Assembly (NCBI GenBank): GCA_038496445.1
Contig: JALMLS010000336.1
Location: 62,001 to 126,000 of the forward strand
Length of the DNA stretch: 64,000 bases
DNA from: Trichosphaerium sp. ATCC 40318
Taxonomy: Eukaryota > Protista > Tubulinea
Direction of reading: 5' to 3'
Below, piece by piece: positions 1 to 64,000 of this stretch. Under the pieces are notes generated by a model that worked only from the letters and a program-made list of their open reading frames with translations, made no database searches and had not been told where the DNA came from. Numbering within the stretch: the stretch's first letter is position 1; every line of letters starts with the position of its first letter. Made by a program: the position numbers and the translations under genes.

Positions 1-133
1 AAGGAAGAACAAGAATGTAGTTTGTAGAAGAGCGTAGGCCATTTTTCCTCGACAAGTGAATTCGTTGATATCTAACTAAAAACCACGAGTTTTCTGAACG
101 CCTTTGACCCTGCTGGACCATGGCTACATTCAT

Positions 134-205
134 ATTTCATCTGCTAATTAAGGGGCAAACCCCAGGTTCGATGGAGAACCTGAGTTATACTAAAAAAGTA
201 ACGCG
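134..205. ncRNA. Candidate structured element, copy 1 (unknown family)
   Basis: ATTTCATCTGCTAAT, then a small variable hairpin, then stem CAGGTTC/GAACCTG with loop GATGGA, then GTAACGCG. Recurs at 426-490 with compensatory stem changes. Confidence 0.45.
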
Positions 206-425
206 AAACAGGATTTTTTCAACAAAATTCAATTTTTAAAGTACGCTATCACAACAACACGTGTTTTTACAAAAAAAAGTCTTTTATTTTTCTAATTAGT
301 TTGTCATTTTTGGCACGTAACAAGAACCTTTCCGGGCACCATAACTTAATCACCATAGGCGCTTACAGCTGTATCTTTACACGTATTTAAGCTCCGCTTA
401 AGTCAAATAAACCAAACAAACAAAC

Positions 426-490
426 ATTTCATCTGCTAATAGGTGCTTTCCCAAGCTCGATGGAGAGCTTGTGTTGTACACTGTAACGCG
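426..490. ncRNA. Candidate structured element, copy 2 (unknown family)
   Basis: Identical 15-mer ATTTCATCTGCTAAT; stem CAAGCTC/GAGCTTG with the same GATGGA loop; GTAACGCG downstream. Confidence 0.45.
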
Positions 491-577
491 GATCGCGGTA
501 AAGTCCGGATCAAATCAACGTATTTGCAACAAGTATTTTATTATTGTACAGCATTTTGCGAGAGAGGGATTGTTCAT

Positions 578-3500
578 TCACATACCACTATCTTTCTCTA
601 TAATTTTGTTCATAGCATCGATTATTTGCATTAATGAAGGGCGACCTTCAGGAACCAGACATCGACATTTGTTCATCAAATCCTAAAATGAAAACTTAGC
701 ATACGCTTGATAAAAACAATAGGATTTGGTGTTTCAACGTACAACAACTAGTTCAGGTGCATCATCTGGTATATCTAACTCTGGCATTTTACCTGCCTTT
801 GCACCAAGTGCAATATCAATAACGTCAGTATCATCATAAGGTGGTCTTCTTGCAATCTTTAAGTACTTAGTTAATACAAAGTTTCTCTTACAACTGTTTG
901 TGCTTTTTAGGCTTACCACTTCATAAAGCATTGTTCCATACATGAAAACATCAGAAGCTATAGAGTATTTTTTATGTGAGATAGATTCTGGTGCCATACA
1001 CTAAACACAAAGAACGGTAAGTAGGCTTTTAAGTCAGTGAAAAAATATATAAAAGAGGGTACCTGAATGGGACCTCTGTAAGATGTTGATCGAAGATACA
1101 TTGCATTATCTTCCATAAACTTACTGACACCGAAATCAGTTATGACAGCTTGCCAGTTATTCCTAACAAGAACGTTTCTTGAAGCTAATAAAATAAGATT
1201 AACTATTGACTAAACCAAAGTTCAAATTGTTTATCAAAGAAAAGAGTTGATAGATAGGTAAAAATGACGTTCAACGCCTGGCTTGAAGAAGTGCTTTAGT
1301 AAAGCAATCAAATCATAGCAAAGGCAAGAATAGTCGTATGACCGGAATCAAACAGGTAAAAAGTGTCAGTAAAGTCTTCCGTACCAACATCTCGATGTAA
1401 TAGATTATTACTATGTAAAAATAAAAGACCATTAGCTGCATCAATAAGCATCTGGTATATTGTTCCCATAGAAACTGAATCCTTTTGTTTTATCAAAATA
1501 TCCCAAAGTGATCCCTACACAAAAAACCACGTGGGTCAGCCGACAAGCAACAACAAAAACTTAATAAAAAACTAGGATGAACTCAAAAGATAGTTGACTC
1601 GTACCCTTGGACAGTATTCCATAATGATAGACAACTTATCAGTAGAGCTTATAGAAACACCTATTGTCTTAATAACATTCTGATGGTTACCCATTTTAAT
1701 CATAAAAGCAGCTTCTTGTAAACCAACTTGAACATTCTCAAGAAATAGTTGCTTCACAGCAACTTTCTCTCCTTTGTATAGACCCAAGTACACGGTCCCC
1801 TGCAATACAAATTCAATAAGAAAAACAACAAATAACTACTGAAGAAGGAGAATATAATAGACGTACAAATGATCCTTGACCAAGAGTCTCATGTGTTTCA
1901 ATTTCATCACTTGAAATGTTTTCAACATTAACATACTGTTTCCTAGGTTTGTTTTCTTCCTGTAATAGATCCTGAGGCCATTCATTTGCTTGAGGTTGTA
2001 GTTGCTCTTGTTGTTGGTGAGACCATTCTAGAGGTTGTGGTACAAGAAGGTCAGAAGGATCTTGTGGTTGCGCTTGATACTCTTGAGTAGGTTCACCATA
2101 AGGGAACGCTGGCTCTACTGGATACTGTCCATCTTCACGCTAACAAATAAGTTAGGCTTACAAAGCGCCTGCTTGGCATAAAAAGGCGTACATAATGCTG
2201 CTGTTGTCCACCAAGGAGACTTTGGCTTTCACCTCCTTCTTGTCCAACAAACACTGGATTACGAATATTTTGAACTGGATCAATATCATCTTTGTGATTC
2301 TTGTACCTTTGGTAACAAAAAGAACAAGTAACCAAAAACCCGCAGAAAAGAAAAATACCAGCAACAATCAGTACATATACATATTCTGGCACTTTAACAT
2401 GCTTAGGGGCTGGAATTGTAGGTGTTGGCGGGACAGGAGAGAACGTCCTCATTGGAGGCAGATCTTTGTAAGGAGTTGTGTCAGGAGTTGGTACTTGTGT
2501 TGGAGCGTTTGTAAGGGAAGCTGGTGGTATTGTAGACTGTGTTGTTGGTGATACTGTAGTGATTGGATCCTTGAAAGGGTAGTTTGGATTACTTATGTTA
2601 ATTGTACATAAAGAACAAAATCCAGCATCTGTTGTATTGCTTTGAAAGAAAAAAGACAGTTAGTATGAAGAAATAATAGCTGTCAAACAAAAATAAAGAT
2701 AGGCGGTTTTGAGTGCATAAGACAAAGGAGTTTATAACGTACAGACACAGTTGTGTAAATATTTTACACCTGTTTGAGTGCTCTGATATTAAAGACTGTT
2801 TTCTTGCTTCCCAGAAGCTTAATGATAAGCTATTAATATCACTGGGACTTTGCGATGTTGTTAAGGTAGGTTCAACATGCAGAAGATGTTGTTTATTCAA
2901 GTTACTAGTAACTAAAGTTAATAATCTTTGTTGTTCATTATATCTCCCAACGTGCCTTTGTGTTACCTCGCTTGAACTCCTTCCACCCCAATAATTATGA
3001 GATAGTGTGTTGTTAATAACGTTATCACTATTCAAGTCAACATCATTACCATAAAATGAATTACGAATGACTTTTTGTGTGATATCGTCATCAACAACTA
3101 ATCCACTATAACTATAACGTATTGTATTGTACTGTATAATGGGTACTTCTCCATCAATAGCATCATCGTGTTTATTCAGAAAAACGTTAATCTAACGCAT
3201 CATAGTACTGTTAGAGACATCAAAAATAAAGGAAGGTCCGTACCTGATTTTTTTCTATTATGTTGTTTGAGACATAAACATTCTGAATGAAATTCACGTC
3301 CACTGCTTTGTAGTTGAAAGCGAAATAACATCTTGATACATTCGCATGAAAGGATACTTCCATACCACATATGGAAGAGCCATAGACAACACTTTTTGTC
3401 ATAGATATTGAGGTATTAATATTTTGTGCTCTCATAGTTGGTGTGTTCAATGAAGGTCCTTGTACGTTTGCAAAAAATATACAATCAGATATAACACCTA

Positions 3501-4252
3501 CATAATAAAGTTAAGTGTATTAAAACCACTAGAACACAAGCAAATTTATATTCCTAAAGTAAAAATGATAAAAACTAGTGAGGTGACATTGTTATTTTGT
3601 TGTTTCACTTACCACCATATATTTTAAAGTATTGTGCGTATTTAACAATAACATGACTGAGATGCGATGAAGGACCATAGTCCTCTGTGTGTAAATAGCT
3701 AATATTCAAAGAAACAGTGTCTATTGTAGTGTAATTCATTACTACTCTCCCTTTGACAAGAATCGAATTCTTTGATGTAAAGCCCTACAACAGTATCAGA
3801 AAAAAGTTGAAAACACTCTGAGGTTACAAAGGGTAGTATCACGTGTTATACCTTTAAAAGCACGGGATCAGACTCTGTTCCTTCACAATATATCCCTTGT
3901 TCAACTGTAAGTATCCCTTCCTTAGTGAAAGTCAGATAAAAGACAAAAAAGAACAAAGATTTCAAAGAAATTGCGACAATGCGATTTACGTTATGAAATT
4001 CCACGATAACGCCGGCGTGTATTATTAAAGGTTGTTCTACAATACGTTGATCACTTATAACGTATGTTCCATGCTCTTTTGTCCACTAGAGAGTATTGTG
4101 AATTCGTTAATGTCAAAAAAGCGTAAATTAGGTTGAATACGCCAACCTATAGCGTTACAAGAAGTATTACGTACTATTTTATTTTGGCATACACCCAACG
4201 TAATTACTAATGATATGAACACCGCAAATACGCGTGTTCGCGCGTAGTTCAT
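578..4252 (-). CDS. Single-pass receptor-like tyrosine kinase / TKL kinase (multi-exon)
   Basis: Signal peptide (MNYARTRVFAVFISLVITLGVC), beta-rich ectodomain, Pro/Thr stalk and TM (YVYVLIVAGIFLFCGFLV). Kinase motifs GQGSFGTVY, VAVK, HRDVASRNVL, DFG, MAPE, SDVFMYG. Stop TGA at 578-580. Confidence 0.85.
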
Positions 4253-4455
4253 AGTATGAGCAACAGCTTTTGCGAAAGAATACAACCAGAATATTTTTTG
4301 AACCTTTTTTGACCAAAATAAACCTCTTTAGGCAATACTACCGTGTTTTAGCAGTTGGCGGGTTTACTTGTCTGACTCAACATTAAATCAAGGCTTAGAG
4401 CGCGTTTTGAACTCATTCTGACTGAATACTTTATCTCTTTTTTACAATTTTGGTT

Positions 4456-5407
4456 TTACATAGCTCCAGGCTGTCCTCTACGGTTCGTTCCTGGTTTTGA
4501 CGATGCTTGAGCACCCATTTCTAATCCCTCTATAAACTTTCCGTACTGTGTCTTCTGTAGCACATCACCAACACCCAAAAACCACTCTCTGAGTGTTTTC
4601 TCCTTTGTTACAGGGTCGAATGTTTTAAAGGCGAATAATCGCTTGTGCTTGTTGTGACGCCCAGGTACAGGCTTAATACCAGTACGTCTATTATACATCT
4701 TTGTCTGAGTGGTACCAAAGAACGTCAAATTAGACACCTGAAGGTAGCGTGGATCTACAAAAAAGAAGTCAAAAAAAAACCGTTTAGATGTCAAAACTAG
4801 TTCATTACTGCAAAAGCAGTACGAAGCAATAGAATAGATCAGTGTCTAATAGATTAGTGGAGAAAGGCAATGATTAATTTACCTGACACGAAGGCAATCT
4901 CGCAAATCGTTGCTTTGGCCTTTAAATGACTGTAAGTGATCCAAGCCAGAGTGAATAGTAATGGCGGTACGACAAGGAGAGGGTTGGATACAGAAGCTAC
5001 ACCCCAAGCGTGAATAGGAAGCTATTTAGGTAGTTTTTAATAAATAATTTTTAAAATCTTGTTAATTCGCTTACTGCTGCCAGTGATACCATGCAATTAC
5101 AAAATACGCCCGTCTTCCATATTTGTTTCATCTTCCAGAAGGGTGGTAAAGCTTCTGGTGCTGGCTGATTATTCTAGAAATAAAGTGAGTGTTTATAAAC
5201 TCAACTAGTAGCTGTTGTAGCGCGTACAGTTGAATAACAGACTCTTGTTACGCGTAATGGTGCTTGTGGTGTACGAATTTTTTTCACGCTTGTGCGAGTA
5301 CCTCGGGAGACGCTAGGGTGTATGTAAGAGCTAAATTATTCAAAAGAATATTTGACGTACCGTATTACCCCCGATCTGGCTGTAAATCCACGTCCGAGAG
5401 CAATCAT
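4456..5407 (-). CDS. Putative mitochondrial inner-membrane protein, TMEM70/TMEM186/TMEM223-like
   Basis: Spliced product starts MIALGRGFTARSGVSRGTRTSVKKIR (Arg-rich presequence-like), has two hydrophobic segments, then ICEIAF..DPRYLQVSNLTFFG, resembling the post-TM beta motif of this family. Confidence 0.55.
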
Positions 5408-5497
5408 GGTAGTATAAGCCGACTTGTGAAAGCTAAGAGCTTAACCAAGTTGTAAATTAGTCATACTTCTTCCTGGCCACTAATTCTTCACTTGCCC

Positions 5498-6658
5498 ATG
5501 TCGGCATCAAAGCTATTGGGATACAAGGTATTGTTACGCGAAGCTTTCTTAAACGTTACACTTTTTATTGGCTGTATTTCTCATAATACTATCTGTAATA
5601 CGCGTTTTTAGGTACCTGGAAAGGTTGGTTATCCTCCACACGAATGTCCAATAACTGGCGTGCCTATTGCTGTATACGCGCGACTGGCACGTTAATTTAG
5701 CGGTGGTGATGCTCTAACGCGTTAAATAGCTTCCCTGTCAACACATTTGCAGTTTAGACAGTTGGACCAACTATGAGAAAGCACACGGCATGATATGCGC
5801 AGTGTACGCGTAAATAACGAATATCTATCTAATTAAAATAACTGAACGCCAGATGTAACGCTAAAGTCGAATCATACGAATCCTATGATTGCAAGACAAA
5901 CCAAATATACGTCTGTCGTTGGCCTGATTGTGACAGAAGCTATTTAAATGAATACAGCTTTCAACAACATCAAACAATCAGAAAACATAAGCGAGAGTCA
6001 CCACCATCAAACACACATAACAACAAGTCTCATTCACCAATAAGTAATAACACGCAGCAACGAGATTCACCTTCAAAACATGTCCCAAGAGGTGGTAGAC
6101 CACCACAATCCTATCCACCAATGGGATCACACAACAGACGTACGCACAAAGAGCAAAGATAATAATTAAATCATCAACAAAAAAACTGAATCTTTTTTCT
6201 TCTTTTAGCGCCTCCACACTATCCACATCAAGATAATCAACATCAAAACTATCGTAGTCATAATAATAACCATAGTCACAACCGAGGTAGAACGTACAAT
6301 AACAACAATGGCGGTGGTGGTGGGAACAACTACGATAATAATAATAGAGGTTATAATAATAATAATACGTACAACAGAGGTGGTGGCATGCATAGGAATA
6401 ATCGAGGGCGTACGTATTGTCCATGTTCTGCTTGTTTGCTTCTTTTCGAAAAACATTCTCCGACGCGTGTTACGTCATCGAAACTCCTTCATGTAGTTAT
6501 CTCCTTAGCGATTAACAAGTATCATAGGTAATAACAATAACCCTCAGTTTAACAACAACTGGAATGGGCAACCACAACACCATCAAAGAGACTATGATCG
6601 TGGTAGGAGAGGGCGTGGTTACCAGCAACAGCAGTATAACAACAACAATTTTTACTGA
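5498..6658 (+). CDS. CBLL1: Hakai/CBLL1-like protein (degenerate RING, C2H2/HYB zinc finger, low-complexity R/G/N tail)
   Basis: Spliced product HECPITGVPIAVYARLLPCQHICSLDS..MICAVCNAKVESYE..IYVCRWPDCDRSYLNEYSFQQHQTIRKH matches the Hakai pattern (PIxIYGRxxPCxH..CPxC..FxC..CxRxYLS..H..RH). Confidence 0.7.
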
Positions 6659-7593
6659 TCTTTCTTCAAACCAAAAAAAAAAAACAGAGAAAAAAAAAGC
6701 AAGCTCCAAAAACCCATTTGTACTTTCCACAGTAAGCACTTTTAGTGCGTAGGAGTGCGTGTATGATATTATTTGTAAAATAGAGAACGTTTAAAAACAA
6801 CTACTAAGCCTCTGACGTTACGTTTCCCATTCAAAAAAGCGTCGTAGTTATTTTTAAGCCCAATTGGCATCCGACGTCCGATATTGCTAAAAGGAAGTTC
6901 TCCTACAGTCTCTTTTGGTTTGAGGTTGTGGAATAATTTGTCACGTGATTAGTTTATGACAGCTACCTGTTGATACAGTGTAGCGATTGCGTAGAGCTTT
7001 AAACTAGAAGGATTTGTGTTCTCAATACTTACTTGACTGGAGTATTTTTAAAAAGTATCATCCCCGACTCCACACGCTTTGTGTTCTTATGAGCGATAGT
7101 GTAGGTACTCTAGAGCGTTGTAATACGCCTCGAAATTTCGCAACGAGATGCTGCGTCGTATATAACGCGATATATACTCTACAATACGCGAGTGATCAGT
7201 AAAATAAAGAAAAAAGAAGGCAAGAATTACAAAAATCATTGATGTTCAAAAACTCTGGTTGTAACTTTGTTTATGTCGTTCCTAAACAACTGCAGTTAAC
7301 CCACATATGTTCTCATAGGTTTCTAGATACATTATCTTAACTCAGCATACGAAAAGGGGTAGTTCGGTATGGTGTGAGACAATTATTCGTGCACATAAGT
7401 CACAGCTTTCTAAAAAGTTTGGTGTCAGCAATAAGTGCGTATACGCACCTCGTAACATTGGTTTCAACAAATTGAGCATAGACAGCAAGAAAACCACGTA
7501 AGAAACCTCATGAAAATCTTATCGATCCAAGTCCTACCTTTTTGTAAATATATCACGTGACCAAAGCATAGAGAGACTCGAAAATACACTTAG

Positions 7594-10500
7594 ATGAGTC
7601 AAAAAAAAAACCTCAAGGCTGTAGCAGCTAAACTTAAAAATTATCAAAAGCCGGTGCGTGATAACATATTATATAGTATCATACGCTCTTTATACATTAT
7701 TTTTATGTATCCTAAATTGTTATTTGGTTTACTTTTTAGTCTCCAATTTTTTTTGTGTCGAGAAACAAACATTTTTAGTTGAAACTCTTTTCTTTTCTTA
7801 TTTACTTACTCCTTGATAGAAGGAGCAGTACAACCCCGAAGAAGGCAAAGTACCACTCACAGTATTGCTACCTATAGACTGGTTACTGAAGAATGGTAAG
7901 CTAAGACGCTGTGGTTGTATTACGAGGCAGTATTGTTAAAAAATTCTTTTTTCAGGTATTGACACTGTAGGACTATTTCGAGAGTCAGCTGTTATTACAG
8001 GTAGTGTAAACGACACTTCCCTTTTTAAATATTTACTCTTTTTGCTTTTTTTACTTTGTTTCTATTTTTAATAATCACGTGTGTTTTTGAAGACGTCAAA
8101 GCAGTAAAATCAGACTTGGATAGAAGAAAGAGAGGAAAATTTGACAAGTGTTCAGACCCACATATCATCGCAGGGGTTTTGAAATTGTTCTTGAATGAAC
8201 TTAAAGGTGATACTTTAATTCCAATAGGTACTATTCCCACGTAGTTTTCTGTAAACCCTTCTTTTTTTCTGTTGTAGTCAAAGCGTTCATCAATACTTTT
8301 TTTTTTTGTTTGTACTCTTAACGCCTGTTTTAGAACTTCGTGATGTATTCCTTGTATCAGCGGGTACACGTCTAACTCATAATAATTTATTTATTTATCT
8401 TATTGTTTTCGTCTAGAGATTCCTCAACTACAGGTCGCTGTAGAGAAACTTCAAGCTGCAATAAGATTAATGCCAGCGCACGTGATCTTTTTTATTTGTA
8501 TTTTTACTTATTTATTATTTACAGAGGCAATCGCATTATTTTAGCGCTTCTTATGCATCTACTACATAAAGTACACCTAAAAGGTTCCCATAACAAAATG
8601 CCCAAGGTACTAAAAGCCCCCTACACGCGGAGAAACAAATAAAACGAAAAAACCAATTTTTTTTAGGAGAACTTGGCGATTGTATTTGGACCTTCACTTG
8701 TCAGGTAACAGTTTGGAAAAAAAGTTTCGTCTGCCATTCATCATCCTAATAATTTTTGTTTATGTAGTATACAGTCTAGGGACCTTAGAGAAGCACAAAT
8801 AAAGTCAAAACTTGGTATTAGACTAGCGGAGATACTTATAGAATACTACGAGCAAATTTTCAGAGTAAGAGGAAACAAAAAAAAACCGACTTAACTAAGT
8901 GGCTTAGAATGTACCTGTAAGGAAGGTAGTTGAACAAGAATTGCTCGCAGCAAGTGGAGATGAAGAAGAATCTACGACCACACAAACAAGAGTAGCAACG
9001 CCCAGAAAGGTATACCATGTTTCACATCAACAGACTTCCTCTGAAAAAAAAACTAAACGAGTTCCAAAAAAAGCAACAGAAGGATGCAGCCCTTCACTGT
9101 TTCGTATCTCCTTATATTTACGGTTTCTATTAGGCTCGGCGGTTATCTTCACCAAGAAGCAAAAGAAAATTAGTCAGAGAACGCCGACAATCATTCGCAG
9201 AACACAGACATTCAAGAATGGGAAGTTTACCTGAAAGTTACAGTGTTGGAAGAAGGAGACCAACAGCTGGTAATATTCCGTTTACAAGAAGTGGTGGATC
9301 AGTACATCAAAGACGCCATAAGTCAGACAGCAGAGCACAAGTCAGAAAAGGTAAGTGCAGAAAACATTTTCAATTAATTCTATGTTTTTTTTAATCTCAC
9401 GTGATTTTGTTCAGTGAGATCTGCTTCGACAAGTAGTATGATGGGAATGCCAGCTAAACTGAAAAAAAGTAATAGTACAGGAGCTGGTAGGAACGATGAA
9501 ATAAGGAGTTATGCTATGGATACTAGTATTTTAGCTGTACGTTAGAGATCTGTTCTTTAGTATTGTTAACTTATTAATTTTCTTTGTGCAGAGTACACGA
9601 GCTGCTTTTACAAAAGTCCAGAAAAACGATGGCCAGAGACCTAAAAGGATTGCTCATTTGTTCTATGGAGGTACAAAATATCTAAGCTAGAGTCTTACTT
9701 AAGTTAAATATAAGGTGGTTATTGGGTGATGGTCACTGAAGTGAATCCAGTAAGTTTTAAAAAAAAACGCTGCCAGAACTACTTGTTACGAACCTACTGA
9801 CCTCTATTAATAGATTACAGACAAACAAACTCTTTATAGTTGCGTTACATATCCTAAAGTACACATGCAACAGCGTTTAAGATCAAAACAGTTGATTAAA
9901 GAGGTAACACAGTATTAAATCAATATTTGGCTGACTAGTTTTCTTAAGCTCAGCTATCACACTGGTCGATGGGTAACACAAAAATTTTATGCTATGTGCG
10001 CTGTATTTAATTAGCAATTTAGGTTGTAGTATCCGAAACTTGGCTTGACAAGAAAAGTATGCCTTGGCAGGTACGTAAAGTGCTGATAATTTGTTCACTT
10101 TTTTGCAAGAAAGTTTTAACTTTAACTTTTGTTGTAGTCAATAGAAACTTCTGGATTTCTTATTCAAGGTATTGTTATAAAGGTTACATTTCGATAAATA
10201 CTTAAATTTAATATAGCACGTCTTCAAGAGACATGGGACAAAGGAAATCGCATAAATTCTCTACGTTATTGTAAGTAGCTTTTTCCTCTTTTTTTCCTTT
10301 TTTTCGGACACGTGTTGTCTCATTGTCGCCTCTACGATACTACACGGAGCAAAACTATTTATTTCCAAAAGAAAAGAGCTGTTTTTCTACCAACAGTAGT
10401 CAAGTCTTACCTTTTCAAAACAGGTAACAGGCGATGGGTGTATATTTCAGAAAAATGTGTAAAAAAGGCGCCTAAACAATACTTGCATGTATCAAAGGAG

Positions 10501-11058
10501 TTTCCACGTGAGGAAATGTATTCTTTGTTGAAGGAACAAAAGAGAATACAATGTTTAGTTTATGGTGACGGAAAGTGGGTACTCATTGCTGAAGAGGTAC
10601 ACGTGGTTTTTGAAACGATTCAGAAAAAAATACTGGTTTTGAAACAAAGATCGAGTTTTCTTGGTTTTGTCTGGTGTTGACACATTTAATAGTCCGATGA
10701 GCCGTTCATACAAACATTCTTAATAACGAAGAAAGGATTCCCATCTCAAAAAATATCAGAGTTTTACGCTGATGGTTTAATCATTCGTATCCTTTTTTTT
10801 TTTGAAACTTTTTTGATTTACCTCTCGCCCTTATTTTGATGCCTTCACTTTATCTAAGATTCAATTTTTTACGCTTGTGAGAGCTGGGTTGTTATTGCAG
10901 AAGGAAGTGCAAAAACAAGAGATGCACATCAACAAGTTATAAAGGTACAGTGGTTGAGTTTTGAATACTTTCTTTCCATTCTTTTTTTTGTCACTAATTT
11001 TTTTCAATAGCAAAGAATTTTCCCTGAAGCAGTACTGGCCAAGCTTGGATTTTCATAA
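7594..11058 (+). CDS. RhoGAP with a C-terminal domain of short Trp/Tyr-Gly repeats
   Basis: Spliced exons give GIDTVGLFRES, DPHIIAGVLKLFLNEL, MPAGNRIILALLMHLL, NKMPKENLAIVFGPSL. C-terminal repeats of the type FP...I..L.YGDGKWVLIAE. Confidence 0.85.
10787..10858 (+). other. U12-type (minor spliceosome) GT-AG intron
   Basis: 5' site GTATCCTTTT; branch-like GCCTTCAC about 10 nt before the AG. Removal restores ..GLIIH SIFYACESWVVIAE; read-through hits a TGA. Confidence 0.7.
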
Positions 11059-11440
11059 TCTCACTTTACAACCTATAACTGCTTTCATTTTTCGTATTTC
11101 TATTACTCTTATTTTTTACCTATTGCGTATTCGCTGGTGGCAAGTGTAAATGAAAAATCAAATGTAATGCTCTTTTTGAGACATTTTTGTACTTAAAGTT
11201 TTGAAATAAAAACGCAATGTCTTAATGTTGAGTGTAAGATACATACGTATATTTATAAAATTTATCACCCACAAGGGGTACATAGTATACTTGTCACTAA
11301 ATAGCGCATGAGACAACATTGAACCAAGTCTTTAGATTGAAGATCCAACTCACTTTTTATGGCTATTTAATTTGAAGTGTCATTGTTACATTACCAAAGT
11401 CAAAATCTCTCCTTGTAAAAAGCAATTCTTCCGTAGTAGG

Positions 11441-12993
11441 TTATGTATCTGAATTTCGACAACATGAAACCACAATAGCTTCACAATGACTTGCAAAGTC
11501 TTGCCCTAGTTGATCCATTAACTTATCTCTATCACCTCTACAGAGATAGTAAGTAATCTGTCTAATGAACAAGACTAAACTAATGGTGACATACGCTGAT
11601 TGCCACTCTCCTAAGATTGTTTGAACATCACAAAAAGAAGTATCTTTAGCTTCCTTTATAGAACCCAAAAAAGCTGATTTTTCAGTTCGAAGGATCTTAG
11701 AAACTAGCGCTTTGTTTATATCTTTCCTCTTCATGATACTAGATACGACTTTTCTACATTCCAAATCCGCTCTGTGAGCGACATTTTGTGCATTTTCAAG
11801 TCTACTCTTGCCCTTTAAAAAAAAAACATGTCACGACTTTGGAACACGTGTTCGATGTCTCTCTTCAACAAAACATACCTGTAACGCTGCAATATTTGCT
11901 AATGGAGGTGGAGCACCTGAACGCCAAAAATTTACGATATCATTCCAAGGTATACGGCTAATAATAGGGTAAGTACAATCTCTTTAAATTACTCTTTTTT
12001 TTTCAAAGAAAAAATATTTGTTGGTTTTTCTTAGACTAAATATTGTTGAACACGCGCTGTACCTTTGTAAATTGTCTCTTGTACCATCATTAAGTAACTT
12101 GGTGGAGTTCTTTTCCCAAGAAACATGTGTAATGTCAGGAATCTGAATTTGATTGAACATCTTATCAATGACATCTTTATTTACTCTTGCAGATCCCTCT
12201 CGGCGTTCGTTTCTTTCATACACTTGCTCATGGTTTGCAACAACTAATAATTGCCCGAAACTTGTCCTACCTAAAGAAAGAAAGTCAGAAAAAACCAAAA
12301 TGCCATCCAAATCCATGTAAAACAAGCACTAAGCGGTACATTACAGCGTTTGAGTACTCACAAAGCGAGTGTTGGATATTCAAACATGCAGTGTTTATAT
12401 ATGGTATTGAACAGTCAAAAAATCTGCGCTCTCAGAAAATTAATAGCGGAAATAATGTTATGCACATGAAAATATTTTGAAGTAATTTCAAAAAAAGCTA
12501 GTCATTCTTTGAACACATTTTGACATGTGTCACTTACACTTTCTAGCAATATGATAGTATTGCTTTCTCATGCTTCTGTAGTATCCGTTGTCATCAACCA
12601 AGAATAGTGTAAATTCCGTTATTGACTGTTTTACGCCGTTGAGTATTTTTTCTTTTGCTATTGCCCTATTCAGTGTTGGTTTCCTATCAGCGTTGCTTGA
12701 AGGGGATTTTTACCTGCTTTTCTTCCATTGAGCAGGAGAGAATGTCGTGTTGCCAGATTCGCGCTGTAGAGACTCAAATATGTCATCAAAACAAATATGA
12801 TGGACTTTTACTGTTTCTCCAATCTAACGCCTGTTTATTGGTATGCGGCGTTACTAAACGCGAATTAACGTACAATTGAAGCCAGTTTTTCATTTCTGTT
12901 TACTATTTCGTTAGAGCAAGTAGTTTTGCCGCTGGCAGGTACACCGCAGAGTACTAATATCATAACACGCGGGAATGAAGGAGTTTGCGCCAT
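11441..12993 (-). CDS. PSTK: L-seryl-tRNA(Sec) kinase
   Basis: P-loop LCGVPASGKTT; ILVDDNGYYRSMRKQYYHIARK; RNERR...IDKMFNQIQIPD..SWEKNS. These match the PSTK DDNxYYxSMR and WExNS motifs. Confidence 0.85.
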
Positions 12994-13143
12994 TGGTTGT
13001 TTGAAATGGAACTCTTCAACTTAATATGATCCTTTGGATTTCGAGCACTGCATCAGGTGACTTTTCGTAAGCTTAGTGAACGGTTTTCAACGCTAGTAGC
13101 AAATTCGGCAGAATTCAGTCTAGAACTTTCTGGAGCATACGAA

Positions 13144-15500
13144 ATGGGTTGGCGACGAGGTTTCGTTCTATTATGCGTATTCGCATCACTTGCTAGTGCT
13201 GGTTCGTACGTTGTGGTTCAACTTCTTGTTACACTTGGAAAACGACTTACTGACGTTACAGGCAAACCTATGGCTCTTTCAGAAGGGATTTTTACACAAA
13301 CCCAAAACTTTATCCAGAGAGCTTCGCAAAACCGCCAATTCACGGTGGCCGTATGCATCTAGTATTCAATAGTGCTATTACAACGCCTATTGCAAAGCCG
13401 TTGACTGTGTTGTTTAACGATCACATAAAAGCAACCCTAGATCCTGCTGGTGGCCTTCCTATTCAACTAGACTGGATTTACTGCGATCACAACACTAAAA
13501 CTGGAGAAATTGTAACATCTTTTCACAGCAAAAATGACACTTTCCTGTCAAGCATTTATAGCCTTACTATCCTTGATGCGCATCAAGATATTATTGTGCA
13601 GGTAATCTATGGTCACAAACAGTTTAAATAACTAATCTAATCGTACTGACGCTTGAATAGAACCAACCTGTCTCAATACCACCTGTTAACTACCCAGTAC
13701 GCATAACATACGTTACAACAAGAAAGAATTACTCTGAAATGATCGTACACGTTCACAACTACGACGAAAAGGACTCATATGACGTAACAGACTTGAAAGC
13801 AAACGGAAAAATCAAAAAACCTGCCTTCACTATAAATCCAAGTCAACACATGATATTCGTTCTACCACTGTTTAATGTAACAGAAGGAGATGTATGGAGT
13901 GTTGGTATGCAAGTAGGAAGTCCATCAGTGCTTGTAGGAAACGGAGGTCGCCTTGGAAAGGAGATAGCTCCTTTTGAAAACTGGCCTGTTGAAAGTCAAT
14001 GCCCGTTACCTGTTCAAGGAGCTAATCTACCAAACTATTATCTCCTAAAGTCTCAGTTGAAGATGGACACAGTTTTTGTTGCTGGAAAGGCATGTAATGC
14101 TGATATTATGACTATCTTAAAGGATGCTGCTGCCTCTAACGGAGAGTACTTTATACTCCCTAACTTTGATACAAAACACGTGGTAGTACCCGACACAGCT
14201 GGGATTGCAGCTGTTTTCCTTGCAGATGAGAGTACGGTTTTTGACAAGTGATTTTTTTGTTCCTTTTGGAAGCCTTGTTATCACATGTTAGCTAACCCTT
14301 ACTACCTCTAGATGATACCAAGGATAACACTACGGATGCATGGCAGATTGGATTGCGTAATAGAGATTGGTACCCTAATCTCTTAACGTACCAAGGAGGT
14401 CATACATCGAGTTATAATGGCGTCTTTGCTGGAGTTACTGATATACAAGGGATGGATTTCTATATTGCTGGATGTGCTCCTCACGTTACTGATACATTAA
14501 CAACGCCTCCTATAACTGGTTCTTTTGATTACCTTAGAAATGCTAGGAATAATCATATGCCATTACCTCACTGGGGATACTCTCAAGTACGTTCGAAGAT
14601 GAACAAATCAAGAAAATCTGCCAAAAAAGAGTTATGGGTTTTTTGTTAAATTATTGCGTTAGGGATACTTTCAAAAGGGTGAATTGTCAGCTGCTGAGTC
14701 TTCTTTATCTATTGCAAGCGCTTTTGCTGCTGGTAGTAAAGGAATAATGATTTATCTCACAGACGTCGATAGACAAGCAACACCTGGCTGGGAAGCAGGA
14801 TCTAACGTATTGTCAGCGTTTGCTGCTATTAAAGAAACGATTCGTCAAGGTTCGCATGTCACTTGTTTTCTTTTTTCTTACTTTCGGAAAACTGTTAAAA
14901 AAAAAACGCTACAAAAACTACCTCGTGCTCGTCTGAATCTAAAAAAAAAATACTAGGTGATGTAGGAGGAGCTAAATTTGATACACATGGAGATAAAGAC
15001 GTCATTGTTAGTGTTATACAAGCGCCAGAGCCTGAAGCATCTTTGGTTATAATTACAATTAACGCAGACGCTCATGGTTACAATTCTTTGCTTTGTGCTA
15101 TTGGTAAGAGAAGGAGTAGAGTAGTTTTTGAAAAACAATTGTTAGAAGATTCCAAAAAAAGAATTTTGTCAAAAAAATCAAGTTTGTTTTTAGTTTTGTT
15201 GAAAACCCTTCTCAGTTGGCTTGCGCACAACGAATTGTTTTGTTCTTTTTTCTGACTTAGTATCAAGACATCGACTATCATTGGAAGTTTAATGAACATA
15301 CTATTGATACGTTATCCGTGACTGTGCCACAACAATGGAGCTCTGATAAAAAGTTTATTTTATTGGAAAATAAGGGAGGTATAATTGAACCGGCTAGTGA
15401 CGTGTCATGGAGTTTAGTAGATGATGAAATTGTTATAAAGAGTATAGTACTGCCTAGTGAAGGTGTTGTAGCTCGTATCTTCATTATCAAACCTCAATAA
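13144..15500 (+). CDS. Uncharacterised secreted protein (multi-exon), possibly carbohydrate-active
   Basis: Signal peptide MGWRRGFVLLCVFASLASAG; long open exons (13353-13600, 13660-14247, 14312-14586); motifs FLADE, QGMDFYIAGCAPH, HWGYSQ. Family not recognised. Confidence 0.7.
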
Positions 15501-17122
15501 AAATAAAACAGAAGCCAAAAAAAGATGGCTTTTTCTAAATAGTATCTGACCATAGTTAGTTTTTTTATCTATTTTGGGCTCTAGAATCAAATATGATCCT
15601 TCGATTGCTCCTTTTGAGTATCCTTTTGCTTGTTGACACTGTCCTTTTGTTTAGCTTTATTGTTATTATGTTGTAGACCTACAACCTGGCTGTAATTTCA
15701 GAATATAGGATTACAAACACGTTGAATTAATGTGCAGTATTTTTTAACGCCACAGGTGTCATTCTACAAAATAATAAATAGCTCTTGACGCGTGTTTTAG
15801 TCCTTTGTGCTAGTATTTGCATCGATTAAGGTTTGGGGCGGTATTTTCAGACAATACCCAAACTGGTTACTTTTCATGCCGTCAAACTGTATCGTGCGCG
15901 TTTTTATAGACTACAATCGCTATTGAAGGTATTTAACGCATTGACTTTTCCAAAAGTGTAGTCGGTACGCCTTTTTAGTTTCAGTATTCCTATGCGATGC
16001 ACACAAGCTCAGAAGCTCGCTTTAGCAAAAAGTGCAGTAGAGTGTTCGAGAAATGATCGTCTCCTAAACTGCACGTCAATTGTACAAGATTTCTTACTGC
16101 ATTGCGACACTTGGTTCTAATTATAAGCTTGCTTAGGCCCAAATAAGGAACGAAAGAAAAACTACACAAACAGACCAGCGCACCTCCTCGCAAACTGACA
16201 CCAACTACTCCAATGCTGGTTTGTTAGTCTTTGACTTGCAGTTTAACCTGTTAGCCAGAGAACGTGTAGGGGGTTGTTGTAATCATTCGTCAGTCCCTAC
16301 CTGTTCTCGCACAGGTTTTAACGAAGCGACGAAGAAGCCACAAGGTAAAATAGAGGTACAGAGAAGGAATTCGAAACTAAGACTCAAAAAATGTCAGTAC
16401 GTATCGTCTAAATAGCGTGCTGTTCATACAACGCGCGTTTGCAACGTTCTAGGAAGTAGGAGTCTGTACTACTTAACAATGCTGCCGAATGCCTTGCTCT
16501 CGTAGCGACAAGACTAAAAGTCATTCTAGAGGTGCTTGACGTACTGTATATATTATTCTACCACCTGTGCTGTACCGGAGAGCTAAATCTCTCCTTCCCT
16601 ACTGACCTCTTCAGGAAAGGTGACATAAAGTCAGAAACAGCCATTTTCAAAAAAGTAACGACATCAAACGTTCGATGTGAACATTATTTTGTCTGTGCAA
16701 CTACTGTTGTGTACCTAGACACTTCAAAACGGTAATTGTGGCACCTCTAAATAACTTAGGGGTGCAGCAGTTATCGTTTTTCGAAAACGAACCAATTTCT
16801 CTTAAACAGTTGAAAGGGGAGTGTGGATCGCAGCAAGTAATGTTGATATCAAAACGCATTTCCTTTCTAAGCTAGAGAAATTGTTGTCGCGATAGTCAGC
16901 AGGATTTGTTCAAAAATATTGCATCCAAAAACTGCTCTATGTATTCAGGTACACTAAGAGTACTTTCTGATGATAATATTAGCGCGAGATGCTTTCCACC
17001 AAAGCCAATTAGGTTTTTTGTGTACTTGTTCAAGTTAAGTAAGATAACTCGTTTTTGTGGCAACAATCAACGCAAAGAAACAACGGAGCGATAAACGGTA
17101 ACTACCAATAACACTTAATTCG

Positions 17123-20100
17123 ATGGAAGAGCCATCTAGAAAGTTAAATCGGTATGTAACGATAATTAATAATATCGAGAAGCCATGCAATCTGGTGATT
17201 AGTAATCTTCAAAGACAACGAGGCCACGCGCACGTTGTTGGCAATATCATCTTTTTTTTATTATCTATCTTCATTGTTACTCTTGTCGCAAGCGCGACGA
17301 GAAGCGTATGGCTTCAAATGTATTTTAGTGACGATTAAATCCAAGTCACGTGTTTATTCTATTTTGAACAATATTGTTGGAGTTTCTTTGTTTGTTTCGC
17401 GTTCTAATTGGTTTTTGTTCATAGCACTGTAACGCAACAGTTCCAAGCAAATTTGGTAAATAATGTAGCTAATGCGAGTGTTGAAGAATACTTAACGAAG
17501 CGTAAATCAGTGGCAACATGGATTGCCGATGTAATGGATAAACCTAAAATAGGTAAAACGAAGAAAAAAAATACTGCCCTGTTTCTCCCGATTATTTATA
17601 ACGTTCTTAGTTTCCAACGGTGTTCTATCAAGTATATTAGATGGAGTGATACCTTGTGGATTACTTGCTAAGGTATTTTATAGCAAGCTATGTACGTCTA
17701 ATGCCAGAAAGTTGAACTGCTATGTAGCCGGTAACTAAATCTTTTTTCTTTTCCTTTTAGTGACACCACACAAAAGACCAAGAAATAAGTTTCAAATGCG
17801 AGAGAATTTGAGTTTCTTCCACCAACGTTGTGTCAAATTAGGTGTAAGCAAGCAAGGGTACGTTAAAAAGATATAGTTAAATGTATTTACATTGTTGTAA
17901 GCCTTTTCGATATGAAAGAGCTCCTTGGAGACTCGCCGAGAGAAGTACCGATAATAAGAACATTTCATGAGCTCGGTCTTATTGCTAATGGCCAAGGGTT
18001 TACACCTGCTTATAAATATAATGAGGTAATATTATACATCAATACTATTTGCCGTTTCAGTCAAGTTATGACGAAATAACTAGTTGACTAACTCTACATT
18101 ATCACGTGATAACTTGCTTTTTTCGTTGTTAAGCCTTCTGTTTTAGTTACGCGATTCCGATGATTTTGATGCTATGAGTCAGTATGATGAAGATGAGTTG
18201 ATAGAGATTAAGGTCAGTGACATTAATGCTAAGTGGTTGGTGCAAAGATTGATGTTTCTTTGTTTAGAGACAACTCTTGAATCTTCGAGAAAAGAAGTCT
18301 AGTTCTGCTCCTACAGATGAAAAGTTGACTTCCTTGCAATCACGCAGAAGGTTGTTTAGCACATCTCCAAAATCAGATGCACATTCCAAGAGAGAACCCA
18401 GGAAGAAGAGGAATACAACACATCTTCCAAAAAAAAAAGTTGAAAAGAGTAAAGAAGAAGAACAAGAAGAGATTGATTTACCATTTGATAATGAAGAGTT
18501 TCGCTTGGCTGCAATTATGTTCATACAAGCTTTATTCAGGCGTTATCATGGCGCGCTCAAAACAGATTCAAGGCGTTCTTCTTCGAATGGTAAAAAGACA
18601 AAACTAAGCAGCCAAAGGTTTGTCCCTTTCCAAAAAAAAAAGAAGTTCAAGCATTCTTTGAATGTTGACGTTTGTCGTTTAGAACGAAAAGACCTAAAAG
18701 CCTTCACGATCGATTAAATAGTGGAGACTATATTAAAAAATCAAGCACAGGACCTAATAATCTTACAGAGTCAACAGCACAGCTTAGGACTGGATCAATT
18801 ATTCTAGCTCCAAAACGAAACACTAGACTTTCACCACATAGCAGAAAAAACAGAAGTCACACAATTGGTGAAAAAACAACAGTTGACATGAGTTTAATAT
18901 CGGATACTTCAAGTGAAGGCTCTGGCGGATCGTCCTCTGACGTAAGTATCGATATTTTTGAACTTTAAATTTCCTTTGGTTTGACTTGTTGTCGCTTTGC
19001 CTCACGTGATATTTTTGAGCACTTTTAACACATGATTTTATTTAGATGGATATATTAACAGCAGATTTCAGCGAAGACTCTGATGACTCTTTTAGTGGCG
19101 ATGAAGACGACTCTGGAACTAAAAGTGATCCAAAATTATTGAGAAAACTAAGTACACTTGTTTTACAAGCAGAACCAAAAGAAGGCTCTGCAAGCAAAAA
19201 AACAAAACATCAGCTCATGTCAGAAGCAAGAAAGAGACGAACACATAAACGCGTTGACTCTATAAGAGCTGAGGATACAGCGTAAGAATCACGATAACGA
19301 GGAAACTCAATTTGTCTTTTTACGGAACTACCTTTTTTTTTTTGTTTAATTGATTTTCTGTCCCGGAGGTTTTTTGAGCTCAATGCTTTATATAGCGCTG
19401 CAGTCAAAGTAATGAAACGTTTATCACATGTAAGAATACGATCTGGATTAGATGTATCAGGTCTAGCGGATGAATTCAAGTCAGATATGAGAACTTCCGC
19501 TGAAGCTCTTGAAGAAGCTAAGATGTTCAATCCTCAACCAAAACAGAAAAAGACATCTAGAAAAGTAAATAGTGCTAAAAACATTAGAGAAACACAAGAC
19601 AATAGTGCGCGCTATATAACTCTATACATTAAAATAACTTTTATTAAGGAAAGTATGAACGTAAGGACTCTAATAAGAGTGATATAGGACCGCAGTATAA
19701 ACGTAAGTTTCTTCGATAAGAACAGTTTTTATTAAGTCGCACAAAATCCATAAAACACAAACAAAAAAAAAGTGTGAACACACCATAATCAATTATGTTT
19801 AAAACACTCGACATCATAGGTAGCTTATCAAAGAAAAAGAGTATGAGGGTTTTAAAAGCTAGGTCTTTAATTATTGCTGAGATTATGGAGACTGAAGAAG
19901 TACGTATAATCATCGGTGAAGCCGTAGAACAAAGTTGTTGTTAAACAACAAAAAAAAAAGTTTTTATTCTAATTTTTTTTGTTTTATTCTAGTCGTATGT
20001 TAGAGACTTACAGATGCTTATACATCACTTTAAAAAAGATTTAATGTCTCTTGTGACACCTGAACAGTTAAAGAAAATATTCCTTAATGCAGATATGATT

Positions 20101-21731
20101 ATGGCTTTGAATATAGATATATGCGATTCACTTGTTTCTCAAAGAGATTTACCACCTGAATCTCAAATGGTTGGAGAAATTTTTGATGCAAAAGCTGCGT
20201 TCTTGAGAACTTATAAAATATACTGCGCAGGTTATGAACAATCTATAGAGCTTGGTACGTACCAATTTAATTCAAATTAAAACCAAAAAAGCGTTATCGA
20301 CGTAACGACTTTCAGAAAAAAAAAATCCAGACTTTTCTCATTTTTATCACGTGGGCTATTTTTCAAACTAACTCGTATTGATAGTGGCGAAATTGGCCAA
20401 AAAATCAAAAGAGGTACATTGACATTTCCTTGTAGTATTTTACACCTTCATACGCGTTTAAAAAAATAGTAGCCCTTTGTGGAGTGGTTTTCTTGTAGCT
20501 CTTTTTGATCCTGACTTTTTTTGGGTTTATCGTTTTTTGGTTTTTTTTTTGTTTTGATCAGAAATCAACACGTGGTTAATTAAAATATTAGATAAGCGCT
20601 ATTACGAATGTACCCGATAAAGCTCCATTGTCTTTCTATCTTATAAAGCCTGTACAACGTGTTTGTAAATATCCACTATTACTCGAAGAGTTGCTCAAAA
20701 AAACAGAAAAAACACACCCAGTACGTTCTAGACGCTCTTTTTTGATTTGATCTCGTTTTGTGCACGTGTTTTTTTTTTTGACATGATTCAGGATTATGAT
20801 ACGGTTAAAGCAGCTGTTGTTAAAGTTAGGAAAATAGTAGATGAGATAAATGAGGCTACACGAACAACACAAAATTTAAGTAAAATGCAAGAGATACACA
20901 GCAGGTAATAGCCAAATTACGCTTTGAGTTTTTCAATTTAAAAAAAAACAGTGATTATTTTTGGTGTTGATGTGTACTCACTTGTACTAGTTTTGTGCAA
21001 TTTTTCTGGTCTGGTTCTGGTAGTGATAAAGAGGAAGGTTTACTATCACCTGACAGACGATTTATTATGGAGGTAAGTCAGAAAAAAAATTATCCTTTTT
21101 GTTGCAAAGTTTTTGTTGTTAAGATTTTTTAAGGGTCGCTTCCTCAAACCAAGTCATAGACAAAGTACTAAAACAACAATGGTTGATCATTGGTATAGAA
21201 AAAAGAAGAATACATACAAATACTATATGTTCAATGACATGATTGTACGAACACAAAAACAAATTACTTAACTTCTGAAAAACCAAAATTGTTGACCGTC
21301 TGGTGCTCTTAGCCAATTTTTCTTTTGTATGAAAACCATCCAAAAACATGAAATAGTATCGATAGAACAACCTTTTAGTACAAAGAAAAAAAAAGAAAAC
21401 TTCACCAGTCTTCATCGCCCTTTTTCTTCAAATCCAAAAAAAAATCCAAAAAAATAAAATGACACGTGTCAAATTAACTTTTTTCCTCTAGGTTTATGGT
21501 CGTCTTGTATCTAAATCATTCTTCCCACGGGGAGCCCTTATATTTACAGAAGTAGAAGATATAAGCATGCTATCAAAATATGCCGTTAGTATAAAGATAC
21601 GAAGCGTATCAGATGGTGTCTTTATAATGCAGATGAGCGATGAACATGCTGCGAAAAGATTTTGTGATGAACTAAGAGTACAAGTTGAAGAGATATCTAG
21701 TAAAACACCTACGCAAGGAGGTTCATCCTAG
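17123..21731 (+). CDS. CH-domain, IQ-like motif, DH (RhoGEF) and PH protein
   Basis: CH: [31 protein letters not shown]-like: [11 protein letters not shown]: [49 protein letters not shown]: RRFIMEG, YILYVFNDMI. The start codon is uncertain. Confidence 0.85.
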
Positions 21732-22045
21732 TATCCCCAAAATCGAAAAAACAAAACAAACTTCTGTAATAAATAAATAAAACGTCTTCAAAGCTGTAAT
21801 GTCTTTGGCGAACCCAAATGAACGCTTTAACTCACGTAAACACCGTGACAGATAGTGAAAAAAAATTCTGATATTTCAATCTCGATAATCCTAAACTAAA
21901 GTACCATTTGACTTTTTTTATGTAATAATTTAGTGTGACGCCACAAATCAACAACTATCAGACCCTCATAACCGTCAACATTATCTAAAGTATCTTCCAT
22001 TTTAATACGACAACGAGCGTCTTCAGCACCCGAAAAATTAACCCT

Positions 22046-23371
22046 ATGAACTATAAGATAATGTTATCGCATGTATGGCGTTTTGTGGGAAGAACTAAAA
22101 TTTTTATCGGTATCTTTGCTGTTTTTACACTTTATCTAACGTCAACGCTTCTCTACGAAGCGCTAAACCTCAATAAGGAGTCAAACAGTAGTATAGGAGA
22201 AAATACGAAAGAAATTGCTTGGAATCACGTGATAGATACCGTAAACCACGGAAAGGATTCAGAATATGAAATAGTCGCTTGTGCGATGACTAAGAACGAA
22301 TATCACATAAGACAGTGGGTGGCTTGGAATCTATTAGCTGGTATTGACCATATCTACCTCCTGGACAATAACGATGATAATACAACGCTATACAATACGT
22401 TACATCCTTTTATAGATCAAGGTCTTGTTACTGTCAACACTTTAACAAGTAGTGAAAGTGGAATTGAGGCACATAAGCTTGACATACACAAAGCGACAGA
22501 AATGTGTTTTAATACTTTCAAGGATCGTGGTGATTGGATGATTATTCTTCACACTGATGAGTTCTTGTACTATGAACCACATGGTGGTGAAAATACATCA
22601 ACATCTATAAACGGAATTAATACTTTTCTTGATCGATATAAAGACGCACGTGATACGCTTACTCCACCTAAATATAGACCTGATATTAACGTTGTGCCTG
22701 ATGTGTGTGGTATATGGGTAACATGGTCTTTTATTAATACATGCGGACAACTAAGGGCTTCGCCTTATGGATTGTTATCAGCAAATGATGAAGTGTATAT
22801 GGGAGGATGTGGTAAAACAATGTTCAAGCCAAAACAAGTTGAGAGGTTACGTGTTCATACAGTCAACTGTGTTGGATTTAGTCATAGTGATACACCTAGA
22901 GGATGTGGTCTTGATAATAGAGGTGTAATAGCACAGAATCGTGAAGGTCAATTACATCTATTACATTATTATTCGAAATCAGTTGAAGAGTTTGCTCAAA
23001 AGATATCTCAATCAATACCTCCTTATTATCGTCACTTCTCAGATCAATTCGATTTTTATGTCAATGAAGAAAGATCAAGAAGTCTTGAAATATCAAAAGA
23101 GTTTAAGGATATTATAAAGTATTTTTCACATGTATTACCACCTGGTGAGTTTATTCCTGATTTGGATACAACGAAGAAAAGAAGTGAAATATTTAATTAT
23201 TTCATAAAGATTTTAGACAAAGAAGAGAGTGGTGATTTTGACGGTGTGTCTTATAGTAATCTATACCCTGATTCAAAAAATAGAGGCTATTATCAATGTC
23301 CTTTACATCACTTTATAAAAAAAGGATTTGGTGAGGGAGCAAAAGGTGTATGGATGTACCAATTAAACTGA
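22046..23371 (+). CDS. Type II membrane glycosyltransferase, GT92/GT2-like (intronless)
   Basis: 441-aa ORF with an N-terminal TM; IVACAMTKNEYHIRQWVAWNLLAGIDHIYLLDN, DWMIILHTDEF, KTMFKP, LLHYYSKSVEEF. Confidence 0.85.
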   Translation: MNYKIMLSHVWRFVGRTKIFIGIFAVFTLYLTSTLLYEALNLNKESNSSIGENTKEIAWNHVIDTVNHGKDSEYEIVACAMTKNEYHIRQWVAWNLLAGIDHIYLLDNNDDNTTLYNTLHPFIDQGLVTVNTLTSSESGIEAHKLDIHKATEMCFNTFKDRGDWMIILHTDEFLYYEPHGGENTSTSINGINTFLDRYKDARDTLTPPKYRPDINVVPDVCGIWVTWSFINTCGQLRASPYGLLSANDEVYMGGCGKTMFKPKQVERLRVHTVNCVGFSHSDTPRGCGLDNRGVIAQNREGQLHLLHYYSKSVEEFAQKISQSIPPYYRHFSDQFDFYVNEERSRSLEISKEFKDIIKYFSHVLPPGEFIPDLDTTKKRSEIFNYFIKILDKEESGDFDGVSYSNLYPDSKNRGYYQCPLHHFIKKGFGEGAKGVWMYQLN

Positions 23372-23436
23372 AAAAAAAAAAACAACAAAAAAAAAACTTG
23401 AACATTTTATTGTTCCAACTGAGTTGACCGCATTCA

Positions 23437-24603
23437 CTATCTTCCCATTATAGTAATTTGAAAGAAATTGTATACTATAGTAGCCCCATGTAAGGCGTTC
23501 ACTGCATCATATGTTACAAATGTATCATTGAGGTTAATGCTATGTACACCAACTAATGCTAAAACACCACCATCCATTACATTTGTACCGCTAAGATCAA
23601 TTGTGTGAACACCGGCTAAAGCCTTTACACCATCATTTGTCACCTTTGTTTGCTTAAGACTGATTGTATGCACTCCCGCTAATTGTTTGATCCCAACATC
23701 TGTAATTTGTTCACACTTATCCAAAAGAATAGTATGAACACCAGCTAAAGGCTTAATTCCGTCATCTGTCACGTGTTGACAAAATCGTAAATCGATTTTG
23801 TGTACGCCTGCTAATGCCTTCAAACCCTCATCTGTAACCTTCACACTGTGGAGATCAATTGAATGAACACCTGACAGCGCCTTGATACCATCATCTGTAA
23901 TATGTCTACACTCTCCAAGTTGTATTGTATGAACACCAGACAATGCCTTTAAGCCGTAGTCTGTTACAATTGTATTCTCAAGGTTAATTGTATGAACACC
24001 TGCTAGTTCTTTTACACCCATCCCAGTGACATGTGTAAAGTGTAGATTAATTGTATGAACACCTGCTAATGATTTAATACCTTCATCTGTAACAAAAATA
24101 CATTCTCTTAAGTCAATAGTATGAACCCCAGACAATGCCTTAACACCTTCATCCTTTACTGTTGTTGAGCTTAATATAATCTTATGTATTCCAGAGAGTT
24201 GTTTAAGATGATCATCAGTAACACTATTACTGGAACTAAAGTCAACACTATTAACAACGTTTAAGTCTGTAAAGTCAAGAGTCGATATCCAATGATGTAA
24301 CTTTAAGTCATATACTCCTTGCAAGTATTGCAAGTGTTTTTGCTTGATATTGAACTGAATAACAATCTTGTGCTTTGTTATCAAGTATGGTGCCTTTTTG
24401 TTCAGTTTTTTGAGCTTTTTGCTCGTTTTTATGATGATCTTTCGAACGTTTTCGTATCCCATGTGTTGCACCGATATTTTCGCTAGGAATTTACTTGTAT
24501 GTACTACTGAGTGCATAGTTAACTCGGGAACGTATTGCAGAATATGAACAATGACTTCAACTGGGATTTCATCAAGAAAAGCACTGTTTGCGTTCATAGT
24601 CAT
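23437..24603 (-). CDS. F-box plus short (21-22 aa) leucine-rich-repeat protein (intronless)
   Basis: F-box FLDEIPVEVIVHILQYV; about 12 tandem repeats of LAGVHTIDLxxxxVTDEGIKA. Confidence 0.9.
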   Translation of the reverse strand: MTMNANSAFLDEIPVEVIVHILQYVPELTMHSVVHTSKFLAKISVQHMGYENVRKIIIKTSKKLKKLNKKAPYLITKHKIVIQFNIKQKHLQYLQGVYDLKLHHWISTLDFTDLNVVNSVDFSSSNSVTDDHLKQLSGIHKIILSSTTVKDEGVKALSGVHTIDLRECIFVTDEGIKSLAGVHTINLHFTHVTGMGVKELAGVHTINLENTIVTDYGLKALSGVHTIQLGECRHITDDGIKALSGVHSIDLHSVKVTDEGLKALAGVHKIDLRFCQHVTDDGIKPLAGVHTILLDKCEQITDVGIKQLAGVHTISLKQTKVTNDGVKALAGVHTIDLSGTNVMDGGVLALVGVHSINLNDTFVTYDAVNALHGATIVYNFFQITIMGR

Positions 24604-24840
24604 TCTAAATAGATTTATATGAATATAACGTAACTAATATGAGCAACAGCGCTGTCAATACCATAAACGGTAAGTCAGGAAACAAGAAATACGTGGACTG
24701 CCTTTCTCAGCGCTTTTTTTTTTGACTATTTTAAAATCTGGTAAAAGGATGCTTGTGTTCGGGTTTCGGGCTTGCTGAGCTTGTCAATGCAATAAATATA
24801 GCTCTCATGTGTACAAGAAAGAACATTACGCTGTGTACAT

Positions 24841-27030
24841 TTACCTCGATTGTTTCATTAAATACAAAATAAAAACCAAGATATTTGATAATATACAAGT
24901 ACTCACAACACCTATTATAAGGTACTGTGTAGGTAACTTTTCAAGCGTAATCAATACATTCTCTCTATTAATAAAATCAGTATAATTTTGGAACAACACG
25001 TGTTGTAACAGGCACGTACAAAATGGATAACTTCGTAGTAATAGGTTCTTTCTGAAATCCAATCGAGATTCTTCTTTGTTCTTTTTCTTTTTTGTTTGCG
25101 ACAACACTGCTTTTCTCACTCTCAGAAGAATCATCTTCTTCAACCTCTGTGCTTGTTGTTTCTGTAAATTCTTCCCATTTTAGTTTAAGAGCTAAGCAAA
25201 GTTAACAACCGCTGTTTGAACATAAATAGAAAACCAAAGTGTCAGATCTTACCACTTCGTATTGATGCATCATGCTCCTAAAACTTAACTTAGCATATTT
25301 AACAACGCATGTTATAGATATACATACAAGTTCCCAAGAGAGTATAAGCTTTTCATCTAATGAAGGGCCATGTAAAATCTCTCCATAAGGAGCCATCTCT
25401 AATGGCTTATCATCAAAAAGATGAGCAGGAATAAACTTTGCTGCGACATTCAAACTCTCAATACACGTGTCACCGATACACTACAACAAACACCCAAGTT
25501 AGAGAAGAGACGTCAAACAACAGACAAGCAGACGTACAGATACTTTGATATTAGTAAAAGTCATGTTATTAGGTTTCAATCCCTTGGGATACAAAGAAGC
25601 AAATCCAACAGCTATATCTTTTTTGTACTTTGAGTATTTGTAAATTACACAATTCAACTAAGGATTACACTATGTTAGCTGGGTTTAGTATGCGTTGAAG
25701 GAACGTACTGGGTTTTTTCTACGTTTTATATGCATCCTGAACCCTTGATTCCAGTGTGGTGCTATTGAACGAGTACATTTTTTAGTTGTTTTTATATATG
25801 GATCTTCATCACTAAAATCAGAGCCCTGAGGAAGATCAATGAGACTTAAAAACAAGAATCTACGATTATTCGCCGTACTGCATCACATGTTATCATTTCT
25901 GAATAACACTCGAGCTGAACAAATCCTGTGAAAGAGTGAGAAAAATCCAAAAAAAAAGTTTGTTGTGACAATCGATTTACCTTTGAAAGGTTCGCGGCTG
26001 ATAGCGCTAATTATATTTATATACAATTCCCCATCTAATATTTCTGAGTCATCCATATACGTAGTTTTATCTGTAATCCTAAGGCAAAGATGAGACTCAA
26101 GAAGCAAGAAAAAGAATTTTCTAAAAATACACGAATTGAACTCAGATAGAGGTCTAAAAAAATCTTATTCTAGACGCTGCACGTGGTTAAAAAATACTGT
26201 TAAATGAACCTCAAGTACATGAAAATTAAGTATGCTTACCCAAAAAAATGAAGAACAACATACATCTGAGAAATGATTGGATGTGTTGTTAAAAAATCAA
26301 AGTAAGCTGGAAACCGCGCCATTCGTTCAGAAACGCGTGTAAGTTTGCTTGGGAATCTTAAATCTTCTCGCTCTAAACTAGGAAGCAAGCGTAACAGCTT
26401 GATACGCGTTAGTATGGTCTTCCAGTTTTATAGAATGCCAAAATAGCCTGTTAGTGTATCTCTACGCACTCTGTCGTTGAGGACACTAATTTCTCTATAT
26501 CTCCGTGCGATTGAGTGTGTTATTTCCCTAAAAGGCTTTAGTACTAGTTAACCGTGTCACTACGTACTGTTGCGGTACAGTGACTTCAAAATTGTACACC
26601 TACAAACAGTTAAACTACGAGATACGCTTTAGAGTAATGTAGACGCACAACGAACTCCCTTGTGGACGAGGGGAGCGTTTTGGAGTCATGTCCTTCCAAT
26701 TTTACTGTGTACTCTACCTGATTTGGCGCTTTATAATCTAGACGGCTGCTTTCGCTCTGTAAAGTTTCATTATCGGTTCGCAAATCTTCACGTTTATTGG
26801 CATTTGGCTGTAACATTGCAATCAGTTCGAATTCATAGGCGTTTTCCTTGTATATTGCGCTAGTAATGTTTCAGTACTTTTCTGTACTTTTCGTGACTAA
26901 ACGAAGAAATCAGAATAATGAAAGCATGTTTGCTGAACTGGCTTTACGTGCTACTAACGACACCCTCACCTGCAAACTTGTAATTTGTAGTGTAACTGAT
27001 TACACTTACACTAAAACAAAAACTCTGAAA
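24841..27030 (-). CDS. C2-domain protein with C-terminal transmembrane anchor (5' end unresolved)
   Basis: Spliced product GELYINIISA...DPYIKTTKKCTRSIAPHWNQGFRM..LNCVIYKYSKYKKDIAVGFASL is C2-like; hydrophobic tail YLIIGVVSTCILSNILVFILYL. Confidence 0.6.
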
Positions 27031-27546
27031 TACGCTACCACAAGCGTCACAAAACTGCACAAAGGCACAGCAAGGCCACCCAGGTCGATAGTTTAAGTAC
27101 TACCCTTAAGGCACTAACTTTTTTGCTTTAACCTTGTAGAAACACCAAAGCAAAGTACTTTACAAGTAAAAAAGACGTACGTTAACTTTTGATACAATTA
27201 AACTGGAAATTTAAAACGAAGAGCAGAAAACACTGCGCATTTTTAAAACCAGCTCGATTTTCTGGGTAGAACAGAAAACTCGGTAAAGTTTCAGGTGTGC
27301 TTGTTGGTGAAGAAATAAGAGGCTGTTTTAGTTTGTTCTACCGATTCGTGGTACTGATCTCGCTTCTTCCTCTACAAGCGCGCCTGGACTTATTTTCGTA
27401 ATGTTAGCAGTCCCACCGTAAATAAAGGTATTTAGAACCGCTTTGCGCGCTTCTTTAAAAATCTTGGTGTGGTTTTCTTGTAGTCTTGGATTCTATACCA
27501 CTGTTCCTCGTTTATGTACCAACCAAGCAATTTAGTACCATCAGCA

Positions 27547-29412
27547 ATGGATAATCAACAGTTGTCGCGGTTGGATGGAGTAGCACCAACACTTGGCGAG
27601 GTGCGTATTTATACTCATATAAGTTATTGTGTACAGCGTAATTGGATGTATTGCGAACAAAAGAAATTTTAATTATTGGCTAAACGTCCGAAAACTAACA
27701 ACTTTTATATTAGATGCTCCCTCACGAGCGTCACTTGATGCCACGTAACATAGGGGATTCTAAAAAAAATTCCTCTTTCCTTCAGGTAAAGTTTCTTGTA
27801 TTCCCGTTCTCCGTTTTATTTTACTCACGCCCTATTAGCTCGTAGACCGTGCAAATGAAGCAATGGGTGTCACTCGTGGTAATGCGCCTGTTATGAACGC
27901 CGATGGGTTGATATCAACCAACAATTTGGTACAAAACCATTTTTTTTTTTGACCGAAAAACTTTCTTTCCAAATTTGTTAGTGTCGTCTACTCAAACAAA
28001 CCCATAGGAGAATGAACTTAGCGATAATATGCTTCCTTCTATGAGTACGTAGCCAACCCATTTTGCCTGCTTTGTTAATATCGCGTAGCTATGTCAGGCC
28101 AAGTACCTGATCAACGATTATCTGGCATGCCTAGGCCTCAGCAACAGGTTCTAAACCTGCAAGGAGCATCTTGGGAAAAGGCTACTTTGGCACAAGCTCT
28201 CGGTCTTCCTCCTTTGATTGCTAACATGCCAATCGTATCACAAGGTATTAAATTGATCTTTTGCAGATAACTAAATTTTGGGTAGTGCTTGCGTGCTTGG
28301 TCAACACAAATGTTAATCCAAAGTCTGTTACGCCTTCTCGCTCTAGAAAGCGTCAAGATTACAACTGCGGCAAATGTGGTAAACGGAAAAAAGGTAAACC
28401 CTGAAATCAAATGTTACTTGTAGCCAACTCCTGTTTTAAGGTCATATTTGTGAGCATCGTGATTTATCTGAAGCTCAACCAGCTCCAAAGCGAAGAAAGT
28501 ATAAACCTTTACAGCCATTCTTGTATGAAAATGGAGATATAAATAGTCAAAACGCTCTGATGAACTTGAACAAATTGGGTACAACAATTGCCAAAATGAT
28601 GTGACTTTTTTTTTTAACTTTGTTTGAAGGTATCGAAAATGTGTTTGTTAGCCTTCATATTACTGAAGCAGATGGTCAGAATTACGAAGTTACAGCTGCA
28701 TACCAACAAACAGCTTTCCATCAACCTACGTATATTGGTATGTATTGTGTAAACTAAAGAGTTGCTCCAACTTCTTAAGAACTCATTTTTTTTTTTTTTA
28801 GGTCGCTTGAGTCCTGAGTATAAGGAACTTGTTAAACCTGCTATTCATGACAAGACTATGCAAAAGGTTGGTCTTAATCCTCTCACAAGGGTTACTCTAG
28901 ACAACGGGCAGTCTATTTGGACTGCGCAATTAAATATTTTCCGCAATCAAAGTTGGCACACTAAGAAGCTAGTCGAAAAGTATTTCTCGTCTGCTTCTCG
29001 AGGGCAAGCTAATGAGCCTTTACCGCCTCCAAGTACAACACGGCCAAAACCTCGTCGTGGTGTTGCACCACAGATACCAAATAACTCAATGGTACGCAGA
29101 AAAAGCCTGCACACAGAGTTATCGGATAACAGAAATTATTTTGGTGTTTAGTGTTTAAATTCAAAAAAAAAATCACAAAAACTGAAATTTTTCCAAATCT
29201 CTCTCTGCCCTCAAGTTGATACAAAAAATTTGGCTTTATGCACATTACCCTTATTAAAGTAGGCGCAACGCCATGGCGGCCAGAATGCAGTCACGGCAGG
29301 AAGACTATCTCCACCTCCTGGTGCTCAAGGAATGACTGGAATGCCTCAACTTGTAATTGTCCCAAATGTTCAGGCTCCTATACAACTTGAACATCTTTAC
29401 AAGGAAAAGTGA
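27547..29412 (+). CDS. Putative nuclear protein with CxxC-GHxC zinc knuckle and NLS
   Basis: Spliced YNCGKCGKRKKGHIC; PKRRK; Pro/Met/Gln-rich termini; a central segment loosely resembling HIRAN. Confidence 0.65.
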
Positions 29413-29652
29413 GGGCTTGTTTGAACAAACAGAAAGGAGATGCAAAAAAAGAGTGTTAACACTTTGTAATTGTGTATTGTAAATAAATTTTTTTGGACGA
29501 AAATGTTTGCTTTGTGTCAGTGAACGAGCGACTTGATGAAAATTTCTAGTTTTCTACGAAATTGGAAGAAAAATACTCTCAGTTATTTTTGAGGGTAATC
29601 TAAAGGCTCCCACTATACCAAGGAAGTACTAGCGAATCTAACCAAGATAAAT

Positions 29653-32650
29653 ATGGCAGAAACAGATCCTATTGAAGCGTTAATCGGTAAAGAACATGTT
29701 AACAACACCCAAACTACATTTAGAATACGTGCGCGCGTTGTAGGCTATAAATACGAATAATTATCCTTACTCCGTTACGTAGCTATTAAATTACGCGACA
29801 GAGAGAACGTATACTATGGTATTGTAGACTGGGATGTAATGGACCAGTTTGGGTACAAAAACAGTGCCTTCTTGACGCGTGCTAATATGTTTCGATAGCG
29901 CTGCTATTAGACCGTTCTCACTACAAATGTTCATTCCAGTGAAGACAGGAGGACATCAAAACAGGTGCGGAAAAATTATCTGATAATGCTAACTGTTCAT
30001 TAGAGCCTTAGAAGCACTCTCTAAAACACTATACGGAGCTGCAAGCTTTGCGGGACAGTTATTAGAGCTATTGAAGAAAGAACGACTAGAAAACCAGTAT
30101 GTCACCTCACTTGCGTTACACGCATTTAACAAATATAGGGAGTTCTACAAGCAAGTCTTAGGCGACATGCAAGCCAAAGATCCAAATGACAAGCGCCTTC
30201 ATTTTTCGGATATTTTCACTCTATCCAACGCATTAAAGAGGCCAATTTTTGTATACTGCCCTGACGCTATTGCAGAGCAGTATGGAAAGGTACGAAATAA
30301 TCGAAATGTCACATGTCAAGAAAACCCATAAATGAAAAATTAGTTTTTGGCAACCAAAAACCGACGCCTTTTTTATTTGTCATTTACAGTCCTATATGAT
30401 CCTCTTGATCATTGATATCGCGTGACTTCTTTTACAAGTGATTAATTATTTTATGTAGAGTGTTACGGGATTGTTGTTGCCTTTTAGGCATCCTTCAGAT
30501 ACAATAACAGCACCACCTCTTGCACTTTTTTATGATGGTTTAAAAGCTGCATACGTACCTCTTGTACCTATAGAAGTAGCAAACTTTGAGTGGCCAGTAT
30601 TGGAATCATTGTATCCTATTCCAGAAGGCGTCCAAGTTACAGATTATCTAAATTATAGTAATTATATTGCACCTAAAGTACAAGAACTATTGGCGACACT
30701 TGATGATGAGTCCGCAGCAAAGCTTTTCGCTAACATGTCCACTGGTTCTAAAGTTAAGCGTGCTAAAGGATGTACGTTATCTATTGTATAGATGCAATAC
30801 CATAGTCATATTAACTCGTTTTTGATAGATGTTGAGACATTAAAACAACTACAGCAGAAGTACGTTGTTCTTCTTTTTTTCTTTTTTTTTCTTTGTGTAC
30901 AAAATCGGTTATTCAAAATCTTCGTTTTCTTATCCTTGTATAGATTTGATCTTGTATTTAAAGTAGATATGGGCTCAACTGGAGTTGCTAGATTCCTTTG
31001 CTACAATGTAGGTGATGACATTGAAGTGCTAGCAAAGAAATTTGTTGAAAAAGAAGGGATTGGTTACCAATACATTCCGAAGGTTGTTCAGTTTTTAAGA
31101 AATAGTATTGCAACTGCTAAAAGAGATCCCTCATACGCACACTTATTTACAAATAAGCCAAGAGTACTTTGTACCCACTTTCCTTACAAGGTACGCCACT
31201 GCTTCAAGTATTTGATAAACACCTTTTTTCTTCTTTTTTTGGTTGCATTCTTGATGGCCTCTGGAAACTTGTCGGATGATGATTATTCAAAATTTCACCG
31301 CCTATGCTATTGTTACCTTACTAAATCTGAATTCAGGATAATCTTCTCTTCTTTGGTACAGCACAATTCGATAAAATCAAAAATTTCTTTTCAAAAAAGA
31401 ATACTGCGTTAAGTAAAGATGAACCTGGCAAAGAACTAAACGAAGAAGAAATGAGGACCCTCAATACACTGTTAGATGATTTAAGTGAACCAAACAAAGT
31501 AAAAAACAGCGAAGTAGTTCTATCAGAAGCAAACATTCAAGTATTAAACAAACTCCTTAAATGGCCATCTGCTTGCCTAGTACCAGGTACAACTTTGAAA
31601 AAAATCACTCTGAGTGGTCATGAGCAACCGTGTCCGCAAGTATTTATTTTAAACTTACCGCCGCAGTGTTGTCTTACGAACATCACGTGTTTTAGACGCT
31701 AAAGAAATCTTTGTTTATCGAAGGGTTTTTTCCTTTTTTTTTTACCTTGTTCTTCTCTGATTGTTTTCCTCTAGTTATGGATGTCATGCGCATATTAGTA
31801 TTAAATCCAACTATATCACATATAAATAATGAAAATGAGGATAAAGAACCAAGCTCAACACGTCAACTGATAGCAAATACTCTTGATGTTGCCATAAAAG
31901 AAAATACAACAAACCTTACTTTCTTATGCTTGAAAATGGTCACAAATATACTCTACATGAAGTACTCAAGATTCACACATGCTATAAGAAACAATATTAC
32001 AAATCTACTCAAAGTTGGTATTGATAATGGAAGCGAGAAGGTTCTATACACATTAAGTTTCTTCCTAATTAAGTACGTCCTTAAAGTTTTTTCTTGTTTT
32101 CTTCCTCTTCTCCCTACTACATTATAGCGGTCTTGTCCATGTGTAACTGTTCCAATATACTATACAACCATTCATATAGTATCCATGTGCACATGAATAG
32201 GACCGTTATACTGTAGCGACACAAAAAACTGAGACTTTCTCAGCGTTGTTTTTTATTGTATTTTTTCTCTCGCACAAATGCTAATATATCTTTCGTAGTG
32301 CTTCTGTTATTTTCCTTGGTCCTGAATGGACAGAAATGAGAAGAAACGTTGTCGCTTTATTGATAAAGTTACTTGGCAGAAAAGTTGATGACGAAACGAT
32401 TTACAGATATCTCGTTGCTCTAGGCACCCTAACTGCGTTTGATGGTGCAATGAGAGACTTTGCTATAACATGTGATATCAAGTCAGTCATACAAAGACAT
32501 ATATTATCAGATAATGTCTCAATCAAAGGAGCTTCAAAGGATTTTATTAAAATCATTCCTGCTATAACAAAACCAGGAGTTTCTGTTGAAAAGACATTCA
32601 CAGACTTTGTTCAAGGTCTTATAGATAAAAAAGAAGGAGATGATAAGTAA
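29653..32650 (+). CDS. VCPIP1/A20-like pseudo-OTU fused to PFU and PUL domains (Cdc48/p97 cofactor-like)
   Basis: OTU: FIPVKTGG.., IFTLSNALKRPIFV, GLLLP, PPLAL..YVPLV. PFU: FDLVFKVDMG..LCYNVGDD..AKKFVEKEGI..YIPKVVQFLRNS. PUL: HFP, KLLKWP..PVMDVMRILVLNP, DETIYRYLVALGTL. Confidence 0.85.
32117..32216 (+). ncRNA. Intronic long hairpin (pre-miRNA-like or splicing-regulatory)
   Basis: 32123-32145 pairs with 32188-32210 (22 of 23 positions, four G-U); inner stem ATACTATA/TATAGTAT. Confidence 0.55.
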
Positions 32651-33100
32651 GGAAAAAAAAACAACACATTGAAAATAAACATAAATTCAGAGAGAAACTT
32701 TTCTTGTTCTTACACGTAATCAAAGCGGCACCAATTGATATACTTTTAAGATTTACGGATACAAAAAGTACTGACAAGTACCACACATTAAGACATCACG
32801 TGCTTTTTGTATTTTAAGCTCGCATTTTTGGAAGTTCTAATCACGTGGGTTGTTACATAAAAAAAATTCAATGTGAAATACGATAATGTGCTAAGACTGT
32901 TTAGGAGAGGATGGTTGCTCGGTCTATCTTTTTGACAAAATGATGCGTGGTTGATATATTCTAATGCATCAAGAAAATGGGATCAGCATGGTTGAGTTTA
33001 TACATGATCAGCATGTCTCAAAACCAACTTGAATTAATACCTCCCAATATTTTACATTTCTTTTTTTATTGTTTTGATATACCACAATACGTTATGGATA

Positions 33101-34369
33101 TCACATAACAATACACTTTGATTTTTCATCCGCTTTTGGTACCTTCTCTTTATTTCTGTATGCTATAAGAAACGCTTCATTGAACACTAAGCAAAGGGTT
33201 TCAATATCAAAAATATTGCAATCTTTGCCGAATTTCCACTTACGTGATTCAACACCATCTCCAGTCAGAGAGCTACATTCCATGTATGAAACTGCCTATA
33301 TATCCAATTTAATTGTGTAACAAGAACAAGAGTAAATGAGTGATTGTTGTGGCTCCAGGTTCATTAGTAGCGTACTTGTATTTTTTTTGCCATTTGTTGA
33401 CATTCTTCTATTTTAATACAATCATGTGGACTTCCATCAGGCTTTAGGGTTGTTCTCAAATCCTCTTTAAGACCCAAAAGAATAATAGGTGTTTCGGGGC
33501 AATGACTACGTACTTCTGGTTTCCACTTAACAAAAATGTTAGCGTTCATTCATGAATGAGCTCAAAAACACCAAAAAAACGATAGAAAAACCCAAATTTT
33601 TTGTCAGTTGTGCATACCCTAGAAGCAACGTTTTCAAAACTAGATCTTGAATCAACACTAAAGCATATAATAAAAATGTCTGTTTTCTAAACAAAACACG
33701 TGTGAACTTGCTGACAAGGAAGTAAACAGCACCAAAAAAAATCTTACAGGATAGCACAAGACCCTCAACCGGTCATAATCCTCACGATTGGCTGTATCCC
33801 ACAAACCTAATAACTTACTAAAACGCGAAAAGAACAATATAGAACATGTAAAAACGAACCTAAATTGACTTCCTCGTCCATAACAAATGTGGTCATACTA
33901 ACGAAATAAACAATCAAAAGCATATAATAAAACAAAGTTGTTCAAGGTAATTTGATTTAAGGTAGATCCCTCTAGACTGTTACTACCTATCAAATACCTC
34001 ATGGCACTGATTTACAGTGCACTTGATGGAGTTTCAATTGCCACTCCATCACCAAGACAGTAAAGTCTAAAAATACGCAAATTTCTATGCTGGAAAAGGA
34101 AACTGTAAAATGTAGCGAAATGAGACGTAGAATGCCTTGATTACCTGTAATTATCGAAAACTGTTGGTACTATGTAGTTGTAAGTATAATATAACGCAAA
34201 TAGAGTCGTACTGTAGTCGTTTGGGAATGACTTGCTTGTATAGCGGAAAAACAAGCAGGTTTTGCCTGATTGGACGACAATTAGCGTTTTGTTAGTGATT
34301 TTAGGCGTTGCTTGACCTACCAACACCATCATCTCCATTTGCTGTTATTTTAATGCTCTTCATAGTCAT
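33101..34369 (-). CDS. Atypical Rho/Rac-family small GTPase
   Basis: Spliced [67 protein letters not shown]; CAAX box CIVM. Confidence 0.92.
33944..34069 (-). promoter_or_regulatory. Structured intronic element overlapping a candidate 69-nt poison exon
   Basis: 15-bp closing stem, two perfect internal hairpins and a competing stem. Cryptic exon 34066-33998 is flanked by TTTTAG and GTATTT and carries an in-frame TAA. Confidence 0.55.
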
Positions 34370-34602
34370 TTGGCAAGTATTTAAGTCAATCGTTGCCTAT
34401 TTGTATCAAAAAGATGCTAAATAATCTGTCGGTTCAATCTGGTCTTCTCTGTTCGTGTATCTCAGTCAATGAGAGTATACGGCGCTGGTTCAGCTATTTG
34501 TCCTAACGTTAGCCGTTAATTAAACCTAAATCAGTCAAAATAAAACACGTGACAACTAGACAACTTGTTGGCTATCTCTTCATTTTTTTTGTTTTTTGGA
34601 CT

Positions 34603-36480
34603 ATGCTTCATGGTACGCTTTCTAAAACCAGGATTTATCTCAACGAGCTTTCTCACATTCCTACAAGTTTGTTGTACTTGGTGTTTTTTCATTCAACGCA
34701 CGTGCTATTCTCCAATCTAATTTTTTATGAAATAGCTTTATGGACAAAGCCAAGAATAAAGTCGGAGTCTTCCTTTACTCTGTTAGATATTCCTATTGAT
34801 ATTCAATGCTATATATGCACGTTTGATCTTGAAACATTTGATAAGTTTCATACTCTATCAAAGAGAGCTGCAGTAAACACACATTTTAATAAACACCTTG
34901 AAATGCATGGTGGTTGGATATTTTGGCATAAAAATGGTAATGTGAAAGAAAGAAGCAGTTTTATTAATCATAAGCGCAATGGTTTAGCTACTCAGTGGTA
35001 TGATACTGGGGAACTCCTCCAACACATTTGGTTTGTTGATGATAAGGCTAGCGGAGAGTGTAGGGTATGGCATAAAAATGGACAATGTAAACATGCTGTT
35101 GGTTACGTTGAAGGTAAGATACATGGAGAGTATTCAAGGTGGTTTGAGAATGGACAACTTGAGATACAGTGTATGGTCCTTTATAACAAGACACATGGAG
35201 AGTATTTGAGGTGGTATGATAACGGAAACCTACTGGTACAATGTGCGTATGTCAAAGGTGAGGAGAATGGCAAGTATTTAGAGTGGTACAGGAATGGGCA
35301 ACTTTATAAGCAATGTGCCTATGTTAAGGGCAACGAAAATGGTGTTGTTAAGCATTGGTATGAGAACGGGATGTTAAGCCAACATTATACATGTATTGAA
35401 GGTAAGATGCATGGAGAATATTTATCATGGTTTGAGAATGGACAACTTAATGAACAAAGCAAATATGTTAATGGTAAGATTCATGGCGACCGTTTTTTAT
35501 GGTTTGAAAATGGGCAATTAGAAGAGCAGTATGTGTATGTTGATGGTATGAAGAATGGTGAGTGTATTTCATGGTTTACGACTGGGCAACTACATGAACA
35601 ATGTAACTATGTTAATAGTAAGATGCATGGAGAGTATTTAGTATGGTTTCAAAATGGACAACTTGAGATACAATGTACATTCCTTGAAGGCAAACCAATT
35701 GGAAAGTTTTTACACTGGCACGAGAATGGGATATTAAGCCGACAATACTCATGTGCTAAAGGTAAGATACATGGAGAGTATTCGAGGTGGTTTGAGAATG
35801 GACAACTTGAGATACAGTGTATGGTCCTTTATGGCAAGATACATGGAAAGTATTTGGAGTGGTTTGATAACGGAAACCTTAAGGTACAGTGTACGCTCCT
35901 TAATGGTTTAGAAAGTGGAAAGTATTTATGTTGGTATGAGAATGGGCTTTTATGTGAGCAAAAAGCATATATTGAAGGTAGGGTGCATGGAGAGTATATG
36001 CATTGGTACGATAATGGGCAACTTCATGAACAATGTGAATATGCTCATAGTAAGTTACATGGAAGGTATTTACAATGGTTTCAACATGGACAACTTCATG
36101 TACAGTGTAAATATGTTGATGGTGTGTTAAACGGCAGAAGGATTGTCTGGTATGAAAATGGGCAGCTTCAATTAGATTGTACTCTCATTGATGGCAAAAA
36201 CAATGGTGAAGTCAAAGAGTGGTATCATACTGGGCATCTACATGTACAGTGTTCATATATTAATGGTAAGTTAAACGGAGTATACAAGAGATGGCATGAA
36301 AATAGACAACTTTATACTCAGTGTGTTTATGTTGATGGCATGAAAAATGGAGAGTACATAGTGTGGTATGACAATGGACAACTATTCGTACATTGTACTT
36401 ATGTTGATGATAAAGAGAGAGGTGAGTACAGACAGTGGTATGAGGATGGAACAATTAATGTACAGCGTTATTTTGAATGA
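34603..36480 (+). CDS. F-box-like N-terminus plus about 21 MORN2-type (24 aa) repeats
   Basis: LLDIPIDIQCYICTFDLETF; repeats of HGEYxxWFENGQLxxQCxYVxGK. Probable ATG at 34603 with an in-frame 123-nt intron (34613-34735). Confidence 0.88.
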   Translation: MLHGTLSKTRIYLNELSHIPTSLLYLVFFHSTHVLFSNLIFYEIALWTKPRIKSESSFTLLDIPIDIQCYICTFDLETFDKFHTLSKRAAVNTHFNKHLEMHGGWIFWHKNGNVKERSSFINHKRNGLATQWYDTGELLQHIWFVDDKASGECRVWHKNGQCKHAVGYVEGKIHGEYSRWFENGQLEIQCMVLYNKTHGEYLRWYDNGNLLVQCAYVKGEENGKYLEWYRNGQLYKQCAYVKGNENGVVKHWYENGMLSQHYTCIEGKMHGEYLSWFENGQLNEQSKYVNGKIHGDRFLWFENGQLEEQYVYVDGMKNGECISWFTTGQLHEQCNYVNSKMHGEYLVWFQNGQLEIQCTFLEGKPIGKFLHWHENGILSRQYSCAKGKIHGEYSRWFENGQLEIQCMVLYGKIHGKYLEWFDNGNLKVQCTLLNGLESGKYLCWYENGLLCEQKAYIEGRVHGEYMHWYDNGQLHEQCEYAHSKLHGRYLQWFQHGQLHVQCKYVDGVLNGRRIVWYENGQLQLDCTLIDGKNNGEVKEWYHTGHLHVQCSYINGKLNGVYKRWHENRQLYTQCVYVDGMKNGEYIVWYDNGQLFVHCTYVDDKERGEYRQWYEDGTINVQRYFE

Positions 36481-37399
36481 TGTTAGACCACAGCTTACTT
36501 CCATGGAAATGTTTATTGTAACGCAGATAACTTACTAATATAATAAACAGGTTTTATTTTCATACAATCCTTTCACTATAATATTTTAGCATTGAAGGAC
36601 TGTCCCACTAACTAATTCATAGCATGATGGAAGGGATTAAATCTTGTAAGAAGCCGTAAGGTATACCTAATTGAATAATCGGCTGTGCGAAATCTGAACT
36701 TCTTACAAAACAAAAACCGAAAACGTTGGTTTTTCGTACTTGTTGGCATTAAAATTATTATCTGCACATGTCCAAGCTTGATTTCCTCGTATTAGTCTAT
36801 TTGACACGTGATTTTGGTGAGCCACAGCATTCAGATGTCCAAGCCTAATCTCAAAACTCACAAGTTTGTTTAACCGGCATCAGTTCAATCTTGCCACTAA
36901 GCGATACCTCTAGCCATTAGTTTAAACCGAAGTTCAGTCGTTTATCATGGGTAGTACTACAAAAAAGAAAGTGTCAAAAATGATTTCCTTGCTACAATTA
37001 GTTGACATTGCGTAATTTTTTCAAAAAAACGACTCAACCGAAAAAAACGCAAGACCCCGAATTAAGAGCCGTTTCTTTCTCACTTACTTGGTGTCGTTTC
37101 GAATTGCATAAACCAAATTTAGAAATGTAACAATATGGGCTAATTTTAACCGAGATTGTTAGTAACCATGTCACCCAAAAAGGATTTAATATTAAAGCGT
37201 TAAGTCACTTTTGCAATGAGTTCCACTCCTATACTTTTAAAGCTCGGGGCGGGTTTATTTTTAACATTAATTACAGCTACGCTATCTACAGTTTATTTAC
37301 AAGCAAATGAACAGGTATATACAGCTTTCTAAGTTAAATCGGCAAATTACAGTTTCCACGATACCGAATGAGCTTAGAGTAACCCTCTAGGCTTTTACG

Positions 37400-37639
37400 T
37401 TATATATCCATATCCTGCAAGTACTTTGCAGCCATTTTGGATAATCCAAACAGCGACGTTTGGCGCTTTCTGGCTTTCTTTAGCGCTGCTTCACGTTGTT
37501 GCTCTATAGACGCTAATACCAGCGTCATGAAGCTATCCTGGCGTAGTGAACCCTTCAGTCTCTTTGTCTTGAGTTCGTTCACACGTTTAATAGGTTGCTT
37601 CGTTGTTTTTCCGCTAGTTATTACTATGCTCTTACCCAT
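37400..37639 (-). CDS. Small basic hypothetical protein (79 aa)
   Basis: Isolated ATG-initiated ORF with AAAATGG context, protein-like composition and RxxS motifs. No family recognised. Confidence 0.45.
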   Translation of the reverse strand: MGKSIVITSGKTTKQPIKRVNELKTKRLKGSLRQDSFMTLVLASIEQQREAALKKARKRQTSLFGLSKMAAKYLQDMDI

Positions 37640-38408
37640 TTGTAAAATTGAGTGTTTTTAAATGAACTACATGTAGTTTATTGCTTTTTGGAGAAGATCT
37701 TTTTTTAACATACTCAGTTTTGTGTACTAGCGGCGTAAGTTGTTAAAAGCTATAAGATTCACAAAGAGGCATACGCGAAGTATGACGGTTCTATAGTACT
37801 CTCATAATCCGCAAGAATAAAAAAGTAAAACGGGCTGTTGGGTCAGTATAAAAAAGGGTGTTTGGTAAAATCACGCGAAAGCACATACCAAATACGCTTG
37901 ACGCGCTGTAGTACGTGGCCATAACAATCTATCGACGCAATTCTATACGTATACGCTTATACCAGTAACAAGGATACGCATGTTGTTCACTCCACGCTTT
38001 TTGTTTGTTTACTCCAATAAAAAACAAAAAAACGTTTAGATCGTGGCGCTGGTAGGTCCTTTTGTGTGCGTTCTTTTTTTTTTTCAGTACTGGGAACATA
38101 CCTACAGATTTTCCGCGTTTCCCCGCTTTGGTACATAATGATAGTGGTGATCGAGGCGATATGCAAATTGACAGTTTCCGTCTTTTTTAAAAAGTGATCT
38201 GAAGTTGAAACAAAAAAAAGTTCACGTTTTGTACACTTTGCGGGTTTTGCCGATACTATCAACACGTATAACGCCGTACAATGACATTTGGCACCACTAT
38301 TTTGAGGTAGAGGATGTTTGAATAGCACATTTGGAAAGGGTTTTGAACAACAGTAAAAATTTCGGATTTTCTTGGGTATAATTTTCATAATAGCTAAAAC
38401 ACAACAAG

Positions 38409-40601
38409 ATGAACACCTCCTCTGCGAGGTACGTACAAAATACTCCATTTATCTAACGTAAGAAATATTCTTACAACATTTTTAGTTTCATTTTTGCTTG
38501 CCTTATCGCTGTCGTGGCATGTGGAAACCTACAGTATTATGGTATGCGTATACGTGTTATTTATTTACCTAACATTGGATAGGCGTCAACTATGCTGGAG
38601 CAGGTATTTCGCAGTTTTTTGTTTCGTAACGTCGTTTATCCTAAATGAACCTAGAGTTTGGCCATGGTAACTTCTGGCCTCAAGCAAACACTGTAGACTA
38701 CTTTATCGGACAGGTACAAAATCACGTGTTTGTTTGTTGTTTTTTTTGTTCGTTTGAAAAGTTTGGCCGACTTCGCGAACTGACTTGTTTATAAGGGCAT
38801 GTGTACTTTTAGAGTACCTTTCTTGTGGCAAAGACTTCAACAACCAGCAGATTTCAGCATCCGCTTTGGAGAAACACAATACTGGAATGAACTAAAGGAC
38901 TCAGTCGACCTTATCACTGGAAAAGGTGGAAGCTATATTATTGATCCACACAACTAGTACGCCAAAGACTATTCCCGTCTTTTCTTTTTGACTCACAAAA
39001 ACTACTAGCGCAAGGTATGACTCGAACAAACACTGTGAAGGCCCATTCTGTGGCAATGTCCTAGACAGTGGAGAAGCATCACGTGATGACTTTATCGGCA
39101 TGTGGCGCCTATTTGCTAGAGAGTACAGCTCAAACTCACGTGTTATTTTCGTATGTTCTGAATTTATCGATTTTTTGTTTTTGTGCCACATCTCACATAT
39201 CTCCTCTTCAGGGTCTCATGAACGAGCCACATGATCTCGGTGGTTTGGGTACACATGGTTGGAGACAAATCGTCCAACTCACAATCAACGCAATCAGAGA
39301 AGAAGGTCCGTTCTTCTTTTTCAGTACTTCTCTATTTTTTTAGCTAACTTCTTCATTGTAGGTGCCAATAACTTGATCCTTGTCCCTGGTAACCACTGGA
39401 CTGGTGCTCACTCTTGGCTAAACTCAGAGTACGTCATTAGTTTCTATTTAGTAACAGTCTCCTTTAATACTACTGTAGTAATGCTGCAAACTTTGAAGGA
39501 CTCCAGGATCCTGCAAACAACTTTGCTATTGAAGTTCACAACTATTTCGATGGCGATCACTCTGGCACAAACTCTGGCTGCGCAAGTACGTCATAACAAA
39601 ACAATTTAGACTTGATGAGTAAGGTACTAACAGCCGGTTGTAGGCAACTGCGAAAACCAACTCAGCGGCTTTACTAGCTGGTGTAGAAGAAATGGATACA
39701 AAGCACTTTTGGGTGAATTCGGCGGTGGTAGAAACAACAACTGCCAAACATGTATCACTGATGTCATGGAGTACGTTGTTTACCTCTAGTAGCTTTTCGT
39801 TTCTCTCTTACTTAGTTCTACTTTTTAACCGTTTATTAGACACATGGAAGGTAATAGCGATGTATGGATTGGATGGACTTGGTGGGCAGCTGGCGAAGAA
39901 TGGCCAACTGATTATCTATTTAATCTTCAACCTGTTGGAGGTGACAGACAGCAAATGTCTTGGTTGACACCTTACACTGGATGTAACGGAGGAACATCTA
40001 CCCCTACACCAACACCTACACACTACCCCAACACCAACACCAACCCCTACACCTACCCCAACACCAACACCAACACCAACCCCAACACCAACCCCAACCC
40101 CAACACCAACACCTACCCCTACACCAACACCAACCCCAACACCAACCCCAACACCAACGCCAACCCCAACCCCAACGCCTACACCAAGCCCTGGCGGTTG
40201 CCCTACCGTTCAAAATATTGCTATCAACAGTACGAGGAATCTCGTGTAAAACTGCAGTAGTTTAATTTTTTTTTAGACTGGGGAAGCGGAATGAATGCTT
40301 TGGTTAGGATCTCGTCATCATCCACATTAACTAGCCTTAAAATACGTCAAATCTCCTCAAACGGAGCTGTACCACTTAACTGCTGGTCGTCTCAACGACA
40401 TAACGCAGTAAGCGAAACTGATACAGAGGTACGATCGAATGCTACATTACCCAACATTTTATCACGTGCTAATTATTTAAATAGATTAATTTCTGGAACC
40501 CATTCAACTCCGGTATTACTGAAGTATACGGATGTACCTGGAGCAAGGGCGATAACAATCTCCAAGTAGTTATTTTGGAAGCAAACGGACAACCATGCTA
40601 G
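38409..40601 (+). CDS. Secreted GH5 endoglucanase with Pro/Thr linker and CBM2-like module
   Basis: Signal peptide; GVNYAGAEFG, FRVPFLWQRLQ, DPHNY, GLMNEPHD (acid/base), FEVHNYFD, LGEFGGG (nucleophile), WIGWTWWAAG. PT linker, then C..NWGSG..W..C. Confidence 0.92.
39995..40190 (+). repeat. (ACN CCN)n Thr-Pro linker repeat in the cellulase
   Basis: Tandem ACACCA/ACCCCA hexamers. Confidence 0.9.
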
Positions 40602-40922
40602 ATTTTTTTCGTAAAAACAATAAACCAATTGTACAACCCTAAAAGCCAACAAGTTTCTTATCCTGCAATGTTGATCAAAATACGCCCTGAAGTAGAAAAC
40701 TCTTACTGTTTTCGTCTCAGATTTCCGTCTATAGTTTACTCCTTTTAATACTCTAAACAGAACGCAATTTAAAGAAATATTGTTCATCTCCAAACAAGAG
40801 TTAGCGTTTAATAGTTACTCAGTATTAGTTCTGAATAGGTGTCATGAGAAGATATAAAGTAAGGTTGATGTCTGAAACTTTATTTTAACCCTGTACCATT
40901 CATTTACCATTACTGGACATGT

Positions 40923-41790
40923 CTATAACGAACATATATCTTGTAATTCTCCGGTTTCATCCCAATACATACACTTCCCTTCTGCGTCACCACCTATAAA
41001 ATAACAATGAAAACGAAATCTCCCATTTTTATACCGACACTGTGATAGTCCTTCTACTTTATCGTTTTTGTAATTACACTCCTTGTACGGTACACCATTC
41101 ACATGCCAACTTTTTTGATTTCCTTCTTTTTTATCTCTTTTGTAAGTACACTTTGATTTATTTTGTCCACCCATGTACCATTCTCTTTTTATTCCTGTTC
41201 TTCTACCGCTGACGTATTTACAATTTTCTTTTAATTGACCATTAGAATACCATCTCCTTAGAACACCACAGATATCACCATTTTGATAGTTAACATGCTC
41301 GCTTAATTGTCCATTTTTATGCCATCGTTTGAATTCACCATCTAATTCACCATCAACATAATGACAATGTGTGATCAATAAACCATAGTCATTCCAACAC
41401 TTTACTTCACCATTCAGTTCGCCATGACTCCAATACTCTTGTTCAACAAGCTGCAATACTTTGACATCTCTTGGTTTTATTAAAAGTCTTCATCATCTTC
41501 ATCATCTTCATCATCGTCGTCTTTCCATTTACTTGCACGTACGCTATGTTTAAGCCATTTACCATGTTTATTTAAGTCACTATCAAATCTTGTTGCTGTT
41601 GCACTGTATTTTGAAAGCAAAGGCCATTTTTTATACACTTCTAAGTCTAAATCGATAATATCTAGGTTAATCTCAAGTGGAATGTTAAACAGATAACAAT
41701 CTATATTCTAGCGCTTAATAAGAGAAGAAGTATCGTATAAGCAAAACAAAGGGTGTACTGTATTTATTGTTGGCTTAGGGTTGTTATTAT
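40923..41790 (-). CDS. Second F-box-like plus MORN2-repeat protein (paralog of 34603-36480)
   Basis: LFNIPLEINLDIIDLDLEVY..RFDSDLNKHGKW, an intron at about 41452-41542, then about 7 MORN2 repeats. Start codon unresolved. Confidence 0.75.
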
Positions 41791-42196
41791 CCTGCGTATG
41801 TGATGATTTCTAGTGTATACGCTTAGTTATTGCATAATATTGTTAAAGATGTATAGTACTTTGTGTTTGTTAGCGCTAGATGATGTATTACCCATGAAAC
41901 TTTCTTGTAAGGCTAGCTTAAACGCTTAAACGCCTAACCTTAAGGCTAAGATATGTAACAAATAGATACTTCTACTCAACACATGCAATTTCGGTTCTAT
42001 GTGATTGTTGCTACAATACCACTTAATAGAAGTGTATATGAAAGGACTAAGACATTGTAGAATCACTATAGTTGTACGATTAAATGAATGCAAAACAAAA
42101 TTGTGAAAGGTAAGACATTGTAACATTACAGATGTCTATTGACTAGCAGCCTTGAAGTGCTCCATACGATTGGTTTTATTTGTTCTATTTTTTAGT

Positions 42197-45100
42197 TTAT
42201 GTATACACAGCACTATCAAGAATAGATGACCACAGAGTAGGTGTTTCAGCACAAAGAAATCTTGTTGGATAAAAACATAGATGACCTTTAATCAAAGACA
42301 ACTTTGACTTCTTCTCATTATTAGGTGGTTGTGTCTTTGCTACTTCATACTCGCTGAAAGTGAGGTAACTATCACGAGGTACCTCTGGGAATACAGATTC
42401 AAAAACATCAGTGTTGGTGCGAGCCCTTAATAAACATAAGAAAAAAGTAGGAATTTTTTTGCTAACTACAACAAAAGTTCACAGTTCGACAGGACGTTAT
42501 CATTATATCGTTCTGGTTTGGTATTGATTTTCCTACGTACGTCTTTAACCATAAGTCCTTGTAGAATCTATCCTTGTTGATATCTTGTACTCTAGCATGA
42601 TCAACTTCACTTCCGAAATCAAGACCAAGATGTTCAATCATTAAATGCATTCTTAGACCATAAACAAAAGCGTTTGCTTTGTATGGTTTTCCAGACATTA
42701 CTGAATCGATAGTTTCACCACCAGTTATCACCATACCTAGTTTAAAATAAATTAAAAACACGTACTATCAAAACAAGCAAATGAACTTCAGACGCATATT
42801 CCAACAGAAAAACTCCATGAGAAAAAAAAAGAAAACTAACCAAGCTCTGAATCTCGCTTTCCGCTGAAACTTCTATCATTTAAATTCGCAGAAGCAATAA
42901 CACACTTTTTATCATCAACTAATACAATTGAGTAAGAAGTAGTTTCCCAAACGAATTGACAGCAAATTGTAAAAAAAAAGTTTGTTTATGTAAACTTACC
43001 AAGCATTACTTTACTATGAACAAAGATTTGCTCATGTGCCAGTTTACCGCTAGGGAAAATACCATGACTTCTTAATTGGAAAAATCCTAAATATTCATCA
43101 AGGTCTATGCCTGGATGCCTAAAAACGGAAGTCAGATCATTGTACAAACATTAAAACAAAATGAGCAATAATTAGTACCTGTCTTTAAGTACTTCAATCA
43201 TAGATGTTCCTCCACGTGATATAGTATTGTACTGATACTGAACAAGAGGGACAACTCTATTTGTCAAATCTTCCGGTTGTGTAGTAACAATAATGGCCTT
43301 GAACTTCCGTCCCTCTAAGAACAGGCGTTAAAAAAAAAGAATAAAACGGTTACAAAAGTTTGAAGGTACCATTTATTGCTGCAGATATGCGATCTACAAT
43401 GGCGTTTGAAACCAAGTTTCCAACACCCTCGGCATTACCAGAAACAAAGAACTAATGATAAAAAATCAAAAAATCACGTGTCACGGCAGTCAATAAAATG
43501 ATAAAAAAAAACCAGAATGTGTAAACAACAAAAACAAAAAAAGTAAACTGACAAACAACATACCTGATTCTCTACATAAACATAATGTTGAGCGTCTTTT
43601 ATAATATCCAAATAAGAACCGTATATTGATGTCTCTGTGCGGTCAGCACCAGACCACTTACAAATAGACCTCACCAACTAAACCAAAAAAAACGATTAAC
43701 ATAAAAATCAATGAATATGAATTTATTCGTACCTGACAGTCTACAACATGACTGCGAGGGAACCAGTACTTGAAATCCTCAGCCTATATAACATTGTTAA
43801 TTGATTTCTGGTGCCATAAAAAAAAAAGAAAAGAAAACAACAGGTTCGGTGCTTACTTTCTTTCTAGCATAAATGGACTTGACCAAACTTTTTTCTGTAT
43901 CATCTTTGCCTTCGGTAGTATCTTTTTGGTCTTCATCAAGATCTTTGTCACTATCAGTTTTTTGAATTACATTACCGCTAAATACAAGAGACTTCATCAA
44001 CTATAAAGACAAAGGCATCAGAGACAAGACTAATAACACAACACTAAAAAGTTGTAAATAGTTCGTACAGATGGTTTCTCGTCTACAACAGGTGTAGGTG
44101 CCCGATTTTCTGCTTCATTACCGTCCCAATACTTATCGTAGTCACTGTACCACGCCATATTCTTACACGTCAACATAGGATACTTATCTTTGCCTCTATA
44201 CTTGGATGAAAAGTTCACGTGATGATTCCATCTTTGCACTAGAAAATGTAAGCACATAGCAAAATCACGTGTTAACAAGGTCCACGTTGTCAAAGGGTTT
44301 CGTCTTGAATGGATCCATTACGTACCAAAGTTGTAGGTCAAGTCAATAACAGCTTCACCTTCAATATACACATCAATATCATGCCAAGGCATTCTTGCAA
44401 CTTCTGATTGATCAACAATTTGCTTATCCGGGTCTTCATATTTATCAGCCTTCTTTACAAGAGGAGCATAGTAGTCCTACATCACAATCAGAAAAAATTA
44501 GGCAGTTTTAGAAGAGCTGAAGTTGAAAACAAGCTCATCAAACCATGAGAAGAACAAAAAGAAGGAAAACAAATAAAAAGGCGTACAAGTCCCCACCAGT
44601 AACGACCATCAGGATCTACAACACGGTGTTCATCCCAATCATATCTACCAGTACTAAAAAAAGAGGAAAGAACGTTAACAACACAAACCAGAAGCCAAAA
44701 AAAAATAAAACTCAAACCTCATATCAATGCCACCTAGAAATCCATATTTATCATCAACAACAACGAATTTTTGGTGATGACTGTATTGTACAGGTTTTAT
44801 TGGAGGGTGTCTTACAACCACTAATAAGAATGAGCTATTTGTAAGAGAAGTAACCGAGAAATACAAAAAAACAAAAAAAAACAAAAAAAAATTGTTTAAC
44901 TGTCTGTTTTGGACTGACAGCGAGTAGAAGCGCACCAATATTCTTGCTTAGTCCTTCAACGTAATGCTTGTTGAATTTACTCTTATTTGACATTGCAAGA
45001 TTGGTTTCATCCTAAATAGATTGTTTATACCAACACACGCGTAATACAAACGTATTCGAGTACGTACCCAAAGAAGGATGTATATTTTAACGCCTGAATC

Positions 45101-45561
45101 AGCAACTCTCTTTAAAATGTTGTCAAGCCTATCTAGAGGATCTCTATCGTCTGAATACCGCCTCATGTAAATTGTAGGTACCTATGTGGTTTCAACAAAC
45201 TGAACTCGAACTAAAACGCGTACAAATATCCAAAAGGACATGTATACATGCGATTTGGCGATTTCTATTTTAGAAATCATTTGCTATCGTTCGTTAGCGT
45301 TATAACAATCTAAACGGTTTATTACCTCAAAACAAACCCTTCCATCGACTAACCAGCGCGCTTTGATTCCATGTCGTACGGGAGCGTAACTCCTGTTCTC
45401 TTTTGGGTCTTTATAGATGCCTACAAGACTGAGGTCACTCCCCGAAGGTACAAACACAAAAATACGTTGCAAGACAGTTAAATCGTACCAGTCCCTCCTT
45501 TTTGTGCTCCAACATCGTTCAAATCTTCCCCAGTATTCACTGTATCCTTATTATTGGCCAT
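42197..45561 (-). CDS. PLD: Phospholipase D (PLD1/2-type, no PX/PH domain seen)
   Basis: SYAPVR..ARWLVDG, HHQKFVVVDD..FLGGID..GRYD, RMPWHD, HFVQRWN, VRSICKWS, YVYVENQ, FVHSKVMLVDD..SANLNDRS..RDSE. Confidence 0.93.
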
Positions 45562-45842
45562 ACGAGATGCTACTACCGATAAAAATTGAGTGAGGAGCTA
45601 AGAACGTTGTTGAAACTTTTTTCTAATATTTCACCAGAGTTTATCTGATGAATGTACGTACTGCATCCTAAAAACATGCAATAACGGATATTTTATACAA
45701 GTGTTTATCCAAAGGTATTTTGAGCTATTATGGCCACGTGACAAGTTACGTATACCACGTGGTTATCATTTACGTTGCCGTTAAGAGATGTACTTATCAC
45801 CTCTGCCTTAGTGTATCAAACTCGACTTCCTCGTTTGTAAAC

Positions 45843-47658
45843 ATGGAGAGCATCAAAGTGTTGACTCTTAATTGCTGGGGTGTACCCGATTTTGTGACGA
45901 AACGAAAGGTTCGCAAGGTTTAGTTCATCTGATGTAATATCGTGCAGGAGTTAGGTAAAAAGTACGCAGATGATAAAACGACGCGTATGACGAAGATTGC
46001 AGAGAGTTTGGGGTTAGTCTGACATTTTTACGCCAAAAACGCTAATTTTGCGCTAGAGAATATGACGTGGTAGGCTTAGAAGAGATTTGGATGACGTCTG
46101 ATGTACAACGAACTTTATTTAGTTTACCTTGGCGACTAACTCTACAAAGGCTAATTTGATACGCAAAATAGCACGTAAGCATGGGTTAAAGCACTCTCAC
46201 TTCTTTAACTCGCATGGGTTACTCGGTAGCGGTCTTCTAGTCCTCTCTAGGTACTATTTGCGTTGTTGAATAACTACGATCTGACGTTAAAACAGATTTC
46301 CTATCGTTGCGTCTAAGTTTCATCCTTTCTCTCTAAACGGGAGAATATTCCGTCTATTTAAGCATGGCGATTTATTTGCAGCTAAAGGAGTAGGTTAGTA
46401 CTATTATAATTCGTTTTAACGCTTTTCGTTATGACTTCTTTGAAAAAAAGTTGATTTTCGAATCGAGCTCTTCGCATTCACTTACTCGATGTATTTGATT
46501 AGGTATGACAGTGATATCTACGCCTTTTGGGAATCTCGATTTCTTGCTAACACATACGATACCTCAAGTACGTTTTCGGCCTTGAAGAGAGATTTTTTTG
46601 ATTTTCTTGAAACTTCACATTCTTATTTTTTTTTTGTTGTAGTACTGCACACATTATCCGTATTACCCATCACAGTTTACTGAGTATTACTTTCAACAAT
46701 TATTACAAACATGTGAGATTATGGATTTTGTTGAAGCTAATTGCAAGAGTGACGCTAATATATTTGTTGGGTAATGAGATTGTATTTTTTCTTATTTTTT
46801 TCTGACACATTGTGTCATTTGAGCCATCAAGTCATAATTTTTTGTTTTATGCAGGGATTTTAATATGGGACCAAATCACCAGTTCTATCACATGTTCAAA
46901 AAAGTTACTGGGTTTAAGGATTCTTGGATAACATGTCAAGGCGAAGATTTCGGCGAAACTTTTTGGTGCGTAGACTTTTTTTGAAATGATACGTTTTTGA
47001 CTTGTCTTTTAATTATTTTTTATTTAGGGATGGCGTTGGTGGTATGACAGGACGCATTGATTTTATGTTTCATAAAAACGGTAACAAAAGCAAGGTAATA
47101 GTTTGAGAAAGACTAGTTTTATCAACAGGTTTTTTCGCTAACAACCGAGCTAGATGAGCGCTCTTCAGCCTAAAGCTGGAAAAGTAGTGTTTGATTGGGC
47201 TATAGATAAAGCTAAAGGCAAAACTACAAAGTATTTATACTCTGATCACTATGGAGTGGAGATTGATTTCATTAAAGGCGACAAAGAGGTGCGAATTAAA
47301 TACTTTGCTTTAAGCCTTAAAAACGAAACTAAATGTTTGAAAAAAAAAGGAAGAGAGACAAGTTACAGTTACTGATGATGACCTTCGTGATACTATTGGT
47401 AAAGCTTGGGATGATATGAACCAAGGTATTAAGTGGACTTCAAAGAGGGCATTCAGGCATAGTATTGTAGCTTTTTTGATGGTTGTTTTTGCTGTCATTA
47501 TGTCGGAGTTTTTGTTTGATGGTATGAATCTTTTGGTTATTATGTTCACTATTATTGGTGCTATTGTTGGTGCTTATGCTTGTTGGAAATGGCATGTTGT
47601 AGGTATTTACATGAAACAAAGGAATAACTTGTATCAACGTATAAAGGAAATAAAATAA
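45843..47658 (+). CDS. Neutral sphingomyelinase / ISC1-SMPD2-like EEP phosphodiesterase
   Basis: KVLTLNCWGVP, YDVVGLEEIW, GSGLLVLSRFPI, HGDLFAAKGVG, GDFN, RIDFMF, YSDHYGV; two C-terminal TMs. Confidence 0.9.
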
Positions 47659-47852
47659 ACCACCACAACGTAATTCTTTATCTGAACCAGAACATGTTTG
47701 GAAAACCAAGTACAAAGCTCTAAAAAACTAGAGACTGGAAAAACTGAATTTTTACGTTTGTGGTTGTACAAGAACTAGCTAAGTTGGTTTCGCGGCCCAA
47801 AGTGATCTTAACCGAAAAACTCCCAGTACACCCAATAGACGTGGCAGCGTTT

Positions 47853-48750
47853 ATGAGGTTGCATGCTGTACATGTATGCGTTATAGCGTTGCTATCCTTA
47901 GGAGAAAGGGTTTCTGGACAATTATTGGGTTGTAACTTCGAAACTACCTGTGACGCCTGTAGTAGCTCTAGTACATGTCAGTGGTGCCCTGTAGACAGGA
48001 GATGCCTTGAAAACTATCAGCAATGTAGGGAAGGTTCAAAAGTCTCTAATTGTACGATATTTACGCTGAGGAAAGCGTAATTAGCAGTTAAAGTAATTTA
48101 AATTAGGCTCGTGTATAGCTGCTACTGATTGCGTCTCTTGCGCTTCTCAAACCTCTCTAGAACGTTGCAAGTGGTGTGAGTACGTTTTGATCGTTATTTT
48201 GGGCATGAACTAATAGCGCACTTAGCGGTGATCAAACATGCACAGTTGAAGGGTACATACTCTCTGTTACCAAACTCAATGCTTTTAAAGCTCTTTCATT
48301 TTATTCGTTAAAATCAGCCAATTGACATGGTGTAGGGACTGTTCCAGCGCTGTAGATATACCAGTTACTGATATAAAAAGATGCGCTCCTGTTCTATCTA
48401 TTGGCGTAAAGATTGCTATTTCTTTAGCTGTAATAGCAGTTGCTATTATTATACTTGGACTGGCTGCTTTCTTTTTATGGCAGCCTCTTATAAATTACTG
48501 TAGAGGTGATACTAAAGCATATGGTATCCCAAGATCATCTTCCAATAATGGTGTTGATACAGGCTCAAGTGCTACAAGCTATATTCGTACGTCAGGGATT
48601 TTTTTGATCATCAAGTCAAGCGATTCTCAGAATTTTAATGTATTTGCTTTTCTTTTGTACAAAACGTCTTCTGGCTGGTGTGTTTATTAATACTTTTTGT
48701 ATGTAGCACCTGATATGGCAGATAATCCTAAAATGGTAGATGCTTCGTAA
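47853..48750 (+). CDS. Small single-pass protein with PSI-like Cys repeats
   Basis: Signal peptide; TCDACSSSSTCQWCPVDRRC and DCVSCAS..RCKWC; TM IAISLAVIAVAIIILGLAAFFLW. Confidence 0.78.
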
Positions 48751-49489
48751 GTATAAAAGGGTACCCTACTGTGTAAATTAAATAAATTACGTGTATTAAT
48801 GGTACAGTGCCTTTTAAAAAGTTTTGGGACAATAGAACAACCGAAAACTGTACGGACGCATGGGTTAATACCTCCACATAGTCCTAACAGCGTGATGTAA
48901 AAACAGAATAGTAAAGGTCATAGCTGCAAACGTTCAGATAATAAAGACAATTATTTCGGGCTTAGGAGTGTAAAATTCCATACCTCATGTGTTGGAGCGA
49001 GAATGTAAAAAAATTGAAAGCGTTTACATACTGTTAACCAAGCCCGAAAAATATGCGAGTTTTCTTTCTTCGCATATGATAGGAAACTCGCAAATTTTTG
49101 GGTATATCCGTAAAGCGAGAGTTTCAGTGGTTGCTAACCTTGTAACCTCTGAACAAGTCGTCATGGGTATCAATAGTTTGCTGTAGATTTTGATCTTACT
49201 ACTGTTGAACGAAGTTAAGACATCACGAAAGATGTTGCTAGTAACTGTAATAAATTACGTCATAATCACGAGTCATTGTAATTTTTACATATTATCTGAA
49301 TCGAATTTTATAGTACACGTGATTTACAAACATCCGTACCATTTTGGTGCGTGTATTAATATACTGTTGAGTATACATTATCAATACATATTAGTTGAAT
49401 ATCACAAAAAGTTGAGACCTATTTGTTGAACAGGTATTAGTTGTAGTTTTTTTAAAAAAGGCAACACCGCATTCGATAAACAACAGAAC

Positions 49490-50349
49490 ATGCTAATTAC
49501 TAATAAAACCAAATACAACGCCTATGTTATACCTTGTTCTAGTAGCGAGTATTTCATTGCGGATATATTCCCTGACTCATCTGTAACAACCTTTTCGGTT
49601 GAAGAACTAAGAAAAATTGGCAATATTCCCAAAGAAATCAGGACGCTTAAAGATTTATGGATAGCAAATATTGCAGCAATGGCTGTACTTACTACCAGAG
49701 AGGTTATAAGAAGCAAGCTATTGATAGAAGCTGATAGGGTCGTAGGGTGGATAAAGAAGAATTCTATACCGATCAAACCACAACAGGTAAATAGCAATTA
49801 AACTTCAATATGTTACTGTTCTCTTTAGGCTGTAGATGTTTATGATACAGAGTTTTTTGAATACGTAACGATCAATGGTTGGAGAAAGTTATTAAACGCT
49901 AAATATATCACTTTGATGGTGTGTTGTAAAGGCAGAACAACAAGGTATCTTGCACTAGTTCGCAACATTTTACAATCCTTAACTTGCTTAGTTCAACTTG
50001 TGGTACAGATGATGCTATGGAAATTACAAACAAAGGTCTACAAAAGGCAGTATCCCCATGGAATCATGTTTGTATTCCAGAATTGTTCCGTACTGAGAAA
50101 AGGGAGGAGACTTCATTTGTAATAGATGAGTTGCATGACACAACAATTGAAAGCGCAATTAAACATGCTAGTGCAAATCAGAGTATAACAGACATGGTGT
50201 TTTTCCGTAATCGAACTGTTTTATATGGTCCTCCAAGTATTGTTATACCACGCAACAGTGCATATTTTTGTACAGGAACTAAGATTAAAACTCACAAGGA
50301 GATGGTACATAAAGTAAAAATGTATGAAAAAAGGCGATACAGGAGGTAG
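49490..50349 (+). CDS. Hypothetical protein or gene fragment
   Basis: Three open segments separated by GT-AG introns. LWIANIAAMAVL..VVGWIKK loosely resembles VWA5A-type C-termini. 5' end unclear. Confidence 0.4.
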
Positions 50350-50829
50350 AAAATTGTGAGAATTGATTTACACCACAGAAGATTGTAAATAAACAACGAT
50401 TAGGTTAGCCTAGGAATCTTCTAAGTATTAAGTTACAGTTTGTTTAAGTACAGTGCAGGATTGTCATTCAAGATAAAATAAAGCAGTGGGAAAGAACTTT
50501 AAATATATTACTTTAAGAATTTGATCCTGAGTTACCAGCTATGCTGTAACAATTTTCAGATGTTTTAGTGAGTACATGCAAGCATCTTTTTTTTAAGGAA
50601 TAGTGTTTATTGTAACTTCTACACAGTATGCAACATACCTGTTTTTTTATGTCTTTACATGGTGCAACGTGGAAACTTACTTATCTGCTTTAAACCACGC
50701 AAAAAGTATAACAACGTACTCTATAACGCATTGAGGGGAACCTCACACGATGTTTATAATCTGTAAAATAAATAGTGTTTGACACGTGATAGAAAAACGC
50801 TTAAGTCAGGCAAAGTATTAGTTGCTGTA

Positions 50830-52864
50830 ATGAACAGCGCAATTCTTGCGCTGGTTCTTTGCGTTGTGGCTATAAGAGCTAGAGAGTTTCGTAAGACATC
50901 AATATCTATGTTTCATTGTTTAACACAGTATAATAGGGTGCGATGTTTATGTAGCTCATTTTGGGAACGATACCAATGTATTATAAGACAAAAATCAGGT
51001 TTTTTTTTCTTTATTCACGTGTTTATCGCAAGTGTAGGCAGATGGCTCAAAAGAACGTCCCTACAGAAGTATTGAAAGAGCAACAACACCTAAAAACACC
51101 ACAAACACAATGCTTGTCGTATGCGTAGGAGGTAATATTTAAACTCGTTTAGCTTTCACGTGAATTTATTAAATTGATTTTTAAAAAATATTTAGGGAAC
51201 ATAGTGTTCTGTGACACTGACCGTGTCACAATACAGTGGAACTATTTTGGTACCATCATATTCAAAGCGGAGTATTGGGATCCAAGTCAAACAGAGAGAC
51301 CTATTTTGACGCGCATGGTACTCAAATATTTCTTGATATATTCTGACTTTGACAAAGCAATTTAATGTATCTACACCAACATTCTATGTTGGCTTTATCG
51401 GTACTCTTTTAGTTTCCTTTGGCTGTTGGTGAATCGTTTTATAGGAATTGACCTTACAATGCAGCAGACCGACATAGTTCGATTGTCACTACCTTCACCA
51501 AGAAAATCACTAAGAAACCATGCTACTAACATACTTCTTCTGAATGTTACCTCTAAAGGTCTGATGACAGTTAATTTTTTGGGACGTATGGGTAGTATAT
51601 ATATTCACGATAGTATTATCAACCGCCTTACAGTGATAAGAGGAGGAATGAAATCAATTGTAAGGTTGTCAAGTAGTTTCATACAGTTTGCAGAACTTCA
51701 CGGTATGTTTTTTTCGTCATATCTTTCTAGTCTTATAGCTTACTTACACATTTTCAAGTACCAACTTATTATATCAAAAACAGCTATATCAGTGACATGC
51801 TGTGGTTAGGAATGGCTCAAAAAATTACTGTTACGAACAGTGTATTTAATCGTAAGCTTTCTGTGCATGGCGAGAAAATGACTATCAACTTGACCAACAA
51901 TACTTTTAACTCAGAGAAGGAATGGACTATTCTATATATAACAACTATAACAGGATCTGTATATTTGGAGAACAATACAATAAATCTCATAAAAGTAATG
52001 TTAACAAACACGTGAAAGAAAAATATTGAAAACCACTCTGTTTTGATGACTAACTTGTGTTTTAGCCTATTGAGACCTATAATCGTTATAGCTCTATCAT
52101 TGATGTCCAGTATTATAAGTTTAAACCAGGTAGAATCTCAGTAACATTGGAAAACCAAGATATTGACCCCAGGCTTCTCAGTGCGTTAAGATTACTAGTA
52201 TGTTGAATGTTTACAGCTGATACGAAACAGGCACTTGCTTACCTGGTTACAAACCTATGAATAGATTGGTAAGCTGTAAGCCATGTGGACTGGGAAAGAC
52301 GTCACAGGGTGGTAATGGCACTTGTTTTGATTGTCCTGCAGGTATCAAAGTGCGTACGTTAAGATTGAGCCTTAGTTTTTTTAAGGCACAGAAGGACGGC
52401 TCCATGCTAATTCAAGATGTATTCCATGCCAACTAAATGAATTTTCAGAACAGTAAGCGCTTTGGTTATCGTTTGTTCTGTTTGACAGCATAAAGGGGAA
52501 GTTATTGCAGGTCTTGTAAACTACCAAACAATTCTACACAATGTATAACTCCAGTAATAGAAAGTACGTAATTCTAAGAAGAAACTTTTATTAAAAAACT
52601 ACAGAACCCACGTGATTTATTGAAAGCTATTATTTTTTATTTTCAACATACTTACAGAATAAACCAAGAGGATGTATCACCATGGACTGTTTTTTATTTG
52701 TCCGTTTTGGGACCAATCGCCATAACAATTATTGTTGTTACATCAGGTACTCAGTACTATAAAAATATATGACTTTATTTCGCTTCTTATTTTTGTCTGT
52801 AGCATTATTATATGACTCCCATATTGCGAATATGAATGCCTTGAAAATCATGGAGTTGCAATAA
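50830..52864 (+). CDS. Single-pass surface protein with beta-helix-like ectodomain and Cys-rich (CPAGT-type) repeats
   Basis: Signal peptide MNSAILALVLCVVAIRA; N/T-rich strand repeats; CKPCGLGK..CFDCPAG..CIPC; TM WTVFYLSVLGPIAITIIVV. Confidence 0.7.
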
Positions 52865-53046
52865 AGTATTAATAAATCTTTGGTATGTTACTTAGTTCTT
52901 TAAGAAGGTTTTAAAGACGACGGGGTTCTTAGTATCCAAAATTCTTTTAGATTTTAGATAGCGCGGTGGAGAATCAGAAACTCAAAAGAAATTGTTATGT
53001 TTGTAAGTACAGACAACTTAGTGCAAGGAATAATATTAGCGTAATT

Positions 53047-53494
53047 TTATTCAGATACTGCAGGAGGTGTAACAAAACAGAATTTATGTCCTTCACTAGA
53101 ATAAAAGAACAAGTACGATATTTTAACTTTGCCATCATCAGATGACCACTGTGTTATCTCTCCTGTCTTTACTCCCAAGGTATGTAGTCTTGAATACTCT
53201 TTGTTAATATCGTCAGTTTTAAAGCTTAGATGTGAATACAGCTCTCCTGCTGGGTATGGTTTCGACCTTCCATGATTTTGAGTTACTTCAACCATAAAGC
53301 CTTTGTCGTTCATTGCAAGAACTTGTGTACATCCCTTACTCTTTCTTTCATGCTTTTGTACTACCTAACTCCATTTAGCTATTACTATACATGTTTCTAT
53401 AGGTAAGGTCGTGTACCTTGATGTTTAAAGTAGCTTCAAGAAAAGTAAGAAAACTGTCTAAGTCTACTGCTCTAAACACTGCGTGAGACAGCAT
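53047..53494 (-). CDS. Glyoxalase / VOC-family protein
   Basis: MLSHAVFRAVDL, VEV, YSHLSFKTDDI, LFFYSSEGHKFCF; one intron. Confidence 0.85.
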
Positions 53495-53562
53495 GTGATG
53501 TAGTTTATGAAGTGGTTATAAAGAAATAGATTGATTGGCATGTCGTAGGTTAAGCGAGTGAT

Positions 53563-53600
53563 CGAATATTCTAGAAGAAATAGAAGGTTCTAGAAGCTTG
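53563..53600. promoter_or_regulatory. Heat-shock-element cluster upstream of the glyoxalase gene
   Basis: Two perfect three-unit arrays, GAAtaTTCtaGAA and GAAggTTCtaGAA, 70-105 bp upstream of the ATG. Confidence 0.65.
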
Positions 53601-54382
53601 TGAAACATTACGCCAAACTAAATATCACTTGATTGTGGTTGTTTGCTTTTTGCTCTAGTGATTGTTGCTACTAAATACAAGCGGATACAAGACAATGTTA
53701 TCTGCATTGGTATCAGTGCAAGCAATAAATGAACCTTTGAATTAGGCTGGAAACTGTTCTAGAGGCTCTGGTTTGCGTGTGGCTACTCGGTTACAAACTA
53801 CTAGTAGTTGAAAACAGTCAACATGCGTTGCCTAGGTAATATGTTCATAATCTTCTTCGAAAAAGAAACCTCTGTGTTTTGATACCTAAATTATCAAATA
53901 AGCTATAACCTTGCATAAGTACACAATGATTTATTGAGCAACTGCTGTAAAAAGGAAAGATTTGAAAAAGGTATCTGCGGGTTAGAACGATTGTTCAAAA
54001 GAATGACCAATTTACAGCAATCAGGTATAGAGACGGGTGATGATAGCTTTATGTGGAACACTGAAAGTGATAAAAACCGCCAGAAACAACAGAATGTAAT
54101 GCTTACTCACTACAGTGTAAAAGAATTACCTGTAAAACATGGTGGTGTTAGAGGAGAAGAATATGATCCCAGGCAGAAATAACTCGGTTTTAGTTTCAAT
54201 GAAATAGTTGATTGAAGTACACTATTAATCACCAGCAAGTTCTGGTTAAAACTATTTATAGCCACATATGTGCTCTGAAGCATACCCTGAATATGGGTTA
54301 AAATAACGTTTTTGAGATGTGCTAGAATTTTTTTGAAAGTGTGAACTGCATACAAAAATCGTCCCTAGGTATTATATTCGTT

Positions 54383-55638
54383 ATGGAGGGTACCACCAAT
54401 GAGCACCCTCTCAAAGTAGTTCTAACAGGCCACGTTACCGTTGGTATGTTGAACTTTAATACCTACCCATTACAAAGTACTTACAGCGCCAAGGAAAGAC
54501 TAGTTTGTTGTATAGATTCGTTGATGGTACAAAACGCTCCACAATTGAAAATAACGCCTGCTGTAAGATCGGTTCTGGCCAGACCATACGCAAAGGGATA
54601 CAGTAGTAGAGCACGTATAAACGTTTAAAGATAAAATATTATCTAAATGTCCTCAAGACACCCTTTTTCAACAAAATGTGGGCGACCAGTAGTATTAGGT
54701 GCGTAATATAGGTGTATTAAAGGTAAAAAACCCATTTGTTGTTTAGAGTTAGCTGACACCCCTCCTCCGGGGAACTTTCCTAGAATACGGCCGCTGGGTT
54801 ATACTAACGCAGTACGTCACGTGATATTGTCTTTGCAACTTTTACACATTTTGTGCCAACTCCTAAACGCACAGTCTTTAAATTACCCACAGAATGAAAA
54901 GAGGAATAGATAAACACTTACTCGTGTGTTGCATTAGAGCCACCGAGAGTTATTCTTACTCCAAACCGATCCTGTTCTCTCTGTTTGTTGAACAAAGCCT
55001 TTCATCTTGAGGCTTTTTGTAAAAACAACTCAACTTGAGTCTACAAGGAATAATCTGATACTCTGTTTGTATTTAGCGTTCACTTAATCTAGTAGATATA
55101 GATATGTTGGTTTTGATTTAACTCCGTCATTTATTTAGGCTGTGATGGTACTCGTTTTTGATCTTACCAACAGACATAGTTTTGATGAGATTACAACTAC
55201 AGTTACGTTAGTGTTTTGTTCGTCATCTGATGCTATTATGTTTCAGTTTAGTCCTGAAATCAATTACCATACACCAGGTGTACCTGTTTTACTTGTTGGT
55301 AATAAGTTAGATATCAGAGATGATGAGAATGAAAAGCATATTTCTTTCCAACAAGGAAAACAATTAGCTTCTGCAATAGGTGTATGTCATCGCCCCTCTA
55401 TACAATGTTATACTACAATGTTAAATTAATTTCTAGGCACATAGTTATGCTGAAACAAGTGCAAAGGATAATTCAGGTGTCAATGATGGCACGTGACTTG
55501 TAAAACCAATTTTTTAATTTATTTTTTAACTTCAAACAAATAATTGACATTGTAGCTTTCTATGAAGCAACATTAATGGCTCTACAGTACAGACTTTCAA
55601 ACATTCCTAAGAGCTCTAATAGGTGCTATTTGATGTAA
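54383..55638 (+). CDS. Highly divergent Rho-like small GTPase
   Basis: KVVLTGHVTVGKTSLL, LELADTPPPGNFPRIRPLGY, VLVFDLTNRHSF, PVLLVGNKLDIR, YAETSAK; CAAX box CYLM. The model requires two GC-AG introns. Confidence 0.85.
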
Positions 55639-55779
55639 AAATGTAAAATAAACCGACTTTGTCATTTGTCCGTGGATTTGCGAGTTGCAACGTTCAGTGA
55701 ACGAGACCACTATGTTTTCAAAGTTGTCACTTCCTCCAGTGAAGAAGTGATTGTTCTTTGGTTTAACATATGTTTTACA

Positions 55780-57629
55780 ATGCATACAATAATAGTATTA
55801 TTTGGTAAGAATGATCCACAGTGGGATATAGTAGTTCATGTGAAAATCGAAAGTCATTTTTTCAAATACTTAAACTATCAATGCATCAACTCTTCATTTC
55901 ATTAGTCGTCTTGTATCTCATAATACAATCCATTTCCGCACAACCAAGTACGAATACCAGATTAATTTGACATTTTGAGTAACGTTATTTAATAGTGGAG
56001 GGATCTGTTGTATCTATATTTGCAGGATCGTCACCGACTTCAACAAACTTATTTCCAGAGTCAATGGTCACAGTGAACGACTCTGCCTTAGAATCTCAAT
56101 TTACAATTGGTTCTGCATTTACAACACAACTGGATGTATCATTTACAACAATATCGGTGTCCTATGTATTTACTGGAGCATCTTTCTTTGGAGAGTACTA
56201 CTTTATTGTAGATCTAGCACCCTACAACACAGCAGGTACATCAAAATTCACATCAAATGAAGTAACTGAAAAGACCTTATTCGAGTTTTTAGATGCTATA
56301 ATTGAATCAAATTCATTTCCACGAGGTGTAGCGTCATCAATGATAGTCTCATTTCCAAACTCAACATCAATACAGTAAGCTCATCCACGTATTTATTGTT
56401 CTGGTTTTAATGTGCCTTTAGAGTATACATACCCAGCAATGCGTACGTTGCTGGAACACATACTGTCGAAATTGATTTACCCGAACAGCCCACCATCATT
56501 GGTAAGTCCGTTGTTTATCTGAAATGTTTACATCTGAAGTTTACTGACACAAACCTAAAAATAGATGAAGGAACACTTGTAAATATCAGCTTTTCTGATC
56601 TGTTAACATCTGGTTACGAAAGCAGTATTACAACACCCTCAGTGAATGTACCTGTAAATTATACAAGCATAGAATCAAGTTTCCCACAACCCTCACAGCT
56701 AATTGTTGATGTTGACATTGATGGTAATGCAGTCACTGTTAGAATTGAGTCTACACTAGTCAATACTGGATTTCCTAAATTGTATGCCCGTGTCAATTGG
56801 GCTGAGTATAATCCATCGGGTACGTCCATTTACCACTTGTTTCAATTTAAAAATACATAAAAAATGGTGTTTACCAAAGTTCTAATACCTCTTTCTCAGC
56901 ATCTTCACTTGGTATTGTTACATTCCCTGTTCCAGTTGGTTTATCATTTCCAGACTCAACAACACTCATGTACGCCTTACATATACAACTTGAAAATACT
57001 GATATACCGCCACTACTAGGCTTGAAATAGATCCTTTTGACATTGTGACTGAAGATGATTTCAAAGCAGAAGTAATTCTAGCTCCTCCACCACCTACACC
57101 TCCGCCAACAACACCTCCTCCAACTACTCCACCAACAACAACTGCTCCAACTGCGCCACCAACAACTTTGCCGCCAACAACAGTTGCTCCAACAACTTTA
57201 CCTCCAACAACAGCCCCTCCAACTACACTTGCTCCAACTGCTCTACCAACCACTTTACCGCCAACAACTTTGTCACCTATTACCCTACCAACGACCTTAC
57301 CTCCTACGACTTTACCTCCGACAACCTTACCTACAACAAACCCACCTACTACTGATACACCTACAACAGCCTCCCCAAGATCAGCTATCCCTACAACTGC
57401 CATACCATCATTGCCATCAACTACTATACCTACAGAAGCACCAACAATGCATAATACACCTACGGCACCTACTCCTTCAGCAACGCCAACACAAAGCGTA
57501 CCATCAAGTTCTACAACACCAACATCGCCAACACCTTCTGTAGTTATATCACAAACCAGTGATTGTAGTTTAATATCAGGTGTACGATTGGTAATACCCT
57601 TGATTGTAATGTTATTGTTGCAACTGTAA
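55780..57629 (+). CDS. Mucin-like, probably GPI-anchored surface glycoprotein
   Basis: Signal peptide, beta-rich N-terminal domains, (PPTTL/A)n stalk and a hydrophobic C-terminal tail with no cytoplasmic segment. Confidence 0.8.
57083..57540 (+). repeat. Pro/Thr-rich coding repeat (PPTTL units)
   Basis: Degenerate 15-nt repeats. Confidence 0.85.
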
Positions 57630-58077
57630 CAGAATAAATGGAGCAAGTTGACTTTCATATAGTTGATGCTAGTTCACATTGACGACGGTACTGTATGAGA
57701 GGCAACAGTTTTCTTTTGTGTTACAGAAAAGAACGAAATGAGTAAATGAAGGTACTACAGTATTGTAAACAATAATACACTGACGGTCGTCTATCAATCT
57801 TGCAGTGCAGTGCATTTCTAGAGCGTGTAATCAAAACGTCACGTACTTCCGGATGTAGTATCTTGAGCGCATTTAGAATTCTCTTTGCCTTAAGGCTTTA
57901 AGTCGCGCATAACAATTTTCATTGAATATTGGTTGATCGCATAAACTTCAATATGCTTTAATAGCAATAAAAATGCGTATGCCTTGACCAAATTGAATTT
58001 TTTTTTTATGAGAAAAACAACAGAAAATTTCTCAACGTAAGATATTTTTGCTGAAACAAAGAAATCATAAAAATGAA

Positions 58078-59128
58078 ATGGCTAAAGACGAAGAACCACC
58101 GTGGCTTCAAGAAATTAACTCCTTGAGTAAGATTACTGCGTCTATTTTCCTTGCTGGAGAACAGAGCGCAAAGGATTACGAATTGTTGGTTAAAAATAAC
58201 ATAAAAAGTGTCATAAACGTTGCTCGTGAAGTACCAAACTACCACGTAAAGCAGGGGATAAAATATCTTAAAATTAACCTCGATGATGTTGAAGATCAAG
58301 TAGTATCGTTAAAAGACATTGTTACACGCGTTGAAAAGTTCGTTGGGAGACAAGGAAGCAGTAAAAGAGCTGCCAAGTGTTTGTTTCATTGCCGCGCAGG
58401 CTCTTCAAGGTTCGTAATCATTGTTTCAGAGCCAACGCAATCAATAGCGCCATAGTTTTCCAAACTGCTTTTTTTTTTTTTGCAAAACCTTCAGGACGCG
58501 CCCAAACCGAACTCCTGATACTATCAGCAACGTTTTCTAAGTTTTTTGTAGAGGTTCAACTGTTGCTATGGCTTACATGATGAAACGTCTTCGTATGCCT
58601 CTGAAAACAGCTTTCGCGCTTGTTAAAGAGAAACGATGGATAATTCATCCAAATCCAACCTTTCGAGCAGCACTCATGGACTACGAGGTTACGCTCTTTG
58701 GTTCAAACTCTATAGACTTGAACGAAGTAGTTGTAACAAGCGATGACGAGCAAGAAAGCGAAGAAAGCGTTGACATGTATCAAGAAATCGACTTCTTGAA
58801 CTTCCCGCCAATGCTCGTTGTTAACATGGATCTTAACAAAGAATTCCTTCATGATAGCATAGAGCTTGAGATACCTCAACTACCTTTCTCTACTGGTATT
58901 GAAGTCAAGTCGAATACAAAGATGTACACTGATTCAAAAAAAAAAAGAAAATTTCAGGAAAATATGTTCGGTCATCTTTGTCTTAATCAACAACAGCCAA
59001 AGACGAAAAAGATTAAATTCACTCTACGTATAGATGAAAAGTCAGAAAGCGTTAAAAGTGGTAATTTGGATGGATCACCTCTAGCAAGTAGTCAGTGGAA
59101 TCTATTGCTTTCAAAACTTAAAACGTGA
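58078..59128 (+). CDS. Dual-specificity protein phosphatase
   Basis: IFLAG, NIKSVINVA, LDD, FHCRAGSSR(G)STVAMAYMM, IHPNPTF; one intron. Confidence 0.9.
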
Positions 59129-59324
59129 CATTCTCGCGAGACGACATGTCAAATGTATTATAAAAACTGTAAAAAACCAAATTATAAATTAGTTAGCTAT
59201 TTACAAGTGCTCTGGTTTATATTTATAACAACTTTTTGTGGATTAAGCAGGTGCACTTTTTTGCCAACAAAATTGCTTTGATTTCAACGTGTTGCACTTG
59301 TGCAAAAATGTCACAGATGAAGTT

Positions 59325-59860
59325 GCGTACAGATAAATTCTACGTATTTTATGAAACTGTTAGATACCCTTATATAACTGGTCTTACTCTTCCTCTTATC
59401 ACTGAAACTCCTTTGATAATGCTGTCATTTTTTTCTATATTGCCAATGTGTCCACGGAAATCAAACATCACCAAACTGTTTGCTGTAGTATTTCGAAGAA
59501 GTAAATTTGTTATTGTGTTTCTTTGAGATACTTTGCTAGGTTTTGAGAGTCAGATTAAACTCCACGCCATAGAATGTTGTGTCGATACATTAGTTTCAAA
59601 GTCAGAATATATCAAGAAATATTTGAGTACCAAGTTGTTCATAACAGCCGACTTGGATCCCAATACTCCGCTTTGAATACGATGGTACGAAAATTGTGAC
59701 ACAGTTAGTTTCATACCACAACGTTCCCTAGACAATTCAATACTCACGTGGAGCGCAGACGCTTAAAATTACCTCCAACCCAAAAGACATGCACTTTGTT
59801 TGTGGTGTCACATGTTGCCCTCAATACTTCTGTACAGGGACGTTCTTTGAACCATCAGCT
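59325..59860 (-). pseudogene. Decayed inverted partial copy of the 50830-52864 gene family
   Basis: The reverse complement is colinear with about 51040-51705, including identical blocks TTCAAAGCGGAGTATTGGGATCCAAGTC and a 36-nt stretch, but has frameshifts, deletions and a lost acceptor. Confidence 0.8.
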
Positions 59861-59862
59861 TT

Positions 59863-62156
59863 TTATTCCAATATACAATACAGATTACTAATTTTTGCGC
59901 AACCATTATTCTCACAGGTATTAATACAAGGCACAGTCTGCTCTTTAAAATTTGCAATAGCCTGAAGCTCTGTGTTGAAGGTATTAGGGTTTGTAATTTT
60001 GTATCCATGCATGATAATTTCATCCAACATTGGCAATGAAGCAGCCAAATCATTCAACCCAAAAAGAAGAGATCTAGTCTCTTCATTGCTAAATAAACTA
60101 AGTCAATGCGATTTTTTACATTGAATAAAATCACTAGAACATAACCAACGTTGGTTAAGCACCACGTTGAATCAATCATCTCTGAGTTGCAAAGAAATCG
60201 TTTATAAATATCTCAAGAGAAAAAAGAAGGTATTAAGCAAATACAACGTGACTTACTCTCGAATGTCTAAGTGCGATACATTCAACTCAACCAAAAAATG
60301 TAACGAAGTTAGGTATCCAACACTTTTAAAAGCTAAACCTTTACACTTGGGCATTATCAAGTGCTCTAGAGTTGTCAAATTGCCGACAATATAGTTATCT
60401 TTTGGACTTGTAAAGTCTAGACCTTCAATTTCTAGTACTCTAAGAGGTATATGGGATACGCATTTTAAATCTGTAAAGTAATATAAGAAAAATATAAGAA
60501 AGAACACTGTAAAGGTCCATGTTGCTACTCACCTTGGTTTGTCAACTTGCCATTATTTGGTAACACCAAATGTCTTAAATTATATAAGCTCGATAATACG
60601 TGAATACTATCACCATTAATTGCATCTCCATTGCTACAAAAATAAGTTAAACAAGATTGTTTTGAATTCAGCACCTTCCACTTATATCAAGGCTTGCTAA
60701 GTTTATAAGTGATTGTGTAAAGCCCAGGTTTCCGTAAGGTATAAAACAGGCAAGACTCTGCAGATTTGTAATGGTTGAAAATGGTTTGAGCTGAAGAAGC
60801 TTGGAGGAAATAAAGTTTTTTTGAGTGCTGTCATTTAAAGATAATGAAGTTAAGTTAGATAGCTTTGTAAGTTCAAATAGACTCTTTGGCGTTAGCTCTG
60901 TACTTTTCAAATTGTTTAGTTGAAGCTCCTACATTTGCATTAAAGTTGATATGTATTGCTATCATACAGTTAAGTGCGTCAGATGCGGAATCAAGTGTTG
61001 AAAGTGGCTATCCTTAATTAGATGCTTTTCCTTTCTTGACATAAATTCCGTGGTTTTCTCAGCTGGTACACAGTTTTCCTTGTCTACCCAGCAGAAATCT
61101 AATGTTAAGCTATTTTTGATAGGTCTAAACTTTTGTAAAACTCTTCCGTGTTTGACCCAAAAGGAAGGGTAGATTGTTTCATCTCCCCGTGCAGTTTCAT
61201 GTGTGCATATTTTATTGGCATCATATTTATGTTCCTTCAACTCGCTTGGTGGATTTATTATTGTGAGCCATTTCGGTGGAGAGCTACCTGGTGTTGGCAT
61301 AGGTACCAGGTAAGACACTTTATCATAAGGACAGCTATTTATAACTACAAAAAAGAAACAACAGTGAATAGTAACATAACAAAAAGAAGTGGTACACATA
61401 CTCTTAGATTTTTCAAATGCAGTCGCTATAGTGCACTCCCATTCAGCTGATTTTGAATGAAATGTGTTTATTTCTTTCCATCCATTAGGTGGTTGCACAT
61501 ATAAGTATTCTCCTGGAGTTATCCTACGTGTGGCAAATAGTTGAAAACGAATATCATAATTGTCAATGTCAACATTCTATCAGACAGGTGTTAGTACAAC
61601 CAGATATGTTCAAATTGACGTACCAGCTCTAGCCTACAATTAGCACCCTTGCTACTGTATTTAGGTTAGAATTACAACAAGAACTAGTGCACAATAACAC
61701 ATACCTATACCTAAGAAAGCGGCCTTCTACTGTACTAATAAACCGGGTATCCAAGAAGATAGTCTGTTGCCATGATTTTGGTGAAACCCAAAAAACACCT
61801 GGTGAAAGCAATGTTATGTCTGGTACGTGTTTTCTAAGTCTTATCTGTCCTTTCAACAACCAGTAAGTACAAGATAGACAACAACATACAAAGCCCTTAA
61901 GGGCTTAAAACTAACCTTTTAGTTCTGTTACAAACTGTCCACGACTAAAGTGTTGTCTTGTTTTAACTCCACCGTAGAGTTGATCAATATTGAATCTCCT
62001 TGGTGATACATTTTTCTTTATCCGCTTATACTTGTGATGTGGGTCGAAAACTAGAAGACTCACCAGATGTTCAAATGCGGATTGTGTAATAAAATTTGGT
62101 TCTTGCGCCATATTGCCATGCCAGTAAGCTGGTGCATGCGTAAGAAATAAACTCAT
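59863..62156 (-). CDS. LRR-containing protein with uncharacterised N-terminal domain (multi-exon)
   Basis: LTKLSNLTSLSLN, NLASLDIS, LTSLHFLVELNVSHL repeats; GT-AG introns. Confidence 0.72.
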
Positions 62157-62530
62157 CGTTCAACGGTTTTTTTTATTTGGAACATAGCACGTGGTAACTT
62201 GTGTATCTCTGGCTTTTGAGCTTCGTAAAACGACGAACAATGTTTAACGGTTTTGATAACAATACGCACCTGCGAGAAAATGATTATCTTCAGCGAGTGT
62301 GGTCACATAATACTGCTTGGGGGCATACGACATGAAGAAATAAACACGTGATATCTCTATTGGAACATAAACACTGAGATATTCTAGTTTAACCATACCA
62401 AGGCTTATTGTATCATTGGACGCTCAGCGAAGCGAGTTTGTTGGCTGCTAAGAGAAGTGTTGCGAAGAAATTTCTCAGATTATATTCAAGGACTTTCTCA
62501 CTTCAACCATTTTGCTTTGTTAACGGCTTT

Positions 62531-64000
62531 ATGTCAAAAGAGGATCCTCCAAAAAAACGTAAGCCGCCTACGTATAGCAGTTACACAGGCAGACCTGGAT
62601 CAAGACCAGGCAGGCCAGGTTTACCAGGAGCAAGGCCTACGAATCGCTTGAGAGGTTTAAATACTCCACATGTACCTTTAGGCAAGTTAGAGACAAATAA
62701 TAATTGCTCTAAAAGTAAACAGGTAGGGGATTAGCGTTTGCGCCTAATTTGCGTGGTACTGGTAAAAAGCGAGCGCCTACAGGCATTTTGGCTAGAGCAG
62801 ATAGGAAAAAAAAGAATCGTGCGTTATATTACACGCGTATGGCCGCCTAGATGTTTAAATACGCGTAGAGGGTTACAGAATGGGTTATACACGGGCAATC
62901 CCAAAACCAAAGGACGGAAGAGGAGGTCGACGCGGCCGAGGTAGAGGAGGAGGGTTCAAATTCGCGCCAAGGCTTGGGGGAACACGAACTAATTTACCAG
63001 GTAGTTGTTTATAGCTCTACACTATCTAATATATGCTCCAGAATCGCTAACAAACCCTGACGGCGAACTTAAAGATAAGAAAGAAACCGTTGAAAAGAAA
63101 TGGGACAGTACGACTTTTAAATACGTTACCATGTATCCTAAATCAACTATACAGAGAAAAAAATAGCACCTACAGCCCTAGAAATGAATATTAATCCTCT
63201 AGACTCAGGACATCCTATGACATTGCCTTTCCGAGATCCCAAAAAATTAAAACGAGAAAAAGTGAAGCAAAAGATTAATTCCTTAAAACCAGATCCTAAT
63301 ACAATGGATATTGATAACGAAGATAAAGATAAACAAGGTGGAAAGAGTGGTAAGGCTGCAGGTAAAGAAGAAGTTGAGGACGTCGCAGATAAAGTTGACG
63401 CAATGGAAATTGATGGAGAGGGTAGAGATATACGATATATAGGTTTAGAGGACTTACAATTACTTATTTAGATAGCACACAAGTTAAAAAGGAGGATGAT
63501 GATGACTCTAATGATATTTATTTCAAGTTATCTATGAACAAAGAAGGAGCAGCCGATTTATTCAGAGATGATACTGGATTGTTTGAAGGACAAGATTCTC
63601 TCTTTTTTGTACAGCTTCCTTCTTCTCTACCTTATAAAAAACCAGTTAAACAAGAAGACGGTCCAAAGAAGGTTGAGGAACCTGAGGACGATGTAAGGTA
63701 CCGTACAAAAGAGCGAACTGAAATCGGCAACAAATACAAACGTGTTTTTTCTTTGCTTTTTTTTTGAGACTGACACATTACTAGTGGCTTTAAAAACACC
63801 TTGGCAGAGTTACCAGAGAGTAACTTGGGTAAAATACGTATACATAAGTCTGGTAAGGTCACTATGAAGATGGGAGACGTTATTTTTGATGTAAGTTAAA
63901 ATTTGCTTTAAAATGTATTATTTTGCATCTGACGATTGTCCTTAGGTATCAGAAGGAATGCCAAGCGCTTTCTTGCAAGAAGTATATGGTGTATTTCCAG
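62531..64000 (+). CDS. POLR3D: RNA polymerase III subunit RPC4/Rpc53 (3' end outside the window)
   Basis: PMTLPF, LFFVQLPSSLP, LPESNLGKIRIHKSGKVTMKMGDVIFDVSEGMPSAFLQEV. Confidence 0.92.

Follow-up and report, generated by a model that had tools for sequence, protein, structure and literature searches.

Close to the start of the window, by which we mean the whole 64-kb stretch of DNA analysed here, lies a locally duplicated unit whose two copies (131–294 and 423–548) share a hairpin that has stayed fully base-paired through two compensatory swaps. We tentatively suggest, at somewhat less than an even chance, that the copies are paralogous genes for a small Pol III-type non-coding RNA of no assigned family, encoded on the plus strand. 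The structure-preserving pattern of substitutions, the sharp bounds of the unit, its non-coding character and its end at a T-run make a pair of small-RNA genes the explanation which fits best. The main rival is a neutral local duplication.

The duplicated unit and its surroundings

The window is eukaryotic and AT-rich with a G+C content of about 36%. To one side of the unit a receptor-like protein kinase gene is found on the minus strand (737–4800; Pfam PK_Tyr_Ser-Thr); many introns of 60–100 nt interrupt it, and its product has a predicted transmembrane segment. According to the reading frames, its last coding exon comprises 734–1000 with the stop codon at 734–736. A contig of run X1 skips a 90-nt kinase intron at 1514–1603, which has GT..AG ends on the minus strand; therefore run X1 is RNA and the intron is real. 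On the other side, an X1 RNA contig covers positions 1–58 and continues past the window edge. A minus-strand ATG is present at 42–40, followed by a hydrophobic N-terminus in the reading frame. ATG, N-terminus and contig together place the 5′ end of a second minus-strand gene (1–58) near position 58. Copy B is found 186–311 nt downstream of the kinase stop codon and copy A 76–240 nt upstream of the gene starting near 58. The duplicated unit sits in an intergenic spacer, with the 3′ end of the kinase gene on one side and the 5′ end of the second minus-strand gene on the other, in the genome of an intron-rich, amoeba-like eukaryote. By eye, no open frame runs through both cores on either strand, and a minus-strand coding exon was rejected, as stop codons break every frame common to the copies.

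Further along the window several other open reading frames attracted our attention. A 643-aa open frame of MORN_2 repeats (34549–36480, plus strand) has its best database relatives among bacterial and chlamydial YwqK-like repeat proteins (21–40% identity) and no close eukaryotic match in that search; it may have been acquired from a bacterium associated with an amoeba. A 388-aa LRR_6 protein (23437–24603, minus strand) has its nearest ESM-Atlas clusters among F-box/LRR proteins that are listed under giant viruses (Nucleocytoviricota). A 441-aa open reading frame with glycosyltransferase family 2/92 domains (22046–23371, plus strand) gave no homologue at E ≤ 1e-5 in a search of 5.8 billion proteins. 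Finally, the open frame at 39829–40260 (plus strand) ends in long Thr-Pro and Asn-Pro dipeptide-like repeats; the stretch before the repeats presumably resembles the C-terminus of a glycoside hydrolase, as judged by eye.

The extent of the unit follows from global and local alignments of the two copies. Copy A is 164 nt long and consists of a core (131–207), an insert private to this copy (208–235, an alignment gap opposite copy B, with a T6 run at 214–219) and a tail (236–294). Copy B is 126 nt long with its core at 423–492 and its tail at 498–548. Without gaps, the cores are 79% and the tails 80% identical, and the unit as a whole 78%. Many insertions and deletions separate the copies, the 28-nt insert of copy A among them, and 9 of the 27 mismatches across the unit are transitions. 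The homology sets in abruptly at a 15-mer and stops at a T-run. AAGTnTTTTATTnTTnTA terminates both tails, which carry T-runs at their ends, at 282–285 and 287–291 in copy A and at 536–539 in copy B. Beyond these limits the comparisons of 1–130 with 208–422 and of 295–422 with 549–760 score like shuffles. A simple 292-bp tandem repeat was rejected, since 295–422 has no match to 549–760.

It had originally been proposed that short conserved islands are embedded in otherwise unrelated DNA. This description does not hold, as the downstream flanks are themselves homologous (236–294 against 498–548, local alignment p = 0.004) and are 80% identical without gaps, as compared to 79% for the core. With a whole unit of 126–164 nt at about 78% identity, the idea of conserved islands fails. 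The object is a locally duplicated unit, neither two short islands in unrelated DNA nor a simple tandem repeat.

The 15-mer itself, ATTTCATCTGCTAAT, is indeed identical at all 15 positions in the two copies (134–148 and 426–440) and, with up to two mismatches allowed, it is absent from the rest of the 64-kb window. When the match and mismatch columns of the alignment are permuted, 23% of the permutations contain an uninterrupted run of matches equal to or longer than the one around the 15-mer. The exactness of the 15-mer looks like chance and is unremarkable at the identity of the unit. Given this figure and the overall identity of 78%, the exact 15-mer, the hairpin loop and the common element GTAACGCG are on their own not evidence of selection. 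Core and tail are equally identical; thus there is no sign that a "functional" part has been better kept.

Hairpins, consensus fold and the proposed pseudoknot

The short variable hairpin described between the 15-mer and the main stem was found. In copy A, hairpin 1 is read from the sequence as GGGGCAAACCCC at 152–163 and appears partly in the minimum-energy folds. Its counterpart in copy B, GGUGCUUUCCC at 442–452, is weaker, with 3 bp, a bulged U and a different loop. RNAalifold does not recover hairpin 1 because the region is gapped.

The 7-bp stem with the invariant loop GATGGA is present as described (hairpin 2; 163–182 in copy A and 452–471 in copy B) and can form on either strand. The stems read CAGGTTC/GAACCTG in copy A and CAAGCTC/GAGCTTG in copy B. 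Pairs 3 and 5 are swapped, from G–C to A–U and from U–A to C–G, so that 4 of the 14 stem bases differ. All four changes are transitions which restore pairing, and the two compensatory swaps that had been claimed are real, with both sides changed at two pairs and all pairs Watson–Crick. We estimated how often 7 Watson–Crick pairs would be kept after four random substitutions in the 20-nt hairpin and obtained p = 0.011–0.029, depending on the transition bias. In a narrower substitution model with two transitions in each arm, pairing of hairpin 2 is kept in 4.7%. Hairpin 2 seems to have been kept for its structure, with a modest signal of p about 0.01–0.03. The covariation rests on two pairs, because there are only two copies.

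Hairpin 3 is recovered by RNAalifold and comprises GUUAU/GUAAC with a 9-nt loop at 184–202 in copy A and GUUGU/GUAAC with a 5-nt loop at 473–487 in copy B. It contains one A–U to G–U change and a U–G pair, and therefore it forms on the plus strand only. All five substitutions in hairpins 2 and 3 keep pairing. The downstream common element GTAACGCG is present, at 198–205 and 483–490, and supplies the 3′ arm of hairpin 3 together with the GCG of a 3-bp closing helix. In the plus-strand RNAalifold model the UGC of the 15-mer (142–144) pairs with this GCG (203–205), and 134–141 are unpaired.

Compared to column shuffles of the alignment of the two cores, the consensus fold reaches z = −3.4 on the plus strand, with 0.4% of the shuffles as good, and z = −3.1 on the minus strand. 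The minus-strand consensus fold from RNAalifold comprises hairpin 2 and lacks hairpin 3 and the closing helix. The G–U pairs favour the plus strand, a preference which is mild given the short helices. As single sequences the folds are not unusually stable; most have z-scores of −1.4 to −1.9, and copy A read on the minus strand has −2.6. The more general claim that structure rather than sequence is under selection stands for hairpin 2 (two swaps, consensus z = −3.4). The remainder of the unit is weaker in this respect, with its uniform identity of about 78%.

A pseudoknot between the loop of hairpin 2 and the upstream sequence had also been proposed. On the plus strand UUCAUC (136–141) and the loop GAUGGA can indeed form 6 bp, one of them G–U, adjoining the closing helix. 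However, in 19–22% of the shuffles of the 5′ segment an equally good complementarity arises, and all six pairs are invariant, so that there is no covariation for the pseudoknot. The pseudoknot looks like chance and is supported neither by the statistics nor by covariation.

The linker between the proposed pairing partners contains UGCUAAU, which is also the U6-pairing heptamer of U4 snRNA. The likeness to U4 and U4atac snRNA consists of this heptamer in a single-stranded stretch. Upstream of the heptamer the unit is much shorter than these snRNAs, and it lacks the 5′ stem–loop, the stem II segment and the Sm site. That no other U4 features are present was correctly stated at the outset. The U4 and U4atac models give no match at E ≤ 10, and the alignment contains no A(U)nG Sm-type site common to the copies.

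Searches for relatives and transcripts

Scanning the whole 64-kb window against Rfam 15 at gathering thresholds gave no match. At E ≤ 10 the region 1–800 gave five weak minus-strand matches to unrelated bacterial leaders and sRNAs and a 12.7-bit U6 fragment outside the units. Assignment to a known family thus fails, as anticipated: no relevant family was found at the gathering threshold or at E ≤ 10. We then built a covariance model from both cores, which scores copy A with 102.6 bits and copy B with 87.5 bits. With filters off, the search of the window for more copies returned only these two. Pattern scans of metagenome, viral and prokaryotic collections yielded 13, 2 and 14 loci, all of them chance matches without the stem; the best covariance-model score among them is 19 bits (E = 0.1). 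Seven of the metagenome loci (L004, L007, L008 and L010–L013) belong to a near-identical repeated element containing CATCTGCTAAT...TCGATGGAGA, which is unrelated to the unit and probably is a multi-copy gene or mobile element of another organism. A full-text literature search for the motif returned only primer coincidences, and no paper printing it was found. Two copies are not yet a family.

We also compared the unit with known classes of RNA genes and mobile elements. In the tRNA-derived Pol III units (tRNA genes and SINE heads) three hairpins are likewise closed by a short helix, as in the core on the plus strand, and GGTTCGA of copy A resembles a B box. In contrast to a tRNA, the sizes are wrong, with a 6-nt loop on the 7-bp stem and a closing helix of 3 bp. 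ARAGORN finds no tRNA gene in the window. A tRNA-derived SINE was rejected as well, as GGTTCGA of copy A reads GCTCGA in copy B and the B-box-like bases are not kept. Of the snoRNA boxes, sought by eye on both strands, CUGA is present in copy A only and the minus-strand AGAUGA is at the wrong end, which speaks against a box C/D snoRNA. The hairpins of the unit show no pseudouridylation pockets by eye and no snoRNA family appeared in the Rfam searches, so that an H/ACA snoRNA was dropped. A spliced-leader RNA does not fit, since the stretch before GUAACG differs between the copies and no Sm site is common to them; moreover, the RNA contig of the neighbouring gene ends at 58 without a foreign leader. 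For a transposon terminus or MITE, inverted termini and flanking duplications are missing, and there are two copies in 64 kb. An LTR pair, a Helitron end, SECIS, U7 and an HDV-like fold were dropped by eye because their defining parts are lacking. None of the small self-cleaving ribozymes (hammerhead, twister, pistol, hatchet, HDV-like) matches at E ≤ 10, and the order of the helices suggests a misfit with the HDV-like or pistol topology.

The Class I RNAs of the social amoebae deserve a closer comparison. PMC7919456 describes them as RNAs of 42–65 nt with a 5′ AAG and a 3′ CUGU, a terminal stem joining the ends and an 11-nt motif beside the 5′ arm; a DUSE is placed about 60 nt upstream of every expressed Class I gene, and the family is stated not to be found outside Dictyostelia. 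The unit resembles the Class I RNAs in being, if transcribed, a short non-coding RNA with multi-copy genes in which stem structure has apparently been kept over sequence, with a single-stranded conserved motif near the 5′ end and with a downstream T-run. In contrast, the Class I length, the AAG and CUGU ends, the terminal stem and the DUSE are in no case found in both copies. The units begin with CAUAUUUC and AACAUUUC and have no common CUGU end, and the only closing helix is internal and has 3 bp. A Class I RNA was therefore rejected.

A further likeness is to the orphan small RNA genes of Amoebozoa with DUSE-type, U6-style external promoters, with which we compared the unit by description. 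These genes too are intergenic, have few neighbouring paralogues and a length of about 85–125 nt, form short hairpins, end at a T-run and have no Rfam family. Upstream of copy B, boxes resembling DUSE and TATA stand near −63 and −30. The unit differs in that the boxes precede one copy only and that the DUSE-like box has two Cs and a G in last position. It is not a member of any family tested and, if real, it would be another orphan among the amoebal small RNA genes.

Among twenty sequencing runs listed under the same species label, none contains this stretch. RNA contigs from four of the runs were compared with positions 1–4000. Three contigs were found, none of them over 134–490, in data which are sparse and would miss small RNAs. 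They are assembled contigs, presumably from ordinary RNA libraries, and a gap in their coverage is no proof that a small RNA is missing. Run X2, which carries the same species label and is only guessed to be RNA, contains a 154-nt contig 90–95% like 498–582. The remaining 68 nt of this contig match neither the sequence left of 498 nor any other part of the window. The X2 contig may represent a paralogous sequence or a strain variant adjoining copy B.

Candidate small RNA genes and rival explanations

According to PMC7919456, small RNA genes of amoebae are recognised by a DUSE lying about 60 nt upstream and by a T-run as terminator; two-C variants of the DUSE occur in some species, and the DUSE is not expected to be kept outside Dictyostelia. 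We scanned for such signals. Upstream of copy B only, a promoter-like pair consists of ACCATAG (352–358) and TATTTAA (384–390) on the plus strand, at about −63 and −30 from a start near 414–420. When a DUSE is sought about 60 nt upstream, as [AT]CCCA[CT]AA or in its two-C form, copy B alone has the two-C-like ACCATAG; the consensus is dictyostelid and may not be that of this genome. The pattern ACCAYAR-N18-30-TATWWAW, which was written after seeing the site, has just this one match in the 64-kb window, with 0.84 expected. A canonical DUSE is absent from 1–1000, and no upstream motif common to both copies at a fixed distance was found. At the other end, the 3′ limit of the unit coincides with T-runs (282–291 and 536–539), as expected for a Pol III terminator. 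The T6 run at 214–219 in the insert of copy A would end a Pol III transcript early. A hairpin drawn by hand before the T-run, with one compensatory pair, reaches −2.4 kcal/mol in copy B and is missing from the prediction for copy A; a conserved terminal hairpin was dropped as energetically negligible.

From these features we infer that the unit could be transcribed from the plus strand by a Pol III-type polymerase in the following way. A segment of about 126–164 bp was duplicated locally in the spacer between the two minus-strand genes. The RNA would start at the 15-mer or a few bases before it, leaving about 8–11 bases unpaired at its 5′ end. Three short hairpins (of 4, 7 and 5 bp) would then be enclosed by the 3-bp helix between the UGC of the 15-mer and the GCG of GTAACGCG, and the RNA would continue via a loosely structured tail to the T-run. 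Copy B looks like the working copy. Its RNA of about 115–125 nt would end at 536–539, and it may be driven by the DUSE-like and TATA-like boxes as in the U6-type Pol III genes of social amoebae. Copy A has no such boxes and its insert carries the T6 run; thus its product might be shorter, about 85 nt, or the copy might be in decay. As to a possible activity, we speculate that the RNA would most likely serve as the scaffold of a small RNP or that its free 5′ tail would pair with a target.

Several points speak for the small-RNA genes, namely that hairpin 2 is Watson–Crick paired despite 4 changes in 14 bases, that the consensus fold reaches z = −3.4, that some of the helices are specific to the plus strand, that a sharply bounded unit ends at a T-run and that the boxes of copy B are in the right orientation. 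Against them stand the two copies, the missing common upstream element, the post hoc promoter pattern, the internal T6 of copy A, the weak single-sequence folds, the negligible hairpin before the T-run in copy A and the failure to find a homologue in the collections searched. A neutral relic, with a spacer duplication which drifted to about 78% identity and a chance palindrome whose symmetry survived by luck or through templated correction of the inverted repeat, would involve no functional RNA. The uniform identity (79% core, 80% tail), the unremarkable 15-mer run, the many indels including the 28-nt insert, the missing common promoter, the weak single-sequence z-scores, the pseudoknot at chance level and the absence of any other copy or homologue in the window and in the metagenome, viral and prokaryotic collections all agree with such a relic. 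Yet 7 Watson–Crick pairs are left after four substitutions (p = 0.011–0.029), five of five substitutions in hairpins 2 and 3 preserve pairing, and a perfect 7-bp hairpin in 165 nt is uncommon, roughly 0.08 by a rough estimate rather than a calculation. Nor is the unit a simple tandem repeat, as nothing after copy B corresponds to the 128 nt that separate the copies. We consider the neutral relic somewhat less likely than the small-RNA genes and the strongest competitor to them. Clearly less probable is a cis-acting element of the minus-strand neighbours, acting in the 3′ UTR or termination of the kinase gene (copy B) or as an upstream regulatory or leader element of the gene near 58 (copy A). 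Both neighbours are indeed on the minus strand, with copy B starting 186 nt past the kinase stop and copy A ending 76 nt before the end of the RNA contig of the gene near 58. The first two hairpins can fold just as well on that strand, AATAAA-like words are just upstream of both cores on it, and 498–582 may be transcribed, since the X2 contig resembles it. Against this, the G–U pairs of hairpin 3 and the closing helix become A–C mismatches on the minus strand, the 15-mer is at no other gene in the window, and a palindrome bound by protein would be expected to keep the sequence of its half-sites and not to co-vary; the X2 contig is only guessed to be RNA and diverges left of 498.

The free 5′ tail of the proposed RNA invites a more specific version, in which the unit encodes an undescribed small structured RNA of amoeboid protists with three hairpins, a short closing helix and the U4-like UGCUAAU in the tail, acting as a guide or partner of, for example, U6, and in which the contact between loop and 5′ tail is real. 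This we regard as improbable. A self-cleaving ribozyme or aptamer with a compact pseudoknot, or a U4-like RNA that pairs with U6 via UGCUAAU, appears very improbable. Six pairs between the loop GAUGGA and UUCAUC are feasible on the plus strand next to the closing helix, and UGCUAAU matches the U6-pairing heptamer of U4; but the complementarity is reached by 19–22% of the shuffles, its six pairs are invariant, no Rfam ribozyme, U4 or U4atac model matches at E ≤ 10, and by eye the Sm site, the K-turn 5′ stem–loop and the stem II segment are missing. The resemblance to a small ribozyme or aptamer put forward in the original prediction is not borne out, with no Rfam match at E ≤ 10 and single-sequence z-scores of only −1.4 to −1.9. 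Alternatively, the copies might be decayed remnants of a short mobile or retroposed element (such as a SINE-like Pol III unit) that arrived in two separate insertions, which would account for the sharp limits of the homology and agree with the unrelated DNA between the copies. GGTTCGA of copy A resembles a tRNA-type B box, and the X2 contig holds a diverged relative of 498–582 with a different left neighbour. However, target-site duplications, terminal inverted repeats and an A-rich 3′ tail were not found, the bases resembling a B box have changed in copy B, ARAGORN sees no tRNA relation, and the 64 kb contain just two copies and the metagenome, viral and prokaryotic collections none, so that we give this origin only a slight chance. 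The small-RNA gene, which was among the original suggestions, comes out as the best functional reading, on account of the swaps in hairpin 2 and the consensus fold with z = −3.4; it is unproven.

In summary, the two most striking claims about this DNA, conserved islands in unrelated DNA and a pseudoknot, fail, and the remaining signal is modest: a hairpin kept by two compensatory changes. With two copies and no relatives, the unit opens no long-standing question. If it is transcribed, it would be one more unclassified small RNA in a protist genome, which would help genome annotation and would help in asking what such RNAs do.
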